A stretch of DNA of 63,288 nucleotides, the filler included, from Dehalococcoidia bacterium (lineage in GTDB: Bacteria; Chloroflexota; Dehalococcoidia; DSTF01; RBG-16-68-14), in assembly GCA_040882355.1 (NCBI GenBank). It is 5 parts of 5 records of this genome, joined end to end, with 100 filler letters (N's around TTAATTAATTAA, not from the genome) between each part and the next. Parts side by side here need not be neighbours in the genome. Positions count along the whole stretch, not along the records: positions 39,379 to 51,436 come from JBBEBM010000071.1; 4 more parts are not named here. One strand, written 5' to 3'. Shown one piece after another: positions 1-63,288 of this stretch. The position numbers were made by a program, and so were the translations under genes. Position 1 is the first letter of the stretch. Every line of letters starts with the position of its first letter. The notes beneath the pieces are model-generated. The model did no database searches. It worked only from the letters and a program-made list of their open reading frames with translations, and was not told the DNA's origin.

Positions 1-54
1 CAGACCCCCCGGCATGGGGCGCTGCCCCCTGCACCCCCGTTTTTCAGCACCCTG

Positions 55-531
55 CTAGAAGCAGTCTGGAAGCGCGATCAGGCGCCAGACGCCGTCGTTG
101 TCGCGCTGGAGATCCCAGTCGCGGTCGACGCTTTCGATTTCGCCGTCGCGGTGCACCTCCAGGCGTACCGCGACCGTCGCCCGGTCGCCCTCGATCTCGG
201 GCAGCGTCTGGCTCTCCAGCCGCACGTCGCTGCCCCGGTCGAAGAGCGCCTCCACGTCCGCGTCGCCGACGTCGCCAGCGACGAAGCTGCGCAGCCGGTC
301 GCCGTCCTTCTCGCGGCAGGCCTGGACGACGTTGACCACCGTCACGCTCGGATCGCCGGACGGCAGGTCCCCGGCGGGCGCGCTCGTCGGCGTCGAGGTG
401 AGGGTAGTCGAAGCAAGATCGTCGGAGTCGCCTCCGTCGCACGAGAGCGATGCTGCCAGCACCAGCGTGAGCGCGGCCAGCCCGACGATCGTTGCGTGTC
501 GCTGAAGCGGTCTGGAGGATCGGCGCTGCAC
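55..531 (-). CDS. Putative lipoprotein, hypothetical
   Basis: Signal peptide with lipobox-like SLSC, then an acidic/Thr-Pro linker and a small alpha/beta domain. Confidence 0.65.
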   Translation of the reverse strand: MQRRSSRPLQRHATIVGLAALTLVLAASLSCDGGDSDDLASTTLTSTPTSAPAGDLPSGDPSVTVVNVVQACREKDGDRLRSFVAGDVGDADVEALFDRGSDVRLESQTLPEIEGDRATVAVRLEVHRDGEIESVDRDWDLQRDNDGVWRLIALPDCF

Positions 532-538
532 GACCCGC

Positions 539-1726
539 TTAGCCGAAGACGCCCCGTTCGCGCAGCTCGGCGATCTGCTCCCACGTGTAGCCGAGGTCGA
601 GCACGACTTCCTCGGTGTGCTGGCCCAGCTCGGGCGCTGCCGGAGCCACCTCCGCCGGCGTCTCGCTGAAGCGCCAGGGCGCGCCGACGACCGGTATGCG
701 CCCCTGCGTCGGGTGGTCGACCTCGACGACGTACTCGTTCGCCCGCGCCTGCGGGTCGTTGAGGATGTCCTCGTAGCTGGCGACGGGCGCGCAGATGCAG
801 TCCGCCGCTTTCAGCAGCGTCATCCACTCTTCGGTCGTCTTCTTCTGGAACGCCTCGTCGAGCATCGCGTACAGCTCGGCCAGGTTCGCCATGCGGTCGA
901 AGTAGCGCTCGAAGCGCGGGTCGTGCTCGATCTCCGGCAGGTCGAGCGCCTGGCAGAAGGCCGGCCAGCGGTTCTCCGGCAGCCCGCCGATCACGCAGTA
1001 GGAGTCGGCGGTCTTGAAGACGCGCCAGATCGTCGGCAGGTAGTGGTGGCCGCGGCCCGCGCGTCCCATCCAGCGATGCGTGACGTAGTACTGGATCTCC
1101 CACGCCTGCATCGCGATCTGGCCGCCCAGCAGCGACGTATCGATCTTCTGGCCCTTGCCCGTGCGCTCTCGAGCGTACAGTGCACTGATCACCGCCATCG
1201 CCAGGTTCGCCGCGCCCACGTAGTCGGCGACGGCAGCGCCGGCGGGCAGCGGGTAGCCGTCCGCGTCGCCGGTCACGCTCAGGAGGCCGCCCTGCGCCTG
1301 CGCTGCGAGGTCGAATGCCGGATGTGTCGCGCGCGGGCCCTTCGCGCCGTAGCCTGAGGCGTGACCGTAGATGACGCGCGGGTTCACCGCGCGGAAGTCG
1401 TCGTAGCCCAGGCCCAGGCGTTCCATTACGCCGGGCCGGAAGTTGTGGACAACCACGTCGCTGCGTTCGCCGAGCTTCAGCGCGACGCCCACCGCCTCCG
1501 CGTTCTTCAGGTCCAGCGTGACGCTGCGCTTGCCGCGGTTGTGCGCCAGGAAGTAGGGGCCGAAGCGCTCCTCTCCCACCATCCCGACCATGCGCCCGAG
1601 GTCCCCGATATTCGGCACCTCCACCTTGATCACGTCGGCGCCCATGTCGGCGAAGATGAGCGAGGCCTGCGGCCCCTGCTGGAAGACGGTGAAGTCGAGG
1701 ACGCGTACCCCTTCGAGCGGTCCCAT
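539..1726 (-). CDS. Family III CoA-transferase (CaiB/BaiF)
   Basis: PLEGVRVLDF, GADVIKVE, NRGKRSVTLDL, catalytic-type Asp in AVADY, APELGQHT tail. Confidence 0.92.
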   Translation of the reverse strand: MGPLEGVRVLDFTVFQQGPQASLIFADMGADVIKVEVPNIGDLGRMVGMVGEERFGPYFLAHNRGKRSVTLDLKNAEAVGVALKLGERSDVVVHNFRPGVMERLGLGYDDFRAVNPRVIYGHASGYGAKGPRATHPAFDLAAQAQGGLLSVTGDADGYPLPAGAAVADYVGAANLAMAVISALYARERTGKGQKIDTSLLGGQIAMQAWEIQYYVTHRWMGRAGRGHHYLPTIWRVFKTADSYCVIGGLPENRWPAFCQALDLPEIEHDPRFERYFDRMANLAELYAMLDEAFQKKTTEEWMTLLKAADCICAPVASYEDILNDPQARANEYVVEVDHPTQGRIPVVGAPWRFSETPAEVAPAAPELGQHTEEVVLDLGYTWEQIAELRERGVFG

Positions 1727-1874
1727 CCCTGCTCCTTTCGATTCGCGGTGCTCCCTACCATAGCGAGCGCCGCCCTACGGAGACAAGGGCGCTTTTGTTG
1801 CCCCACACGTTCCCCTACTCCTATCATGAGCCGATGCCCAGCGCCGATCATCGAGTCGAGGTGCCAGAGAGCGC

Positions 1875-2477
1875 ATGGATGACTCAAGGGTGAAGCTCGA
1901 CCTCCGCGCGGTCCTCCCGATCGCCGCGCTCACCATCGTCGTCCTCGTCATCATCTTCGCGCAGATCTGCGGCAGCGAGGACGTTGTCGCGCCCGAAGTC
2001 GTCTCCACGCCGCCCGAGACGCCGACCGCCGAAGAGCCCGGCGAGACCGCGACGCCCGGCCCTTCGCCGACCGAGGAGCCCGGCGCGCCCACGGCCACCG
2101 AGGAGCCGGGCGGCGGCGAGGAGGAGCGCGACGTTGCTCGACAGGAGGACCTGACGCGCCTCGCCTTCGGCCTGGAGGCGTACCGCCAGGAGAACGACGC
2201 CTACCCGACGACCGATGGCAACGTCCAGAGCCTCTGCGTCTTCCCCGGCGACGCCGCCTGCGAGCTGGAGGAGATCATCGGCGACCTGCCGAACGACCCG
2301 CTCGGCGAGCCCGCATCCGAGAACGGCTACTGGTACGCCTCGGACGGCGATACCTACACGGTCTGGGCCCAGCGCGAGACCGACACCGTTCCCGAGTGCC
2401 CCGATCACCCCTCCCATCTGGAGGGAGTCGACTCCCTCCAGTGCGCCCAGGGCTCCGCGTCGCCGCCCCCCACGTAG
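1875..2477 (+). CDS. Membrane-anchored protein with a GspG/pilin-like C-terminal domain
   Basis: N-terminal TM, Pro/Thr/Glu linker, then RDVARQEDLTRLAFGLEAYRQENDAYP...LPNDP...YWY as in pseudopilin heads. Confidence 0.55.
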   Translation: MDDSRVKLDLRAVLPIAALTIVVLVIIFAQICGSEDVVAPEVVSTPPETPTAEEPGETATPGPSPTEEPGAPTATEEPGGGEEERDVARQEDLTRLAFGLEAYRQENDAYPTTDGNVQSLCVFPGDAACELEEIIGDLPNDPLGEPASENGYWYASDGDTYTVWAQRETDTVPECPDHPSHLEGVDSLQCAQGSASPPPT

Positions 2478-2683
2478 GGCGGCGCGGCCCCGGTCACCGT
2501 TTTTCGAAGGTTCAGGCGGGCCCGGAGAGAATGGCTGGCGCAGGGCAAGGGGCCGGGCTCTTCCATTCTTGGCCCCGCTCGGCACCCGCGCGCCTTCAGC
2601 CAAGGCTGGGCGGCGCCGCTGACAGGGCCATACGGGCCTTCCTTCCGCGTGTCGAGGATCGCGAGAATAGAGAAAGGAGGGTC

Positions 2684-2950
2684 ATGATGAAGCTCGATCG
2701 GTTCACTCGGGAAGACGCTCAGCGGATCGGCACCGCCATTGGGATTGACTGGCAAGCCAGCGCTGTCGATCTCGATCAGTTCCGCATCGGCCTCCACGTC
2801 GAACTGGAGCACGGCGCCAGCGATCCGCAGACGGATGTGACTCACGACGACGAAGTCACGACTGGGAAGATCGCCTTCGCTCACCTGAAGGAGATCCCGG
2901 ACTACTACACGCGACTGGAAAAGATGGAGGCCGAGGCGGAAGGCCGATAG
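2684..2950 (+). CDS. DUF5661-like small protein
   Basis: RBS AAAGGAGG at 2673-2680; GLHVELEHG...GKIAFAHLKEIPDYYTRL motif. Confidence 0.75.
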   Translation: MMKLDRFTREDAQRIGTAIGIDWQASAVDLDQFRIGLHVELEHGASDPQTDVTHDDEVTTGKIAFAHLKEIPDYYTRLEKMEAEAEGR

Positions 2951-2980
2951 CTTCGTCCAGCCGCGAAGGGAGGATGTCGC

Positions 2981-3523
2981 TTGCTCGGAATCGAAAAGGT
3001 GGCCGGGTTACCTCTGCACGTCTTGATCGTTCACTTCGCGGTCGTCCTTGTTCCGCTCGCTGCTGTCAGCCTAATCGCCACGGGCTGGAGGGCTGACTGG
3101 CGCAGGCGGTATGGCCTGGCGATTGCGCTCATCGCCATCGTGGGCGCCGCCTCGGCATTTGTCGCCGCGCAGAGCGGCGCGTCGCTCGCGCACACAGTCA
3201 GGCAATCGGCTGCCGCGAGCAATCAGCAGACCGTCAACAGTGGCGGAGGAAGGGTGTCCTTAGGCGAGCATCCGGAGCAGGGTGACAATGCGGAGGTCGC
3301 GGCGATCACGTTCGCGGTCGCCGCGGCTCTCCTCTTCGGCCTCGAACAGTGGGGCGACCGGATTCAAATCGTTGGGCCGGAAGTCGCGCGCTGGCTCCCG
3401 ATGGCAGCCTACATCGCGGCGTCCGGTCTGGGCGCGGTCGCCCTCTTCACGATGATCGTCGCAGGGCACTCAGGCGCCACGCTCGTCTGGAAGGACGTGG
3501 GCAACTTCGTTTCGTCAAACTAG
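2981..3523 (+). CDS. DUF2231-like membrane protein
   Basis: GGGAGG RBS, TTG start; GLPLHVLIVHF, EH and GHSGA His motifs; 4 TM helices. Confidence 0.7.
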   Translation: MLGIEKVAGLPLHVLIVHFAVVLVPLAAVSLIATGWRADWRRRYGLAIALIAIVGAASAFVAAQSGASLAHTVRQSAAASNQQTVNSGGGRVSLGEHPEQGDNAEVAAITFAVAAALLFGLEQWGDRIQIVGPEVARWLPMAAYIAASGLGAVALFTMIVAGHSGATLVWKDVGNFVSSN

Positions 3524-3924
3524 TCAAGCCCCAGGTCCGTCGGCCTTAGCTTGCTGCGGTCTCGTTACCCCGCCCCGCTGCCACCCGCCCCTTCGCGCTA
3601 TCCCGCCGCGCCAGTATCCTCACTCTCGACTACCGGGCGCCGCTCGTCCTGCGTAAGGAAGGGCCGCGCGGCCGCGGCCAGACGTGCAGGGATCGCGTCA
3701 CGGAGCGGCCCGCCAGCCGCGGAGGAAGTCCGCTCTTCCTAAGCCAAAAGAGGACCCGTTTTCACAAAACGAAAGGCCGCCTCTCGCGTGCCAGGGCACC
3801 GGACTGAGCGCAACGGGAGCGCCTCGTGCCCTCTCCCGCTCCGGGAGAGGGTCAGTCGAAGACTGGAGTGAGGCTGAAACGAAACGACACGTTTCGCGCG
3901 GCTTGCCCTGGGCCTGTCGAGAGG

Positions 3925-5607
3925 CTACCCCTCCACCCGCACGACGCCCTGGGCGCCGTCGACGGTGACGCGCTGGCCGTCCTTGAGCATCTGGGTGCCG
4001 TTCTGCGTGCCGACCACGCACGGAATGCGATACTCACGCGCGACGATCGCGCAGTGAGAGAGCACCCCGCCCGAGTCGGCGACGACCGCCGACACGCTCG
4101 CGAAGAGCGGCGTCCAGGCGGGCATCGTCATCTCGCAGACCAGGATGTCGCCCGGCTGGAGCTTGTGCGCTTCCGAGAGCGAGTGGACGACGCGGGCGGT
4201 GCCCGTCACCGTCCCGGCGGACGCGCCGATGCCGGTGATCACCTTCGGATCGCGCGAGGCCTCGCGCCGCTCCCCGAAGAAGAGCTTGCTCATAGGGTTC
4301 TCGGCGGCTTGAGGCGGCGGAAGGGTGCCGAGCTCGCGCGGCGGCACCACGCGCGACCAGCGTTCGCGCTCCGCGCGGCGCTCCTCGACCAGGGCCCGCC
4401 AATCGCGGCCTCCTTCGGCTCCGCTCAGGACAGGCTCCGGCTCGTTCGCGGCGACCGGCAGCTCGTCGACGGTCAGGTAGAAGACGTCGTCGCGCGCGGC
4501 GATCGTGCCCGCACCGGCGAGACGCCGGCCAAACTCCAGGAACGGCAAGCGCAAGAGCACGGTGTTCATCTGATCGATGTAGAAGTTGTGGTTCTCCTGG
4601 ATCGGCAGGTACTGCTGCGCGACGCCGAGCATCATCTCGAAAAGCGGGCGGCCTTCGTGCCCGTCGAGCATCGCCATCGTCTCCTCGACGAGCTGCTCGC
4701 GCTCGTTGCGGGAGCGGCGCTCGCTGAGGGCGGGATCGGCCTCGTCCGGCGAGGCGATCATGTCGCGCAGGGTCGCGAGCGCGATCGACGGGTCTTCGGC
4801 CCAGGCCGGATCGGCCAGCTCGAAGGCGTCGCTGCGCCAGCCGTACTCCTCGAGGTACGTCTGCAGGTCGTCCCAGAAGGCGCGCCCTTCCGGCGAAGCT
4901 TGCAGCTCGCCGGCGAGGGCGTCGATGGGTGTTTCGCTGAACAGCGCAACGACCGCCGGCTGCTCGCGAGCGCGACGGCTCAGGTCCCAGAGCGCCTTGC
5001 CCGACTCGACGCTCTTGTTCTCGAAGCCCTGAAGCAGGAGGTAGTGCTCGTTGTTCTGCGGCTTGCCCAGGAAGTGCTCGTACATCTCGGCAAAGCGAGA
5101 GGCCGCGCCCATGACCGGGATCACGACCTGCATGTGGATGTCCCAGGCCCTGACGCGCATTCGCTTCGCCTCGTCGATGAAGGCGAGCAGCTCGTCCATC
5201 GAGGCGCCCGCGTAGTCGAAGTCGCGCAGGCGCTGGTTGATCGACTGGATCTCGGGCAGATACTCCTGCTCCCACGTCTGCGTCAGCACCGGCAGGCGGC
5301 GCATGAACTCCTGCTCCACGTCGGGCCACCAGGGCGGCGGGAACGAGACCGCGCCGCCGTCGAACACGTTGCTGTTGTAGTTGTAGCCGTTCACGACGAA
5401 GCTGTGCATGGTGAGCGGGATCGCGATCGCCCGGAAACCGATCGTCGAGCCCTCCACGAACGCGGGCGCTTCGAACGTCGCGGTCAGCGGCGTCAGCGGG
5501 TGAGGCTGGTGCATCTGGTCCCAGGTCCAGAAGTGGGTCTCCATGCCGGGTTCAGGCCACTGGACGGGGAAGTTGTCGGGCGCGGGTAAGGGGGTGGCGT
5601 GGGTCAC
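3925..5607 (-). CDS. PEP-utilising enzyme, phosphohistidine swivel domain (rifampin-phosphotransferase-like, no ATP-grasp domain)
   Basis: C-terminal GIGASAGTVTG...GGVLSHCAIVAREYRIPCVVG...VTVDG. Confidence 0.8.
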   Translation of the reverse strand: MTHATPLPAPDNFPVQWPEPGMETHFWTWDQMHQPHPLTPLTATFEAPAFVEGSTIGFRAIAIPLTMHSFVVNGYNYNSNVFDGGAVSFPPPWWPDVEQEFMRRLPVLTQTWEQEYLPEIQSINQRLRDFDYAGASMDELLAFIDEAKRMRVRAWDIHMQVVIPVMGAASRFAEMYEHFLGKPQNNEHYLLLQGFENKSVESGKALWDLSRRAREQPAVVALFSETPIDALAGELQASPEGRAFWDDLQTYLEEYGWRSDAFELADPAWAEDPSIALATLRDMIASPDEADPALSERRSRNEREQLVEETMAMLDGHEGRPLFEMMLGVAQQYLPIQENHNFYIDQMNTVLLRLPFLEFGRRLAGAGTIAARDDVFYLTVDELPVAANEPEPVLSGAEGGRDWRALVEERRAERERWSRVVPPRELGTLPPPQAAENPMSKLFFGERREASRDPKVITGIGASAGTVTGTARVVHSLSEAHKLQPGDILVCEMTMPAWTPLFASVSAVVADSGGVLSHCAIVAREYRIPCVVGTQNGTQMLKDGQRVTVDGAQGVVRVEG

Positions 5608-5709
5608 GGTATGCTAGTCCTCCCTCTAGGCGGACATAATAGCAGCGGCTTCCGGAGCAGGACAGGAGGCCGCCTGTCCGCTGCGAACGCATCCGGCTAT
5701 CATGGCGCT

Positions 5710-6402
5710 ATGCGACAGTCGATCTCGGAGCTGGAGGCGCGTCGCCTGCTGGGCGGCGGTCCCGTCGTGCTAGTGACGACGGCGTGGCGCGGCAACTACA
5801 ACGTGATGCCCGCCGCGTACACGACGCCGCTCAGCTTCAACCCGCCGTTGATCGGCATCGCTGTGCACGCGTCGCGCCACACGCACGACATGATCAAGTA
5901 CAGCGAGGAGTTCGCGCTGAACATCCCGACGCGCGAGCTGCTCGACCACTGCCAGTACCTGGGCAGCGTCAGCGGCCGCGATCTCGACAAGCTGGACCTG
6001 ACCAAGCTGCCGACGTTTCGCGCCCGCAAGGTGGACGCCCCGTTGCTGGAGGGCTGCGTTGGCTACATCGAGTGTGGGGTGAGCGACGCCTATGTCATCG
6101 GCGACCACACGCTCTTCGTCGGCAAGGTCGTCGCTGCCCAGGCGGAGAAGGACGCCTTCGACGAGACGTGGCTGCTCACCGACCCGGAGCTCAAGCCGCT
6201 CCACTACCTCGGCCTGAACCGCTACGCGCTGCTCGGCGATGTCCTGGAGGCGCGAGTGCCCAAGGCCGAAGGTGAGGAGTCGACCGAAGAGCAGGTCGAG
6301 GCGGGCGTCGACGAGGCCGGCGGCGAGACGCGCGAACGGCGCGAACGCGCGGCCAACGATGCCGAGCACCGCCGCCGCGAAGGCCTGGACGAGGTCAGGT
6401 AA
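5710..6402 (+). CDS. Flavin reductase family protein
   Basis: PVVLVTT, NPPLIGIAV, FALNIP, IECGV, GDHTLFVGKV; ATG at 5710 preferred. Confidence 0.85.
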   Translation: MRQSISELEARRLLGGGPVVLVTTAWRGNYNVMPAAYTTPLSFNPPLIGIAVHASRHTHDMIKYSEEFALNIPTRELLDHCQYLGSVSGRDLDKLDLTKLPTFRARKVDAPLLEGCVGYIECGVSDAYVIGDHTLFVGKVVAAQAEKDAFDETWLLTDPELKPLHYLGLNRYALLGDVLEARVPKAEGEESTEEQVEAGVDEAGGETRERRERAANDAEHRRREGLDEVR

Positions 6403-6547
6403 GCTTCGTTGCATTCAGCGCGCCGGCCTTCGACGCCTGCCCTCTGTGCCGTTCAGCGTAGGTCTTTCGGCACGGGCAAATGTGCCCTTCGGCAGTAGTG
6501 ACGGATGCCCCTGCGTGCGACATTACCTGTAGAAAGGAGGGCCACGT

Positions 6548-6637
6548 ATGGAACGAACAGGAGCGCTCTCGTTGGGCATCGCGGCCTGGTTGGGCATTTC
6601 TGCTCTCGTAGCGCGGCGAGTCCGCACGCTGGGTTAG
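6548..6637 (+). CDS. 29-aa single-TM microprotein (MERTGALSLGIAAWLGISALVARRVRTLG)
   Basis: Strong RBS AAAGGAGG ending at 6540, 7 nt before the ATG; hydrophobic core and basic tail; below the ORF-track cutoff. Confidence 0.5.
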   Translation: MERTGALSLGIAAWLGISALVARRVRTLG

Positions 6638-6772
6638 AGAGACGCAGGCGCCGGCTTGACCGCGCGGCGATTCGTATTCACCATTGTCCTAGAACTTGCG
6701 GGCCAAACGGCCCTATCAATCGGTCCGCGTTCAGACCTAGGCTGCTGTTAACGCTAAGGAAGGAGAGACACT

Positions 6773-7543
6773 ATGGAGAAGCTAGGTAGGTTGGCGAGAC
6801 TGGCTAGGCACTGGGTGTGGCTGATGCCGCTCGTGGTCGGTATCGCATTCGTCGCTGGAGGGATGTACATGATCCTGCAGGGACGCAACGCGCACAACGA
6901 TGTCCGCGACAGCATCGTCCAAGAGGACATCACGGTTTCCGAGGACGCTCCTGCGTTCGGCGGCGAGATGGTCGACTCGGCGGCCAAGGCGGACGCTCAG
7001 GCCGACGTGATTCTGGAGCATACGCTGGCAGCTACAGGCGGATATCTGTACGCGCAGATGGGACAGTACTATCTGCCCGAGGGTAACTACCTGCTGCCCA
7101 ACGGCACCTACATGACAGCGGACGGCGGAACGACCCAGGACGCTGCTCTCGCCGAGAAGGATGACGAGGGCAACCCAATCAATACGACCACGGACGTGGC
7201 GCTGGCAGCGAAGAACTCTAACGAGGAGCCCATCCGGGCCTGGACCAGCGACAAGACGCTGGCTGCAACCGACAGCAGCGGCAGCCCCGTCCCGAACTCG
7301 CTGCGCAACACGGCTCAGACATCCGCCTTCCTGCGGACAAGCCTTGGTGTAGCGGTCATGGGCTTCAAGGTCTCCGACCTGGTTGTCGGCCTGGGCGTGT
7401 TCCTCTTCTTCATCGGCGTGATGAGTGTGATCATCATGTCGCCGGTTACTTACTGGGCTTCGGTCGTCGCCGACGAGCACGAGCGTAGCCGTGTCAAGGA
7501 AACTGCCGCCGAGATGGCCCCAAAATCCCCGCAGGCTAGGTAA
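6773..7543 (+). CDS. Two-TM membrane protein with internal tandem repeats
   Basis: AAGGAG RBS; N- and C-terminal TMs; AQADVILEH and FLRTSL motifs. Confidence 0.75.
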   Translation: MEKLGRLARLARHWVWLMPLVVGIAFVAGGMYMILQGRNAHNDVRDSIVQEDITVSEDAPAFGGEMVDSAAKADAQADVILEHTLAATGGYLYAQMGQYYLPEGNYLLPNGTYMTADGGTTQDAALAEKDDEGNPINTTTDVALAAKNSNEEPIRAWTSDKTLAATDSSGSPVPNSLRNTAQTSAFLRTSLGVAVMGFKVSDLVVGLGVFLFFIGVMSVIIMSPVTYWASVVADEHERSRVKETAAEMAPKSPQAR

Positions 7544-7670
7544 ACGCGCGCTCCCTCAACTCTTCTCGATAGGCAGGCAGGGGGGGGNNNNNNNNNNNNC
7601 ATTCGCCCGGCCTGCCTGCGCTCTGCGCGTCCCATCCGATCACTGGCGTACCCGAATCCGCCAGGTGGGC

Positions 7671-7720
7671 TTGACAGAGATCGCCCTCCGATGGTATGTT
7701 CTCCACAAGAACAGTCGTTC
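7671..7720 (+). promoter_or_regulatory. lexA promoter with SOS box GAACagtcGTTC (7709-7720)
   Basis: TTGACA 7671-7676 and TGgTATGTT ending at 7700; GAAC-N4-GTTC just upstream of lexA, consistent with autorepression. Confidence 0.85.
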
Positions 7721-7745
7721 CGAATAGAAGATCGGAGGGGTCACA

Positions 7746-8387
7746 ATGAAGGGACTCTCGACCAAGCAGCAGAAGATCCTGGACTTCCTGCGCAAGTTCA
7801 TCCGCGAAAAGGACTACCCGCCAAGCATCCGCGACATCCAGCTCGGCTGCGACATCAGCTCGACGTCGGTGGTGGATTACAACCTGAAAGCGCTTGAGCG
7901 GCTGGGCCACATCCGGCGCGACCGGGAGGTCTCCCGCGCCATCGAGTTGCTCGACGGCAGCGGGCGGCGCCCCTACACGGTGCCTGTGCCGATCATCGGC
8001 ACGATCGCGGCGGGCGAGCCGATCCCGGTGCCTGGCGAAGACACGTGGTCGAACATCGACTACGACAACGTCGTCGAAGTGACCGAGGACATGACGCGCG
8101 GCCGCGAGCAGGTCTACGCGCTCAAGGTGAAGGGCACCTCGATGATCGACGCGCTGGTCAACGACGGCGACGTCGTGATCATGGAAGCGACCAGCTCGGC
8201 CGACGACGGCGACATGGTCGCGGCGTGGTTGAAGCGCGAGGGTGAGGCGACCCTCAAGAAGATCTACCGGGAAGGCGAGAAGGTCCGCCTCCAGCCCGCC
8301 AACGTCACGATGCAGCCGATCTACACCGACCGCGACAATGTTGAGGTGCAGGGCCGTGTGCTGGCGCGGATCGGCCAGATGAGCTAG
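7746..8387 (+). CDS. lexA: SOS repressor LexA
   Basis: Winged HTH (YPPSIRDI), cleavage site IAAGEP, catalytic Ser (GTSM) and Lys (ATLKK). Confidence 0.96.
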   Translation: MKGLSTKQQKILDFLRKFIREKDYPPSIRDIQLGCDISSTSVVDYNLKALERLGHIRRDREVSRAIELLDGSGRRPYTVPVPIIGTIAAGEPIPVPGEDTWSNIDYDNVVEVTEDMTRGREQVYALKVKGTSMIDALVNDGDVVIMEATSSADDGDMVAAWLKREGEATLKKIYREGEKVRLQPANVTMQPIYTDRDNVEVQGRVLARIGQMS

Positions 8388-8517
8388 CAGGCGCCCCTCG
8401 CCGTTTTCGCGAAGAGCAAGCGCGGGAGTCTGCCTGACGCCTACCTCCTAATCCAGCGCTATACTGCGTCCGGTGGGGGATGCGACCCCTCTGTCAAGGC
8501 GCCTTCGGTCGACTACC

Positions 8518-9501
8518 ATGAGCGAGGCCATCCTCGAAATCCGCGACCTCTCCGTCCATTACGCCCACGGGCCGCAGCGGGCCAAGGCTGTCGACGGTGC
8601 AAGCTTGTCGCTGCGCCCGGGGGCCGTCCTGGCCCTCGTTGGGGAGAGCGGATGTGGCAAGACGACCCTGGCGCTCGCGATCCTGGGCTTGCTGCCCTTC
8701 CCGGGACAGGTTGTCGGCGGCGAGATCATGTTCGATGGGCGCGACCTGCTCTCGTTGCCGGAGCCTGACCTGCGGCCGCTGCGCGGGCGGGCCATCTCGA
8801 TGATCTTCCAGGACCCAATCGCTGGGCTGAACCCCGTCCTGTCCATCGGCCAGCAAGTGGAAGAGGTGATCACCACCCATCTGCGCGCGTCCAAGCAGCA
8901 GGCGCGCACCATGGCCCAGGCTGCGCTGGCCCGCGTCGGCCTGGCCGATCCGGAGCGCCTGAGCAAGCGGTATCCGTATCAGCTCTCCGGTGGCATGTGC
9001 CAGCGCGTCGTCATCGCCATCGCCACTGCGCTCAACCCGAGCGTCATCATCGCCGACGAGCCCACATCGGCGCTCGACGTGACGATCCAGGCCGGCATTC
9101 TTAGCGAGCTACAACGGCTGCGGCGGGAGCAGGGCGTGGCGATCCTGCTGATCACGCACGACCTGGGTGTCGTCGCGCAGATGGCGGACGAGGTGGCCGT
9201 GATGTACGCAGGCCGCATCGCCGAGCACGGACCCACGCGCGACGTCTACCGCGAGCCTCGTCATCCATACACATGGTCGCTCTTCGCGACGCTGCCACGT
9301 GTCGATAGGGCGGACCGGCCACTCCTGCCCATCCGCGGCGCGCCACCCGATCCGAGCGAGCTGCCGGACGAGTGCGCGTTCGTGCCGCGCTGCGGCAAGG
9401 CGCTCAGCCTCTGTCGCGAGCAGCCTTCGCCCGCCTTGACCGAGCTGGCGCCCGGCCATCGAGCGGCCTGCTACAACCCCGTCGTGCACCAGGAAGCGTG
9501 A
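8518..9501 (+). CDS. Oligopeptide/dipeptide ABC transporter ATPase (DppD/OppD-like)
   Basis: GESGCGKT, LSGGMCQR, IADEPT, HPYT and C-terminal Cys motif. Confidence 0.9.
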   Translation: MSEAILEIRDLSVHYAHGPQRAKAVDGASLSLRPGAVLALVGESGCGKTTLALAILGLLPFPGQVVGGEIMFDGRDLLSLPEPDLRPLRGRAISMIFQDPIAGLNPVLSIGQQVEEVITTHLRASKQQARTMAQAALARVGLADPERLSKRYPYQLSGGMCQRVVIAIATALNPSVIIADEPTSALDVTIQAGILSELQRLRREQGVAILLITHDLGVVAQMADEVAVMYAGRIAEHGPTRDVYREPRHPYTWSLFATLPRVDRADRPLLPIRGAPPDPSELPDECAFVPRCGKALSLCREQPSPALTELAPGHRAACYNPVVHQEA

Positions 9502-9515
9502 GGGCTAGTTGGGTT

Positions 9516-10532
9516 CTATGAAGCGCGCGCAGGCCGCTGCTGCGCCAGCGTGGCGAGCTCCACGAGGAGCAACTGGAGCGCCGTCTCTTCGTCGAACTGT
9601 CCGCGTTTGATGCTCAGGTCGGCGTCCAGGAGCATGCGGTACGCCGCGCGCAGCCGGTCGATGCTGTAGGCCGGCGCTTGCTGGAGCAGCTTCTGCACGA
9701 CGAAGCCTTGCATGCGCAGGCGTCCCGCGATCTCCGGGGCGCGCAGGCGCTTCGCCATCAGATCCTTCGTCTGGATCAGGAGCCGGTATTGGCGGGCCAC
9801 CATCGTGAGCAGCCGCTGCGGCGGTTCGCCCTCAGCGAGGAGGCGCTGGAGCAGATCGAGCGCAGCGCCCGACCGTCCTTCGATTGTGGCGTCGACCATC
9901 GCGAAGACGCTCGGCTCGCGGGCGAAGCTGACGAGCGCGCGCACGTCGTCCCCGGTGACCGCGCCTCCGCCGGCGTAGACGCCCAGCTTCTGGATCTCGG
10001 TGTCCAGCGTCCAGAGCTGGTTGCCCACAAGCGCCGCCAGCGCCGCAATCGCGCGCGCGTCCAGCGCGACCCCGTGGCGCTCGGCGCGACGCTTGATCCA
10101 CATCGCGACCTCGCCCTGTTTCGGCGGAGCGAACGCCTGTACGCGGGCGTCGGGAGGTAGGGCCTTCAAGAACGGGTTCGCGTCCGAGATGTCGCCTTCC
10201 ATGAAGACGAGCGCCGTCGCCTGCGGCAGATCACTCAACGCGGCGGCGAACGACTCCCAGGCGCCGAGCGCCGCGGGCGTTTTGCGCCGGCTCCTGCGGG
10301 CACCCTGTTGCGGCTCGAAGCGGCGCATCAGGTCGTGGACGACGACGAGCCGCCGCGCGCTCATGAAGGGCAGCGTCTGGCAGACAACAAGCAGCTCGTC
10401 CGGCTTGGCGCTCGCGCCGTCGACGCGGACCGTGTTATCGCCGAGCGCGCCGTCGGAGTCCAACTCCGTTCGCAGCGCGTCGAGCGCCTCGTGGGCGGAG
10501 AAGTCGTTCTTGCCGTAGAAGGCCGCGATCAT
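9516..10532 (-). CDS. holA: DNA polymerase III delta subunit
   Basis: FYGKNDF, QTLPFMSARRLVVV, EIQKL, VFAMVDA, DLSIKRG; the ATG overlaps the upstream stop. Confidence 0.9.
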   Translation of the reverse strand: MIAAFYGKNDFSAHEALDALRTELDSDGALGDNTVRVDGASAKPDELLVVCQTLPFMSARRLVVVHDLMRRFEPQQGARRSRRKTPAALGAWESFAAALSDLPQATALVFMEGDISDANPFLKALPPDARVQAFAPPKQGEVAMWIKRRAERHGVALDARAIAALAALVGNQLWTLDTEIQKLGVYAGGGAVTGDDVRALVSFAREPSVFAMVDATIEGRSGAALDLLQRLLAEGEPPQRLLTMVARQYRLLIQTKDLMAKRLRAPEIAGRLRMQGFVVQKLLQQAPAYSIDRLRAAYRMLLDADLSIKRGQFDEETALQLLLVELATLAQQRPARAS

Positions 10533-10768
10533 CAGTCCAGGTTCGCCTTCCAGCCCATCCAGACGACAGCCGCTACACCACCGAGGATGAGCACGCCGGG
10601 CCAGAGCAGGTTCATCGCGAACTCGCCGAGCCGCTCCGCGGTGTCGCCAGTAGAAGCGCTGACCGCTCGATACGCGGCGAACGCTCCCGCGACGAGCAGC
10701 CCGAGTACGACCGACCACATCAGAAGCAGCAGGTCATCGCGGCTGAGGAGGCGGCGTCGATTGGACAT
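10532..10768 (-). CDS. Small two-TM protein, coupled to holA
   Basis: Two hydrophobic helices; its TGA overlaps the holA ATG. Confidence 0.6.
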   Translation of the reverse strand: MSNRRRLLSRDDLLLLMWSVVLGLLVAGAFAAYRAVSASTGDTAERLGEFAMNLLWPGVLILGGVAAVVWMGWKANLD

Positions 10769-10809
10769 GGGTTCGTGATGGCGATAGGTTCGTCGAGTCA
10801 TCATATCGC

Positions 10810-11010
10810 TTGCGTCAGTGGGAGGGGAACCGTAGCCTGGGCCTGGTGTTGGTCGTCGCTATCGTGCTGCTGGTGATCGGGTTCGGGCTGTACCTGGGCG
10901 CGTTCGCCCAGGGCCCCGGTCCGTCCATGGCCGACCGGCCGATTCAAGCCTGGATGTTCTTCGCCGCGACCGTGTCGATGGTAGCGGGCTTCCTCTTCCT
11001 CGTGGCGTAG
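10810..11010 (+). CDS. Small two-TM membrane protein
   Basis: 66 aa with two hydrophobic segments; TTG start. Confidence 0.5.
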   Translation: MRQWEGNRSLGLVLVVAIVLLVIGFGLYLGAFAQGPGPSMADRPIQAWMFFAATVSMVAGFLFLVA

Positions 11011-11016
11011 CTGCAT

Positions 11017-11196
11017 ATGGAGGACGAACTAGACAACAGAGACGCGAAGGAACTCAAGCCAGAGCGCGCCAAGGGCGCGCTAGCACTCGTGGGCGCGTGG
11101 GCGAGCATGACCGACGAGGAGATCGACGCATTCATCGCTCACGTCTACGCTGAACGCGCCAAAGACACTGGCCGCCCGGTGCTTCTCAAGACCTAA
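11017..11196 (+). CDS. 59-aa hypothetical protein, antitoxin-like
   Basis: Translated by hand: MEDELDNRDAKELKPERAKGALALVGAWASMTDEEIDAFIAHVYAERAKDTGRPVLLKT. Confidence 0.45.
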   Translation: MEDELDNRDAKELKPERAKGALALVGAWASMTDEEIDAFIAHVYAERAKDTGRPVLLKT

Positions 11197-11211
11197 TGCG
11201 ACCGATCGTGG

Positions 11212-11622
11212 TCAGCCCGCCACCACCCTGAGCGTGCCCACCATCCCGTAGGCTTCGTGGTTCGGCAGGTGGCAGATGTAGGCGTAGTCGCCGGGTTTGT
11301 CGAACTGGATGGTCGTCGTGCGCGTGGAGAATGCGGGAACAGTGACCTCCGTCGGTATGCTGTCGTGATACGGCTCGGTGCCTGTACGATGCCGCGCGTG
11401 CATCTCCGGCGAACCGACCATCCACTCGTGCTCGATGGGGTCGTCGTTGCGCAGGATGATCGTCACGGGCTCTCCCGCCGGCACCTCGACCACCGCCGGC
11501 TCGAAGTGCGAGTAGCGGATCGCGATGGTCGCGTGGTCGGATGGGCCCTCGTCGCAGCCAACTGCGCCCAGCAGGACGAGAGCCAGGACCAACGAGAGGC
11601 CGGCTACGCCCCGGCCTGCCAT
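11212..11622 (-). CDS. Cupredoxin-domain lipoprotein
   Basis: Lipobox AVGC; type-1 copper ligands H(EHEW) and C-H-M in YICHLPNHEAYGM. Confidence 0.85.
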   Translation of the reverse strand: MAGRGVAGLSLVLALVLLGAVGCDEGPSDHATIAIRYSHFEPAVVEVPAGEPVTIILRNDDPIEHEWMVGSPEMHARHRTGTEPYHDSIPTEVTVPAFSTRTTTIQFDKPGDYAYICHLPNHEAYGMVGTLRVVAG

Positions 11623-12656
11623 TGCTCCGCACCCTGCTGCCGGGCCCGCACGCCGATGACGACGAGGATTGCGATCGAGGCGGCGGTGACCGCCGCGATC
11701 AACCCCAGGGGTACACCATCGCTGCCCGTGCCAGGCAGCGCCAGGCCGGCCGCGACGGGTGACGGCCTGTTTGCGCCGCTGGCGTCGATCGCGAGGTCGA
11801 AATCGAGGTCGGCGGCAGCGCTGTTCACCTGGAGCTTCGTGAGCCAGGCAGAGCGCGGGACCCAGCTCATGCCCTCGTCGGAACGCAGGTCGTCCAGCAG
11901 GAGCGTCGTTGCCGCGTCGTTGTGCGCGAGCGCGAGGGCGTCGCTCGGCGCGGGGAGCAAGGCGGGCTGCTCGTCGGTGAGCAGATAGACGTCCGCATCG
12001 ACAGGGTCCTCTGCCTGCTTACCGAGGCCGAGGATGCGCAGGGGCACCCACGGGTTCGATGTGGGCATGGTGATGTGGACCGGCGTGCCGTCGCCGACCT
12101 GCTGGCCGCGGGCGGCTGCCGCTTCGCCATCGAAGACGGCGGCGAGGAAGATGGGGCTGCGCTGGGCGTAGAAGTCGAGCACCTCGGGCGCGTCCGGCGA
12201 GAGGCGGAAGCCGTGCTCTTGCGCCCAGGTCGCGACGGCTGGACCGCCGCCTTCCAGGACAGTGATGTCTAGCGCGTCGATGCGCACCTCCTGCAGCACT
12301 TCGGCAGGCGCGAAGCCCGCCGCTGAGCGTTGCAATAGTCCGTCACCTTCCGCCAGAGGCGGTTGCGTCTCGATGGCGAGCCGCTGGAGCGTCCAGGCGC
12401 CGCCTCGCTCGACCTTCGTCGGGACGGCGGGCAGGGGGATCAGCGTGCCGAACTCGCCGCCGCCGCCCTGGAACTCGAAGGCGGTGACGTAGTGCTCGAC
12501 GCCGTCGTGGTAGGCGGCGAGCGTGCTGGTGCGTCCGAGGTTCACCGCTCCGTTCGAGCCGATCAGCCCGGCGCAGGCCAGCACGGAGCTGGCGTTGATG
12601 AGCGCGGTCCCGCCCAGCGCGGCGGCGATGACGATGGCTATCGTGAGTGGTCGCAT
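11604..12656 (-). CDS. DUF2330-like exported protein with C-terminal TM
   Basis: Signal peptide then ACAG, FGTLIPLPAVP and PWVPLRIL motifs; GGAGG RBS. Confidence 0.7.
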   Translation of the reverse strand: MRPLTIAIVIAAALGGTALINASSVLACAGLIGSNGAVNLGRTSTLAAYHDGVEHYVTAFEFQGGGGEFGTLIPLPAVPTKVERGGAWTLQRLAIETQPPLAEGDGLLQRSAAGFAPAEVLQEVRIDALDITVLEGGGPAVATWAQEHGFRLSPDAPEVLDFYAQRSPIFLAAVFDGEAAAARGQQVGDGTPVHITMPTSNPWVPLRILGLGKQAEDPVDADVYLLTDEQPALLPAPSDALALAHNDAATTLLLDDLRSDEGMSWVPRSAWLTKLQVNSAAADLDFDLAIDASGANRPSPVAAGLALPGTGSDGVPLGLIAAVTAASIAILVVIGVRARQQGAEQWQAGA

Positions 12657-12739
12657 CGGGTTACCTCCCAGGCAAGAGTGCCTAGGAGTATGACGACGCG
12701 GGGCTCGTTGGGGTTCCCTTCGTCAGGGGCGAATCGGTG

Positions 12740-12836
12740 TGGCGGGAGTGCATGGGAGTCGAACCCACCTGGGACGGCACAACCGCCCCACAACGGTTTT
12801 GAAGACCGCAGGAGCCACCGGGCCCCATCCACTCCC
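12740..12836 (-). tRNA. selC: tRNA-Sec (UCA)
   Basis: 97 nt; anticodon arm GCGGT-CTTCAAA-ACCGT, long D stem, long variable arm, T-arm GTGGG-TTCGACT-CCCAT, ends GCCA. Confidence 0.93.
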
Positions 12837-12880
12837 AATTCGGAGTCTACGGTTCGGCGTCGGGGCGGGACAAGCTGGTC

Positions 12881-13435
12881 TTAGTCCGGGAAGTGGTCGC
12901 TGATGTAGTGGTCGGCACGGATGGCGGCGGTGGCGCCGTCGCCGGCGGCGGAGACGACCTGTCGCGCGGAGTTCACACGCACGTCGCCGGCTGCGAAGAG
13001 GCCGGGCACCTCGGTCTCCATCCACTCGTTCACGTAGATGTGGCCGCCCTCGTCCATCTTGAGGTTGCCCTTGAGGTAGTCGGTGTTGGGGTGGAGGCCG
13101 ATGAAGATGAAGATGGCGTCGACGTCCAGCGTCGACTCCTCGTTCGTCTCAACGTTGCGCAGCTTGAGGCGCTTCACGGCGTCGTCGCCTTCGACCGACT
13201 CGACGACGGTGTTCCAGACGAACTCCATCTTCGGGTTGGCGAAGGCGCGCTCCTGGAGGATCTTGCTGGCGCGGAGCTGGTCGCGTCGGTGAATGACGTA
13301 GACCTTGGAGGCGTAGCGCGCCACGAAGAGGCCTTCGTCCATCGCCGCATCGCCCCCGCCCACGACAGCGCAGACCTGGTCCTTGAAGAAGGCGGCGTCG
13401 CAGGTCGCGCAGTAGGAGACGCCCTTGCCGATCAG
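12881..13435 (-). CDS. trxB: Thioredoxin-disulfide reductase (5' truncated at contig end)
   Basis: GVSYCATCD, VVGGGDAA, HRRDQLRA, GLFAAGDVR. Confidence 0.93.
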   Translation of the reverse strand: MIGKGVSYCATCDAAFFKDQVCAVVGGGDAAMDEGLFVARYASKVYVIHRRDQLRASKILQERAFANPKMEFVWNTVVESVEGDDAVKRLKLRNVETNEESTLDVDAIFIFIGLHPNTDYLKGNLKMDEGGHIYVNEWMETEVPGLFAAGDVRVNSARQVVSAAGDGATAAIRADHYISDHFPD

Positions 13436-13535
13436 NNNNNNNNNNNNNNNNNNNNNNNNNNNNNNNNNNNNNNNNNNNNTTAATTAATTAANNNNNNNNN
13501 NNNNNNNNNNNNNNNNNNNNNNNNNNNNNNNNNNN
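13436..13535. other. Artificial contig linker
   Basis: N44-TTAATTAATTAA-N44; the same linker occurs at 26865-26964, 39279-39378 and 51437-51536. Confidence 0.98.
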
Positions 13536-13587
13536 CGTCGGGCTCATAACCCGGAGGTCGAGGGTTCGAATCCCTCCCCCGCTACCA
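13536..13587 (+). tRNA. tRNA-Met (CAT), initiator-like, 5' truncated
   Basis: TCGGG-CTCATAA-CCCGG anticodon arm with three G:C pairs, GGTTCGAATCC T-loop, ACCA end. Confidence 0.88.
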
Positions 13588-13598
13588 ACGAACCGGAG

Positions 13599-13627
13599 AG
13601 AACGCCCCTCACCCTGAGGGGCGTTCT
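13599..13627 (+). terminator. Hairpin after the tRNA
   Basis: Perfect 13-bp inverted repeat AGAACGCCCCTCA/TGAGGGGCGTTCT. Confidence 0.65.
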
Positions 13628-13661
13628 GCTATCCTTGGGCGAACCAGAGGTGGAACCCAGA

Positions 13662-14507
13662 ATGCAGGACTTCGAAGGCAAGGTCGCTGTCGTCACCGGC
13701 GGCGCGAGCGGCATCGGCCTCGGTCTGGCGACCCGCTTCGCCGAGGAGGGCATGAAGGTCGTCCTCGCGGACGTCGAGGCGCCCGCGCTCGAAGCGGCGG
13801 TCACGAAGCTGCGGCAGCAGGAGCACGACGTGCTCGGCGTGCTCACCGACGTCTCGATCGCTGAGTCGGTGGAAGACCTGGCCCGGAAGGCGCTCGAGGC
13901 ATACGGCAAGGTACACGTCCTCTGCAACAACGCGGGCGTCGGCGGCGGGCGCGGCCCCATCTGGCAGAGCAGCTTCAACGACTGGCAGTGGGTCTTCGGC
14001 GTCAACTTCTGGGGCGTCCTCCACGGCATCAGGACGTTCGTGCCGATCATGCTCGGCCACGGCGAGGAGGGCCATGTGGTCAACACCGCCTCGATGGCCG
14101 GCCTGGTATCGGGCGCTGGCATCTACGGCGTTACGAAGCATGCCGTCGTCTCGCTGTCGGAGTCGCTCTACCTCCACCTGCAGATGGCGCAGGCGAAGCT
14201 TGGTGCCTCGGTCCTCTGCCCCGGCTTCGTCAGCACCAACATCGCGGACGCCGAGCGCAACCGCCCTGCCGAGCTGCAGAACGAGAGCGGGGCCCCGCTG
14301 AGCGAGTTCGAGCAGGCGATCCGCGACCGCATGCGTGGGCAGATCTCGGGAGGGATGCCGCCGGAGCAGGTCGCGGGGATCGTCGTCGAAGCGATCCGCG
14401 CCGGGCAGTTCTGGATCACGACCACGGACGAGTTCGACGAGATCGTGCGGACGCGTATGGAGGGGATCCTGGAGCGCCGCAACCCCGAGCTGAGATTGCT
14501 CGGCTAG
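13662..14507 (+). CDS. SDR family oxidoreductase
   Basis: TGGASGIG, NNAGV, YGVTK. Confidence 0.92.
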   Translation: MQDFEGKVAVVTGGASGIGLGLATRFAEEGMKVVLADVEAPALEAAVTKLRQQEHDVLGVLTDVSIAESVEDLARKALEAYGKVHVLCNNAGVGGGRGPIWQSSFNDWQWVFGVNFWGVLHGIRTFVPIMLGHGEEGHVVNTASMAGLVSGAGIYGVTKHAVVSLSESLYLHLQMAQAKLGASVLCPGFVSTNIADAERNRPAELQNESGAPLSEFEQAIRDRMRGQISGGMPPEQVAGIVVEAIRAGQFWITTTDEFDEIVRTRMEGILERRNPELRLLG

Positions 14508-14517
14508 GAGGTCCGTC

Positions 14518-15090
14518 ATGTCCAACATCCTTGTCACGTCGCTCCAAAACCGAGTGCGCGCGATGAACGAGCTCTGGGAGCGCGCCGTCTCCGACATGAC
14601 GCTGGAGCAGGTCAACCACCAGGAGCGGCAGAGCGTGCTGCCCATCGCCTTCAGCCTCAGCCACTTCATCCGCGCGCAGGACCAGTCGATGAGCATCGTC
14701 TTCCTCCGCGAGCAGCCCCTCTGGGACGCGGGCGGCTGGGCCCAGAAGGTCGGCGTCACCGTCGACCGCCTGGGCCGGGAAGAGACCGTAGAGGAGATGG
14801 AGCAGCTCCGCTTCGCCGACTTCGAGGCGTGGAAGTCGTTTCAGGCGCAGGTCATCGCCCGGACGGCCGGTGTCCTGGCCGGCCTCACCTCCGAGGCGCT
14901 GGCCGAGGTCGTCATGCCGCAGCTCCCGGCCCATATGCAGAACATCTTCTGCGCCATGGTCATCGGCCCCGGCGCTCCGCTGCGAAAGCTCGACGTGATC
15001 GAGTGCTTCGTCTACCAGCACGGCCTGCGCCACATGGGCGAGATCGAGCACGGCAGGGCGCTGGTGGGGCTCGGCGGCATGACCAGCTAG
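14518..15090 (+). CDS. DinB/YfiT-like protein
   Basis: AGGAGG RBS; His in LSHF and HGLRHMGEI metal-binding motif. Confidence 0.75.
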   Translation: MSNILVTSLQNRVRAMNELWERAVSDMTLEQVNHQERQSVLPIAFSLSHFIRAQDQSMSIVFLREQPLWDAGGWAQKVGVTVDRLGREETVEEMEQLRFADFEAWKSFQAQVIARTAGVLAGLTSEALAEVVMPQLPAHMQNIFCAMVIGPGAPLRKLDVIECFVYQHGLRHMGEIEHGRALVGLGGMTS

Positions 15091-15175
15091 CCGCGGGTGC
15101 GGCTCCCCTTCGCGCCCTGCGCCCTTTCCCTTGCCCGCACGGGCAGACCCGGCTATAGTCGGATCAACAGCCCGC

Positions 15176-15874
15176 ATGTCGACTGAACTGCTAGGGAAAG
15201 CGCTCACCGAGGCCAGGATCGCCCGTGGGCTGACGCTTCGTGACGTGGAGCGCGACACCCGCATCTCCCTCAAGTACCTGCAGGCGTTGGAGGACGGCCA
15301 GATCGAGGAGCTTCCCGCTCCCGTCTACGCCCGCGCCTTCACCCGCACCTACGCCCAGTACCTGGGCCTGAACGCGGCGCCCCTGGTCCAGCGGTTGCCC
15401 GGCGCGAGGCCGGAAACCGAGCCCGAGCACTCGCTGCCGCCCTTCCCCAGCGTCAACCGCGAGGTGATGGTACCGCTGCTCTCGGCCAACTGGCTCGTCG
15501 TCGGCGTGGTGGTGGCCATCCTCTTCGCCGTTGGCCTCGTCCTCTTCTGGAACCGCGGCGGCGAGGGCACCGAGACCGTCACGTCGAACCCGCCGGTCGG
15601 TGAGGAGCCCGCCGAGGGCGCCGAGCAGCCCACGCTGCCCCCTGACCAGCCGCCCCCGACCATCGTCGTGGAGCCGGGCATCGTCCCCGACGTCGAGGGT
15701 GTGAACGCCTTGCTCGCCATCGACGCCGTGAACCGCGCCGGGCTCCCCTACATGATCATCGAAGTAGAAGACGAGGACGCGCAAGCGGGCGTCGTCCTCC
15801 AGCAGAGCCCCTCGCCCGAGACCGAGGCCGACGAGAACACCGTGGTCACGCTGGTCATCGGCCGGAGCCCCTAA
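15176..15874 (+). CDS. RodZ-like HTH protein with TM and PASTA domain
   Basis: HTH_25-like (TRISLKYLQALEDG, YAQYLGL), one TM, PASTA-like VPDVEG...VLQQSP. Confidence 0.8.
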   Translation: MSTELLGKALTEARIARGLTLRDVERDTRISLKYLQALEDGQIEELPAPVYARAFTRTYAQYLGLNAAPLVQRLPGARPETEPEHSLPPFPSVNREVMVPLLSANWLVVGVVVAILFAVGLVLFWNRGGEGTETVTSNPPVGEEPAEGAEQPTLPPDQPPPTIVVEPGIVPDVEGVNALLAIDAVNRAGLPYMIIEVEDEDAQAGVVLQQSPSPETEADENTVVTLVIGRSP

Positions 15875-15921
15875 CTCGCCCGCACCTATCTCGAACGCCA
15901 ACCGTCGAAGGCCCAATCACC

Positions 15922-16170
15922 GAAGGCCAGGTTTCAGCCTGGCGAAGCGTGTGCCCGCCCTCGCCAGCCAGCGCTAGTGGCGCCCGTAGGGACAGAGCTT
16001 CAGCTCTGTCCGCCCATATACTGCGTTGATGTGGATGGCAGCCCGCCACTGAGAATGCGGTAGCTCCTGTCATTCTGAGCGAAGCGAGGAATCTGGCCCC
16101 GCGAGGCAGAGCGCTGCAATGTGCAGAACCGGCCAGCGGACACACTTCGAAGGCCAGGCTTCAGCCTGGC
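15922..16170. repeat. Cluster of REP-like palindromes between convergent genes
   Basis: GAAGGCCAGG(T/C)TTCAGCCTGGC at 15922 and 16149; GTAGGGACAGAGC-TTCA-GCTCTGTCC at 15986; TGTCATTCTGAGCGAAGCGAGGAATCT at 16068. Confidence 0.75.
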
Positions 16171-16183
16171 AGAGCGCTGCTCC

Positions 16184-16477
16184 CTAGAACGCCTGCTCCA
16201 CCTCGATCTGCGAATCCACCAACTCCGCGTCCAGCCGCGTATGCTCCACGAAGGCCACGACTGTCTCCAACATCTGACGCGCGTGGAGCGCGTCGTTGGA
16301 GACGCAGGTGACACCCAGGGTCGCGATCTGCCAGCGGTCGTTGTCGTCCACTTCCGCCACCGACACGTTAAACTTGCTCCGCAGCCGCGCAGTCACCGAC
16401 CTCACGACCGCCCGCTTCTCCTTTAACGAGGCCTTGCCTGGCAGCCGGAGCGTCAGCCGGCACGCCCCGACGATCAT
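16184..16477 (-). CDS. DUF503 (YlxP-like) protein
   Basis: SLKEKRAVV, KFNVSVAEV, DRWQ motifs. Confidence 0.9.
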   Translation of the reverse strand: MIVGACRLTLRLPGKASLKEKRAVVRSVTARLRSKFNVSVAEVDDNDRWQIATLGVTCVSNDALHARQMLETVVAFVEHTRLDAELVDSQIEVEQAF

Positions 16478-16543
16478 CGGGCCGAAGCAGGCGCCGGGCC
16501 GCCGAACCTTGGGACTGGGGAACCCAGCGGGTAGGCCTGCTGC

Positions 16544-17296
16544 TCAACCCCCAACTTCACTGGGATCCGGATCGCCCGGCTCGTCTTCATCGCCCGGCCA
16601 CGACGCGGCGTCGTCCGGCCCAGCATCGTCGTTCGCCCAGGCCTCTGGGCCGTCCTCTGCCCCCTCGTCCGTTTCCTCGCCCTCCTCTGCCAGCGCCTCC
16701 CCTTCGAGGGCCGCGAGGCCGTTTACGCCGGCGGTCAGGGAATCCATGCCGTCCTCCTCGATCGCGGGCAGCGGCGGCAGGTCATCGAGCCGCTGGAGCC
16801 CGAAGTACTCGAGGAAGCGCACCGTGGTGCCGAAGAGCACCGGCCGGCCCGGCCCGGGCGCGCGGCCGACCTCTTCCACTAGCCCCCGCGCCTGGAGCGT
16901 GGCTACGGACTGGTCGGAGTTGACGCCGCGCACCGACTCGATGCGGGCGCGCGTGATCGGGTTGCGGTACGCGATGATCGCCAGCGTCTCCAGCGCCGCG
17001 CGTGAGAGCCGGCCGTGGGTCACCTCCAGGAACCGCTCGATGTAGGGGGCGGCGTCGGGCGCCGTGGCGAGCTGTACGCGGTCGCCCAGGCGCTGTATCA
17101 GCAGCCCGCGGCCGTTCACCGACTCGACGAGCTGCTCGATCGCGCGCTCGATGCGCTGGCGCGGTACGCCCAGGCTCTTCGAAAGCGCGCCGATCTCTTG
17201 CGGCTCCTCCGCCACGAAGAGCAGGCTTTCGATCACCGCCGGCAGCCGGTCAGGCGCCGGCGGGTCGATCTTCGCTTGGTGTCTCCGAGATGTCAT
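16544..17296 (-). CDS. scpB: SMC-Scp complex subunit ScpB
   Basis: IESLLF, LSRAALETLAIIAY, IRGV-like VRGVNS, PGRPVLFGTT, FLEYFGL; acidic tail; start uncertain. Confidence 0.92.
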   Translation of the reverse strand: MTSRRHQAKIDPPAPDRLPAVIESLLFVAEEPQEIGALSKSLGVPRQRIERAIEQLVESVNGRGLLIQRLGDRVQLATAPDAAPYIERFLEVTHGRLSRAALETLAIIAYRNPITRARIESVRGVNSDQSVATLQARGLVEEVGRAPGPGRPVLFGTTVRFLEYFGLQRLDDLPPLPAIEEDGMDSLTAGVNGLAALEGEALAEEGEETDEGAEDGPEAWANDDAGPDDAASWPGDEDEPGDPDPSEVGG

Positions 17297-18107
17297 GTGG
17301 CGACCCCGATGAGCTGGTCGGCGGAGCGAACGGTCCCGGCCCCGCTCCGCCTGATGCGGATGGCGCTGGCTGTTCGGGCGAAGCTCCGCCTGATGTGGAC
17401 TGCGCTGGCTGCTCGGGCGAACCTCCGCCGGAGGCGGGCTGCGCAGGCAGGCGGTCCCAGCCCGTATAGCCCGAGGTCTCTGCGCCGGAGGGGGCCTGCG
17501 GCGCTGTCGAGGGCGACGCGCTCACCCCGGCGGCGGCCGGCGTGGGCGTTGCTTCCGTCCGGGCCACCTGCAGCTCTCGATAATGAAGCTCGGCTTTCGG
17601 CGGGCCGGTCAGCGCCACGCCCATCCGCCCTTCGATGAGCTGCTGCGCGCGATGACATGCTTCCTCCGCAACGAGCGCCAGGTCGGCCTGCGCGCCCACG
17701 TGCAGGTCCAGCTTCACTTCGGCCTTCGAGCCGCGCCCGATCACGACGGCCTGCGCCTGCAGGAGCTGGGGCACCGCCCGCAACTCCTCCTCGACCCGCA
17801 ACGCGATCTCGTCGGTGCCGATGCGCGCCTCGCCGGATCCCACCTTTGTGACGGTGAGCTGGCCGCTCTCCGGCGGCGCCAGCTCGATGATGATGATCAT
17901 CAGCGCCAGCAGCGCGAAGATCAGGCCACCGAAGGTGATGATCAGCTTCGCCGCGTCGTTGTTGTGGTCTTCCAGGTAGCCGCCCAGGTCGAGGATGCGG
18001 GTGATGCTCTCGTCCGGGGCGCCCCAGGCGAGGAGGATGATCACGAAGATGACGAAGACCCAGAGCAACGACGTCCCGATGATCAGGACGCGGTTGGTGA
18101 CATCCAT
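17250..18107 (-). CDS. Membrane protein, AmaP/Asp23-like, with a low-complexity tail
   Basis: AGGAGG RBS, two TMs and an alpha/beta domain; about 2.5 copies of a 39-bp repeat at 17344-17444. Confidence 0.6.
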   Translation of the reverse strand: MDVTNRVLIIGTSLLWVFVIFVIILLAWGAPDESITRILDLGGYLEDHNNDAAKLIITFGGLIFALLALMIIIIELAPPESGQLTVTKVGSGEARIGTDEIALRVEEELRAVPQLLQAQAVVIGRGSKAEVKLDLHVGAQADLALVAEEACHRAQQLIEGRMGVALTGPPKAELHYRELQVARTEATPTPAAAGVSASPSTAPQAPSGAETSGYTGWDRLPAQPASGGGSPEQPAQSTSGGASPEQPAPSASGGAGPGPFAPPTSSSGSPHDISETPSEDRPAGA

Positions 18108-18218
18108 GCATACCTCCTGCTCCGGGTGGGCCTGGCGGCGAAACGTTCGCGCCCGCGCACTGCGGGCGAAGGGTGAGACAGAGTGCGGGTGGCTGCGCGT
18201 GTGAGCACGGCTGCAGCC

Positions 18219-18246
18219 ATCATACCGTATCGCGTAAGTGTGTCAA
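18219..18246 (-). promoter_or_regulatory. Sigma70-like promoter for the 18107-16184 operon
   Basis: Minus strand TTGACA-16 nt-TATGAT. Confidence 0.55.
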
Positions 18247-18277
18247 CGCCTCCCGCTTCACAGGGGGAGGCGTTGAC
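18242..18277. terminator. Inverted-repeat hairpin downstream of the zinc-ribbon ORF
   Basis: GTCAACGCCTCCC...GGGAGGCGTTGAC, 13-bp stem. Confidence 0.6.
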
Positions 18278-18321
18278 GTGAGGTGATCCTAGACCTGGTT
18301 GCTGGCGGACCGGCTGCGCTG

Positions 18322-18450
18322 TCAGAGCAAGGAGCGAGGGAAGAGTCGTTGTTGGTATCCGCAGGCGGTAAACCCGCAGACAGGGCAGCAGGCGCAGCCT
18401 TCGCCGTAGACCAGGGGGCCTCCACAGTCAGGGCAGCGATGTCGTCTCAT
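18322..18450 (-). CDS. 42-aa zinc-ribbon microprotein
   Basis: GAGGAGG RBS; MRRHRCPDCGGPLVYGEGCACCPVCGFTACG... Confidence 0.7.
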   Translation of the reverse strand: MRRHRCPDCGGPLVYGEGCACCPVCGFTACGYQQRLFPRSLL

Positions 18451-18465
18451 GGCGTCCTCCTCGGT

Positions 18466-18519
18466 GGGACAGATGTTCTGTTCGACGTTAGAATAGCAGA
18501 ACGGGCGTTCTCTTGTCAA
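18466..18519 (-). promoter_or_regulatory. Promoter with LexA box AGAACgggcGTTCT (18498-18511)
   Basis: Minus strand TTGACA (18519-18514), SOS box in the spacer, TGcTATTCT extended -10; second imperfect box GAACatctGTCC near +1. Confidence 0.8.
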
Positions 18520-18712
18520 CGCCCCAGCCCAAGGCCGCTCGCGAACCGGGGATCCTATGGTCTCCGATCGGGTGGCGGGCTCAACAACTGAATCCGGAGC
18601 GGGGGCCCGGGCACCTCTTTCGAGTCTATTCCGCGCCTATTCGAGCGGATCAGCGTAAGAGCACAAGAAGGCGCGAATAGGGAACATCCCTAGTGAGGTC
18701 GATACTATAAGC

Positions 18713-20596
18713 ATGGCCGGAAACGTGCCGCAATCGCCTTCAGGGTGGAAGGTGCGGCGCAGGGAGAGCGCCCTTCTCGTCACCTTCTGCCTGTTGACGG
18801 CCCTCGCTCTGCTGTGGGCCCTCCCTGGCTCGACCCAGGCGGGCGGGCTCACGCTTGTCGTCAACAGCACCGGCGACACGCCCGACAACGACTGGGGCAA
18901 TCCCGCATGCAACGACGGCGCCGGCAACTGCACCCTCCGGGGCGCCATCGAGCAGGCCAACGCCTATCCCGGCACCGACACGATCACCTTCAGCATTACC
19001 GGCACGATCAACGTCACCAGCTCACTGCCGCTGATCTTCAAGTCGCTGGACATCAGCGGACCGGGCGCCACGCTCCTGACCGTGAACGGAGGCGGGAATG
19101 GGACGGTATTTCGCGTCGACGGCTCCCCGAACGGCCAAACGGTCGCCATCTCAGGCATCACCATCACGGGCGGCAGCACAGCCGGCGCGGCGGGCGCCAT
19201 CATTGTCTACCCGGGCGACACGCTCACCCTCGCGTCATCGGTGATCACCGGCAACGCCGCGAACGTCGCTGGTGCTATCGACAACACCGGCACCGTGACG
19301 ATCTCGGGTAGCACGGTATCGAACAACACAGCGGCCACGTCAGGTGGAGCGATCCGAAGTTCGGGTACGCTCACCATCGACAACAGCACGATCTCCAGCA
19401 ACAGCGCCGCGAACGGCGGGGCCATCTCGAACATCTCGACGGGCACCGCGCAGGTACGGACCACGACCATCACGAACAACACAGGCAGCACGTCCGCCGG
19501 CGGCATTCAGAACACCGGGAGCACGGTGACGCTCACGAGCACGATCCTGGCCGGAAACATCGACCCCGACGGCGGCTCGCCGAACTGCACCGGCTCTATC
19601 GTTTCGGGCGGTTACAACCTGGTCGGCAACAACGCGGGCTGCACCTTCGGGAGCGCCACAGGCGACCAGGTGGGGACCAGCGGTAGCCCGCTAAACCCGC
19701 AGCTCGGAGCTCTCACCAACAACGGAGGAGGCACACAGACGCACGCGCTGCTGAACAACAGTCCGGCGATCGATACAGGCACGAACACCGGCTGCCCCTC
19801 CGGCGACCAGCGAGGCGCCGCGCGGCCGATCGACGGCGACGGCAACGGCACCTCCACCTGCGACATCGGCTCCTTCGAACACACGGGCATCCCACCCACG
19901 CCCACGACGACGCCAACGATGACGGCGACGGGCACGCCCACGCGTACGCCCACGCCCTCACGAACGCCGACCACCACCCCGACGCGCACCAGCACCCGCA
20001 CGGCGACAGCGACCGGCACGGCCACGCCGACCGGCACGGCCACGCGCACGCCCACTCGGACGCCCACGGCGACCGTCACGTCAACGCCGACGAGGACGCC
20101 GACGCGGACCGCTACACCCACTCGGACGAACACCCCGACACCGACGGCGACGCAGCCGACAGCGACGCCGACGCGCACGCCGACACCCACCGCCACGCGG
20201 ACCACGACACCGACTCGCACAGCGACGCGGACGCCCACGACGACGCCGACCCGCACAGCGACGCGGACGCCCACGACGACGCCGACCCGCAGCGTGACGC
20301 CGACCCGCACGGTCACACCGACCAAGACGCCCACCCCAGTTCCGGGTAGCGAGCCGACCGCCACCAAGACGCCGACGACGGCCGAGCAGCAGTGCAAGGG
20401 CGACGTGAACGGCGACGGCGCGGTCACCGCCAGCGATATGGCCTCCGTGGTGCAGCACTTTGGCCACAGCCAGGCGTCCAACCCCGGCCAGTGGGACGCG
20501 GATCAGGACTGGAAGCGCGACATGAACGAGGATGGCAGCATCACCGTCGCTGACGTGGGGATGGTCGCACAGCGCTTCGGCGCCGTCTGCGACTAG
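18713..20596 (+). CDS. Secreted CSLREA / choice-of-anchor Q beta-helix protein with Thr-Pro linker and C-terminal dockerin
   Basis: VNSTGD...[24 protein letters not shown]...DQRG...CDIGSFE; about 160 aa of T/P/R repeats; [13 protein letters not shown] and [12 protein letters not shown]. Confidence 0.85.
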
Positions 20597-20607
20597 GACG
20601 CGGCCAG

Positions 20608-21069
20608 TCAGCCGCCGTAGATGCCGCGTTCGCTGCCGGGGATGACGAAGGCCCCGCAGACCTTCTCGTAAAACGCCGCCGGGCCCACGCCGCCGATGAT
20701 GCCGTAAGCGTAACCCAACTCCCAGAGCCCTTCCAGACAGCGGAAGAGCAGCGCCGCGCCGATGCCCTTGCCCCGCAAGTCCTCACGCACGCCCGCCGGT
20801 CCGAAGTAGGCCCGCCGGGTGCACTCGTAGGCGGCGAAGCCGGCGATCTCGCGTTCGACCAGGGCCACGAAGGCGGTGACCGGCTGATGGGCGAAGGCGA
20901 CCACCGTCTCGTCGGCCCAGTTCGCGCTGAACCGCCCTTCGACGAAAGCGCGCAGCGCCGTTCGCTCCCACGGCTGGGCGCGGCGAACGGTCACGCCCGC
21001 TTCCTCGGCCCGCCTGTAGTACGCCGCCGGGTCGGGCATGCCGTAGAGCCGCGCGAGCATGTCTGGCAT
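20608..21069 (-). CDS. GNAT N-acetyltransferase
   Basis: FGPAGVREDLRGKGIG, FYEK. Confidence 0.85.
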   Translation of the reverse strand: MPDMLARLYGMPDPAAYYRRAEEAGVTVRRAQPWERTALRAFVEGRFSANWADETVVAFAHQPVTAFVALVEREIAGFAAYECTRRAYFGPAGVREDLRGKGIGAALLFRCLEGLWELGYAYGIIGGVGPAAFYEKVCGAFVIPGSERGIYGG

Positions 21070-21177
21070 CGTCAGCAGGATACTACGGGCTGCCGCGCCG
21101 GGGCCATTCAGCTTGTGACCGGCTGAAGGGCAACGTATAATCGAGCATTCTGCAAGGAGGCGCGCTTCCTCATCACC

Positions 21178-21945
21178 ATGGCCCTGCTAGAGGTCGCTGA
21201 TCTCTCCATCCGCTTCGGTGGCATCGTGGCGCTCGACGGCGTCTCGTTCGCCTCCGAACGCGGCCAGATCACGGGCATTATCGGGCCGAACGGCGCGGGC
21301 AAGACTACGATCTTCAACTGCCTCACCGGCGTCTACGAGCCGGACCGAGGTTCGATCAACTTCGGCGGACAGGACTTGCTGCGCCTGCCGCCCCACCAGG
21401 TGATCCGGAACGGCGTGGCGCGCACCTTCCAGAACCTGGAGCTCTTCGGGTCGATGACGGTGCTCGAGAACCTGCTCGTGGGCCAGCACACCTCGCTCCA
21501 CGGCAACCTGCTCGAGTACGCGTTCCGGCTGCCACGCGCTCGCCGCGAGGAGCGGGTGGCGCGCGAGGCAGCCCTCGAGGTGCTCAAGTTCCTCAGCCTG
21601 GAGCCGTACCGCGATGCCCTCGCCGGCGGTTTGCCCTTCGGGACGAAGAAGCGCGTCGAGCTGGCGCGCGCGCTGGCGTCGAAGCCCCAGCTCCTCTTGC
21701 TGGACGAGCCCGCGAACGGCCTGAGCCATGAAGAGGTCGGCCGTCTGCTCGATCTCATCCGCTCCCTGCGCAGCGATCTCGACGTGACGATCCTGCTCGT
21801 CGAGCACCACATGGGCCTCGTGATGGCGGTCTGTGACCGCGTGTGCGTGCTGGACTTCGGCCGGAAGATCGCCGATGGCACGCCGGCGGAGGTGCAGCAG
21901 GACCCCGCCGTGATCGAGGCCTATCTGGGAGAGCCCGTTGCTTAA
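21178..21945 (+). CDS. livG: Branched-chain amino acid-type ABC ATPase
   Basis: GPNGAGKT, ARTFQN, LDEP, VEHHM, EAYLG. Confidence 0.88.
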   Translation: MALLEVADLSIRFGGIVALDGVSFASERGQITGIIGPNGAGKTTIFNCLTGVYEPDRGSINFGGQDLLRLPPHQVIRNGVARTFQNLELFGSMTVLENLLVGQHTSLHGNLLEYAFRLPRARREERVAREAALEVLKFLSLEPYRDALAGGLPFGTKKRVELARALASKPQLLLLDEPANGLSHEEVGRLLDLIRSLRSDLDVTILLVEHHMGLVMAVCDRVCVLDFGRKIADGTPAEVQQDPAVIEAYLGEPVA

Positions 21946-22645
21946 CGTCCAGGACCTGCACGCCTCCTACGGCCCCGTGCTCGCACTGCAGGGCGTCTCG
22001 CTCTACGTCCCCGAGGGCGGTGTCATCGCCGTGCTCGGGCCCAACGGCGCCGGCAAGAGCTCGACGTTGCGCGCGATCTCGGGCTTGCTCAGGGCCTCAT
22101 CAGGCACGATCGAGTTCGCCGGCCAGCGCATCGACAGGCTCTCGCCGGAGGCGATCGTGCGGCTGGGCATCTCGCAGGTGCCGGAGGGACGCCAGACCTT
22201 CGCCGAGCTGACGGTGCGGGAGAACCTCACGATCGGCGCGTACACGCGCGGCGATGGCTCCGGCATCAGGCGAGACATGGACCGCGTCTTCTCGTACTTC
22301 CCGGTGCTGGCCCAGCGGTCGAAGCAAACGGCCGGTCTGCTGAGCGGCGGCGAGCAACAGATGCTGGCGATCGGCCGCGCGCTCATGGCGCGGCCGAAGC
22401 TCCTGCTGTTGGACGAGCCGTCCATGGGGCTGGCGCCGATGCTCGTGCGCGAGATCTTCTCGATCGTCGAGACGATCACCAGGGAGGAGCGCCTGACGAT
22501 CGTCGTTGTCGAGCAGGACGCCAACCTGGCGCTGGACATCGCACAGCACGGCTACGTGCTGGAAGCGGGCGCTGTTGTGCTCGATGACGCCGCCGCCCAC
22601 CTCCGCGCGAACGAGGCCGTGCGCCGCGCCTACCTGGGGTACTGA
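21938..22645 (+). CDS. livF: Branched-chain amino acid-type ABC ATPase
   Basis: GPNGAGKS, VPEGR, LSGGEQQM, LDEPSMGLAP. Confidence 0.88.
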   Translation: MLNVQDLHASYGPVLALQGVSLYVPEGGVIAVLGPNGAGKSSTLRAISGLLRASSGTIEFAGQRIDRLSPEAIVRLGISQVPEGRQTFAELTVRENLTIGAYTRGDGSGIRRDMDRVFSYFPVLAQRSKQTAGLLSGGEQQMLAIGRALMARPKLLLLDEPSMGLAPMLVREIFSIVETITREERLTIVVVEQDANLALDIAQHGYVLEAGAVVLDDAAAHLRANEAVRRAYLGY

Positions 22646-22646
22646 G

Positions 22647-23531
22647 ATGGACCAGTTCGAGGAGTTCGCGCAGCAGGTCGTCACCGGCGTTTCGATCGGC
22701 AGCATCTACGCCATCGTCGCGCTCGCGATCGTGATGATCTACCGCTCGACCGGAGTGGTGAACTTCGCGCAGGGCGAGATGGCGACGTTCACCACCTTCA
22801 TCTCGTGGTCGCTCATGCTGCGCATGGACTTCTGGCCCGCCTTCGCGCTCGCGATCGTGATCGCGTTCTTCTTGGGCGGGACACTGGAGATGGTCGTAAT
22901 GCGCCCGGTGGAGCGAGCGTCGCCGCTCAACTCCATCGTCGTCACTTTGGGGCTGCTGGCGATCTTCAACAGCGTAGCCTTGTGGCGCTGGGGGCCCCTG
23001 CCGAAACCTTTCCCGCGCCCTGACGTATTCACGGGCAGCGCGCTCACCGTCGGCTCGGTGACGATCAGCCGGCTCAACATCGGCATCCTGGCGATCGCCC
23101 TCCTCATGATGCTCGCGCTGTATCTCCTCTTCAGCTACACGAAGATCGGGCTGGCCATGCGCGCGACCGCGCAGAACCCGACGGCGAGCCGGCTTGTCGG
23201 CATCAACGTTTCGCGGATGCTCTCTCTGGGCTGGGCGATCTCCGCGTCCGTCGGTGCCGTCGCAGGCATGCTGACGGCGGCGAGCCTCACCCTCTCGGTC
23301 GACATGATGTTCGCGATCCTCATATTCGCCTTCGCCGGCGCGGTGCTCGGCGGGCTCGATAGCCCGGCGGGCGCAGTGATCGGCGGACTCGGCGTGGGCG
23401 TCATCCAGGCGCTGGCCGGCAACTACATTAGCACTCAGGTTGACGTGCTCGTGGCCTTCATGGTGATCGTCGGTGTCCTCGTTGTGCGGCCGACGGGCCT
23501 GTTCGGCAGGCGCGTCATACGCAGGGTCTAG
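22647..23531 (+). CDS. livH: Branched-chain amino acid-type ABC permease
   Basis: GSIYA, VVNFAQGE, GLAMRA, GGLDS. Confidence 0.88.
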   Translation: MDQFEEFAQQVVTGVSIGSIYAIVALAIVMIYRSTGVVNFAQGEMATFTTFISWSLMLRMDFWPAFALAIVIAFFLGGTLEMVVMRPVERASPLNSIVVTLGLLAIFNSVALWRWGPLPKPFPRPDVFTGSALTVGSVTISRLNIGILAIALLMMLALYLLFSYTKIGLAMRATAQNPTASRLVGINVSRMLSLGWAISASVGAVAGMLTAASLTLSVDMMFAILIFAFAGAVLGGLDSPAGAVIGGLGVGVIQALAGNYISTQVDVLVAFMVIVGVLVVRPTGLFGRRVIRRV

Positions 23532-23535
23532 ACGA

Positions 23536-24669
23536 ATGAGACCGTCGCTCCGCATCATCGCCTGGATTATCCTGGGCCTCGCCCTCATCTTCTTCCCCTA
23601 CTTCGAAACCTGGCCCGGCTTTCACTGGTTCCTCGTGCATCTGGAGGAGCAGACCGGGATCAACCTGAGCACATTCCAGATGACCACATTCGCGGTCTGG
23701 CTCGTTGTCTTGATGGGGCTCAACCTGCTGACCGGCTACAGCGGCCAGATCTCGCTCGGGCACGGCGCTCTGGTCGCCTGCGGCGCATACATCGCCGCGA
23801 TCCTGCTCGAACACACAGCGACGCCCGTCGGCGTCGCTGTCCTCGTGGGCGGACTGGGCACCGCGGTGATCGGCTTCGGCATCGGCATTCCTTCGCTTCG
23901 ACTGAGCGGGCCCTATCTGGCCATCGCGACGCTCGCGTTGATCGTTTCGATGCCACAGTTGCTGAAGCTGGACGCGATCAGCGACTGGACCGGCGGCGCC
24001 ACCGGCATCGACTTGCCGCTGGCGCGGGCGCCAGGCTCGATCGATGGCTTGGTGGACGACCGCCAGTGGCTGTACTACTCGGTCATGGCTCCGGCGGTGA
24101 TCATGACGATCATCGCCTGGAACATCGCTCGGAGCCCGATCGGCCGCGCCTTCGTCGCCATCCGTGACAGCGAAGTCGGCGCCCAGCAGATGGGCGTGAA
24201 CCTCGCCGTCTACAAGACGCTCGCCTTCGCGCTGAGCGCGCTCTACGCAGGGGTTGGAGGCGCCCTCTTCGCGTATTCACAGGACTTCGTCAGCCCGGAC
24301 AGCTTCTCGGTCTTCCAGTCGATTACGTTCCTGGTCGCCATTGTGATCGGCGGCTTAGGTTCGATCCTGGGCGCGATCCTTGCGGCAGCCTTCTTTACGT
24401 TCCAAAGTGGGGTTATCAACCGGCTGACCGAGCTCCTGCCGGCCGTCGACCAGTTGCGGTGGGCGATATACGGAGGCGCGCTGATCATCGTCATGGTCTT
24501 CCTTCCCACCGGCGCCGCCGGCTTCGTGCGGCAGGTCGCCAGTGGAGAGGCATGGCGAGCGACGACCGCCCGCCTTCAAGCGCTCCTGCCGGGATCTCGG
24601 TCGGCCCATGCGAACGAGGCCACAATAGGGAGGGAGGGATCACAACAAGAAGGTGACTCAGACGAGTAG
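23536..24669 (+). CDS. livM: Branched-chain amino acid-type ABC permease
   Basis: NLLTGYSGQISLGH, LRLSGPYLAIATL, GRAFVAIRD. Confidence 0.88.
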   Translation: MRPSLRIIAWIILGLALIFFPYFETWPGFHWFLVHLEEQTGINLSTFQMTTFAVWLVVLMGLNLLTGYSGQISLGHGALVACGAYIAAILLEHTATPVGVAVLVGGLGTAVIGFGIGIPSLRLSGPYLAIATLALIVSMPQLLKLDAISDWTGGATGIDLPLARAPGSIDGLVDDRQWLYYSVMAPAVIMTIIAWNIARSPIGRAFVAIRDSEVGAQQMGVNLAVYKTLAFALSALYAGVGGALFAYSQDFVSPDSFSVFQSITFLVAIVIGGLGSILGAILAAAFFTFQSGVINRLTELLPAVDQLRWAIYGGALIIVMVFLPTGAAGFVRQVASGEAWRATTARLQALLPGSRSAHANEATIGREGSQQEGDSDE

Positions 24670-24725
24670 GACGCGCGCCCAGCGGGCCGCTGCCCGCAAC
24701 TCGCATAGCTTAGGGAGGTACACGA

Positions 24726-26111
24726 ATGCAGGTTTCTAAGAACGCGCTGCTGCGACTGCTCTTGCTCTTGCTGGCCGCCACCATGTTTGTCGCGCTCTCC
24801 TGCGACGACGAGGAAGACGGCGGCGGGACGGACCAGACGCCAGGAGCTACGAGCGACGCCACAAGCGAGGACGGGGACAGCGGTCTCTCGGACATACCGG
24901 AGGACACGACCGGCGTCACCGACACCCAGATCCTCCTCGGCACGCACATGCCACTCACGTCAGAGGCGGCACTCTACGGCCAGCAGATCGTGCCGGGCAT
25001 GCAGGCGTACTTCGACTTCATCAACGAAACAGAAGGCGGCGTCAACGGCCGTCAGATCAAGCTGCTCGTCGAGGACGACGGCTACTCACCGCCGAGGACG
25101 AATGAGGTCGTACGCAAGCTGGTCGAACAGGACGGAGTGTTCGCCATCGTCGGTGGGTTGGGCACGGCGCAGCACAGCGCCGTCTTCGAGTACCTTGCGG
25201 ACGCGAAGGTGCCCGACCTGTTCATGGCGACAGGCGCGACGCTGTTCACAGACCCGATCACCCGCACCGCCTTCGGCTTCAACCCGAACTACATCCAGGA
25301 AGGCAACGGGATCGGGAAGTACATCGCCGAGAACTATCCCGAGGCTAAGGTTGGCGTGATTAGGCAGAACGACGACTTCGGGGCCGACGGCCTGGCGGGC
25401 ATCCGCCAGGCCATCGAGGGCAGTACCGTTGAGATCGTCTCGGAGCAGACCTACGAAGCGGCCAATCCCCCGGACCTCACCGTCCAGGTGCAGCGCCTGC
25501 AGAACGATGGCGCCGACCTGGTCGTCGTCTACTCCCTGCCCCGGCAGGCGGCCAGCGTGATCAAGGTCGCGCGGGAGCAGCTCAGTTGGGATGCCCCGCT
25601 CATCTTCAGCGGCGTCGTCGCCGACCCGACCACTATCGCGCTCGCCGGCGGCGCCGCCAACGCGGACGGCGCGATCACGACTGCCTACCTGCGCCCGCTC
25701 AACCAGGCGGACGACCCAGCGATCATCGAGCACCAGGAGATCATGGCCGAGTACCAGCCGGATAAGGCGGTGTCCAACCTCAGCCTCTTCGGCCAGTCTG
25801 TCGCCGAGATGGTTGTCGAGACGCTCAAGGCCGCGGGCCAGGACCTGAACCGCCGCAGCGTGATTGCGGCGGCGGAGTCGATCAAGGGCTTCACTTGCTC
25901 GGTCTGCCTGGCGCCGATCAACCTCAGCCCGACCGACCACCGCCCGATCGAGGCATTCCAGTTCGCCGAAGCTGAGGGCGACTCGTGGGTCGTCTTCGGC
26001 GACCTCGTCAGCTACGAGTCGACGGACGGGGCGGACTCCGGCGACGACGCGGAGCCGACCGACGACGCAGGCTCTGGCGACGACACGGAACCGACCGAAA
26101 CGCCTGAGTAG
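24726..26111 (+). CDS. ABC substrate-binding lipoprotein (LivK/LivJ-like)
   Basis: Lipobox ALSC, GGVNGRQI, DDGYSP, NDDFG; acidic N- and C-terminal tails. Confidence 0.88.
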   Translation: MQVSKNALLRLLLLLLAATMFVALSCDDEEDGGGTDQTPGATSDATSEDGDSGLSDIPEDTTGVTDTQILLGTHMPLTSEAALYGQQIVPGMQAYFDFINETEGGVNGRQIKLLVEDDGYSPPRTNEVVRKLVEQDGVFAIVGGLGTAQHSAVFEYLADAKVPDLFMATGATLFTDPITRTAFGFNPNYIQEGNGIGKYIAENYPEAKVGVIRQNDDFGADGLAGIRQAIEGSTVEIVSEQTYEAANPPDLTVQVQRLQNDGADLVVVYSLPRQAASVIKVAREQLSWDAPLIFSGVVADPTTIALAGGAANADGAITTAYLRPLNQADDPAIIEHQEIMAEYQPDKAVSNLSLFGQSVAEMVVETLKAAGQDLNRRSVIAAAESIKGFTCSVCLAPINLSPTDHRPIEAFQFAEAEGDSWVVFGDLVSYESTDGADSGDDAEPTDDAGSGDDTEPTETPE

Positions 26112-26132
26112 GGTTCACTCCTTCGCAACGGT

Positions 26133-26166
26133 GCAGAGGGCCGGGCACGACTGCCCGGCCCTCTGC
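26133..26166 (+). terminator. Terminator of the Liv-type operon
   Basis: 15-bp stem GCAGAGGGCCGGGCA/TGCCCGGCCCTCTGC. Confidence 0.7.
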
Positions 26167-26225
26167 TTCCGCCTCCGTTGGTGTCTGCTATGCTTGTGCC
26201 AGCCTTCGCCAAGGAGGGAGGCGCA

Positions 26226-26864
26226 ATGGAGTTGGCACGCGTCGAACGGCTGATCTCGGAGTGCGAGGTCGAGGTCGTCAGAGTGGGCGGATCCGACATG
26301 GACGGCGTCTTCCGCGGTAAGCGCGTCCTCGCCGCGCAGTTCCTGGAGGGCTGCCGGGCCGCCGGCTTCCCGCAATGCGACGTGATCTTCGGCTGGGACG
26401 TCGCCGAGCAGGTCATCGACGGCCTCGCGGTGGGCACGGCCGATACCGGCTTCGCCGACATCCTCATGCAGCCCGACCTCTCGACGTTCCGCGTCGTGCC
26501 CTGGGAGCCGGCCTCAGCGGCCGTGGTCTGCGATTACGCCCACGAGGACGGCCGGCCGCTCGAGGTCTCGCCGCGCCAGGTGCTGCGCCGGGGGGTCGAA
26601 CGGGCCCGGTCTATGGGGTACGACGCGATGATGGCGGTCGAGTTGGAGCTGCGCATCTTCCGCGAGGACCAGCAGAGCCTGCGAGCGAAGGGCTATCGAG
26701 AGCTGGAGCCGCTCAGTCCAGGGCTGAACTGCTACAGCATCCACCACGCCAGCCTGGACGAAGACGTCGTCGGGCGGATCAGACGGCTGATGATCGACTA
26801 CGGCGTACCGGTGGAGGGCTACAACCGCGAGCACGGCGAGGGGATGTACGAGCTCAACCTCCAC
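26226..26864 (+). CDS. Glutamine synthetase family protein (gamma-glutamyl ligase-like), 3' truncated
   Basis: DMDGVFRGKR, PDLSTFRVVPW, ELEL, EHGEGMYELN. Confidence 0.85.
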
Positions 26865-26964
26865 NNNNNNNNNNNNNNNNNNNNNNNNNNNNNNNNNNNN
26901 NNNNNNNNTTAATTAATTAANNNNNNNNNNNNNNNNNNNNNNNNNNNNNNNNNNNNNNNNNNNN

Positions 26965-28302
26965 CTCGGCGCGCAGCTCTCCATAGCGGCCCATGTCGAG
27001 CAGCTTGTCGAGTGCGCCCGCGTAGTTGCCGCTGTCGTATTCGTTGCCGCTGGGGATCGTGTACGGGAAGGCCTCGGGCGGAATGAAGTTCTTGCGGCGC
27101 ATCTCCGCCGGGTCGATGCCGAGAGAGCGCGCGGCGATGTCCACCATCTGCTCCAGGACGAAGTTGTGCGGTGGCGGGCCCATACCTCGGTACGGGCTGG
27201 CGGGCGTCTTGTTCGTCGCGACGATGGCCAGGTCGTACTCGGCGGCGGGAATGGCGTAGCAGCCTGTGAACGAGGCGAGCGGCTTCGCGGCGCCGGACGC
27301 GCCGTAGCCTTCGGCCGTCGCGCCCAGGTCATCGACGAGCTTGATGCGCAGACCGGTCACCGTGCCGTCTCGCTTCACGGCCAGCTTCGCTTCGTAGTGG
27401 CGGTCCCAGGCCTGACTCGAGCCGCCGACCAGGCTCTCCATCCGGTCCTCGGTCCACTTCACCGGGCGCCCCCCGCACTTTCGCGAGAGGAGCGCCGTGA
27501 TGTCGGTGCCGCGCCCGCCGCCCTTGCCGCCGAAGCTGCCGCCGTGCGGCTGGCCGATGAAACGCACCTTGTTCGACGGCAGGCCGAAGGCGAACGCCCG
27601 CCCCCTCGCCATGTACGACGGCGTCTGGAACGAGCCGCGACATGTCAGCGTGTTCTCAACGGGGTTCCACTGACTGATCACGCCGAACGTCTCCAGGGGG
27701 TTCGCGCCCACGCGATGCCAGCGGAACGTCTCTGCGAAGACCTCGTCCGCGTCTCGGAACGCCCCTTCAACGTCGCCCCAGGTGAAGAGCCGCTTGTACA
27801 TGATGTTGTTGCCGTTCTCCTCAAAGATCAGCGGGCTGCCTGGCTCCATCGCGGCGAACGGGTCGTTCACGACCGGCAGCGGCTCGTACTGGACATCGAC
27901 CAGCTCAAGCGCGTCTTCAGCCACGTAGCGACTCACGGCGGCGACAGCCGCCACCGGCTCGCCGACGAAACGTGTCTTGTCGACGGCGAGGCAGTAGGGC
28001 CCCCAGCGTTCGGGTACGGTGATGAATGGCTTGGTCCAGAGGCGTGCGTCTTCTCCAGTGACGACCGCCACGACGCCGAGCAGCTTCTCAGCCGCGCTCG
28101 TGTCGATCGCCTTGACCCTGGCATGCGGGTAGGGGCTGCGAAGGATCGCGCAGTGGAGCATGCCAGGCAGCGTGACGTTGTCGATGAACTCCGTGCGGCC
28201 CGTCACGAGCTGGCGGTCTTCGACGCGGTTGACGGTCTTGCCCACCCACCGCAGCGCGCTCGTTGGTAGGCCGGAGGGCAGGTTGGGTATCTCGGCGCTC
28301 AC
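26965..28302 (-). CDS. Xanthine dehydrogenase-family molybdopterin large subunit (CoxL-like), 3' truncated
   Basis: RVED, LRSPYPHA, GGSFGGKG, active-site loop PYRGMG. Confidence 0.88.
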
Positions 28303-28823
28303 GATGCGCCTCCCGGCGCTTCGACGGCGGCTGCGTCCCGCAGCTTCGACACCGCAAGCCGCACCGAGTCGACGATCTGCTGGTAGCCGGTGCAGCGGCA
28401 GATGTTGCCGCCAAGCGCGTCCTTGACCGCGTCGTCGTCCGGGTCCGCGTCATGCTGGAGGAGCTCGTACACCGACATGAGGAAGCCGGGCGTGCAGAAG
28501 CCGCACTGCAGTCCATGGCATTCGATGAACGCCTGCTGGAGCGGGTGCATATCGCCGCCCTGGCTCAGGCCTTCGACGGTCATCAGCTCCGCGCCGTCGG
28601 CCTGCAGCGCGAGCATGATGCACGAGCGCACCGCCTGCCCGTTCATCAGCACCGTGCAGGCGCCGCAGACGCCGTGCTCGCAGCCGACGTGCGTGCCGGT
28701 GAGGCCGAGCCCGCCCCGCAGGAAGTCGACCAGCGTCGTGCGCGGTTCGACGGCGCCCTCGTAGGGCTGGCTGTTTACGGTAACGCGCACCTGCCTCTTC
28801 AAGGCTGGGGTCATCTCCATCAC
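28299..28823 (-). CDS. 2Fe-2S small subunit (CoxS-like)
   Basis: GCEHGVCGAC, QCGFCTPG, NICRCTGY. Confidence 0.92.
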   Translation of the reverse strand: MMEMTPALKRQVRVTVNSQPYEGAVEPRTTLVDFLRGGLGLTGTHVGCEHGVCGACTVLMNGQAVRSCIMLALQADGAELMTVEGLSQGGDMHPLQQAFIECHGLQCGFCTPGFLMSVYELLQHDADPDDDAVKDALGGNICRCTGYQQIVDSVRLAVSKLRDAAAVEAPGGAS

Positions 28824-29695
28824 CTCGCCGCCTGCGCGCGCGCCGCGGCCTCGGTCAGGGCGCGTCGCGTCAGCACCTGCGCCAGGTGGCGGCGAAACTC
28901 AGCCGTTGCGTGCACGTCGGAAAGCGTCTCGTCCAGGCCATCGCTGGCCCGCTGCGCCGCGCGTTCGAACAGCGCATCGCTCGGCGCTTCACCAGCGAGC
29001 GCTTCCTCGGCAGCCCTTGCCCGAACGGGCGTCGGCGCGACGCCGAAGAGGGCGATGCGGGCGCCGGCGCACTCGCCGCGGCTCCCCAGCGTGAGCGTCG
29101 CCGCAACTCCGGCGAGCGCGAAGTCGCCGTGCCGGCGCGACACCTCCTGGAACGACCAGCCGGTCCGTTCGGGCAGCACGGGAACGCGGACTTCGGTCAG
29201 CACGTCGGCTGGCTCGAGCGCCGTCGTCAGGTATGTCACGAAGAGGTCCTCGGCTTTGATCGCGCGCTCGCCGTTCGGCCCGACGGCGACCAGCTCGGCG
29301 TCGAGCGCCAGCGCGACGGCCGGATACTCGGCGGCGGGGTCTGCGTGGGCGAGCGAACCGCCGATCGTGCCGCGATTGCGGATCTGGGGATGCGCGATCA
29401 TCCGTGTCGCCGCATGCAGCAGCGGCTGCGCGTTGGCGACAAGCTCCGAGCGTTCGATCGCGCGCTGGCGCGTCATCGCGCCGATGGCGAGATGGCCGTT
29501 CGTCCGGCGAATGTAGTCGAGCCCCTCGACCCGGTTGAGGTCGACGATGACGGCCGGCCGGGCGAGCCGCATGTTGAGCAGCGGCACGAGGCTCTGCCCG
29601 CCGGCGAGCAGCTTCGCGTCCGCCTGCTCGCGCAACAAGGCAACCGCCTGGTCGACGGTCGTGGGGTCGTAGTACTCGAAGGAAGCGGGCTTCAT
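28820..29695 (-). CDS. FAD-binding medium subunit (CoxM-like)
   Basis: MKPASFEY, LAGGQSL, IRNRGTIGGSLAHADP, RRHGDFA. Confidence 0.92.
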   Translation of the reverse strand: MKPASFEYYDPTTVDQAVALLREQADAKLLAGGQSLVPLLNMRLARPAVIVDLNRVEGLDYIRRTNGHLAIGAMTRQRAIERSELVANAQPLLHAATRMIAHPQIRNRGTIGGSLAHADPAAEYPAVALALDAELVAVGPNGERAIKAEDLFVTYLTTALEPADVLTEVRVPVLPERTGWSFQEVSRRHGDFALAGVAATLTLGSRGECAGARIALFGVAPTPVRARAAEEALAGEAPSDALFERAAQRASDGLDETLSDVHATAEFRRHLAQVLTRRALTEAAARAQAAR

Positions 29696-29782
29696 GCGGC
29701 TCGTTCTACGCGATCCCTGGCCTGGCTTTGCACCAGCACCGCATGGTGGCACAGAACGAACGATCAGGCAACGGCAGGCGCC

Positions 29783-31066
29783 TCAGTCGCCCTGCACTTT
29801 GATCTCGTCGCTGATGACGCCGTCACTCTCAAGGCGAGAGATCGCGCCGCCATCTAGGCCAAGGACTTCGCTCAGCACCTGGTGGTTGTGCTGACCGAAG
29901 CTCGGCGCGGGCATCCCGATGGGCTGCGGCAGGTGCCCCCGCCCCCACTGCGACGTGGCGCGCACCTCGATGCCGAAGGAGGGATGCGCCACTTCCTGAA
30001 ACGCGCCGCGGCCGTTGAGCTGCGCGTCGTGCCAGAGCTGGTGGAAGTCGAGCACGGCACCCGCAGGGACGCCCGCTCCCTGCAGGACCGTCTCCGCCTC
30101 ACGGGCGCTCCGCTGCGAGGTCCACGCCTCGATCTTCGCGTCGAGCTCGTCGTGGCGGCGACGACGCGCCCCCACGCTCGCGAGCTCCGGATCGGCGTGC
30201 CAGTCCGGCCCGCCCATGGCGACGCCGAGCGCCCGCCAGTCGCGGCCGTCGCGCACGCTGATAGCGACCCACTCGTCGCCGCCGTGGGCGCGGTAGACGC
30301 CTTGCGGTACGAAGACAGGATGGCGGTTGCCCGCGTGCGGACTTTCCACGTGGTTCATCGACCAATCGGCGAAGGCGGCCCCGATGCCAAACGACAGCGC
30401 GTCGCGCATCGAGACATCGATGTACTGACCCGCGCCCGTCCGGCGCTGTTCTCGCACGGCCAGTAGGAGCGCCGACACCGCGGCGAGCGCGCCGACGGGA
30501 TCGCCGTAGCTGAAGCCGGTCTTGGCCGGTGTCGGGTCGTCCAGGTAGCCGTTACATGAGAACAGTCCGCTCGCCAGCTCGACGGGCGCGCCCAGCGCCA
30601 TCGCGCCGCGCTCGGGTGGCGTCTGGCCGAAGCCGGAGATCGAGGCGTAGATCAGGCCCAGATTCACAGCAGCGAGCTCTTCGTACGCGATGCCCAGTTT
30701 TTCTTTCGCGCTTGGCCGGTGGTTCTCGATGAAGATCTGCGAGCGGGCGGCGAGTTGCAGGAGCAGCTCTCGCCCCTGCGGCGACGCGAGCTCGAGGCCG
30801 AGCGAGAGCTTGCCGCGGTTCCACTCGTTGAAGTGCTGGTTCGTGCTGGCGCGTTCCTGCGGCGTCATCGGTCGCGCGCCGTCCCCTGCGTAGCGATTGA
30901 CGTCGATCACGGTGCGCATCGGATCGAAGTTCGAAGGCGACTCGATCTTGATCACCTCGGCGCCCAGGTCGTGGAGCATCATGCCCAGGTACGGTCCGGC
31001 CCAGTAGACCGACCAGTCGATCACGCGCAGGCCGGCCAGCGGCAGCCGCCCAGTACGCCAGTCCAT
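29783..31066 (-). CDS. Family III CoA-transferase (catalytic-type subunit)
   Basis: LAGLRVID, GAEVIKIE, NRGK, Asp in YGDP. Confidence 0.88.
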   Translation of the reverse strand: MDWRTGRLPLAGLRVIDWSVYWAGPYLGMMLHDLGAEVIKIESPSNFDPMRTVIDVNRYAGDGARPMTPQERASTNQHFNEWNRGKLSLGLELASPQGRELLLQLAARSQIFIENHRPSAKEKLGIAYEELAAVNLGLIYASISGFGQTPPERGAMALGAPVELASGLFSCNGYLDDPTPAKTGFSYGDPVGALAAVSALLLAVREQRRTGAGQYIDVSMRDALSFGIGAAFADWSMNHVESPHAGNRHPVFVPQGVYRAHGGDEWVAISVRDGRDWRALGVAMGGPDWHADPELASVGARRRRHDELDAKIEAWTSQRSAREAETVLQGAGVPAGAVLDFHQLWHDAQLNGRGAFQEVAHPSFGIEVRATSQWGRGHLPQPIGMPAPSFGQHNHQVLSEVLGLDGGAISRLESDGVISDEIKVQGD

Positions 31067-32208
31067 CAGCGTGCCACCTGTTGCAGAGCGCCGAGCAGCT
31101 CGTCGTTCGCCTCGCCCAGCAGCGGCGCGGGCCGCGTCGCCGATGGCTGCTCCTCGAACCAGGGCGGGCCGAGCACGGACACCTCGCCGGCGACCGGGTG
31201 CTCGACCGCGCGGACGAACTGACGGCCGCGCCACTGTTCCGACGCGATCAGGCGATCGGGCGACTCCGCCACGGTGAGGGGGTGTCCCTGACGCGCGAGC
31301 GAGCGCAGCTCATCGCTCGCCTTCGTGATCACCCAGGCAGCGATGATCGCCTGTAGCTCGTCGTTATTGTCGAGGCGCGTCGCCTGACTGGAGAAGCGCT
31401 CCTCGTTCAGCTCCGGAAGCTGCGTCAGCGCCTTCAGCCGCTCCCAGAGCGCGGGCGCGAAGGCCGTGATGTAGACCCAGCCGTCGGCGCAAGCGTAAAC
31501 GCCATATGTGGCCGAGACGTTTAGCCCGACCCGGTTCGCGACGAGGCCCAGGTTGAGCGCCGGGCTGCGATGCTCCAGGTTCGTCGCGACGACGTCCTGC
31601 GTCGAAAGGTCGAGGTAATCGCCGACGCCGGTCGCGTCGCGCAGCAGCACGTTCGCTACCGTGCCCGCGAACGCCGAGAGGCCGGCCTGATACTCCGCCT
31701 GCGCGCCGAAGTTCGAGAGGGGCGGCCGGCCTGGGTCGCCGGTGATCTTGAGCTGGCCGCCCAGCGCAAGGCTCACCAGGTTGGTCGCAGCGTAGCGTCG
31801 ATAGGGGCCGGTGTCGCCAAACGGCGTCACTCGCGTCATCACCAGCGCCGGGTCTCGTTCGTGCAGCGCCGGCCAGCTCAGCCCGAGCGGGTCGAGGACA
31901 TGCGCAGCGAGATCGGTGATGAAGATGTCAGCGCCCGAGAGGAGCTGCGCGAGCACGGCCGCCTGAGTGGCGACTTCGAGCGTCACGGAGCGCTTGCCGG
32001 CGTTGACGTGCAGGTGCGGCGTCGAGGTCTCGATGTCCCGCGGCTCGCCGCGAAACGGGCCTTCGTGGCGCAGCGGATGGCCCTCGACCGCCTCAACGAG
32101 GACCACTTCTGCGCCCGCGTCGACGCAGAGCCGGCCCGCGAACGCGCCCGCCGCCGAGCGGCTCAGCTCGACCACACGCAGGTCCGCGAGGGCGCTGTTG
32201 GTGGGCAT
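31066..32208 (-). CDS. Family III CoA-transferase (divergent subunit)
   Basis: LADLRVVE, NAGKRSV, PFGDTGPY, APLLGE; the catalytic Asp position reads AEY. Confidence 0.82.
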   Translation of the reverse strand: MPTNSALADLRVVELSRSAAGAFAGRLCVDAGAEVVLVEAVEGHPLRHEGPFRGEPRDIETSTPHLHVNAGKRSVTLEVATQAAVLAQLLSGADIFITDLAAHVLDPLGLSWPALHERDPALVMTRVTPFGDTGPYRRYAATNLVSLALGGQLKITGDPGRPPLSNFGAQAEYQAGLSAFAGTVANVLLRDATGVGDYLDLSTQDVVATNLEHRSPALNLGLVANRVGLNVSATYGVYACADGWVYITAFAPALWERLKALTQLPELNEERFSSQATRLDNNDELQAIIAAWVITKASDELRSLARQGHPLTVAESPDRLIASEQWRGRQFVRAVEHPVAGEVSVLGPPWFEEQPSATRPAPLLGEANDELLGALQQVAR

Positions 32209-32328
32209 CGGTGGTTATGGTAGGTGTCGCCGCGAAGCGGTGTCAAACGGGGAGCCAGGTTGACTGCTCACGACGGGGGGTACTATAGTGGAGCGCCATC
32301 AGGCCACTGGGGAAGGAGTACAGACCAC

Positions 32329-33240
32329 ATGACCACAGAACAAGCGCCCGCGAAGCGCGCCTACACACTCGAGAAGCCACTCGACGAGACGGTGCTGTAC
32401 GAGAAGCTGACGAAAGACATCGTCGCGATCACGCTCAACCGGCCCGAGAAGCACAACGCGCTCTTCCCGCCCGACATGTTCAACGAGGTGTCTCGGAAGA
32501 TCGCGATGGCCGTCGACGACGACGACATCAAGGTGATCATCCTCAAGGGCAACGGCAAGTCGTTCTGCTCCGGCGATGACCTGAACCTGGCGCCCTACGA
32601 CACCTACGGCGGCGCTCCCGGCGTCAAGCCGTCGCAGCGCGTGCGAGTCAAGGCCGTGCTGACGTGGCTGAACGGCATGTACCGCTCGCTGCTCTACTGC
32701 CCGAAAACGATCATCTGCCAGGCGCACGGCTGGACAATCGGCGTCGGCCTGGCGATGCTCATGTGCTGCGACATCGCCATCGCCGGCGAGAGCGCGATCT
32801 TCAGTCAGCGCCAGCAGCGCACCGGCTTCGGCGGCATCTCCATGGGCTGGCAGTTCATCCAGATGTTCACCGTCGGCTACAAGCGCATGCGCGAATGGCA
32901 GCTCACCGGCCGCGCCCTCACCGCTCAGGAGGCAAAGGAGTGGTCGGTGATCAACTCCATCGTGCCTGACGACAAGCTCGACGAGGAGACGATGCGCTGG
33001 GCGAAAGCCGTCGCGCTCAACCCGGCGGACAGCCTGATGATCGGCAAGACGCACACGCACATCATGTTCGACCTGCTGGGCATGAACGGCCAGTTCGCCG
33101 CCGGCGCGCTCGCCTACCCGCTCTTCACGAACCTGAAGTGGGAGGACGAGGAGTTCAACTTCCTCAAGCGGCGCGGCGAAGTCGGCGTCACGGAGGCGTT
33201 CGCGGAGCGCGAGCGGCGCTGGGCCGAGCTCGGCTTCTAG
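32329..33240 (+). CDS. Enoyl-CoA hydratase/isomerase family protein
   Basis: AAGGAG RBS; ITLNRPEKHNAL, FCSGDDL, CDIAIA. Confidence 0.88.
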   Translation: MTTEQAPAKRAYTLEKPLDETVLYEKLTKDIVAITLNRPEKHNALFPPDMFNEVSRKIAMAVDDDDIKVIILKGNGKSFCSGDDLNLAPYDTYGGAPGVKPSQRVRVKAVLTWLNGMYRSLLYCPKTIICQAHGWTIGVGLAMLMCCDIAIAGESAIFSQRQQRTGFGGISMGWQFIQMFTVGYKRMREWQLTGRALTAQEAKEWSVINSIVPDDKLDEETMRWAKAVALNPADSLMIGKTHTHIMFDLLGMNGQFAAGALAYPLFTNLKWEDEEFNFLKRRGEVGVTEAFAERERRWAELGF

Positions 33241-33299
33241 CCAGCGTCCACGACAACGGCTTCCGCTCGGGCTGCGGGCCAGCCTGCTAGGATGGTCGC

Positions 33300-33605
33300 A
33301 TGAGCATCGACAGCAGCTTGCAGATTTCTCGCGAGCGGATTGCCGAGCTTTGCCGGACGCGCGGCATTCGGCGACTGGCCGTTTTCGGGTCGGCGCTGCG
33401 AGCCGACTTCCGCCCAGACAGCGACGTTGACGTGCTGGTGGAATTCGAGCCGGGCCGGACACCGGGATTTGCATTCTTCGACGTCCAGGACGAGCTTTCG
33501 GCCTTGTTCGGACGAAGGGTTGACCTTAACACTCCTGGCTTCTTGAGCGAGCGCATCCGCGACCGCGTTCGGGCGGAGGCGGAGGTTCTGTTTGCCGGCG
33601 ACTGA
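33300..33605 (+). CDS. Minimal nucleotidyltransferase (MntA-type antitoxin)
   Basis: FGSALRADFRPDSDVDVLVEF, GRRVDL. Confidence 0.9.
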   Translation: MSIDSSLQISRERIAELCRTRGIRRLAVFGSALRADFRPDSDVDVLVEFEPGRTPGFAFFDVQDELSALFGRRVDLNTPGFLSERIRDRVRAEAEVLFAGD

Positions 33606-33932
33606 CGAGGAGCGTCTTCGCCACATGCTCGAAGCGGCGCGCAAGGCCGTGCAGCTCGTCGCGGGCATGACGGACGAAGAACTTGAAGGCGATGAAGTAC
33701 GCTGCCTAGCGCTCCCCATCTCATCGAAATTCTGGGCGAGGCTGCATCAGGTGTTTCTCCCGAGACCAAGACTGCACATCCTGAGCTACCATGGGCGAAG
33801 ATGGCCGCGACGCGAAATCGACTGATACATGGGTACTTCAGCATCGACCTGCAGATTCTCTGGAAGATCGCCACTGAGGACCTCGAACCCGTGATAGCGA
33901 CGCTTCGTGGCGTCGTGGAGCAGCAGGACTAG
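33592..33932 (+). pseudogene. HEPN/DUF86 (HepT-type) toxin, frameshifted near 33715
   Basis: The N-terminal frame gives RLRHMLEAA; a shifted frame continues LIEILGEAA...PWAKMAATRNRLIHGYF...TAG at 33932. Confidence 0.8.
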
Positions 33933-33934
33933 TC

Positions 33935-35155
33935 ATGCCAGGCCCGCTTTCAGGGATCCGCGTCCTCAACTGGTCGCAGTTCACGCCGTCGAGCGCCGGG
34001 TACTTCCTCGGCGACCTGGGCGCCGACGTGATCAAGATCGAGCACCCGGTGCAGGGCGACGCCTACCGCGGCATGGGCCGCATGTACGGCGAGGCGATGT
34101 CGTTCGCAGGCGGCCGCCACGCCGGCTTCGAGGCGGCGAACCGCAACCAGCGCAGCATCACGCTCGACCTGAGGGCGGAGACAGGCCGCGAGATCCTCTA
34201 CAAGCTGGTCGAGCAGTCGGACGTCTTTTTCACGAACTACACGGACGGCGTCGCGCTGAAGCTCCGCGCCGATTACGATACGCTTTCGCAGAGGAACGCC
34301 CGCCTGATCTACGCCGTCTCCAGCACCTATGGCCCCGGAGGCCCCTGGGCGGGCCGCCGCGGCTTCGACCAGACGGCGCAGGCGCGCTCCGGCCTCATGT
34401 TCGCGATGGGCGAGCGGGACTTCCCGGAGCCGGTGCAGACCGTCTCCGGCGTCTGCGACCAGATGGGCGCGACGATGCTCGTCCAGGGCATCCTGGCCGC
34501 GCTCGTCGCCCGCGAGCGCCAGGGCACCGGCCAGCGGATCGATGTCTCGCTGCTGGGCAGCATGATCCACCTCCAGGCGATCGGCGTCAGCGTGACGAGC
34601 TTCCGAGGCAAGGGCTGGGCGCGCCACTCCCGCACACGGACGAAGAACCCGCTCACCAATCACTACCGCTGCGCGGACGGCCAATGGCTGCTCTTCGCCG
34701 AGATCCAGGCCGACCGCTTCTGGCCGGAGTTCTGCCGCGCGCTCGGCATCGAGGAGCTGGAACACGACGAGCGGTTCGCGACTGCGATGGGCGGGCGTCG
34801 CGAGCACGCCGAGGAGCTGATAGAGATCCTCGACCGCGCGTTCGCGACGAAGCCGCGCGACGAGTGGCTGCGTCGCTTCGAGGAGCAGAAGGCGCCCTTC
34901 GCCTACTCACCGGTGCACGACTACGAGACGGTGCTCAACGACCCGCAGGTGCTCGAGAACGACTACGTGGTGGAGTTCGACCACCCGACGGCGGGCCGCA
35001 TCAAGGAGATGGGCTACCCCGTCCGCTTCAGCGAGACGCCGGCGCAGATCGTTCGCGAGGCGCCGGAGTTCGGCCAGCACACCGAAGAGGTGCTGCAGGA
35101 GCTGGGCTACTCGTGGGAGGAGATAGGGGCGTTCCGAGAGCAGGGCGTCGTCTAG
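33935..35155 (+). CDS. Family III CoA-transferase
   Basis: PLSGIRVL, GADVIKIE, Asp in VCDQ, APEFGQHT. Confidence 0.92.
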   Translation: MPGPLSGIRVLNWSQFTPSSAGYFLGDLGADVIKIEHPVQGDAYRGMGRMYGEAMSFAGGRHAGFEAANRNQRSITLDLRAETGREILYKLVEQSDVFFTNYTDGVALKLRADYDTLSQRNARLIYAVSSTYGPGGPWAGRRGFDQTAQARSGLMFAMGERDFPEPVQTVSGVCDQMGATMLVQGILAALVARERQGTGQRIDVSLLGSMIHLQAIGVSVTSFRGKGWARHSRTRTKNPLTNHYRCADGQWLLFAEIQADRFWPEFCRALGIEELEHDERFATAMGGRREHAEELIEILDRAFATKPRDEWLRRFEEQKAPFAYSPVHDYETVLNDPQVLENDYVVEFDHPTAGRIKEMGYPVRFSETPAQIVREAPEFGQHTEEVLQELGYSWEEIGAFREQGVV

Positions 35156-35700
35156 CTCCGGTCTTGCAGGCCCCGCCACTCGTCCTCCAGCAGTCCGAAG
35201 AGCAGCGTGTCCCACCAGCGCCCCTTGAAGTGCTCGTTCTCGCCCTGGCGTCCCTCCAGGCGCAGCCCGACCTTCTCAAGGACCCTCGCGGAGGCAACGT
35301 TGTCGGCGATGCACCACGACGAGACGCGGTGCAGCCCAAGCTCTCGGAAGCCGAAGTCGACCATCGCGCCGGCGGCTTCGGTGGCGTAGCCTCGACCCCA
35401 ATACTCGGGCGCCATCTCGTACCCGATGTCGGCCTCCCACTCGTTCTCGGGCTTGCGCCGGATCCCGCAGTTGCCGATCAGCCGCCCGCCGTCCAGCGTG
35501 ATTGCGAGCTGAAACTTGCGTCGAGGCTGTTCCTCCTGATGGTCCAGGAACATCTGGACGAAGTCGCGCACGTCACTCTCGGTGCGGTCGGTCCAGGCGT
35601 AGTAGCGCAGGTAGCGCGGATCGCGCTGATAGGCGAGCACGTCGGGCCAGTCGTCGGCGACGAAGTCTCGAAGTACGAGCCGCTCGGTGGTGATGCGCAT
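35152..35700 (-). CDS. GNAT acetyltransferase (RimJ/RimL-like)
   Basis: TERLVLR, YWGRGYATEA, NVASARVLEKVG. Confidence 0.9.
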   Translation of the reverse strand: MRITTERLVLRDFVADDWPDVLAYQRDPRYLRYYAWTDRTESDVRDFVQMFLDHQEEQPRRKFQLAITLDGGRLIGNCGIRRKPENEWEADIGYEMAPEYWGRGYATEAAGAMVDFGFRELGLHRVSSWCIADNVASARVLEKVGLRLEGRQGENEHFKGRWWDTLLFGLLEDEWRGLQDRS

Positions 35701-35714
35701 CGGTCCGACTGCCG

Positions 35715-36872
35715 TCAGTCTCGAGGCAGCCCCAGACCTCGTTGGGCGATGACGTTGCGCTGGATCTCGCTCGTGCCGGCCGAGATCGTCCAGTGCAGCG
35801 TGAGCAGGTAGGTGAAGCTCGGCAGGCCGTCGAGCGGCGCGCGCTGCGAACCCAGGTCGAGCAGCCCGCGCAGGCCGAGCGCGTTCACCGCCGTGTTAGC
35901 CAGCCGCTGGGCGACCTCCGTCGCGAACGTCTTGGACACCGACGCCTCGTACGTCGGCACGACACCTTGGTCCTGCATCCAGGCGACTCGATACGCCAGC
36001 CAGCGCGAGACCTCGATCTCGATCGCGTGCTCGGCGAGCCTGCCGGCCACCATCGGATCGCGTCGCGGGCCGAGTAGGCCCACCAGGTCGTCGAACGAGC
36101 GCTTCACCGCGCCGACGCGCAGGATGCCGGAGCGCTCCAGCCCCAGCGTCGTCGTCGCGACGTACCAGCCACGGTTCTCCTCACCCAGCAGGTTCTCCTT
36201 CGGCACGACCACGTTCTCGAAGAACGTCTCGTAGAAGCCGGCGCGCCCCGTCATCTCCGGGATCGGGCGGTAGCTGATCCCCGGCGAGCGCATGTCGACC
36301 AACAGGTACGAGATGCCCTTGTGCTTGGGCGCCGCTGGGTCGGTGCGGGCGAGGACGTGGACCCAGTCGGCGTAAGCGGCGCCGGACGTCCAGACCTTGT
36401 GGCCGTTCAGCAGGTAGCCGTCACCGGCGCGCTCGGCCCGCGCCTGCACCGCCGCGAGGTCCGATCCGGCATCGGGCTCCGAGAAGCCCTGGCACCAGAC
36501 GGCCTCGCCGGCGGCGATCGGCGGCAGGAAACGCCGCTTCTGCTCGTCCGTGCCGTGCGCCATCACGGCCGGCCCGACGAGGCCGGTCGCCTGACCGCCC
36601 GGCCCGCCGCCGACGGGCGCCCGGAAGTAGGAGCACTCCTCTTTCATGATCGCCTGGCGGACGTTGCTCGCGCCCTGGCCGCCGTAGGCCTCGGGCCAGG
36701 CCATCGTCAGCCAGCCGCGCGCGGCGAGCTTCTTCTCGAACGCGCGCTCGATGCGATACTCCTCATCGCTGTCCACCGAGGCGTCGCCGGTGCCCCCGGG
36801 CCACTCGGCCTTGAGGAACGCGCGCAGCTCCGCGCGAAACGCCCGGTCCTCCTCGCTGAATCCGAAGTCCAT
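35715..36872 (-). CDS. Acyl-CoA dehydrogenase
   Basis: WCQGFSEPDAGSDL, NGHKVWTS, ISAGTSEIQRN. Confidence 0.92.
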   Translation of the reverse strand: MDFGFSEEDRAFRAELRAFLKAEWPGGTGDASVDSDEEYRIERAFEKKLAARGWLTMAWPEAYGGQGASNVRQAIMKEECSYFRAPVGGGPGGQATGLVGPAVMAHGTDEQKRRFLPPIAAGEAVWCQGFSEPDAGSDLAAVQARAERAGDGYLLNGHKVWTSGAAYADWVHVLARTDPAAPKHKGISYLLVDMRSPGISYRPIPEMTGRAGFYETFFENVVVPKENLLGEENRGWYVATTTLGLERSGILRVGAVKRSFDDLVGLLGPRRDPMVAGRLAEHAIEIEVSRWLAYRVAWMQDQGVVPTYEASVSKTFATEVAQRLANTAVNALGLRGLLDLGSQRAPLDGLPSFTYLLTLHWTISAGTSEIQRNVIAQRGLGLPRD

Positions 36873-36990
36873 CGCGCGTAACGATAACGGAGCCCCTGGG
36901 CGCTGGCAACGTGCGCCGGTTGACCGCTGGATCGCGACCGCAGTACGCTTGTCGAGCTTAGAGACCTGGCTCATCACTGGAGGACCGCGC

Positions 36991-37872
36991 ATGACCTGGA
37001 CCGCCTGGGAACGCGTAACGGGCGACGAGTTCGCCTTCGAGGAGATCATCTACGAGAAGCACCGCCACGCTGAGCTCGAGGGCGCCGTCGCGCGGGTGAC
37101 GATCAACCGTCCACAGAAGTACAACGCGATGACGATGCGCACCGTCGACGAGATGTTCCGCGCCTTCTACGACGCGAACCACGACCCCAGCGTCGGCGTG
37201 ATCGTGCTCACGGGCGCCGGCGATCACTTCGGCACCGGAGGGGACGTGGAGTGGGAGCGCTGGGGCCTGCGCGAGGCGTTCTACTTCCGCTACCCGGCGA
37301 ACCGCCTCGTCCGCGTCTCCCGCAAGCCCGTGCTCGCGATGGTGCGCGGCTACTGCATCGGCGGGTCGAACCACCTCGCCTACTGCTGCGACTTCACAAT
37401 CGCGGCCGATAGCGCAATCTTCGGGCAGGCCGGGCCGCGCGTCTCCAGCCCTGCCGACGGCTACTTCGTGCCGTATCTCGCCCACGTCGTCGGGGCGAAG
37501 AAAGCGCGCGAGATGTGGATGCTCTGCCGCCGCTACAAGGCCGACGAGGCGGAGCGCATGGGCCTCGTCAACAAGGTCGTGCCCTCCGATCAGCTCGAGG
37601 CGGAGGTCGACCAGTGGTGCGAGGAGATGCTCCGCCTCAGCCCCGGATGCCTCGAAGTGCTCAAGGCGACCTTCGACCAGGAGCTGGACCGCTACGCCGA
37701 CATGGGCGTCATCTCAAGCATGCTCTACCCCGACTGGTTCGACTCGCCCGAGGGCAAGGAGGGCGGCGCCGCCTTCATCGAGAAGCGCCCGCCGCGCTTC
37801 TGGGGGCTGCGTGACCGCGAGGCGCACATGCGCGAGGAGCTGCTGGCGGAGTACGAGCAGCCGGAGTCCTAG
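36991..37872 (+). CDS. Crotonase family protein, MenB/BadI-like
   Basis: INRPQKYNA, GYCIGG, FGQAGPRV, KKAREMWMLCRRY, EGKEG..AFIEKR. Confidence 0.8.
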   Translation: MTWTAWERVTGDEFAFEEIIYEKHRHAELEGAVARVTINRPQKYNAMTMRTVDEMFRAFYDANHDPSVGVIVLTGAGDHFGTGGDVEWERWGLREAFYFRYPANRLVRVSRKPVLAMVRGYCIGGSNHLAYCCDFTIAADSAIFGQAGPRVSSPADGYFVPYLAHVVGAKKAREMWMLCRRYKADEAERMGLVNKVVPSDQLEAEVDQWCEEMLRLSPGCLEVLKATFDQELDRYADMGVISSMLYPDWFDSPEGKEGGAAFIEKRPPRFWGLRDREAHMREELLAEYEQPES

Positions 37873-37883
37873 ACGCGAAGCGC

Positions 37884-39278
37884 GTGACCAACCTCGAGAT
37901 CGAAACGGACGTGGCAGTCGTCGGGTCGGGCGCAGCGGGGCTGACCGCGGCTCTGCTCGCGCACGACCACGGCGCGCGCGTCGTCGTGCTCGAGCGCTCC
38001 GATGCCGCCGGCGGCGCGACGGCGGTCTCGGGCGGCGCGCTCTGGGTGCCGCTCAACCACCATATGTCGGACATCGGCGCGACCGATTCGCGCGACGAAG
38101 CGCTCGCCTACTGCAAGCGGCTGACCGCGGGCCTCGCGCCGGACGAGCTGGTCGAGGCGTTCGTCGATACCGGGCACGAGATGGTGCGCTACCTGGAGGA
38201 GCGCACGCCGCTCAAGCTGCGCGTCTGGACGATGCCCGACTACCACCCGGCCATCGAAGGCGCAAAGCGCGGCGGGCGCAGCCTCGAGCCGGAGCTGTTC
38301 CGCACGAGCGATCTCGGGGCCTGGGAGGAGCTGCTACGTCAGCCCTCGGTCTTCCCGCTGCCGCTCTCGCTGCAGGAGCGGACGTTCCAGTACCAGGCGA
38401 TGCTCCGGCCTCAAGATGTGCCCGTCGAACTGATCGCGGAGCGGCAAGCGCAGGGGCTGGTGGCGGGCGGAAACGCGCTCGCCGGCGCGCTGCTCAAGGG
38501 CTGCCTCAACCGCGGGATCGAGATCCTCCTGGGGACACGGGCGCGCGCGCTGCCGATGGAGGGCGGTCGAGTCACCGGCCTGCGAGCCGAACGCGCGGGC
38601 GCGGATGTTGTCGTGCGGGCGCGCGCGGTCGTGCTCGCCTCCGGCGGCTTCGAGTGGAACGAGCGTCTGAAAGGGGAGTTCCTGCCGGGGCCGGTCTCCC
38701 ACCCGAACAGCCCGCCCGGCAACGAGGGCGATGGCCTGATCATGGCGCAGGAGGCCAGCGCCGCCCTCGCGAACATGAGCGAGGTCTGGGGCTCACCGGC
38801 GGCCGCCGTGCCGGGTGAGACGTACGAAGGCAGGCCGCTCAGCCGCCTCGTCGTGCCGGAACGCGCCTGTCCGCACAGCATCTTGGTCAATCGACGCGGC
38901 GAGCGCTTCGTCAACGAGGGCATGAGGTACAACGAGCTGGGCAAGGTCTTCAACGACGTCGACCCGACGACGCACGAGTACGCGAACCAGCCATGCTGGG
39001 CCGTCTTCGACCGGCAGTACCGCGAACGCTACCCTGTCCTGACCGTGCTGGCCGCAGATCCCGATCCATCCTGGCTCATCCGAGACGAAACGCTAGAGGG
39101 CGTGGCTCGACAGGCCGGCATCGATGCGGCCGGGCTGCGGGCCACCGTCGTGCGCTGGAACGAGTTCGTCCATGTGGGGAACGACCGAGATTTCGGCCGG
39201 CACCGCAGCCCGATGGACCCGAGCGCCGCCCACCCGAGCATGGGCAGCATCGAACAGCCGCAGTTCTACGCGCTCGCC
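37884..39278 (+). CDS. FAD-dependent oxidoreductase, 3-ketosteroid dehydrogenase-like, 3' truncated
   Basis: VVGSGAAG, GGATAVSGGALW, PDYHP, ASGGFE, GERFVNE. Confidence 0.82.
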
Positions 39279-39432
39279 NNNNNNNNNNNNNNNNNNNNNN
39301 NNNNNNNNNNNNNNNNNNNNNNTTAATTAATTAANNNNNNNNNNNNNNNNNNNNNNNNNNNNNNNNNNNNNNNNNNNNCCGCTTCTGCTACCGCAGGGGA
39401 CGGGCGAGGCCCGCCGCCATCATCCCGTTAGG

Positions 39433-40026
39433 TTAGTCGCGCGCGCGCCAGGTGCGCGTAGCGACAGCGCCCGTGCCAAGCAGGGTCACACCAAGAGCGG
39501 CGAGCAGCACCACGAGCAGCGCGCTCACAGCCGACGAGCCCGTCTCGGGGTAGCCGATGCCCGCCTGTGGGAGCGAACCCGGCGGTAACGCAGCGCCGCC
39601 CACAGCAACGTCGAGCACGGTGGAGAGCGAGCCGCAGTTCACTTCGACCGTCACGGTACCTTCCGTCTCACCCGCGTCCAGCGTCGCCGCGATCTGGCCG
39701 TTCGCGTCGGTCACGGCTTCGTCCGGGCTCACGTCCGCCGTGATACCCGGCTGCGACGTGACACCCAGGACACAGTCCGCGCCCTCAACCGGGTCGCCGT
39801 TCGCATCGTTCACCGTGATCGTGAGCACAACCGATTCGCCGGCCGCGGCCGTGGTCGTGCTCGGGTCGACGGTCAGTGTTCCGCCTTCTGTTGCGTCTAC
39901 GTCTGTGGGCAGGCCGGTGTCGCCACCGAGCGCTACCTGCGACGAGCTGAGGCTAAACGCGACCAGACCAGCTACCGCTAGCAGCGCGCCCATGGCCCCA
40001 ACCAGCCTTCCGTTCCAGAGCTTCAT
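39433..40026 (-). CDS. Secreted Ig-like (Big_1) protein with an LPxTG-like anchor (LPQAG, TM, basic tail)
   Basis: AAGGAGG RBS; signal peptide; VNDANGDPVEG, TDANG; LPQAG...TM...RTWRARD. Confidence 0.75.
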   Translation of the reverse strand: MKLWNGRLVGAMGALLAVAGLVAFSLSSSQVALGGDTGLPTDVDATEGGTLTVDPSTTTAAAGESVVLTITVNDANGDPVEGADCVLGVTSQPGITADVSPDEAVTDANGQIAATLDAGETEGTVTVEVNCGSLSTVLDVAVGGAALPPGSLPQAGIGYPETGSSAVSALLVVLLAALGVTLLGTGAVATRTWRARD

Positions 40027-40201
40027 CCGATTCCTCCTTATGCGCGCAGATTCGTCGGTGCTTGTAACGACAGCCGGTCGCTGGCACCTACGTGATTCTC
40101 GGCCTGGAGGCAGTGCGACTTTACCCCTGGCGGCTGATTCTTCTCCCGACAGGAGGAGCGGGCTATGAGTCGGGGGATATACGCCAGATAGGCGGATCGG
40201 G

Positions 40202-42625
40202 TTAGCGCGCGATGACCCGCGCGTCGCCGGCCAGCCGCAGACGAAGCGTCAGCGCGCCATCAACCTGCTCCCGGCTCACATCCGAGGCCGCCCCTGAGAC
40301 GTCCGCCGCCGTGGCCCCTGGTGAGACAAAGCGAAGCGCCAACTCCGCCGTCCCGGAGAGGTCGAGCACGACAGTCTCGCCCTCACGGCGCGCTTCCGCC
40401 CGAAGCTCGACGCCCTCGCCTTCAAGCTGGAGCGAGGCTTCGTTCGACACGCGCACCGTTATGTCGAGGGGCGCCCAGGGGCGTTCGCCGACGTAGCTCT
40501 GCTCGGGGCCCATCGGCAGCAGCGAGTCGTCTCTTATGTAAACGGGAAGCCGGTCGAGGGGCGCCTTCTGGTCGAGCCAGCGCGGGCCTTTGATGGCCTC
40601 GCCGGACCAGAAGTCGTGCCAGCGCCCCTCCGGCAGGTAGACGCGGACGCGCCCCTGCGGGTCGAAGACAGGCGCGACGAGCAGCCAGGGCCCGAGCAGG
40701 TACTGCGAGTCGAGGTGGTGCGTCGTCGGATCGTCCGGGTACTCGAGCAGGAGCGGGCGCGCGAGCGGCGTCGCCGTGCGCACGGCTTCGTTCGCGAACG
40801 ACCAGAGGTAGGGCAGCAGACGATAGCGCAGCCGGGCGAAGCGGCGTACGATCTCGACCGCCTCGTCGCCGAACCACCAGGGCTCGCGACCGCGAATGCC
40901 GTGGAAGCGCGCGTGGGAGGAGAGCAGGCCCCACTGCGCCCAGCGGATGTAGAGCGTCGGGTCTGGCCCCTTGCCCGGATCCGACGGATTCCAGAACCCG
41001 CCGATGTCGTGGCTCCAGAACGGGATGCCCGAGAGGCTCAGGCTGAGGCCGGCCCGCAGCGCCGCCGCCATCCCCTCGAACGTGCACTGCGTGTCGCCCA
41101 CCCAGTTGATCGGGTAACGCTGGCTGCCGGCGTAGCCCGATCGCCCGAAGACGACCGCCTCGCCTCGCTCCTCCTGGATCACGTCCCAGACGGCGCGATT
41201 GTAGAGCAGGGGGTAGACGTTGTGCGCCTGGCGGCCGGTCGTACCGTCCGAAAGGAGCGCTTCGGCGGGGAGGCCCTCGCCGTAGTCCGACTTGAACGCG
41301 GCGACACCGGCCCGCAGGTAGGCTCGGTGCTGGTCCTGCCACCAGCGCGCCGCCTCCGGGTTCGTGAAGTCGAGGACGGCCGCCTCGCGCGGGTTGTCGA
41401 GCGATGCGGCCGGTTCGCCGTCCGGCCCGAGCGCGAGGTAGCCGTTGCTGCGCGCCTCCTCGTAAAACGGCGTGTCGCGCCAGACGTAGGGGTTCTCCCA
41501 GAGGCAGAGGCGCACGTTGCGTTCGCGCAGCCAGCCGGTGAACTGCTCCGGCTCGCCGAACGCGGCCGTGTCCCAGACGAAGTCGCAGGCGTCCGCCTCG
41601 TGGTGTTTGCGATTCTCCAGCCAGCGCGGGTCGACGTTCACCACGTCGAGCGGGATCTCGAGCTCGCGCATGCGCTCGACGACGCCGCGCACCTGCGCCG
41701 CGTCGCGGTACATGCAGCGCGACATCCAGACGCCGAACGACCAGAGCGGCGGCAGGGCGCCCTGGCCGGTGAGCTGCCAGTAGCGCGCGAGGATGTCCTT
41801 CGGGTCGGGGCCGTAGATCACGAACTCGTCGAGGTACGGGTCTTCGACGCGGAACGAGCTGGTGACCTGCGACGGAAAGCCGAGCTCGTAGACGATGCGG
41901 CTGGTGTGGTTGATGAAGACGCCGTAGCCGCGCGTGCTGATGAAGAACGGGATGTTCAGGTAGGTGAGCGGCGTCGTGCTGGTGCCGTGCGTGTCGCGCG
42001 ACCACGAGACCGCCCGCGAGTTGCGGCGGTTGAGCGCGCCGAAGCTCTCGCCCAGTCCGAAGAGGCTTTCGTCGGGCCGGAGCGTGAGCGTCTCGTGGAA
42101 GTCGGGCCCTTCGACCGGCTCAGGACTCCGCTCGCCCTCGCGCTGCGACCAACCCATCGGGCACGAGATGAAGTCGCCCAGTCCACCGTCCTGCACCTCC
42201 TGCGCCGCCACGACCGCGCCTTCGCCATCGAGCAGCGCCCAGCGGAACGGGCGCCGTTCGACGCGCAAACGCAGCGAACCGCAGGCGATCTCGATCGCGC
42301 CGTCGTCGTCCGTGACCTGGACCGCCGGCGGACTCGGGAGCGGCTCGACCAGCATCGGCGTGCTGGCGGGCGGCTCCCCTTCGTTCTGAGCGCGCCCTGC
42401 GAGCGGCGCGGGGACCCAAGCCTGCACGCGCACGATCTCCGGCGTGACGAAGTGCAGGCGGACGTGCGCTTCGACGCCCTCGTAGCTTTCGACCGTGGCC
42501 TGGATGCCGCCTTCGACCTCGGCGTGGCTCTTCAGCGTCGAAAGCCAGTCGTAGTCGCGCCCCGGGTCGCCGTGGAGGGGGACGGCGGTTTCGAACAGCT
42601 CGGTCACCGTGCTCTGGGCCTTCAT
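40202..42625 (-). CDS. GH31 glycoside hydrolase (alpha-xylosidase YicI-like)
   Basis: GLGESF, FKSDYGE nucleophile, WSHDIGGF, RYRLLPY. Confidence 0.9.
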   Translation of the reverse strand: MKAQSTVTELFETAVPLHGDPGRDYDWLSTLKSHAEVEGGIQATVESYEGVEAHVRLHFVTPEIVRVQAWVPAPLAGRAQNEGEPPASTPMLVEPLPSPPAVQVTDDDGAIEIACGSLRLRVERRPFRWALLDGEGAVVAAQEVQDGGLGDFISCPMGWSQREGERSPEPVEGPDFHETLTLRPDESLFGLGESFGALNRRNSRAVSWSRDTHGTSTTPLTYLNIPFFISTRGYGVFINHTSRIVYELGFPSQVTSSFRVEDPYLDEFVIYGPDPKDILARYWQLTGQGALPPLWSFGVWMSRCMYRDAAQVRGVVERMRELEIPLDVVNVDPRWLENRKHHEADACDFVWDTAAFGEPEQFTGWLRERNVRLCLWENPYVWRDTPFYEEARSNGYLALGPDGEPAASLDNPREAAVLDFTNPEAARWWQDQHRAYLRAGVAAFKSDYGEGLPAEALLSDGTTGRQAHNVYPLLYNRAVWDVIQEERGEAVVFGRSGYAGSQRYPINWVGDTQCTFEGMAAALRAGLSLSLSGIPFWSHDIGGFWNPSDPGKGPDPTLYIRWAQWGLLSSHARFHGIRGREPWWFGDEAVEIVRRFARLRYRLLPYLWSFANEAVRTATPLARPLLLEYPDDPTTHHLDSQYLLGPWLLVAPVFDPQGRVRVYLPEGRWHDFWSGEAIKGPRWLDQKAPLDRLPVYIRDDSLLPMGPEQSYVGERPWAPLDITVRVSNEASLQLEGEGVELRAEARREGETVVLDLSGTAELALRFVSPGATAADVSGAASDVSREQVDGALTLRLRLAGDARVIAR

Positions 42626-42708
42626 GCCGATACTCCTAGTGCTGGCACCCGCGCAACGTTGCGGGCGGGGCGTTACATTCCGGAGGGCCCCGGCGTTCTC
42701 AGAGAGAT

Positions 42709-43035
42709 ATGGCACGTACCAACGGACGCGTCAACCCCGGCAACGGCCTCGCCCCAGGCGCGAACGGCGCCGCGCAGGCGGACCCTTCCCTTCGCTCCGC
42801 TCGAGGGCGTGCGCTGCGCTCGAGGGCAGGCTCTTCGCCGCACCCTTCAGCCCTTCCCTTCGCTTCGCTCGAGGGTGCGCTCGCCGAACTGCAGGCCGAG
42901 AACGCGGCCCTGCGCGACCGCGTCGCCGCCCTGGAGGTGGAGCGCGACGGGCAGATGCGCGGTATCGAGGTGCTTACCCACGGCCTGCGCCGCCGCGGCT
43001 GCTGCGACCACGAGCCGAGCAACGGCTCGCTCTGA
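42709..43035 (+). CDS. Hypothetical coiled-coil protein with REP-derived in-frame inserts
   Basis: LAELQAENAALRDRVAALE coiled coil; the middle of the ORF is repeat sequence. Confidence 0.45.
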   Translation: MARTNGRVNPGNGLAPGANGAAQADPSLRSARGRALRSRAGSSPHPSALPFASLEGALAELQAENAALRDRVAALEVERDGQMRGIEVLTHGLRRRGCCDHEPSNGSL

Positions 43036-44076
43036 CTGGAGGCTCGAAGCTGGAGGCTGGATGCTAGAGCCCAGCCGCCTGCAAACGTTGCCACGAACGC
43101 TTCCCTTTCTCATCCCCTCCTGTCCTCCCCTTTCCTGACCGCGCACAAGATGTACGCGGCATCCGGTCGGCCTTCGCCTCGGGGGGCGGGGCCTTCCCTT
43201 CGCTTCGCTCCCTTCGCTGCGCTCGAGGGCAGGCTGAGGGCGTGCGCTGCCACCCTCACCCCCAACCCCTCTCCCACGACGCGGTAGAGGGGGGAGCTGG
43301 CGAGACCTCGGGGGTCGACCCCTTCCGAGGCCAGAGGAACCGAGCGCGTCGCGCCTAGCTCGGCGGAGATGCGCTGATGTCCGGGCCCTTCGACAAGCCC
43401 TTCGGCAGGCTCTCGCCGCAGGCGAGTCTGCGACAGAACGGTGCTCAGGACAGGCCCCTCCTTTGCTATGCAGGAGGCGACGCGTTGAAGTCGACACGAG
43501 CGAGGTAGGTGGCCTCGCCGCGGCGGCGGGCCTGGATCGCCTCGAGCTCGTGCAGAGTCTGGAGCCACTGGCGGTGGAGATGGGTTTCGTACCGGATGAT
43601 CTTGTCGATTTCGTCTGCATCTGGCAACATGCGCGCCTCCTCGTGGGCGGCGACGTACTCGGGATTCATCTCCGGCAGGTCGCCGGTAGAGAGGGTGCCG
43701 GCCGCGTAGGCTTCGCCGATGGCGAGGTTGCGCTCAGTGGCGGCGACACCGCGGGTGGTGACGGCGGCCTCGTAGCGAATGACCCGGCGGAGGCGCCAGG
43801 CAAGGAGGGCGATACGCTCGACGAGGGCCTCCTCGAGACGGCCCTCTGGAGCGAGGGCCTCCTCGATGCCGCGGTAGAACTCGTACCACTCCTCGTCATC
43901 CTCCATGCCGGCGATGACGGGGTCAGCGGACGTGAGCCCGTGCTTGACAGCGTTGCGGCTGACGGCGGCCCTGGCAGCGGCTGTCTTGGGGCCGGGCTTC
44001 ACCTTGGGGCGGTTGGCTGAGTCGTTCCCTTCCCTTCGCTCCGCTCGAGGGCGTGCGCTGCGCTCAAGGGCAGGCT
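42783..44076. repeat. Dispersed and nested CCCTTCG...CTCGAGGG-type palindromes
   Basis: 50-bp copies at 42783-42832 and 44027-44076 (1 mismatch); related units near 42852, 43193-43250 and 43386-43458. Confidence 0.8.
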
Positions 44077-44125
44077 TGCTGGAGGGCGGGCCCTTTCCGT
44101 TGGCTGAGTCGTTCGTAGCGGTCAC
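43466..44125 (-). CDS. Hypothetical protein with a GPKT...SRNAVKHGL motif
   Basis: AAAGGAG RBS, GTG start; LEEALVERIALLAWRLRR, RYETHL. Confidence 0.7.
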   Translation of the reverse strand: MTATNDSANGKGPPSSKPALERSARPRAERREGNDSANRPKVKPGPKTAAARAAVSRNAVKHGLTSADPVIAGMEDDEEWYEFYRGIEEALAPEGRLEEALVERIALLAWRLRRVIRYEAAVTTRGVAATERNLAIGEAYAAGTLSTGDLPEMNPEYVAAHEEARMLPDADEIDKIIRYETHLHRQWLQTLHELEAIQARRRGEATYLARVDFNASPPA

Positions 44126-44406
44126 GTGAGTCTCCTTTCTCTAAGTCAGTCTCCCTTCGCTACGCCTCGACCCTCGCCCTGGCCCCGGTGTTGCCCTGTC
44201 CTGCCGTATCCTGCCCCTCCACGCTGCGGGGATTTGTTTCGCAAAAACGCCTCTTTTCTGCGTACGCCGATGCGTATTTCGGCGGGACCGGCGCACGTGT
44301 CGCAGGCCCTCGATTCCATCTGACACCCGTTAACCACGGGCGTCAAGGGGTTAGGCGAGTTCTTGCACGTGTTCCCGAAGAATGCAGGAGTGGGTTGACC
44401 GAAGCG

Positions 44407-46509
44407 TCAGCGAATAGCGAGTGAGCTGGCTCTCAGATCGTCCACGAACTCTGAGGGCGGCGCGACACTTGCAACGAGCAGATGATCCCTCGCACGCGTA
44501 CAGGCCACGTAGAGCAAATGGCGCTCTGTGTTGTAGACATCTTCGAGGTCGGCTTCGTCGGTGACTTCTTCGATCCTCTGCTGCAGGGGGATGATTTCGT
44601 CGTCACACGCCATCACGGCGACGGCGCGGAACTCAAGGCCCTTCGCCAGGTGCATGGTGCTGACCGAGACGTGACCGCTTCTCGTCTCGACACTCTCGTC
44701 GAGCACTACGAATGGTAGACCGGCCACCGCAACGGCAGTGCGCGCGCGGTCAAGCTGAGCGGGAGAGCGGACGAAGACGGCGAACTCGTGAGGCTTCAGC
44801 CCATCGCCGGTCAGCCGAACGATCCACTCGCCCACAGTCCTCGCTTCGTCATCGATGCTCTCACAGACCGAGATCTCCGGGGCAGGCCCATTGAACACGG
44901 AGACTGTTCCAGCGCGCTCCTCTACGTTGCCGTCGATGTCGCTGACCTCGGGTGCGAGCAGCCGGTCCGCCTGCGCGCGAATCTGGTGTGACGTCCGGTA
45001 GTTCACTCGGAGCGTCTTGGCGCGCCCGCGGATGTCGATTCCTAATGCCAGCCACGAGAACGGCTGCTGGAAGATGCGCTGGCCCAGGTCACCCGTGAAG
45101 AAGAGAGCGTTGGGGCGGCCACCGCCAAGCGCCGCGAGGAACCGCAGGTGCGCCACGCTCATGTCCTGCGCTTCATCGATGACCGCGAAGGCGAACGGCT
45201 GGCGCCCGCTGTCCCGCAGGACCGCCGCTAGTCTGGTGAACAACGCCGACTCGCTAATCAGGTTCCGCTCGGCTAGTTGCTCGCGGACCCGCTCGAAGAT
45301 CGACCACAGCATCTCCCGCTGTTTCTCCGGAAGCCTCGTCTTCCGGCCCAGCCTTCTCACGTCACGATAGTCTTCCCATGATTCCAGTTGCCATGCGTCG
45401 AATACCTGGTCCCACTCACTGACGAGGAATGATTGACTGAACTTGTGGCCGGGCACATCGGCGGAAGCTCGGTTGACGGCTGCGGCGACCTCGTCTTGGG
45501 ATGCGATGCGAGTCTCTTCGAGATGCGGCCGAAACAGCCGCTGCCCGATCGCCTGAATGGAGTGCACCTCAAGGCGCTCCGCCAGACGAGGCTCGTTGCT
45601 GATCAGCCGCCTGAGTTGCCTTCGCAGGGCGTTCGCGAGCGTATCAGAGAACGTCGTGAGTAGGACTCTCGCGTCCGGGTTTGTCCGGGCAAGGAACACC
45701 GCGCGATGCAGCGCCACGACCGTCTTGCCCGTGCCCGCCGAGCCCGACACTCGCGCCGGCCCGTTGTAATCGCGCTCGACCAACTGGCGCTGCGCCGGGT
45801 GCAGGAACACCGTCCACTTGTCCCACGGGAAGTCGAGCGCGCGTTCGAGCTCCTCAGTATCGCCGACGAGGCGGAAGCGGCGCTGGGCGTCCGGGTGAGC
45901 GAACGGATCGGCGACCGGGACTGGCGCCGCGACCTCCGGGGTACCGCCTGTGGCCAGCTCGAGCAGCGCCTCGCCGGCCTCGGCCGGGAGGTGCTCCGCC
46001 AGCGCCAGCACCGTGTCCTCATTGGCGTCCCGAACGTCAGCGAGCCATTCAGCAGGCACGCCATAGCTGAGCAGCTCGTCGTCAGGCAGGCTGGCGAACA
46101 GCTTAGGCTTCGGCGGCGCAGGCTGCTCGACTTCTACGTACTTGGGCACGAGGATTTCCTGGACCGCCTCGCGCACCTCGACGAACTGCGCCGCGCCGGT
46201 CTTCGGGTGTGTCTCAAGCCAGCGACGCTCCGCCCAGGCGTACGCCCTGTCGTGGTGGCCGACGAAGCAGAGCAGCAGGCTGCCCTCTGTCTTGTGGACG
46301 ATCAGGCGGATGTCACTGCTCACGCGCACGGACCAGAAGTTCTTGTCACGCGCCTTGTCGAGCTTGTGGAACTGCATGCCCGGGTTGGCCGGGTTCATCT
46401 GCAGATCGAACGCGGTCGTCTTGACGGCCTTCTGCTCGTCGCCTGTCAGGCGCGCCAGGCTATCGGTAAAGGTGTCAGCGATGCGAAACTCTGTCAGGCT
46501 ACCGGCCAT
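44407..46509 (-). CDS. SF1 UvrD-like helicase with an N-terminal RelE-like domain
   Basis: GSAGTGKT, DEAQD, NYRT, STMHLAKGLEF, LYVACTRA; N-terminal WSVRVSSDIRLIV...GHHD. Confidence 0.88.
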   Translation of the reverse strand: MAGSLTEFRIADTFTDSLARLTGDEQKAVKTTAFDLQMNPANPGMQFHKLDKARDKNFWSVRVSSDIRLIVHKTEGSLLLCFVGHHDRAYAWAERRWLETHPKTGAAQFVEVREAVQEILVPKYVEVEQPAPPKPKLFASLPDDELLSYGVPAEWLADVRDANEDTVLALAEHLPAEAGEALLELATGGTPEVAAPVPVADPFAHPDAQRRFRLVGDTEELERALDFPWDKWTVFLHPAQRQLVERDYNGPARVSGSAGTGKTVVALHRAVFLARTNPDARVLLTTFSDTLANALRRQLRRLISNEPRLAERLEVHSIQAIGQRLFRPHLEETRIASQDEVAAAVNRASADVPGHKFSQSFLVSEWDQVFDAWQLESWEDYRDVRRLGRKTRLPEKQREMLWSIFERVREQLAERNLISESALFTRLAAVLRDSGRQPFAFAVIDEAQDMSVAHLRFLAALGGGRPNALFFTGDLGQRIFQQPFSWLALGIDIRGRAKTLRVNYRTSHQIRAQADRLLAPEVSDIDGNVEERAGTVSVFNGPAPEISVCESIDDEARTVGEWIVRLTGDGLKPHEFAVFVRSPAQLDRARTAVAVAGLPFVVLDESVETRSGHVSVSTMHLAKGLEFRAVAVMACDDEIIPLQQRIEEVTDEADLEDVYNTERHLLYVACTRARDHLLVASVAPPSEFVDDLRASSLAIR

Positions 46510-48308
46510 AGCTGCACGGCGATATCTGCCAGCTTCTTTGACCTAGCTTCGATTTGTGCAAAGCGAAAGCCCGGATAGTCAGACGGAAGGCCACTCGTCA
46601 GCTTGAATGCAGACTCCTTGTACGCCTTCTTCTTACGAGCATAGGGGTTGTTGGATGCACCGATGTTCAGTTCACCCGCGAACAGCGTCAGATTCCCAAA
46701 CCTCCCGACAAGACGCGAATGGCGCTCCCCTGCCCCGGCCCCTAGGTAGGTCGGCCAGTCGCCAATCTGCTTCTGGAGTTTCTTGCCCCAAATCCTCTGA
46801 GGGACGATATGCTCGATGTGTACGTCCGCCGGCCCACCAGGGATTAGTTCAGGAAACTCACCTTGGAGATGCATCTCTATTTGCTCGAGGCAGTAACGCG
46901 CCCGATCCATGAGACGGGGAGTGTAGTTCGCAGCGGCAAACTCCTGCCGGAACCTCTCGTCGCTTGGAGAGTACTCGCGGTAGACTCGGCGGACCTCGAG
47001 CACGGCATTGTTTGGGTCCACCTTGGACAGGCGCGCAAAGATGCCGACGTTCTCATTCGTGCGCTCGCGACAGACGTGGCGGCGCAGCATGAAGGACTCG
47101 GTCAACTTCAGAATAGCCTCGAAGTCTTTCTCGCTGCAGCCGCCGTTGCGAAGGGTCATCAGAAATCCGTAACTCGGCTGCGCTCTAATGAGCGCCAGGT
47201 TCCTCAAGCGCCGGTCGAGTCTAGGCCGCCCGGTCTCTGCCAGAACGATCTCGCGATATGCCTGGGAGCTTGAGACGAGCCGATCCAGGAACACTGCAAA
47301 CGAGACCTTGGGTAGCAGCTTCTCCGGCTCGTCGTCATCATCGGCACGGGTCTTTTGCGCGGCTTCCATCCGAACCTCGGCTTCGTCGTCATCATCTTCC
47401 TCGTCCACGTCCGGGTCAATCGCGCGATACCGGTCCCGCTCTGGGAGCCGTTCGGCCTCTACGACCTCATTCATAAAGGCCCATTGGAACTCCTCTACCA
47501 CTAGGCCAATGGTGACCGGGGTTCCTAGGTGCGAGCTCATGTACTGTCTGAAGAAGTTCTCGGCACTGACACCGTCCAGATGGCGTACCACCTGAGCCCA
47601 CCTCTCCCTAGCGCCCTCGAGAGCTTCTTCCCCGAAGCGCGCCGCGTTTCCCAGCATGAAGTTCTTTATGATATCTGTTGAGCTTAAGCGAAGGCCGCGG
47701 TTGTTAATCGTCTCGAACAGCTTGAAGGCGTCCTTGGCGGCGCTGACATCGAGACGGACCATCGCTGCCTGGTTCCTGAGCTTATATGCGAAGTCGACAG
47801 CCTCCTCCGTAGTCTGGTTGCTGACCCGTCCTGCAACGTGGGCGAAGGCGTCCTTCAGATGGGCGTTCTCTATCTGCGGTGGCTCCTGTCCAGATGCGTG
47901 ATAGCCGAACTGCCTTGCGTCCAGTGAGTCGAGAGCAATCTTCGGCTCAACACTTCCCTTCGGTGGCTTCGCCACCAGCAGCCGCTCAACATCCTGTGCC
48001 TCGGACTCCTTGCCGTCCGACCGCAGGCGGGCCAATAGGCAGTGAAGCAGGATGCTGATCGTCGTTAGACGCTGCTGACCGTCGACAAGTTCCAGCCGGT
48101 TGATGCCGGCAGTGTGCTGATCGGTTAGGCAGACGATAGTGCCGAGAAGGTGTGTGTCAGCCTCTTCAAGCGCCGCGATGTCGTCCCAGAGGTCATCGAC
48201 TTGGTGTCTTCGCCACGAGTACCGCCTTTGATACGCTGGAATGACGTACTGCTCGATCTCCGACCCAAGCATTTGGGACACCTTCAGGGCCGTTGGAGTG
48301 ATGTTCAT
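46494..48308 (-). CDS. DUF262 + DUF1524(HNH) protein, GmrSD-like nuclease
   Basis: IPAYQRRYSW, DGQQRLTT, FETINNRG; EHIVPQ...GNLTL...N HNH motif; lower GC. Confidence 0.87.
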   Translation of the reverse strand: MNITPTALKVSQMLGSEIEQYVIPAYQRRYSWRRHQVDDLWDDIAALEEADTHLLGTIVCLTDQHTAGINRLELVDGQQRLTTISILLHCLLARLRSDGKESEAQDVERLLVAKPPKGSVEPKIALDSLDARQFGYHASGQEPPQIENAHLKDAFAHVAGRVSNQTTEEAVDFAYKLRNQAAMVRLDVSAAKDAFKLFETINNRGLRLSSTDIIKNFMLGNAARFGEEALEGARERWAQVVRHLDGVSAENFFRQYMSSHLGTPVTIGLVVEEFQWAFMNEVVEAERLPERDRYRAIDPDVDEEDDDDEAEVRMEAAQKTRADDDDEPEKLLPKVSFAVFLDRLVSSSQAYREIVLAETGRPRLDRRLRNLALIRAQPSYGFLMTLRNGGCSEKDFEAILKLTESFMLRRHVCRERTNENVGIFARLSKVDPNNAVLEVRRVYREYSPSDERFRQEFAAANYTPRLMDRARYCLEQIEMHLQGEFPELIPGGPADVHIEHIVPQRIWGKKLQKQIGDWPTYLGAGAGERHSRLVGRFGNLTLFAGELNIGASNNPYARKKKAYKESAFKLTSGLPSDYPGFRFAQIEARSKKLADIAVQLWPVA

Positions 48309-48322
48309 GAACCTGCTCCCCG

Positions 48323-51300
48323 CTACTCTACCCTGAACACCTTCATTACTTCGTCGCCGAGGTGATTGATGACCTTGACGGCGATGCGGCCCGACTCCGG
48401 CCTGTCGAACGGGCGCGACGTGTCGCTGTGGAGCGTCTCCCACGCCTCCTCGTCGATCTCGGCCTTCAGCGTCGTCTTCAGCGACTTGTAGGGATCGTTC
48501 GCGCCCAGGAAGTAGGCGTGGCGGACGAAGAAGCTCTCCTCATTGTAGTCCGTGTCGATGAACCAGCAGGCGATGCCGTCCGTGCTGTCGCTGCGCACCT
48601 CGCCGGTGCTCGGATCGAACACGTCGACGCCGCGCACGGTGATTTGTGCTTTGTGGTCAGTGGTCAGGGCGAGCGGGAAGTCCGCGGGAGCGAGCGCCTC
48701 GATTGCAGCGAGCGCTTGAGGCCAGACAGCATCCGGCCGATCTCCGCCGACCGCTCCTGCAGCTTGCTCAGCTCCTGCTCCGCCAGCAGCTCCAGCCGGT
48801 GCGCCAGGGTCAGCAACGTCTCGACCTCCGCCAGCGACCCGCTTGCCACGCTCAGAAACTGGAGGTACTCCCCCGTTCCCGTCCGCGCCGCCCCCTCCGC
48901 GATGTTCGCCGGCACCGACACTGCCGCTCTCCTGATCTGGCTCGTCAGCCCGAACCGCTCGCTCTGCGGAAAGCTCTTTGAGACGCGGTAGATCTGCTCC
49001 ACCAAGTCGATTGACCTCTTCCAGACTTCCAAGTCCCGATAGCTCTGCAACTTGGTCATAGTTCGCGACCAGCCTTCCGTTCGCGGCCACCAGCCACTGG
49101 CCACTTATCACCGTAATGTCCGGCTCGCCGAAGATCACGAACAGGTTGCCCTTCTCCGTGCTCTTCAGGTCGCCAGCCATGTGCAGGTCGGCGTTCATGC
49201 GCGCCTTCAGCACCGGCACCGGGCCCAGCTTTGAGAACTCCGTCGCGTGCGCATCGTAGTTGAAGGCGCAGGCGATCAGCACGCCGAAGCCGGCGTCCGA
49301 CGCCTCGCGCGCCGCGGCGACCAGGTCCGGGCGGATCACGGTGCCGAATTCCGGCCCGATGAAGATGCCGGCTCGCTTCTCGTTGTCGCCTTCCTTGTAG
49401 ATGCCCTCGGCGCACACGTACGCGCCGGGCCAGGGCGTGAGCGACGTGAAGACGATGCGGTCCTCCTTGTGCGCCTGCTGCACGCCCGCGACCTTCAGGT
49501 TCTCGATCACCATCTCGGGGAACGACTGCCCGGCGCTGTAGCCGTCGCCGCGGTCGCGCGCCATATCGACCAGCTCGTCGTTCTCGTCGACGCCGAGCAC
49601 GCGGTGCGGCGACAGGCTCTCGACCGTAAGCGGTCCGGCGACGCGGACGACGCGGTTGTCCTGGTACGGCTTGTCGTAGAGGTATTCGAAGTCTGCCTTC
49701 GCCGCGATCGAGGCGTCGATCTCCCTCTGGCGGGCGATGCGCGCCTCCCACCAGGCGACGTGCGCTTCCCTCGCGGCAGCGCTCCAGCCGTCATCCGCAT
49801 CCCGCGGCACCTCCCACTCTTCCCAGCCCTTTTCACCCTTCTTCCTTCTCAATTCATCATTCAGCTCCGCCAGGAGCGGCTCAAGCTGGCCCTGGTATTC
49901 TTCCCAGATCACGTCGATCTCCGCGTTGTTGGCGATCGACTTCAGGGTGACGTGCGGGACGCGCTCGTAGACGAAGCCGTGGCGGAGGTCGCCGTGCGTC
50001 GGTTGGGACGAGGGCGCCGTCTGCGTGACCTCCGCCTCCTTCTGCTGACCCTCTGGCGAGTCCTTGAGCAGGTAGTAGGGATAGCGGGCGCCCATGATCC
50101 GCGCGCGGGCCAACGCGAGGGCGACGCGTGACGTGTCGATGGTGATCCAGCGCCGGCCCCACTGCTCTGCGACGTAGGCGGTCGTGCCGGAGCCACAGGT
50201 CGGGTCGAGCACCAGGTCGCCAGGATCGGTGGTCATCAGTATGCAGCGCTCCACAACCTTTGTGTTCGTCTGGACAACAAAGAGCTTCTCATCGGTGAAC
50301 GCACCCGTCTGAGTGTCGGTCCACACGTTGCTGAACCTGGCTACTGCGAAATCCTGCAGGAACCGTACATATTGAATAGAGTTGGGTGTAGGGCTAGCGA
50401 CTCTGTAGGCGTGGATGAGCCGCAGCATGCCGTCCTCGTTTGTCTTCCAATACCCGCGACCCGGCCGAAACTCTTGTCCGGCGAAGGGCACTGGAAACGC
50501 CGATTTATCTCCACCGCTTTGCGAGGTCAAGTTATCGTGGCGGTAGACCAGCGCTCCCATCGCCAACACATCTGGATCCGCCCGCTCCGCACCTGTCAAG
50601 GCGCGGCGCTCAAGTGGTGCCAATTGCACCCGCCGATAACGTCCGCCGAGGTCCTCGGTCAACCCCTTAGACTTGAAGAGTTGGCGATACTTCAGCATGT
50701 TGTTCTTCCGACCGTACCAGAGCAGGAAGTTGCAGGCTGAATCCAGGTACAGATCACCTAGCCCGGTTGTCGTTCGGAATGAGATGAGAGAGATGAAGTT
50801 CTCTTCCCCGAATATCTCGTCCATCAATGCTCGTACGCGGTGCACGTTCTCATCACCGATCTGTACGAAGAGCGATCCTGAATCCGTGAGCAGGTCACGC
50901 GCCACTGTGAGCCGGTCGCGCAAGTAGGTCAGGTAACTGTGAACGCCGTCCCGCCAGGTGTCGCGGAATGCCTTGACTTGCTCGGGCTCCCGGGTGATGT
51001 GAGTGGCGTTACCGTCGCTGACGTTGCGGCTCGTCGTGCTCCACTGGAAGTTGCTGTTGAACTTAATGCCGTAGGGCGGGTCGATGTAGATGCACTGCAC
51101 CTTGCCGCGCAGCCCCTCGCGCTCGGCCAGGCTCGCCATCACCTGGAGCGAGTCGCCCAGGATCATGCGGTTCGACCAGTTCTGGTCGTGCTGGTAGAAC
51201 TCGGTCCGGTCAACGCCGTCTGGGATGCCGTTGAAGTCGGCGAAGAGGTCGAGCTGCTGGCCCTCGGCTGCGCCGTTGGGCGCATCGCGATGCGCCCCTA

Positions 51301-51436
51301 CACGCGACTGGCGCAGCAGGTCGTCGATGAGCACCTTGGGGTGCACCTTCTCCTGGATGTAGAGCGGCGGTGCCTGGACAACCAGGTCGCTCCAGTCCTG
51401 CTCGTCCTTGCCGCGCCAGACGAGCTGCGGGTCGAG
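48323..51436 (-). CDS. Site-specific adenine DNA methyltransferase (type III Mod-like, beta order), 5' truncated, with an ~450-bp insertion
   Basis: DPPY motif IV precedes DPTCGSGTT motif I; ORF open to the contig edge (LDPQLVWRGKD); conserved-looking C-terminus ACWFIDTDY...IAVKVINHLGDE. Confidence 0.9.
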   Translation of the reverse strand, partial: LDPQLVWRGKDEQDWSDLVVQAPPLYIQEKVHPKVLIDDLLRQSRVGAHRDAPNGAAEGQQLDLFADFNGIPDGVDRTEFYQHDQNWSNRMILGDSLQVMASLAEREGLRGKVQCIYIDPPYGIKFNSNFQWSTTSRNVSDGNATHITREPEQVKAFRDTWRDGVHSYLTYLRDRLTVARDLLTDSGSLFVQIGDENVHRVRALMDEIFGEENFISLISFRTTTGLGDLYLDSACNFLLWYGRKNNMLKYRQLFKSKGLTEDLGGRYRRVQLAPLERRALTGAERADPDVLAMGALVYRHDNLTSQSGGDKSAFPVPFAGQEFRPGRGYWKTNEDGMLRLIHAYRVASPTPNSIQYVRFLQDFAVARFSNVWTDTQTGAFTDEKLFVVQTNTKVVERCILMTTDPGDLVLDPTCGSGTTAYVAEQWGRRWITIDTSRVALALARARIMGARYPYYLLKDSPEGQQKEAEVTQTAPSSQPTHGDLRHGFVYERVPHVTLKSIANNAEIDVIWEEYQGQLEPLLAELNDELRRKKGEKGWEEWEVPRDADDGWSAAAREAHVAWWEARIARQREIDASIAAKADFEYLYDKPYQDNRVVRVAGPLTVESLSPHRVLGVDENDELVDMARDRGDGYSAGQSFPEMVIENLKVAGVQQAHKEDRIVFTSLTPWPGAYVCAEGIYKEGDNEKRAGIFIGPEFGTVIRPDLVAAAREASDAGFGVLIACAFNYDAHATEFSKLGPVPVLKARMNADLHMAGDLKSTEKGNLFVIFGEPDITVISGQWLVAANGRLVANYDQVAELSGLGSLEEVNRLGGADLPRLKELSAERAVRADEPDQESGSVGAGEHRGGGGADGNGGVPPVSERGKRVAGGGRDVADPGAPAGAAGGAGAEQAAGAVGGDRPDAVWPQALAAIEALAPADFPLALTTDHKAQITVRGVDVFDPSTGEVRSDSTDGIACWFIDTDYNEESFFVRHAYFLGANDPYKSLKTTLKAEIDEEAWETLHSDTSRPFDRPESGRIAVKVINHLGDEVMKVFRVE
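48664..49059 (-). CDS. Four-helix-bundle protein (23S rRNA IVP / Avd-like), nested in an alternate frame of the methyltransferase
   Basis: YRDLEVWKRS, FPQSERFGLTSQIRRAAVSVPANIAEG, GSLAEVET; GGAAGG upstream of the ATG. Confidence 0.9.
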   Translation of the reverse strand: MTKLQSYRDLEVWKRSIDLVEQIYRVSKSFPQSERFGLTSQIRRAAVSVPANIAEGAARTGTGEYLQFLSVASGSLAEVETLLTLAHRLELLAEQELSKLQERSAEIGRMLSGLKRSLQSRRSLPRTSRSP

Positions 51437-51536
51437 NNNNNNNNNNNNNNNNNNNNNNNNNNNNNNNNNNNNNNNNNNNNTTAATTAATTAANNNNNNNN
51501 NNNNNNNNNNNNNNNNNNNNNNNNNNNNNNNNNNNN

Positions 51537-51586
<50 letters not shown>

Positions 51587-51626
51587 ACCCAATACTTCCC
51601 TGGGTGGGAGGAAGACCGGTCGTTAC

Positions 51627-52199
51627 CTACTCCTGCGGGAACCCCTCGACCTCACGCAGCTCGATCTCGATCCGCTCACCCTCGAACCCGAGGCGGTACC
51701 ACTGGCCGCGCCTCCCTAGTTCCGGCACACCGGCGAGGCCATGCGCCGCGATCAGGAAGCTCACCAGCGCCGGGATCACGTGGCCGTGCGAGCACGCGAC
51801 GACGCGTCCCTCAGGATGGAGCGCTCGCATCCGCGTGACGCCTGCCAGCGCACTGCCCGCGCCGTGCGCCGCAGCGTTGGCGCGGCGGTTGCCCTCCGCC
51901 TCCCAGCCAGCGGGCGCCCTCCATGCCGCGACCTCTCCGATCTCCGGCAGGACCGTGATCTCCAAACCGAGCCGTTCCGCCAGCGGTTGCAGCGTCTGCC
52001 TGCAGCGCAGCGCCGGGCCCGCGTAGAGCGCGTCGAGGGGCTCCGCGGCCAGTGCGTCGCACTGCGCGCGCGCCTGGCGCTCGCCGAACTCGGTGAGCGG
52101 TCGCGTGTCCTGGTCGCCGGGCCACGCGTCGCGGTCGCCGGCGTCCATGTGGGGCACCAGGTCGATGATCAGCGAGCCGCTGCTACGGGGTTGCGACAT
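51627..52199 (-). CDS. Histidine phosphatase (SixA-like) with an atypical motif
   Basis: LVPHMDAG...RPLTEFGERQA, PALRCRQT, CSHG. Confidence 0.75.
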   Translation of the reverse strand: MSQPRSSGSLIIDLVPHMDAGDRDAWPGDQDTRPLTEFGERQARAQCDALAAEPLDALYAGPALRCRQTLQPLAERLGLEITVLPEIGEVAAWRAPAGWEAEGNRRANAAAHGAGSALAGVTRMRALHPEGRVVACSHGHVIPALVSFLIAAHGLAGVPELGRRGQWYRLGFEGERIEIELREVEGFPQE

Positions 52200-52725
52200 C
52201 CAGCACCCAGATGCTCGCCCTGTAGCCGGGGATCTCGACCGGGCCCATCTCGTGCACGCCGGCGGCAAGGTATGTGCCGACCGGCCCATCGAGGAGCTGC
52301 GACGCTCCCGGTTCGATCGTCACGTCGAACGGCCCGAAGACAACGCGCACCGCCTCCGGTCGCTCGTTCGCGATGCGCAGCACCTGCGGCACGTTCACCT
52401 GTATACAGCGCGGGTCGGGCACGTCCTCAAGGAACGTGATCGTTACCTCCTGCCCGCTTACCGGCTCAGCGCAGATGCCGTCGATCGGTGTCTCGGAGTC
52501 CGGCGGCTTGAGCGAAGACGCGTCCGTCGGTGTCGCTTCGAGCGCTTCAGGCGTGTCGGTGGCCGCGCCGTCCGACGGGTCAGTGGAGCCGCCGCCGTCG
52601 GCGGGCGCTTGCGTGGCGCCGGCCGGTGCGGTTGCCGTCGCGTCGGCGTCGCTTTCGCCGTTGTCGTCGCATGCGACTGCCAGCAGCAGCGCCAGCGCGA
52701 TCAGTAGCAGAACGATATTACGCAT
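52183..52725 (-). CDS. Putative lipoprotein
   Basis: GGAGG RBS; lipobox AVAC; acidic/Thr-Pro linker; small beta domain. Confidence 0.7.
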   Translation of the reverse strand: MRNIVLLLIALALLLAVACDDNGESDADATATAPAGATQAPADGGGSTDPSDGAATDTPEALEATPTDASSLKPPDSETPIDGICAEPVSGQEVTITFLEDVPDPRCIQVNVPQVLRIANERPEAVRVVFGPFDVTIEPGASQLLDGPVGTYLAAGVHEMGPVEIPGYRASIWVLDVATP

Positions 52726-52742
52726 GTTTCGTTGGCCTCCCT

Positions 52743-53438
52743 CTACTCTAGCATCACCCACGTCGACCGCGCGCACGCCACCAGCGACCCGTCCTCGTCG
52801 AACAGCGCAGACCCGGCGAAGCGCTTGCGTCGCTCGTCGCCCAGCGGCCAGCCTGTCACGACGTAGCGCTCGCCCTCGCGCACCGGCGCGAACAGGCGAG
52901 CGGCGAACCGCCCGAGCACCGCCTTCTCCTTCGAGAAGTCCAGCGCCGCGAAGCCGCTCGGACAGTCAAGCGCCGCCCAGACGATCTCGGCCCGGGCGAC
53001 GCCGCCTTCGCAGACCGACGCATCGGGTGCCCACGGCGCCGCGACGAGCGGTCGGTCGGCGACCGCTCCTGCGAAGATGCGCAGGCCGTCGCCTTGCGCG
53101 CGCTCCGGCCCGCACGTGAAGCAAGTTGGGAAGACGTGGTTCTCGAACGCCGGGTAACGAGTGCTTGCGTCCTCCGCGTCCGCGAAGCTTACCGCGTCAG
53201 GCACGTCGAGGCCGACGTCGCTCGGAACACCAGTGGCCACGACGCTCTCGCGATCACGCAGCTCGACGCTCTCGTTCGCTCGTACGATGGTTAGCGGGCG
53301 GTCGAGCGGCGGTGGCAGGCGCAAGGTCACTTCGGCGCTCCCGCCGATCAGCCCGCCGACGACGCCGCAGACGTAGCCGCCGTTGCCCGACTCCGGCGGC
53401 CCGCAGTACCGACGGTCGATGACAATCGTCTCGTCCAT
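52743..53438 (-). CDS. Double hotdog-fold / thioesterase-like protein
   Basis: GPPESGNGGY, CFTCG, WAALDCP, GSALF. Confidence 0.7.
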   Translation of the reverse strand: MDETIVIDRRYCGPPESGNGGYVCGVVGGLIGGSAEVTLRLPPPLDRPLTIVRANESVELRDRESVVATGVPSDVGLDVPDAVSFADAEDASTRYPAFENHVFPTCFTCGPERAQGDGLRIFAGAVADRPLVAAPWAPDASVCEGGVARAEIVWAALDCPSGFAALDFSKEKAVLGRFAARLFAPVREGERYVVTGWPLGDERRKRFAGSALFDEDGSLVACARSTWVMLE

Positions 53439-53479
53439 CGATGCTGTATACCGCACGTCGCTACCCCTGGCGAAACGTC

Positions 53480-53642
53480 GTAGGGACAGACCTTCAGGTC
53501 TGTCCGGCCCGTTCGATGACGCCGCGACGGGGCGCGGAAGGCGCCGTAGCTGCAGACCTTCAGGTCTGCCAGCGCGACCCAAGGATGCGCGAAGGACAGG
53601 GCAGGGAGGACAGGGAAGGACAGGGAAGGACAGGACAGGAAT
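53480..53642. repeat. Two GTAG REP palindromes plus a GGACAGGGAA-type tandem repeat
   Basis: CAGACC-TTCA-GGTCTG hairpins at 53480 and 53546; about 4 purine-rich 10-mers at 53594-53642. Confidence 0.7.
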
Positions 53643-53643
53643 C

Positions 53644-54846
53644 CTACGGGATCGCGCCCTGCTCTTTGAGCGCGATGATCTTGTCCCAGTCGTAGCCAAG
53701 CTCCAGCAGCACCTCCTCGGTGTGCTGGCCCAGCTCCGGCGAAAGGCCGCGCGGCGCGGCGGGCGTCTCGGAGAAGTCGTTCGGCGTGGCAACGAAGGTG
53801 ATCGGCCCGTCCGGCCCGTCGACCTCCGCGAACACGCCCGCCTCCTTCGACACCGGGTCGGCGATGACGTCGCTGATCGTGTTCACGGGCGCCCACCAGA
53901 CGTTCTCGCGGTCGAGCACCTCGCCCCACTCGTCCAGTGTCTTCGTCGCGAAGACACCGTCCAGCTCCGCGACGAGCTCCGGCGCGTGCTCTCGGCGAAC
54001 GGTGATGTTCGAGAACCGTTCGTCTGCCATGAGATCTTCGCGGCCCAAGGCGCGGCAGAGGTCCGGCCAGTGGCGGTCGGCCTGAAGGAGGAGCAGCCAG
54101 AACCAGCGGCCCTCGCCGGTCTGGAAGCAGTTGATGATCGGGTTGATCGCGTGCTCGCGGTCGTACGGCTCGATCGGCACGTTGAAGCGCATCGCCAGCG
54201 AGACGTCCCAGCCCATCATGTAGACGCCGGTGCGCATCAGCGAGCCCGTGACGCGCTGGCCGCGGCCCGTTCGCTCGCGCGCGAGGAGCGCCGCGCAGAC
54301 GGCGCCCGCCGCGCTCATGCCCGTCATGTGGTCGCCCATCCCGCCGCGCTGCTGCGGCAGGGGGGCGCCCTGCGGCACCAGCGACGCCGCGACGCCCGCG
54401 CGCGACCAGAACCCGCCGATGTCGTAGGCGGCGCGGTCGCGGTTCGGGCCGTCCGGCCCGTAGCCCGTGACGTGGCAGTAGACGAGGCGGGGGTTCGACT
54501 GCGAGACGGTCGCGTAGTCGAGGCCGAACTGCTCGAGCACGCGCGGCCGGTTGTTCGTCACCAGCACGTCCGCCTCGTCGACGAGCCGGCGGGCGATGGC
54601 GCGGGCCGCGTCGTTCTCGAGGCTGAGGGCGACGCTGCGCTTGCCCCGGTTGTCCAGCTCGAAGGGCGGGTTGAGCGGCCCGGCCGTGCCGAGCGCGGAG
54701 GCGAAGAGTCCGCGGAACGGGTCGCCGGTGGGTGGCTCGATCTTGATCACATCGGCGCCCCAGTCGCAGAGGATCGCCGCGCACGAAGGCCCGGCGACCC
54801 ACAGCCCCAGCTCGACGACCTTCGTTCCCTCCAGCGCGCCTTCCAT
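53644..54846 (-). CDS. Family III CoA-transferase
   Basis: GGGAGG RBS; GADVIKIE, NRGKRSV, Asp in GMGDH, PELGQHT. Confidence 0.92.
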   Translation of the reverse strand: MEGALEGTKVVELGLWVAGPSCAAILCDWGADVIKIEPPTGDPFRGLFASALGTAGPLNPPFELDNRGKRSVALSLENDAARAIARRLVDEADVLVTNNRPRVLEQFGLDYATVSQSNPRLVYCHVTGYGPDGPNRDRAAYDIGGFWSRAGVAASLVPQGAPLPQQRGGMGDHMTGMSAAGAVCAALLARERTGRGQRVTGSLMRTGVYMMGWDVSLAMRFNVPIEPYDREHAINPIINCFQTGEGRWFWLLLLQADRHWPDLCRALGREDLMADERFSNITVRREHAPELVAELDGVFATKTLDEWGEVLDRENVWWAPVNTISDVIADPVSKEAGVFAEVDGPDGPITFVATPNDFSETPAAPRGLSPELGQHTEEVLLELGYDWDKIIALKEQGAIP

Positions 54847-54978
54847 CTCGATGCCTCCCTCAGCGATATGTGCGGAGATTATAGCAGCGATGAACGCCAC
54901 TGACGGTAGATCACACCACCCCTCCCTGCTACGATAACGCCAGAAACGCAGATCTCTCGCCGACGCGAGCAGGAGGCG

Positions 54979-57015
54979 ATGCGAACGCGGCGCAGCAAGC
55001 GTCGTAGACAGGCGAAGCGGGTCGCGATGGCCCGACGCGTCTCCACCCCCAATACCCTCCCTCTCGAAGCCCTCGATACGCCCGCGGCGACGTCGCAGCG
55101 GCTCCCCTATCTTCCCGGCATCGATGGCCTGCGGGCACTGGCTGTGCTCGCCGTGCTCGTCTACCACGCCGAGCCGGGCTGGCTGCCGGGCGGCTTCCTC
55201 GGCGTCGAAGTCTTCTTCGTCATCAGCGGCTTCCTCATCACCTCGATCCTGCTCGGCCGGTCGCAGGGCGAAGGGCGCCCTCAGATCGGCGCGTTCTGGC
55301 TGAGCCGGGCGCGCCGGCTCTTGCCTGCGGTGGTGGTGATGGTCGGGGCGGTCGTCTCGTACGCGCTGGTGGCGCTCCCGCACGAGGTGGCGGGCCTGCG
55401 TCAGGACGCGGCCGCCGCAGCGGGCTACGCCACGAACTGGTACCTGGTCTTCGATCACCAGTCCTACTTCGAGAGCTTCGGGCGGCCGTCGCTGCTCCGT
55501 CATCTCTGGTCGCTCGCCGTCGAGGAGCAGTTCTACATCGTCTGGCCCTTGCTGCTGACGGCGGGCCTGCGATTCCTGCCGCGCCGCTTGCTGCCGCTGC
55601 TGATCCTCCTGGGCGCTGGGGGATCGGCGCTCCTCATGGCCGCGCTCTACGGCCAGGGCGTCGACCACTCGAGGCTCTACTACGGCACCGACACCCGCGC
55701 GGCGGGCCTGCTGCTCGGCTCCGCGCTGGCGTTCGTCTGGCGGCCGGGCGACACCCCGATAACCGTCGACCGCCGCGCCGTCCGCTGGGGCGTCGAAGCG
55801 ATGGGCGTGGTCGCGCTCGGCGTCCTCGCCTGGCTGCATGTCACGCTCGACGACAATGCGCCGCTGCTCTACCTCGGCGGCCTCGCGATGGTGGACGTGG
55901 CGACGGCCGCGCTGATCGTCGTCGCCGCGTGGCCGGGCGCGCGGGTCGGTGGGCTGCTCGGCGTCGCCCCTCTGCGCTGGCTCGGCACGCGCTCGTACAG
56001 CGTCTATCTCTGGCACTGGCCGGTCTTCATGCTCACGCGCCCCGGCCAGGACGTGCCGCTCGACGGCCTCGAGCTGCTCGCGCTGCGCTTCGCGATCACC
56101 GTCGTGCTCGCCGAGCTGTCGTATCGCCTGATCGAGACCCCGGCGCGGCGCGGAGCCCTGGGTCGGGCGTGGTCGGACCTGCGCGGCGCCTGTGCCGGGC
56201 GCCGCTGGTCGTGGCGCGTTGCTGCGCCCGCGGGCGCCCTCGCGAGCGTGTTTGCGCTGGCCGTCGTGCTGGCTGGCTTCGTCGCGAGCGCGGGCGCGCC
56301 CGAGGTGCCCGCGTACCTCGCCGCGGGCCGTGTGCAGGCCGGCCCCTGGCAGCCCGCGAACGCGTCCGCCGCTCCGGAGCGACCGCCTCCCGCGGGTCCG
56401 ACGGCAACACCCGTGCCGGCGCGAACGCCGCCGCCGACGAGAGCCGCGCCCGCGCGTCCCCCGCCACCAGCGCTGCTCGTGGCGCTCGGACCGACGCCGG
56501 TCCCGACGCAGCGCGCCCCTCAGCCGACCGCGACGCCCCTTCCGTCGGTCAGCGTTGGCCACGCCACCGCCATCGGCGATTCCGTCATGCTGGGCGCAGT
56601 CGATCAGCTCAGCGGCGCCGTCGGCGGCATCAGCATCGATGCCGCGCTCGACCGGCAGGTGTCGGCGGGCATCGACCTGCTCCGCTTCTGGAAGGCGTCG
56701 GGCCAGCTCGGCGACACCGTCATCGTCCACCTCGGCACCAACGGCACCTTCAGCGCCGACCAGTTCGACGAGATGATGCAGGTTCTCTCTGACCGCGGCC
56801 TCGTCGTGTTCATCAACGTCCGTGTGCCGCGCGACTGGGAGGCGCAGAACAACGACGTCCTCGCCGACGGCGTATCGCGCTACCCCAACGCCCGCCTCGT
56901 CGACTGGCACGCCTGGAGCGCGACGCGTCGCGACCTCTTCTACGACGACGCCACCCACGTCAAACCCGCCGGCGCCGACCTCTACGCGGCACTCATCGCC
57001 GCCGCCCTGCGGTAG
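54979..57015 (+). CDS. Acyltransferase-3 + SGNH fusion (OatA-like O-acetyltransferase)
   Basis: IDGLRALAV, GVEVFFVISGFLIT, HLWSLAVEEQFY; GDSV, HLGTNG, DATH; start may be 55027. Confidence 0.88.
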   Translation: MRTRRSKRRRQAKRVAMARRVSTPNTLPLEALDTPAATSQRLPYLPGIDGLRALAVLAVLVYHAEPGWLPGGFLGVEVFFVISGFLITSILLGRSQGEGRPQIGAFWLSRARRLLPAVVVMVGAVVSYALVALPHEVAGLRQDAAAAAGYATNWYLVFDHQSYFESFGRPSLLRHLWSLAVEEQFYIVWPLLLTAGLRFLPRRLLPLLILLGAGGSALLMAALYGQGVDHSRLYYGTDTRAAGLLLGSALAFVWRPGDTPITVDRRAVRWGVEAMGVVALGVLAWLHVTLDDNAPLLYLGGLAMVDVATAALIVVAAWPGARVGGLLGVAPLRWLGTRSYSVYLWHWPVFMLTRPGQDVPLDGLELLALRFAITVVLAELSYRLIETPARRGALGRAWSDLRGACAGRRWSWRVAAPAGALASVFALAVVLAGFVASAGAPEVPAYLAAGRVQAGPWQPANASAAPERPPPAGPTATPVPARTPPPTRAAPARPPPPALLVALGPTPVPTQRAPQPTATPLPSVSVGHATAIGDSVMLGAVDQLSGAVGGISIDAALDRQVSAGIDLLRFWKASGQLGDTVIVHLGTNGTFSADQFDEMMQVLSDRGLVVFINVRVPRDWEAQNNDVLADGVSRYPNARLVDWHAWSATRRDLFYDDATHVKPAGADLYAALIAAALR

Positions 57016-57151
57016 GGCGACAGGCGGCGTGGATGACCGCCGGGCTTCGCGCGAAGCTGCGTGTAGGGGCGACTCGCGAGTCGCCCTTCCGGCATAAGCT
57101 AAGCGATTCGTCGCCGCGTGAGGCGCAGCATGCTTACTCCGAGGTGCCGAG

Positions 57152-57346
57152 TTGAGCGAAACCCAGAGCGCCTTCACCGTGCAGGAGTCGTCTGGCGGCG
57201 GATACGAGGCTCGCGCCATCGTCACGCAGGCCGACACGCTGGAAGAGCCGCGCGAGATGACGGGGGACGCGTTTGGCTGCCACTACGACGACACCGACCG
57301 GCCGTCCGCCATCGCGCTGCGAGCTGCCTCGGCGTCGCCCGACTAG
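57152..57346 (+). pseudogene. Degenerate HicB-like antitoxin remnant
   Basis: GGYEARA..TQADTLEE...DA..CHY resembles HicB-like folds; appears internally shortened; no HicA partner. Confidence 0.4.
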
Positions 57347-57814
57347 CGTTGGCCGGGCGCTACCCTCTGGAAGCTGAGGGTTTCTCCAACCCTCAGACCC
57401 CAACAGCCCGGCCGGCCGTCACCCCTCTCCCGCCTCGCGGGCGAGGGGCTGGGGGTGAGGGAGGCCCCCGCGCCACCGCCCCCTTCGCGCTCTCGCGGCC
57501 CGGGTGTAGCCTGACGCCAACAAGTCATCGTGGGAGGGTGCGGTCGCGGACGCCTGGCGCAGGTTCGGGGACGACTCTCGATCTGCGGGGAACCGGCCAG
57601 GAAAGGCGATTCTGCAAATCGTAATGACACGAAACGCTTGCTTGCCGCGGGTACGGTGCGTGCTCGTCTCGTTTGGCGCCCAGCCACATGCCGCCGACGT
57701 CAGTCGGCGGTCGAGAACCCCCACCCTGCTCGGCCCACCACGCTTCGTGGCCGGGGTGGTACCAGCGACCAGCAACAAGCAACCAAGGACCGGCATCTGC
57801 GCTATGCTGCGCCC

Positions 57815-58609
57815 ATGCCCTACGTCTACGACGAAGCCGCCGCCGTCCGCTACGACGCCGCCGTCTCCCTGCAGCCGGGCGAGGTCGACTTCTACCTGGA
57901 GCTCGCCCGCGACGCGCAATCGCAGGGCCTGCCGACGCTCGAGCTCGCCTGCGGCACCGGCCGCATCGCCCTCCCGCTCGCCCGTGAGGGCATCGCGATC
58001 GTCGGCGTCGACAACTCGCCCGCGATGTTGGAGCGCGCCCGCGCGAAGAGCCTCGGGCTGGAGAACGCGCGCTGGCTCGAGGGCGACATGCGCGACTTCG
58101 ACCTCGGCGAGCGCTTCGGCCTCATCTTCATCGCGGTCGGCACGTTCCAGCTCCTGCACGAGGTCGAAGAGCAGCTCGCGTGCCTGCGCTGCATCGAACG
58201 GCACCTGGCGCCCACTGGGCGCTTCGCCTTTGAGGTCGAGAACCCGGACCTCGTGCGCATGTCGCAATGGCTCACCGACAGGCGCGGCACGTTCGTGCGC
58301 AACCCGTCGCGCGACCACGACGACCCCGACACCGGGCGGCGCGTCCTCGCCTGGGACACGGTCGAGTACCACCCGTCGCGCCAGCGCTACACCTCGCAGC
58401 GCATCCACGAGGAGCTGGACAGCGACGGGCGCACCGTCGCGCGCCGCTCCTACAACGAGCCGATGGTATTGCGCTACTTCCATCGCTACGAGATGGAGCA
58501 CCTGCTGGCGCGAGCCGGCCTGGAGGTCGAAGCCCTCTACGGCGATACCCTCAAGAACGAGTATCGCTCGACGAGTCCGGACTTCATCTGGGTCGCGCGG
58601 GCCATGTAG
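57815..58609 (+). CDS. Class I SAM-dependent methyltransferase
   Basis: LELACGTGR, GVDNSPAML, GDMRDF. Confidence 0.9.
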   Translation: MPYVYDEAAAVRYDAAVSLQPGEVDFYLELARDAQSQGLPTLELACGTGRIALPLAREGIAIVGVDNSPAMLERARAKSLGLENARWLEGDMRDFDLGERFGLIFIAVGTFQLLHEVEEQLACLRCIERHLAPTGRFAFEVENPDLVRMSQWLTDRRGTFVRNPSRDHDDPDTGRRVLAWDTVEYHPSRQRYTSQRIHEELDSDGRTVARRSYNEPMVLRYFHRYEMEHLLARAGLEVEALYGDTLKNEYRSTSPDFIWVARAM

Positions 58610-58835
58610 GGGCGGGTCTCAGACCCGCCCGGCCGGTCCCCCTCCGCGGGGGGGGGGGGGGGGGGGGNNNNNNNNNNCCCCCCCCCCCCGCGGCGATTAC
58701 GGCCACAAGGCCGGCGCGCCTAATGCTGGCACACGCTTCGAACAACCGGCCGCGCCCGCTACAATACGGTCGCCGTACCTGCAGACCTTCAGGTCTGCCA
58801 GGACTGGGAAGGGCTCAAGAAGGATAGGGTTTGGA

Positions 58836-59648
58836 ATGAACGACGCTCTCGTCTCGACGCAATGGGTGGCTGACCGCCTGGCCGAGTCCGGCGTGCGCGT
58901 AGTCGAGGTCTCCTTCGACGAGGGGGCGTACGTGTCGGGGCACCTGCCCGGCGCCGCGAACATCGACTGGCGGCGCGAGCTGATCGAGAACGAGGACGAG
59001 TCGTCGGGCATGGTGATCGCGCCGCAACGCTTCGCGGACCTGGCGCGTCGCCTCGGCCTGCGGCCGGACGACACGTTGGTGTTCTACGGAGACCAGGGCG
59101 GCCGCCACGCGACCCGCGCCTTCTGGATGTTCGAATACTATCGCCACCCGGGGGCGCTGCACGTGATGGACGGCGGCCGTGAACAGTGGCAGCGCGAGGG
59201 GCGCCCGGTGACGGCCGATGTGCCTGCTCTGACGCCGAGCGATTACCCGGTGCCCGGCCGCGCCGACGAGTCGCTCCGCGTGACGAAGGACGAGATCGTG
59301 TCAGGCCTGGGCCGGCAGGGGTTCGTCACGCTGGACGTGCGCACTCGAGGGGAATACGAGGGTACCGACGTGCGGGCGGCGCGCGGCGGCCACATCCCGG
59401 GCGCCACCCACATCTTCTGGGAGGAAGCGCTCACGCCTGATACGACGCTTCGCCCGAAAGGCGAGCTTGACGCGCTCTACGCCTCGTTGCCTAAGGACAG
59501 CGAGATCGCGGTGCACTGTCAGCTCGGAGTGCGGGCGGCGCACACGTGGTTCGTGCTGAGGCATGTCTTAGGCTATCCGAACGCCAAAAACTACGACGGA
59601 TCGTGGCAGGAGTGGGGTAACGAACCCGGTACGCCCATCGAGGGCTAG
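58836..59648 (+). CDS. Tandem-rhodanese sulfurtransferase
   Basis: GHLPGA, LDVR, GHIPGA, active-site HCQLGVR, NYDGSWQEW. Confidence 0.92.
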   Translation: MNDALVSTQWVADRLAESGVRVVEVSFDEGAYVSGHLPGAANIDWRRELIENEDESSGMVIAPQRFADLARRLGLRPDDTLVFYGDQGGRHATRAFWMFEYYRHPGALHVMDGGREQWQREGRPVTADVPALTPSDYPVPGRADESLRVTKDEIVSGLGRQGFVTLDVRTRGEYEGTDVRAARGGHIPGATHIFWEEALTPDTTLRPKGELDALYASLPKDSEIAVHCQLGVRAAHTWFVLRHVLGYPNAKNYDGSWQEWGNEPGTPIEG

Positions 59649-59670
59649 ACGGGTTGGCCCCGCGGACCCA

Positions 59671-59724
59671 GGTAAAGGCGGCGCGACTTTACCCCTTGAC
59701 AGCAACGCCCTTCACCCCTACGAT
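59671..59724 (+). promoter_or_regulatory. Sigma70-like promoter with an upstream palindrome
   Basis: TTGACA (59696-59701)-17 nt-TACGAT (59719-59724); GGTAAAG-N9-CTTTACC at 59671-59693. Confidence 0.65.
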
Positions 59725-59745
59725 CATCCTGACTAGCACAGGGAC

Positions 59746-59863
59746 ACGCCGAACTCCCCGATGAGGGGAGGCGGGGGAACCACCTTCAGGGGTGAAGTCT
59801 TCCGGAATGCTGGAAGAGGGGTGAACCTTCCACCCTAACCCGTCAGCTAACCTCGTAGGCGTT
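59746..59863 (+). ncRNA. c-di-AMP (ydaO/yuaA) riboswitch
   Basis: GCCGAA...GGGGGAACC...GGGGTGAA...AACCCGTCAGCTAACCTCGTAGGC signature. Confidence 0.9.
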
Positions 59864-59864
59864 G

Positions 59865-59896
59865 AAGGGCCGGTTACGGATGTATCGGCCCTTTTT
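59865..59896 (+). terminator. Riboswitch expression-platform terminator
   Basis: AAGGGCCG...CGGCCCTT stem followed by a T tract. Confidence 0.8.
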
Positions 59897-60122
59897 CTCT
59901 AGCCAGCGGGACCCGGGCAAGCCTATCGAAGGAGCGATGGCCTTGTGCGGCGCGCATCCGTCGCCGATGGCGGCTCCGATCGCAGACAACCCGACATATC
60001 GCTGTGTTCATTCCACCGTGCTCTCAACTTCAAGCCGTCTCTCGGCCTGGCGGAGGCAGGCTTGGGAGGCGGGCCGCTTACCTCTACCTGATAGAGGAGA
60101 CCACGGTAGAAGGGAGGTGACT

Positions 60123-60311
60123 ATGCAGAAGAAGAACCTACTCCTAGGCCTAGGTGCGGCCGTAGTTGCGTTCTCGACGCTCTTCGGAGTTGTCGCGTGC
60201 GACGACGACGAGGACGACGGCACTGGTGCCACGGACGAGCCGACAGCGGACGACACGCAGCCGACCGACAGCGGCGACGCCGCGGAGCCGACGGCGACCG
60301 AAGCCGCCTAA
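60123..60311 (+). CDS. 62-aa acidic lipoprotein
   Basis: GGGAGGTGA RBS; lipobox VVAC; the mature part is D/E/T/P/A-rich. Confidence 0.75.
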   Translation: MQKKNLLLGLGAAVVAFSTLFGVVACDDDEDDGTGATDEPTADDTQPTDSGDAAEPTATEAA

Positions 60312-60332
60312 TACGCTCAAGAACGAACCGAT

Positions 60333-60368
60333 CAGAGAGCGGGCCCACCTCCGAGGGCTCGCTCTCTG
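60333..60368 (+). terminator. Hairpin after the small lipoprotein
   Basis: CAGAGAGCGGGCCC/GGGCTCGCTCTCTG stem. Confidence 0.65.
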
Positions 60369-60448
60369 TCCTATCAGTGAAGCCACTGCTTCACCTCACG
60401 GGCCGGATGCGCTATGCTTCGCCAACGAGAACACCAAGGAGGCGTATC

Positions 60449-61135
60449 ATGACCACCGCGGCAGCCCCCATCGCTGATGAAGTCGACCGGCTGATCGAAG
60501 AACGCAGTCTGCTCAAGCACCCGTTCTACCAGGCCTGGCAGCGCGGCGAGCTAACGCTGGACATGCTCCGTAGCTACGCCTGCCAGTACTATCATCACGT
60601 GCTCGCGTTCCCCCAGTACGTGAGCGCGGCTCACGCGAACTGCCCCGACCAGGGTGACCGGCAGGAGCTGCTGGAGAACCTGATCGAGGAGGACCGGGGC
60701 GAGGAGAACCACCCGGAGCTGTGGCTGCGCTTCGGCGAGGCGCTGGGCCTGAAGCGCCGTGAGATGATCGAGAGCGTCCCGCTGCCGGAGACGCTCCGCC
60801 TGATCGAGACCTTCCGCGAGGCGACGAAGGACCGTTCGTTCGCGGAAGGGGCGACGGCGCTCTACTGCTACGAGTCGCAGGTGCCGGAGGTCGCGCGCCA
60901 GAAGATCGCCGGTCTGCAGCAGTTCTACGGCATTAACGATGAGCGCGGCATTCAGTTCTTCTCGGTGCACATTGAGGCGGACGAGTGGCACGCCGAGGTG
61001 GGTCGCGGCTTCGTGAGCCGCTACGGCGAAGCCGATCCCGCTGCTGTGCGCGCGACCGCGCAGCGCAGCGTTGACGCACTCTGGGGCTTCCTGGACGGCG
61101 TCTACCAGTCCACGGAGGTTGAGCGCGCCGGGTGA
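60449..61135 (+). CDS. CADD/CT610-family haem-oxygenase-like dimetal oxidase (putative pABA synthase)
   Basis: HPFY, ENLIEE..NHPELW, YESQVPEVARQK, HIEADEWH; AAGGAGG RBS. Confidence 0.85.
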   Translation: MTTAAAPIADEVDRLIEERSLLKHPFYQAWQRGELTLDMLRSYACQYYHHVLAFPQYVSAAHANCPDQGDRQELLENLIEEDRGEENHPELWLRFGEALGLKRREMIESVPLPETLRLIETFREATKDRSFAEGATALYCYESQVPEVARQKIAGLQQFYGINDERGIQFFSVHIEADEWHAEVGRGFVSRYGEADPAAVRATAQRSVDALWGFLDGVYQSTEVERAG

Positions 61136-61866
61136 GCCAGCCCCTCGACCTGCTCTTTCTTGGTTCCGGCAACGCGTTCGCCTCGGGTCGCTACTGGAGC
61201 AGCTTCCTGCTCAACGGCCGCTACCTCTTCGACGCGTCGCCGGCGGTGCTCGCACATCTGAAACGGTCCGGTACCGCGCCCGCCGACATCGAAGCGGTCT
61301 TCATCAGCCACTTCCACGCCGATCACTTCTTCGGCATTCCGTTCCTCCTCCTCGAGTACGCGGAGCTTTCGCATCGGGACAGCGACCTGACGATCGTCGG
61401 GCCACCGGGCATTCGGGAGCGGGTGCGGATGCTGACCAAGCTCGGCTTCCCCTACCTGCTGGAGCGGGAGCAGTCGTACAGGCAGCTCTTTGTCGAACTC
61501 TCGGACGGCAAGCAGGGCCAGGTCGGGGCGCTGCGCTACGTGGGTCGCTCTGTCGCTCACGTCGAGGAGATGGAGTGCTTTGGCTATCGTGTCGAGGTGG
61601 GCGGGCGGGTGCTGGCCTACTCCGGCGATACGGTCTTCTGCGAGTCACTGATCGAGATGGCGGAGGGCGCAGACGTCTTCGTCGTGGAGTGCTCGCGCTG
61701 GGACGAGAAGAGCGGCCCGCACCTGGGCCCGAGCGACATTCGTGAGCTGCGGCGCCGGCTGGGGCCGGAGCCGGCGTTCGTCCTCACGCACCTCGATAAC
61801 GGGACACCCGATCTGGACATCGAGAACGTGATCGTGGCGGAAGACTTTGCGCGCTACAGCTTCTAG
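61132..61866 (+). CDS. MBL-fold metallo-hydrolase (RNase Z-like)
   Basis: LGSG, SHFHADH, YSGDT, LTHL; GTGA overlap with the upstream gene. Confidence 0.87.
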   Translation: MSQPLDLLFLGSGNAFASGRYWSSFLLNGRYLFDASPAVLAHLKRSGTAPADIEAVFISHFHADHFFGIPFLLLEYAELSHRDSDLTIVGPPGIRERVRMLTKLGFPYLLEREQSYRQLFVELSDGKQGQVGALRYVGRSVAHVEEMECFGYRVEVGGRVLAYSGDTVFCESLIEMAEGADVFVVECSRWDEKSGPHLGPSDIRELRRRLGPEPAFVLTHLDNGTPDLDIENVIVAEDFARYSF

Positions 61867-62133
61867 TCAGTCGAGCAGCGCCGAGAGCGCTTCCGCAGCA
61901 GCTCGAAGCTGTTCGGTCTTCGCCTGCAGCTTCGCATCGATGCCGCGCGGGTCCCAGGGGTTGAAGCGGCCGGGGTGGCCGTAATCGGTCTGCTCCCACT
62001 TCGCGACGCCCGCCGCCAGCTCGAATGTCAGCTCGCGCCGGACCACGGCGTTGGGCGTGCCGTGGGCGGCGTCGTAGGGCGGCAGCGTTTGTTCGCTCAG
62101 GTGGACGGTCAGTTCTCGAGTGGCGTCGGGCAT
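61867..62133 (-). CDS. Hypothetical protein
   Basis: GGAGGAG RBS; 88 aa with typical codon usage. Confidence 0.6.
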   Translation of the reverse strand: MPDATRELTVHLSEQTLPPYDAAHGTPNAVVRRELTFELAAGVAKWEQTDYGHPGRFNPWDPRGIDAKLQAKTEQLRAAAEALSALLD

Positions 62134-62412
62134 GGGGCGCTCCTCCGTTCGTGGCGTGAGGCGTTCGCCGTCATAGTGGAACGGCCCGTCACGTTAGGCA
62201 AGGTTTGAGCGAGGGGCCGGGCTGAAGGTCCCGGCCTACACGATGATCCGGTGGCTGCACTGAGGGCGGAGCCAACCGTGTGGGCAGTGAATGCGTGATT
62301 GAATTAGCGAACCGTTCGCTGCTAGAATTGGCGGGAGATTGTGAAACGCTTCCCCAACGCTGCGCCGGCGGCTATGCTGGCCAGACGGGGCACGCTGACT
62401 GAAGGAGCGTCG

Positions 62413-62889
62413 ATGTACGGTCTGGGGATCGCCAAAGGGCTCTGGGTCACGCTCAAGCACATCGTGAAGCCGCCCTTCACTGTCCAGTACCCTGAGGAAG
62501 TGCGGCCGATCCCGGTGCGGGCCCGCACTAACCTGATCTGGTTCGAGGAGCGCTGTACGGGCTGCTCTACCTGCGCCCAGGCCTGCCCCGACGGCTGCAT
62601 CCTCGTCGCGACATCTCCCGCTGAGGACGGCTCCCTCAACGTCGACCGGTACGAAATCGACTTCCGGATCTGCATGTACTGCGGCCTCTGCACGGAGGCA
62701 TGCCCGTACCAGGCGATCCAGGCGGGTGGGACGTGGAAAGACGTCGTCTCCGGCTTCGGCGAGATGTACCGCGACCGGCCGGCGCTGACGAACTTCGCTC
62801 ACGAGTATCTCAAGGAGAACGACTACACCTACCCCCACGGCGCACGCGCTCCGCAAGAAACGATCGAGCTGATCGAACGGGAAGGGTAG
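62413..62889 (+). CDS. nuoI: NADH-quinone oxidoreductase subunit I-like
   Basis: TVQYPEE, CTGCSTCAQACP, CMYCGLCTEACP. Confidence 0.85.
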   Translation: MYGLGIAKGLWVTLKHIVKPPFTVQYPEEVRPIPVRARTNLIWFEERCTGCSTCAQACPDGCILVATSPAEDGSLNVDRYEIDFRICMYCGLCTEACPYQAIQAGGTWKDVVSGFGEMYRDRPALTNFAHEYLKENDYTYPHGARAPQETIELIEREG

Positions 62890-62899
62890 GGAACGCCGC

Positions 62900-63288
62900 G
62901 TGGCCCAGCTCACCATCGACGGGCAGACGATCGAAGCGAGGGATGGCGCGCCGCTCGTCGAAGTGCTGAAGCACAACGGCTTCTACGTCTCCAACCTCTG
63001 CTACATCGATGGCCTGCCGCCCTACGCCGGCTGCCGCACCTGCCTGGTGGAGATCGAGGGCGCGCGCGGGCTGCAGCTCTCCTGCACGACCCCCGTGCGC
63101 GACGGCATGGTGGTGAACTCGGCTACCGAGCAGGTGAAGCAGGCTCGCCAGTATGTCCTCTCGATCATCAACGCCAACCACTCCGACCGCTGCCTGACTT
63201 GCCATCGGCGCGTGAAGTGCATGCCAGGCGACATCTGCCTGCGCGACGACGTGGTGACGCATCGCTGCTTGACGTGCTCGAAGAACTA
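62900..63288 (+). CDS. NuoG / formate-dehydrogenase-like N-terminal 2Fe-2S region, 3' truncated
   Basis: GTG start; LTIDG, LCY...GCRTCLVEI, LSCTTP, HSDRCLTC. Confidence 0.82.
   Translation, partial: MAQLTIDGQTIEARDGAPLVEVLKHNGFYVSNLCYIDGLPPYAGCRTCLVEIEGARGLQLSCTTPVRDGMVVNSATEQVKQARQYVLSIINANHSDRCLTCHRRVKCMPGDICLRDDVVTHRCLTCSKN

Follow-up and report, generated by a model that had tools for sequence, protein, structure and literature searches.

A four-helix-bundle gene cassette with complementary heptamer arms, nested in a type III Mod-like DNA methyltransferase gene and probably read through by ribosomes

Inteins and homing-endonuclease genes are selfish units that lie at conserved sites within coding genes, are present in some alleles and absent from others, are exchanged between alleles and leave the function of the host gene intact. 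In overprinted phage and virus genes, two proteins are encoded by one DNA stretch in different frames, one frame being strongly constrained and the other mostly just open; to our knowledge, same-strand overlaps of more than 360 nt are rare in cellular genomes. According to the available text of PMC4990558, Coxiella burnetii 23S rRNA's intervening sequence (IVS) is a 428-nt element that carries an ORF of the PF05635 family (S23p) and is excised by RNase III. The Rickettsia palindromic elements (RPEs), as described in the available part of PMC10969869, are in-frame palindromic insertions in protein genes, whose extra peptide was judged compatible with the fold of the host protein.

The DNA analysed here, referred to as the window, is a stretch of 63,288 nucleotides from a Dehalococcoidia bacterium. 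An earlier note on it had described a four-helix-bundle (FHB) gene nested in a DNA methyltransferase gene, within a stem-forming and frame-preserving insertion. The features of this region are the following.

48323..51436, minus strand: type III Mod-like N6-adenine DNA methyltransferase, 5' end cut off by the contig end (an N spacer follows 51436)
48326..48631, minus strand: conserved C-terminal domain of the methyltransferase, 3' of the cassette and in the same frame as the upstream part
48632..49114, minus strand: cassette segment, 161 host codons between ...FGEPDI and GVDVF..., delimited from the junction translations of 80 loci and the DNA alignment of filled and empty alleles
48664..49059, minus strand: FHB gene, 131 aa, stop included, in the +1 frame relative to the methyltransferase
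49073..49078, minus strand: GGAAGG, Shine-Dalgarno-like, 13 nt ahead of the FHB ATG
49084..49104, minus strand: 5' arm, three tandem heptamers GTGGCCA GTGGCTG GTGGCCG, read in the host frame as SGQWLVA
48653..48666, minus strand: 3' arm, two heptamers TGACCAC TGACCAC, read in the host frame as LTTDH
49107..49114, minus strand: one half of the outer stem, ACGGTGAT (T-V-I in host codons), which is complementary to 48636-48643 and pairs with it in the minimum-energy fold
48636..48643, minus strand: other half of the outer stem, ATCACCGT (I-T-V in host codons), which pairs with 49107-49114 in the minimum-energy fold
46494..48311, minus strand: GmrSD-type (DUF262/DUF1524) nuclease gene, immediately downstream of the methyltransferase (PF03235, 2.6e-35; PF07510, 2.8e-21; PADLOC HEC-06/Orf5)
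44407..46509, minus strand: UvrD-like helicase gene, 700 aa (PF00580 and PF13361)

The host gene product matched PF01555 (2.9e-30) and the PADLOC model MTase_III PDLC03632 (E=0, 1287 bits), the latter in two stretches with the insert between them. It thus has both an N6/N4 methyltransferase domain and a type III Mod model match, the features of a type III Mod subunit. Residues 46-217 were matched by the solved Mod structures 6k0w (3e-18) and 4zcf, and EcoP15I Mod was matched at 3.2e-13. The 1007-aa ORF is incomplete, since its frame is open up to the contig end at 51436; the GTG listed as its start, at 51346, is an artefact, and homologues are about 100 residues longer at the N-terminus than the listed ORF. 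The C-terminal domain beyond the cassette is 84-92% identical across phyla. A UvrD-like helicase gene was also seen downstream of the methyltransferase in loci L025 and L070.

The intact 131-aa ORF described in the earlier note, with its own ATG and upstream GGAAGG one frame over, was found in its place. Its product passes the curated cut-offs of the 23S rRNA IVS protein family over the full model: PF05635 was matched at 1.5e-39 (134.9 bits, cut-off 33.8, model positions 1-106 of 106) and TIGR02436 at 7.9e-38 (129 bits, cut-off 24). NF008911 was matched with 145.5 bits (cut-off 137). This FHB is the only PF05635 match in the 3.33-Mb genome. Eight relatives from other genomes encode a protein of 122 aa; their stop codon is gone in the window copy, which continues for nine codons into the 3' arm. 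A more distant relative is Avd/bAvd, the accessory protein of the DGR systems (PF22296, 2.4e-11; NF033474, 4.5e-10), from which the FHB differs in that its 39.8 bits against NF033474 lie below the Avd equivalog cut-off of 80. No match to a reverse-transcriptase family was obtained in the four flanking ORFs scanned.

Alignment with uninterrupted homologues placed the cassette in the position of a hairpin loop of 15-21 residues. It consists of 483 nt in place of about 45 nt, a net gain of 438 nt, which is a multiple of three. Between FGEPDITVIS and KAQITVRGVDVF the methyltransferase frame crosses about 150 low-complexity residues and meets no stop, and removal of the cassette gives the normal EPDI-to-GVDVF spacing, as the earlier note had expected. 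Contigs of uninterrupted relatives in DNA runs connect 48632 directly to 49116. A target duplication, which the same note had suggested looking for, was absent from the alignment of filled and empty alleles, and the I-T-V codons on both flanks were rejected as such a duplication because they are inverted complements and part of the stem.

Misassembly was rejected, as independent contigs from two other samples of the same study cover the whole insert with 0 differences (48553-49145 in one sample and 48623-49153 in the second). DNA runs from three samples also contained joints that skip about 483-549 nt. These were taken for uninterrupted homologues from other community members, and not for excision, because their flanking pieces are mismatched and two of the joints hold 111-122 other letters in between. 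As to RNA, two runs shared 4% of sampled words. One of them gave two contigs of a relative's uninterrupted gene, with 7 differences in 60 letters and 111 other letters at the place of the insert.

Compared with the 23S rRNA IVS as covered in the available text of PMC4990558, the cassette contains a gene of the same PF05635 family, is of the same size class (438 nt net versus 428 nt), encloses its gene between complementary arms and appears as a discrete, horizontally acquired unit. It differs in its host, which is a protein-coding gene instead of an rRNA gene: the segment lies inside the methyltransferase CDS. RNase III excises the IVS, which is then degraded; the cassette, by contrast, keeps to the host frame and is apparently translated in a second one. 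With the RPEs, as far as the available part of PMC10969869 describes them, it shares the palindromic insertion into a CDS, the kept frame and the lack of stops (none in the host frame of 13 nested copies). RPEs, however, are about 150 bp long, lack an out-of-frame gene and occur in many copies within one genus, whereas the cassette is about 440-480 nt long, contains a conserved gene, is single-copy in its genome and occupies one site across many phyla. The one PF05635 match in this genome is unlike the dispersal of RPEs.

The likeness to inteins lies in the conserved site within a coding gene, in presence or absence among alleles and in exchange. Here, in contrast, the inner gene is in a different frame and unfused, and the insert is most likely retained in the mature protein; no intein family was among the Pfam matches of the whole protein at E<=0.01. 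As in overprinted genes, two frames are used on one DNA stretch, one constrained and one mostly open, but the overlap came from a ready-made gene inserted into an older host gene and not from the birth of a new frame.

The distribution of the cassette was studied in 80 genome loci retrieved by the methyltransferase C-terminal domain alone. In 69 of them, FGEPDI and GVDVF are separated by 30-51 nt and no FHB is present; eight hold an FHB at the identical site, and three are without the upstream flank. The net insert is 438 nt in the window and in L013, L025, L027, L069 and L070, 432 nt in L051 and 411 nt in L056. Among the best 120 protein matches listed, all 120 contain the insert as one open frame (62-73% identity), and more than 100 protein clusters contain the insert segment. 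The segment is thus present in homologues, a finding that the earlier note had named as ground for abandoning an insertion; the insertion stands nonetheless, because most relatives are without the segment and because cassettes have been swapped between near-identical hosts. L013 and L051 have hosts that are 87% identical over 400 columns, while their FHBs are 54% identical. A DNA identity as low as 33-75% is confined to the cassette, against about 72-97% in the sequence ahead of it and 93-100% in that behind it. This pattern suggests that the cassette is a discrete unit exchanged between methyltransferase alleles. A Gemmobacter plasmid homologue bears an unrelated insert of about 60 aa at the cassette site. 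Judged from this insert and from the natural variation of 30-51 nt, the loop appears to tolerate change.

In the FHB tree, 11 Mod-nested FHBs and one free copy form one group (SH-aLRT 90), whereas those of L108 and L113, which are nested in PglX/DrmMI-like and BREX PglX genes, are placed elsewhere, among free-standing relatives. We infer that nesting arose independently in BREX PglX-type methylases from other FHB lineages, and that the nested arrangement is old in the type III Mod-like family. The host FastTree required 17 presence/absence changes, at least four of them forced by well-supported branches. Since a single clade of insert-bearing hosts was not rejected by the AU test on the nine DNA-level rows (p = 0.39), several independent insertions within the Mod-like family are not claimed.

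To characterize the open host frame, the 13 nested FHB genes were compared with 67 free-standing FHB genes. Stops in the frame corresponding to the host were absent from all 13 nested genes, whereas 64 of the 67 free-standing ones have 1-14. Such stops need a T at the third position of an FHB codon followed by an AA, AG or GA codon start; this T occurs at 0 of 370 sites in the nested genes versus 306 of 2009 in the free-standing genes, and at 189 of 1208 other third positions of the nested genes themselves. Regression on GC content predicted 36 stops summed over the 13 copies, some of which have only 48-53% GC (joint P of about 2e-16), and synonymous shuffles of the same copies gave a summed log10 P of -16.9; independence in the joint P is slightly overstated, since L027 and L069 nearly duplicate each other. 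For the window alone, the caveat of the earlier note that an open frame is weak evidence at high GC was right, with P of about 0.5 by synonymous shuffle and 0.23 from the free-standing controls. These results show that the open host frame in the cassette is maintained by avoidance of stop-creating synonymous codons, across the nested copies and not from the window by itself.

Selection was then estimated as NG86 dN/dS. Of 28 pairwise comparisons between insert-bearing loci, 27 gave 0.02-0.18 for the downstream host domain and the remaining one was saturated. Within the cassette, dN/dS was below 1 for the FHB frame but exceeded 1 for the host frame in each of the 21 pairs tested (one pair saturated at dS). 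Both the FHB frame and the downstream host domain are therefore under purifying selection.

Taken together, the explanation that we consider probable is that a hairpin-armed FHB cassette sits in a variable loop of the methyltransferase near its C-terminus and is read through by the ribosomes, while the FHB protein is made separately. Ribosomes would translate the methyltransferase straight across the cassette. The resulting enzyme would have about 146 extra residues protruding from the loop, among which the arms would appear as SGQWLV... and ...LTTDH, and the FHB protein would be produced from its own internal start, so that one DNA stretch apparently encodes two proteins. Read-through is favoured because the open host frame is selected and because the downstream domain has dN/dS of 0.02-0.18. 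Two proposals of the earlier note are supported: a compact, discrete unit of the rRNA-IVS gene family that lies in a coding gene without killing its host, and, of the three mechanisms it had offered, read-through as a tolerated loop, which fits the stop avoidance over the whole insert and the strong downstream selection. The FHB protein may bind nucleic acid and perhaps its own arms, which is a guess from its homology to Avd.

A structure model of the host with its insert (AlphaFold, 71 alignment rows, of which 9 hold the insert) had a mean pLDDT of 66. With so moderate a model, the placement of the cassette in a surface hairpin rests mainly on the sequence pattern and the natural length variation. 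An earlier model of the whole 1007-aa protein (18 rows) reached a mean pLDDT of 43.8 and was set aside. In a Foldseek search of the second model against the PDB, nothing was found at E <= 0.001, and weak restriction-endonuclease-like rows appeared at E of about 0.01-0.1. Pfam gave no match better than E = 0.28 for the host-frame insert peptide.

We consider it unlikely that the segment is a mere extra part of the methyltransferase, a domesticated insert in which the FHB frame persists as an untranslated silent relic. In the host-frame peptide, block pLDDT is 76-90 over about 55 residues at the start and about 25 at the end, as would suit such a part, but this is weak evidence because only 9 of the 71 alignment rows hold the insert. 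Host-frame identity peaks (0.49) over FHB codons 1-35, where Tyr7 is TAT in 12 of 12 nested genes versus 14 of 32 controls and Ser16 is TCA in 10 of 11 versus 2 of 13, single striking columns that were used as a hint only. Codon entropy was 1.17 bits in nested versus 1.68 bits in free FHBs over 64 columns, a comparison confounded by sample size and relatedness. In the available text of PMC4990558, the Coxiella IVS protein is moreover apparently not made in vivo. Against a silent relic, none of the 13 nested FHB ORFs is broken and each has the length usual in the family, the window FHB scores 134.9 bits where 33.8 would suffice, and the dN/dS pattern in all 21 pairs places the constraint in the FHB frame. 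A purine-rich, Shine-Dalgarno-like motif also precedes 12 of the 13 nested FHB starts, as read from the sequences by eye and not as a computed count; it is missing from the Balneolales copy L056.

Removal at the RNA level, in which the arms would pair in the mRNA and the cassette would be cut out in an RNase III-like manner or bypassed to give a mature methyltransferase without the insert, is the reading that the earlier note had put in its title, and it now seems quite improbable. The architecture is like that of the Coxiella 23S IVS, with its 428 nt, same-family ORF and RNase III excision (PMC4990558, available text). Complementary arms are visible in all 13 nested copies, and the outer stem is in the minimum-energy fold of the window copy, an arrangement common to L070 and L027. 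A heptamer array with lineage-specific units is present in the 12 other nested copies, and the arms vary by lineage while their complementarity is kept (GTGGCYA/TGACCAC in the window, GTTTTGA/CTCAAAA in L082, GCAGTAGGC/GCCTACTGC in L113). Of the complementary 7-mer arms in the earlier note, the heptamer runs are thus real, but the stem of the window is statistically weak and no better than shuffles: the fold of the entire insert, at z = -1.6, was equalled by 10 of 100 shuffles, and the arm duplex was equalled by 45 of 200 shuffles with 80-nt flanks and by 54 of 300 with tighter arm windows. Over the nested copies, 9 of 13 were equalled by at most 3 of 200 shuffles with 80-nt flanks, whereas every one was equalled by at least 5 of 300 with tighter windows; mononucleotide shuffles are a poor null for G-rich versus C-rich arms. 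The arm energies are stronger for the sense strand in 6 of the 13 copies and for the antisense strand in 7, and the heptamer-array pattern had 3 matches in the genome versus 1 for a reversed control.

Neither excision nor bypass needs an open host frame in the insert, yet host-frame stops are avoided throughout. Cutting by RNase III would part the conserved C-terminal domain from the rest of the protein; this domain has no evident start of its own (no dedicated scan was made) and stays in frame with the upstream part. An RNase III cut leaves two RNA pieces, and we know of no rejoining of such pieces in bacteria.

Short repeats are known to switch phase-variable type III mod genes on and off, and slippage in the arm heptamers, each 7-nt step shifting the frame, could act on this methyltransferase in the same way. 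L057 shows a host-frame shift in its 5' arm region, which is exactly 7 nt shorter than in its relatives (66 versus 73 nt between FGEPD and the first codon of the FHB). This is a single case in a MAG, however, the arrays have only 2-4 units, too short for frequent slippage, and no length variants were found in three samples of the window's population. We therefore give such a switch very little weight; it would supplement read-through and not replace it.

That the insertion left a dead or dying gene, its open frame a by-product of high GC, is hardly credible: a chance open frame is plausible for the window alone (P 0.23-0.5) and the methyltransferase is frameshifted in 3 of the 9 insert-bearing copies with DNA, namely L013, L057 and L070 among the eight loci and the window, but the joint probability over 13 copies, including those at 48-53% GC, is about 1e-16, the downstream dN/dS of 0.02-0.18 holds between lineages with near-saturated synonymous sites, and four full-length insert-bearing host ORFs of 1084-1123 aa (L027, L051, L056 and L069) stand beside the 120 of 120 listed database proteins that read through. 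A frameshift likewise occurs in one uninterrupted locus, L080, and the frameshifts may reflect some dying hosts or errors of MAG assembly.

In the literature searched, which did not include subscription journals, no paper was found on an FHB/IVS-family gene nested in a methyltransferase or on heptamer-armed FHB cassettes. Read through as proposed, the locus is a clear example, with strong statistics, of two proteins whose different frames share about 370 nt of cellular genes, in which a finished gene was inserted into an older one and kept across many phyla. It links the protein family of the 23S rRNA IVS, a puzzle for decades, to protein-coding hosts, in which an effect is measurable: a methylase offers a simple read-out in the methylome, and the empty alleles show the state of the loop, so that the cassette is cleanly deletable. 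Gene callers give one long methylase and overlook the inner gene. The read-through peptide is even included in the PADLOC PglX model PDLC02522 (positions about 270-415), so work on BREX or type III enzymes may unknowingly include or exclude the element.

That the cassette gates a defence enzyme, as the earlier note had raised, is speculation. A wider proposal, which we regard as doubtful, is that FHB cassette lineages have adapted to coding sequences, with synonymous sites tuned for read-through, and pass, much like homing elements, from one allele of a defence methylase (type III Mod, BREX PglX, DrmMI-like) to another, and that the FHB may bind its own arms in the methylase mRNA or DNA and so set the methylase level. 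If this were true, arm binding by the FHB would provide restriction-type immunity with an inbuilt module for control or addiction, and the long unexplained rRNA "intervening sequence protein" family would be the gene of a new type of transposase-free mobile cassette.

The minus strand of the window carries an open methyltransferase frame (the host), in which a four-helix-bundle (FHB) gene is nested one frame over:

51436 (contig end) to the stop at 48323, minus strand: type III Mod-like adenine methyltransferase, open frame with profile matches
48664-49059, minus strand, one frame over from the host: FHB gene, 131 aa, matching PF05635 over the full model (1.5e-39) and TIGR02436

The observation of an intact nested gene made in the earlier note is correct. 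The host matches PF01555 (2.9e-30) and the PADLOC MTase_III model PDLC03632 (1287 bits), the latter in two stretches whose break is the insert, and its residues 46-217 match the solved Mod subunits 6k0w and EcoP15I. Truncated by the contig end, the host gene lacks its first ~100 codons (counted relative to the listed ORF). The N spacer at 51437-51600, with a TTAATTAATTAA linker and a run of ~50 G, is the joint of two contigs; since the window strings MAG contigs together, neighbours across it are unlinked. Ahead of the insert, the model of 48326-49666 showed a faint fold resemblance to restriction endonucleases (PaqCI, E 0.009; MspJI; BamHI), which might hint at a nuclease-like domain in this part of the host. 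A UvrD-like helicase of ~700 aa with an extra N-terminal region lies downstream of the methyltransferase in three insert-bearing loci (window 44407-46509, L025:1711-3834 and L070:6556-8691), with variable genes between them (GmrSD in the window), and may be a motor or nuclease partner of the system.

In the host, 161 codons (48632-49114) separate FGEPDI from GVDVF. The nested gene is the sole FHB gene of the 3.33-Mb genome. It lacks the codon-122 stop of eight genome-locus relatives and extends nine codons more, into the 3' arm (48664-48693). The 5' arm is built of the heptamers GTGGCCA, GTGGCTG and GTGGCCG and the 3' arm of TGACCAC twice, while the outer 8-bp complement ACGGTGAT/ATCACCGT falls in host codons. 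These heptamer runs had been proposed to pair imperfectly and loop out the ORF; folding of the window copy gave a stem no better than those of shuffled sequences. Among the nested copies the arms are lineage-specific in sequence and their complementarity is kept. Since the outermost arm units code for the host residues bordering the insert (TV... and ...QVTV), these residues travel with it. Misassembly, for which a check had been advised, was rejected since contigs assembled independently from two other samples contain the entire insert and show no difference. An intein was rejected as well, as a Pfam search of the host protein and insert peptide found no splicing domain, and so was Avd, for which the FHB protein scored below the curated cut-off.

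The alignment to uninterrupted homologues called for in the earlier note was based on 80 genome loci retrieved with the C-terminal 105 host residues only, a query neutral between filled and empty states. The site is empty in 69 loci, where the gap between the flanks is 30-51 nt and the sequence is FGEPDIDILDAEDGQIQVKVNGVDVF or closely similar; eight loci bear an FHB gene at exactly the window's site, and the upstream flank is absent in three. Relative to empty alleles, the window and five loci have gained 438 nt net, L051 432 nt and L056 411 nt, each length being divisible by three. In locus L057 (4016-4082), 66 nt separate FGEPD from the FHB start versus 73 in its kin, so that its 5' arm region is one heptamer short, and this is where the methyltransferase frame shifts; arm copy-number change could switch the host gene off. 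With a query including the insert, all 120 proteins among the matches listed, from many sources, read through the insert as one protein.

A host-frame stop arises only where FHB codon position 3 is T and the next codon begins AA, AG or GA. The caveat that an open frame is weak evidence by itself holds for the window copy, whose host frame stays open in half of the synonymous shuffles. Of 80 further metagenome FHB loci, 76 gave an FHB ORF; the controls were 67 genes that stand free and encode 100-150 aa. Host-frame stops (1-14 per gene) occur in 64 of these 67 and in none of the 13 nested genes, including copies at 48-53% GC. T was found at 0 of 370 risk sites in nested genes; their remaining sites have it in 189 of 1208 cases, and the controls in 306 of 2009. 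By either null, the stop-free nested frames have a joint probability of ~1e-16, two of the 13 copies being near-identical to each other. The third frame holds 5-12 stops in every copy. Within the cassette (FHB gene plus arms), dN is below dS in the FHB frame and above it in the host frame, and the host domain downstream has a dN/dS of 0.02-0.18 in insert-bearing lineages. Together with stop avoidance, these values indicate that the FHB protein sequence is selected, that the host frame is selected mainly for openness, and that translation of the host C-terminal domain continues in frame.

The earlier note had put forward a candidate mRNA intervening element, naming RNA excision, ribosomal bypass and read-through as possible mechanisms. 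The reading as an intervening element is not supported, because neither excision nor bypass requires an open, selected host frame or an in-frame C-terminal domain. Both are the pattern predicted by read-through, in which ribosomes would translate the methyltransferase straight through the cassette and the FHB protein would be translated separately; we regard this mechanism as rather likely. In the predicted structure (71 alignment rows, mean pLDDT 66), mid-insert values fall below 50, and blocks at the two ends of the insert (~55 residues at its start, ~25 at its end) reach 76-90. As only nine rows hold the insert, these values hint at a possible fold in part of the read-through peptide.

The cassette behaves as a unit. 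The hosts of L013 and L051 share 87% protein identity, and their FHBs 54%. At the DNA level the flanks are 72-100% identical and the drop to 33-75% is confined to the cassette, a difference that, judged from these alignments, is a cassette swap. The proposal of a mobile unit that spares its host is supported. In the FHB tree, 11 Mod-nested genes and one free-standing copy form one group (SH-aLRT 90). That copy (L100:455-820) adjoins a pseudouridine synthase gene, its host-equivalent frame is broken by one stop, and it is possibly an escape from, or the source of, the nested lineage. Insert-bearing rows are scattered over the host tree, with 17 changes among 116 rows, at least four of them forced by well-supported branches; a single insert-bearing clade was not rejected by the AU test on nine DNA-level rows (p = 0.39). 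We tentatively read this as one old capture in the Mod family, after which alleles exchanged the cassette and some perhaps lost it.

The loop itself tolerates change, as its length varies among empty alleles and a homologue annotated as site-specific DNA-methyltransferase on Gemmobacter fulvus plasmid p6 (L162:420-660) has an unrelated, probably helical insert of ~60 residues in it. It is a general hot spot for insertions. A second variable loop, flanked by CAEGxY and EKRAxIF, contains short in-frame inserts without any gene:

L002:4105-4179, second-loop insert, hairpin-forming (-25.4 kcal/mol)
L025:532-591, second-loop insert
L057:3746-3772, second-loop insert
L027:3697-3732, second-loop insert

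Some form hairpins and some consist of the same heptamers (SGQW..., ...TDHQ); they look like gene-less arm pairs translated through by the host. A divergent methyltransferase of the family (L082:3-2234) contains, besides its nested FHB, an in-frame DUF559 domain (Vsr-like endonuclease; residues 191-297 of the fragment, 5.4e-39), a second inserted module within one gene.

In the metagenome sample, four FHBs lie within longer open frames, all in the same relative frame:

L082 and L087, Mod family
L113, BREX PglX
L108, PglX/DrmMI-like gene

Their FHBs fall on separate branches that also hold free-standing genes, from which it follows that nesting has more than one origin. In L113, 162 residues separate positions that are five residues apart in solved BrxX, and inserts of this type occur in ten PglX-type protein clusters. 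The host-frame insert peptides of the window (1.9e-4), L113 (5.5e-15) and L108 (3e-11) match PADLOC PglX model PDLC02522 at ~270-415; this curated BREX model therefore already contains the cassette read-through peptide. All nested copies found are in defence methylases. Free-standing FHBs neighbour ordinary operon genes (ruvA-ruvB, sdhA-sdhB, lpxA-lpxI, tandem MacB-type permeases), and only one has a restriction-type neighbour.

A literature search, with subscription journals outside its scope, found no published description of an FHB/IVS-family gene nested in a methyltransferase or of heptamer-armed FHB cassettes. The closest system in build is the ORF-bearing 23S rRNA intervening sequence (IVS) of Coxiella, which encodes the same protein family, measures 428 nt and is cut out by RNase III (PMC4990558). 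The closest in behaviour are the Rickettsia palindromic elements, whose in-frame insertions in coding genes are translated (PMC10969869). The FHB cassette in the methyltransferase unites the build of the former with the behaviour of the latter, and additionally carries a gene in a second reading frame.
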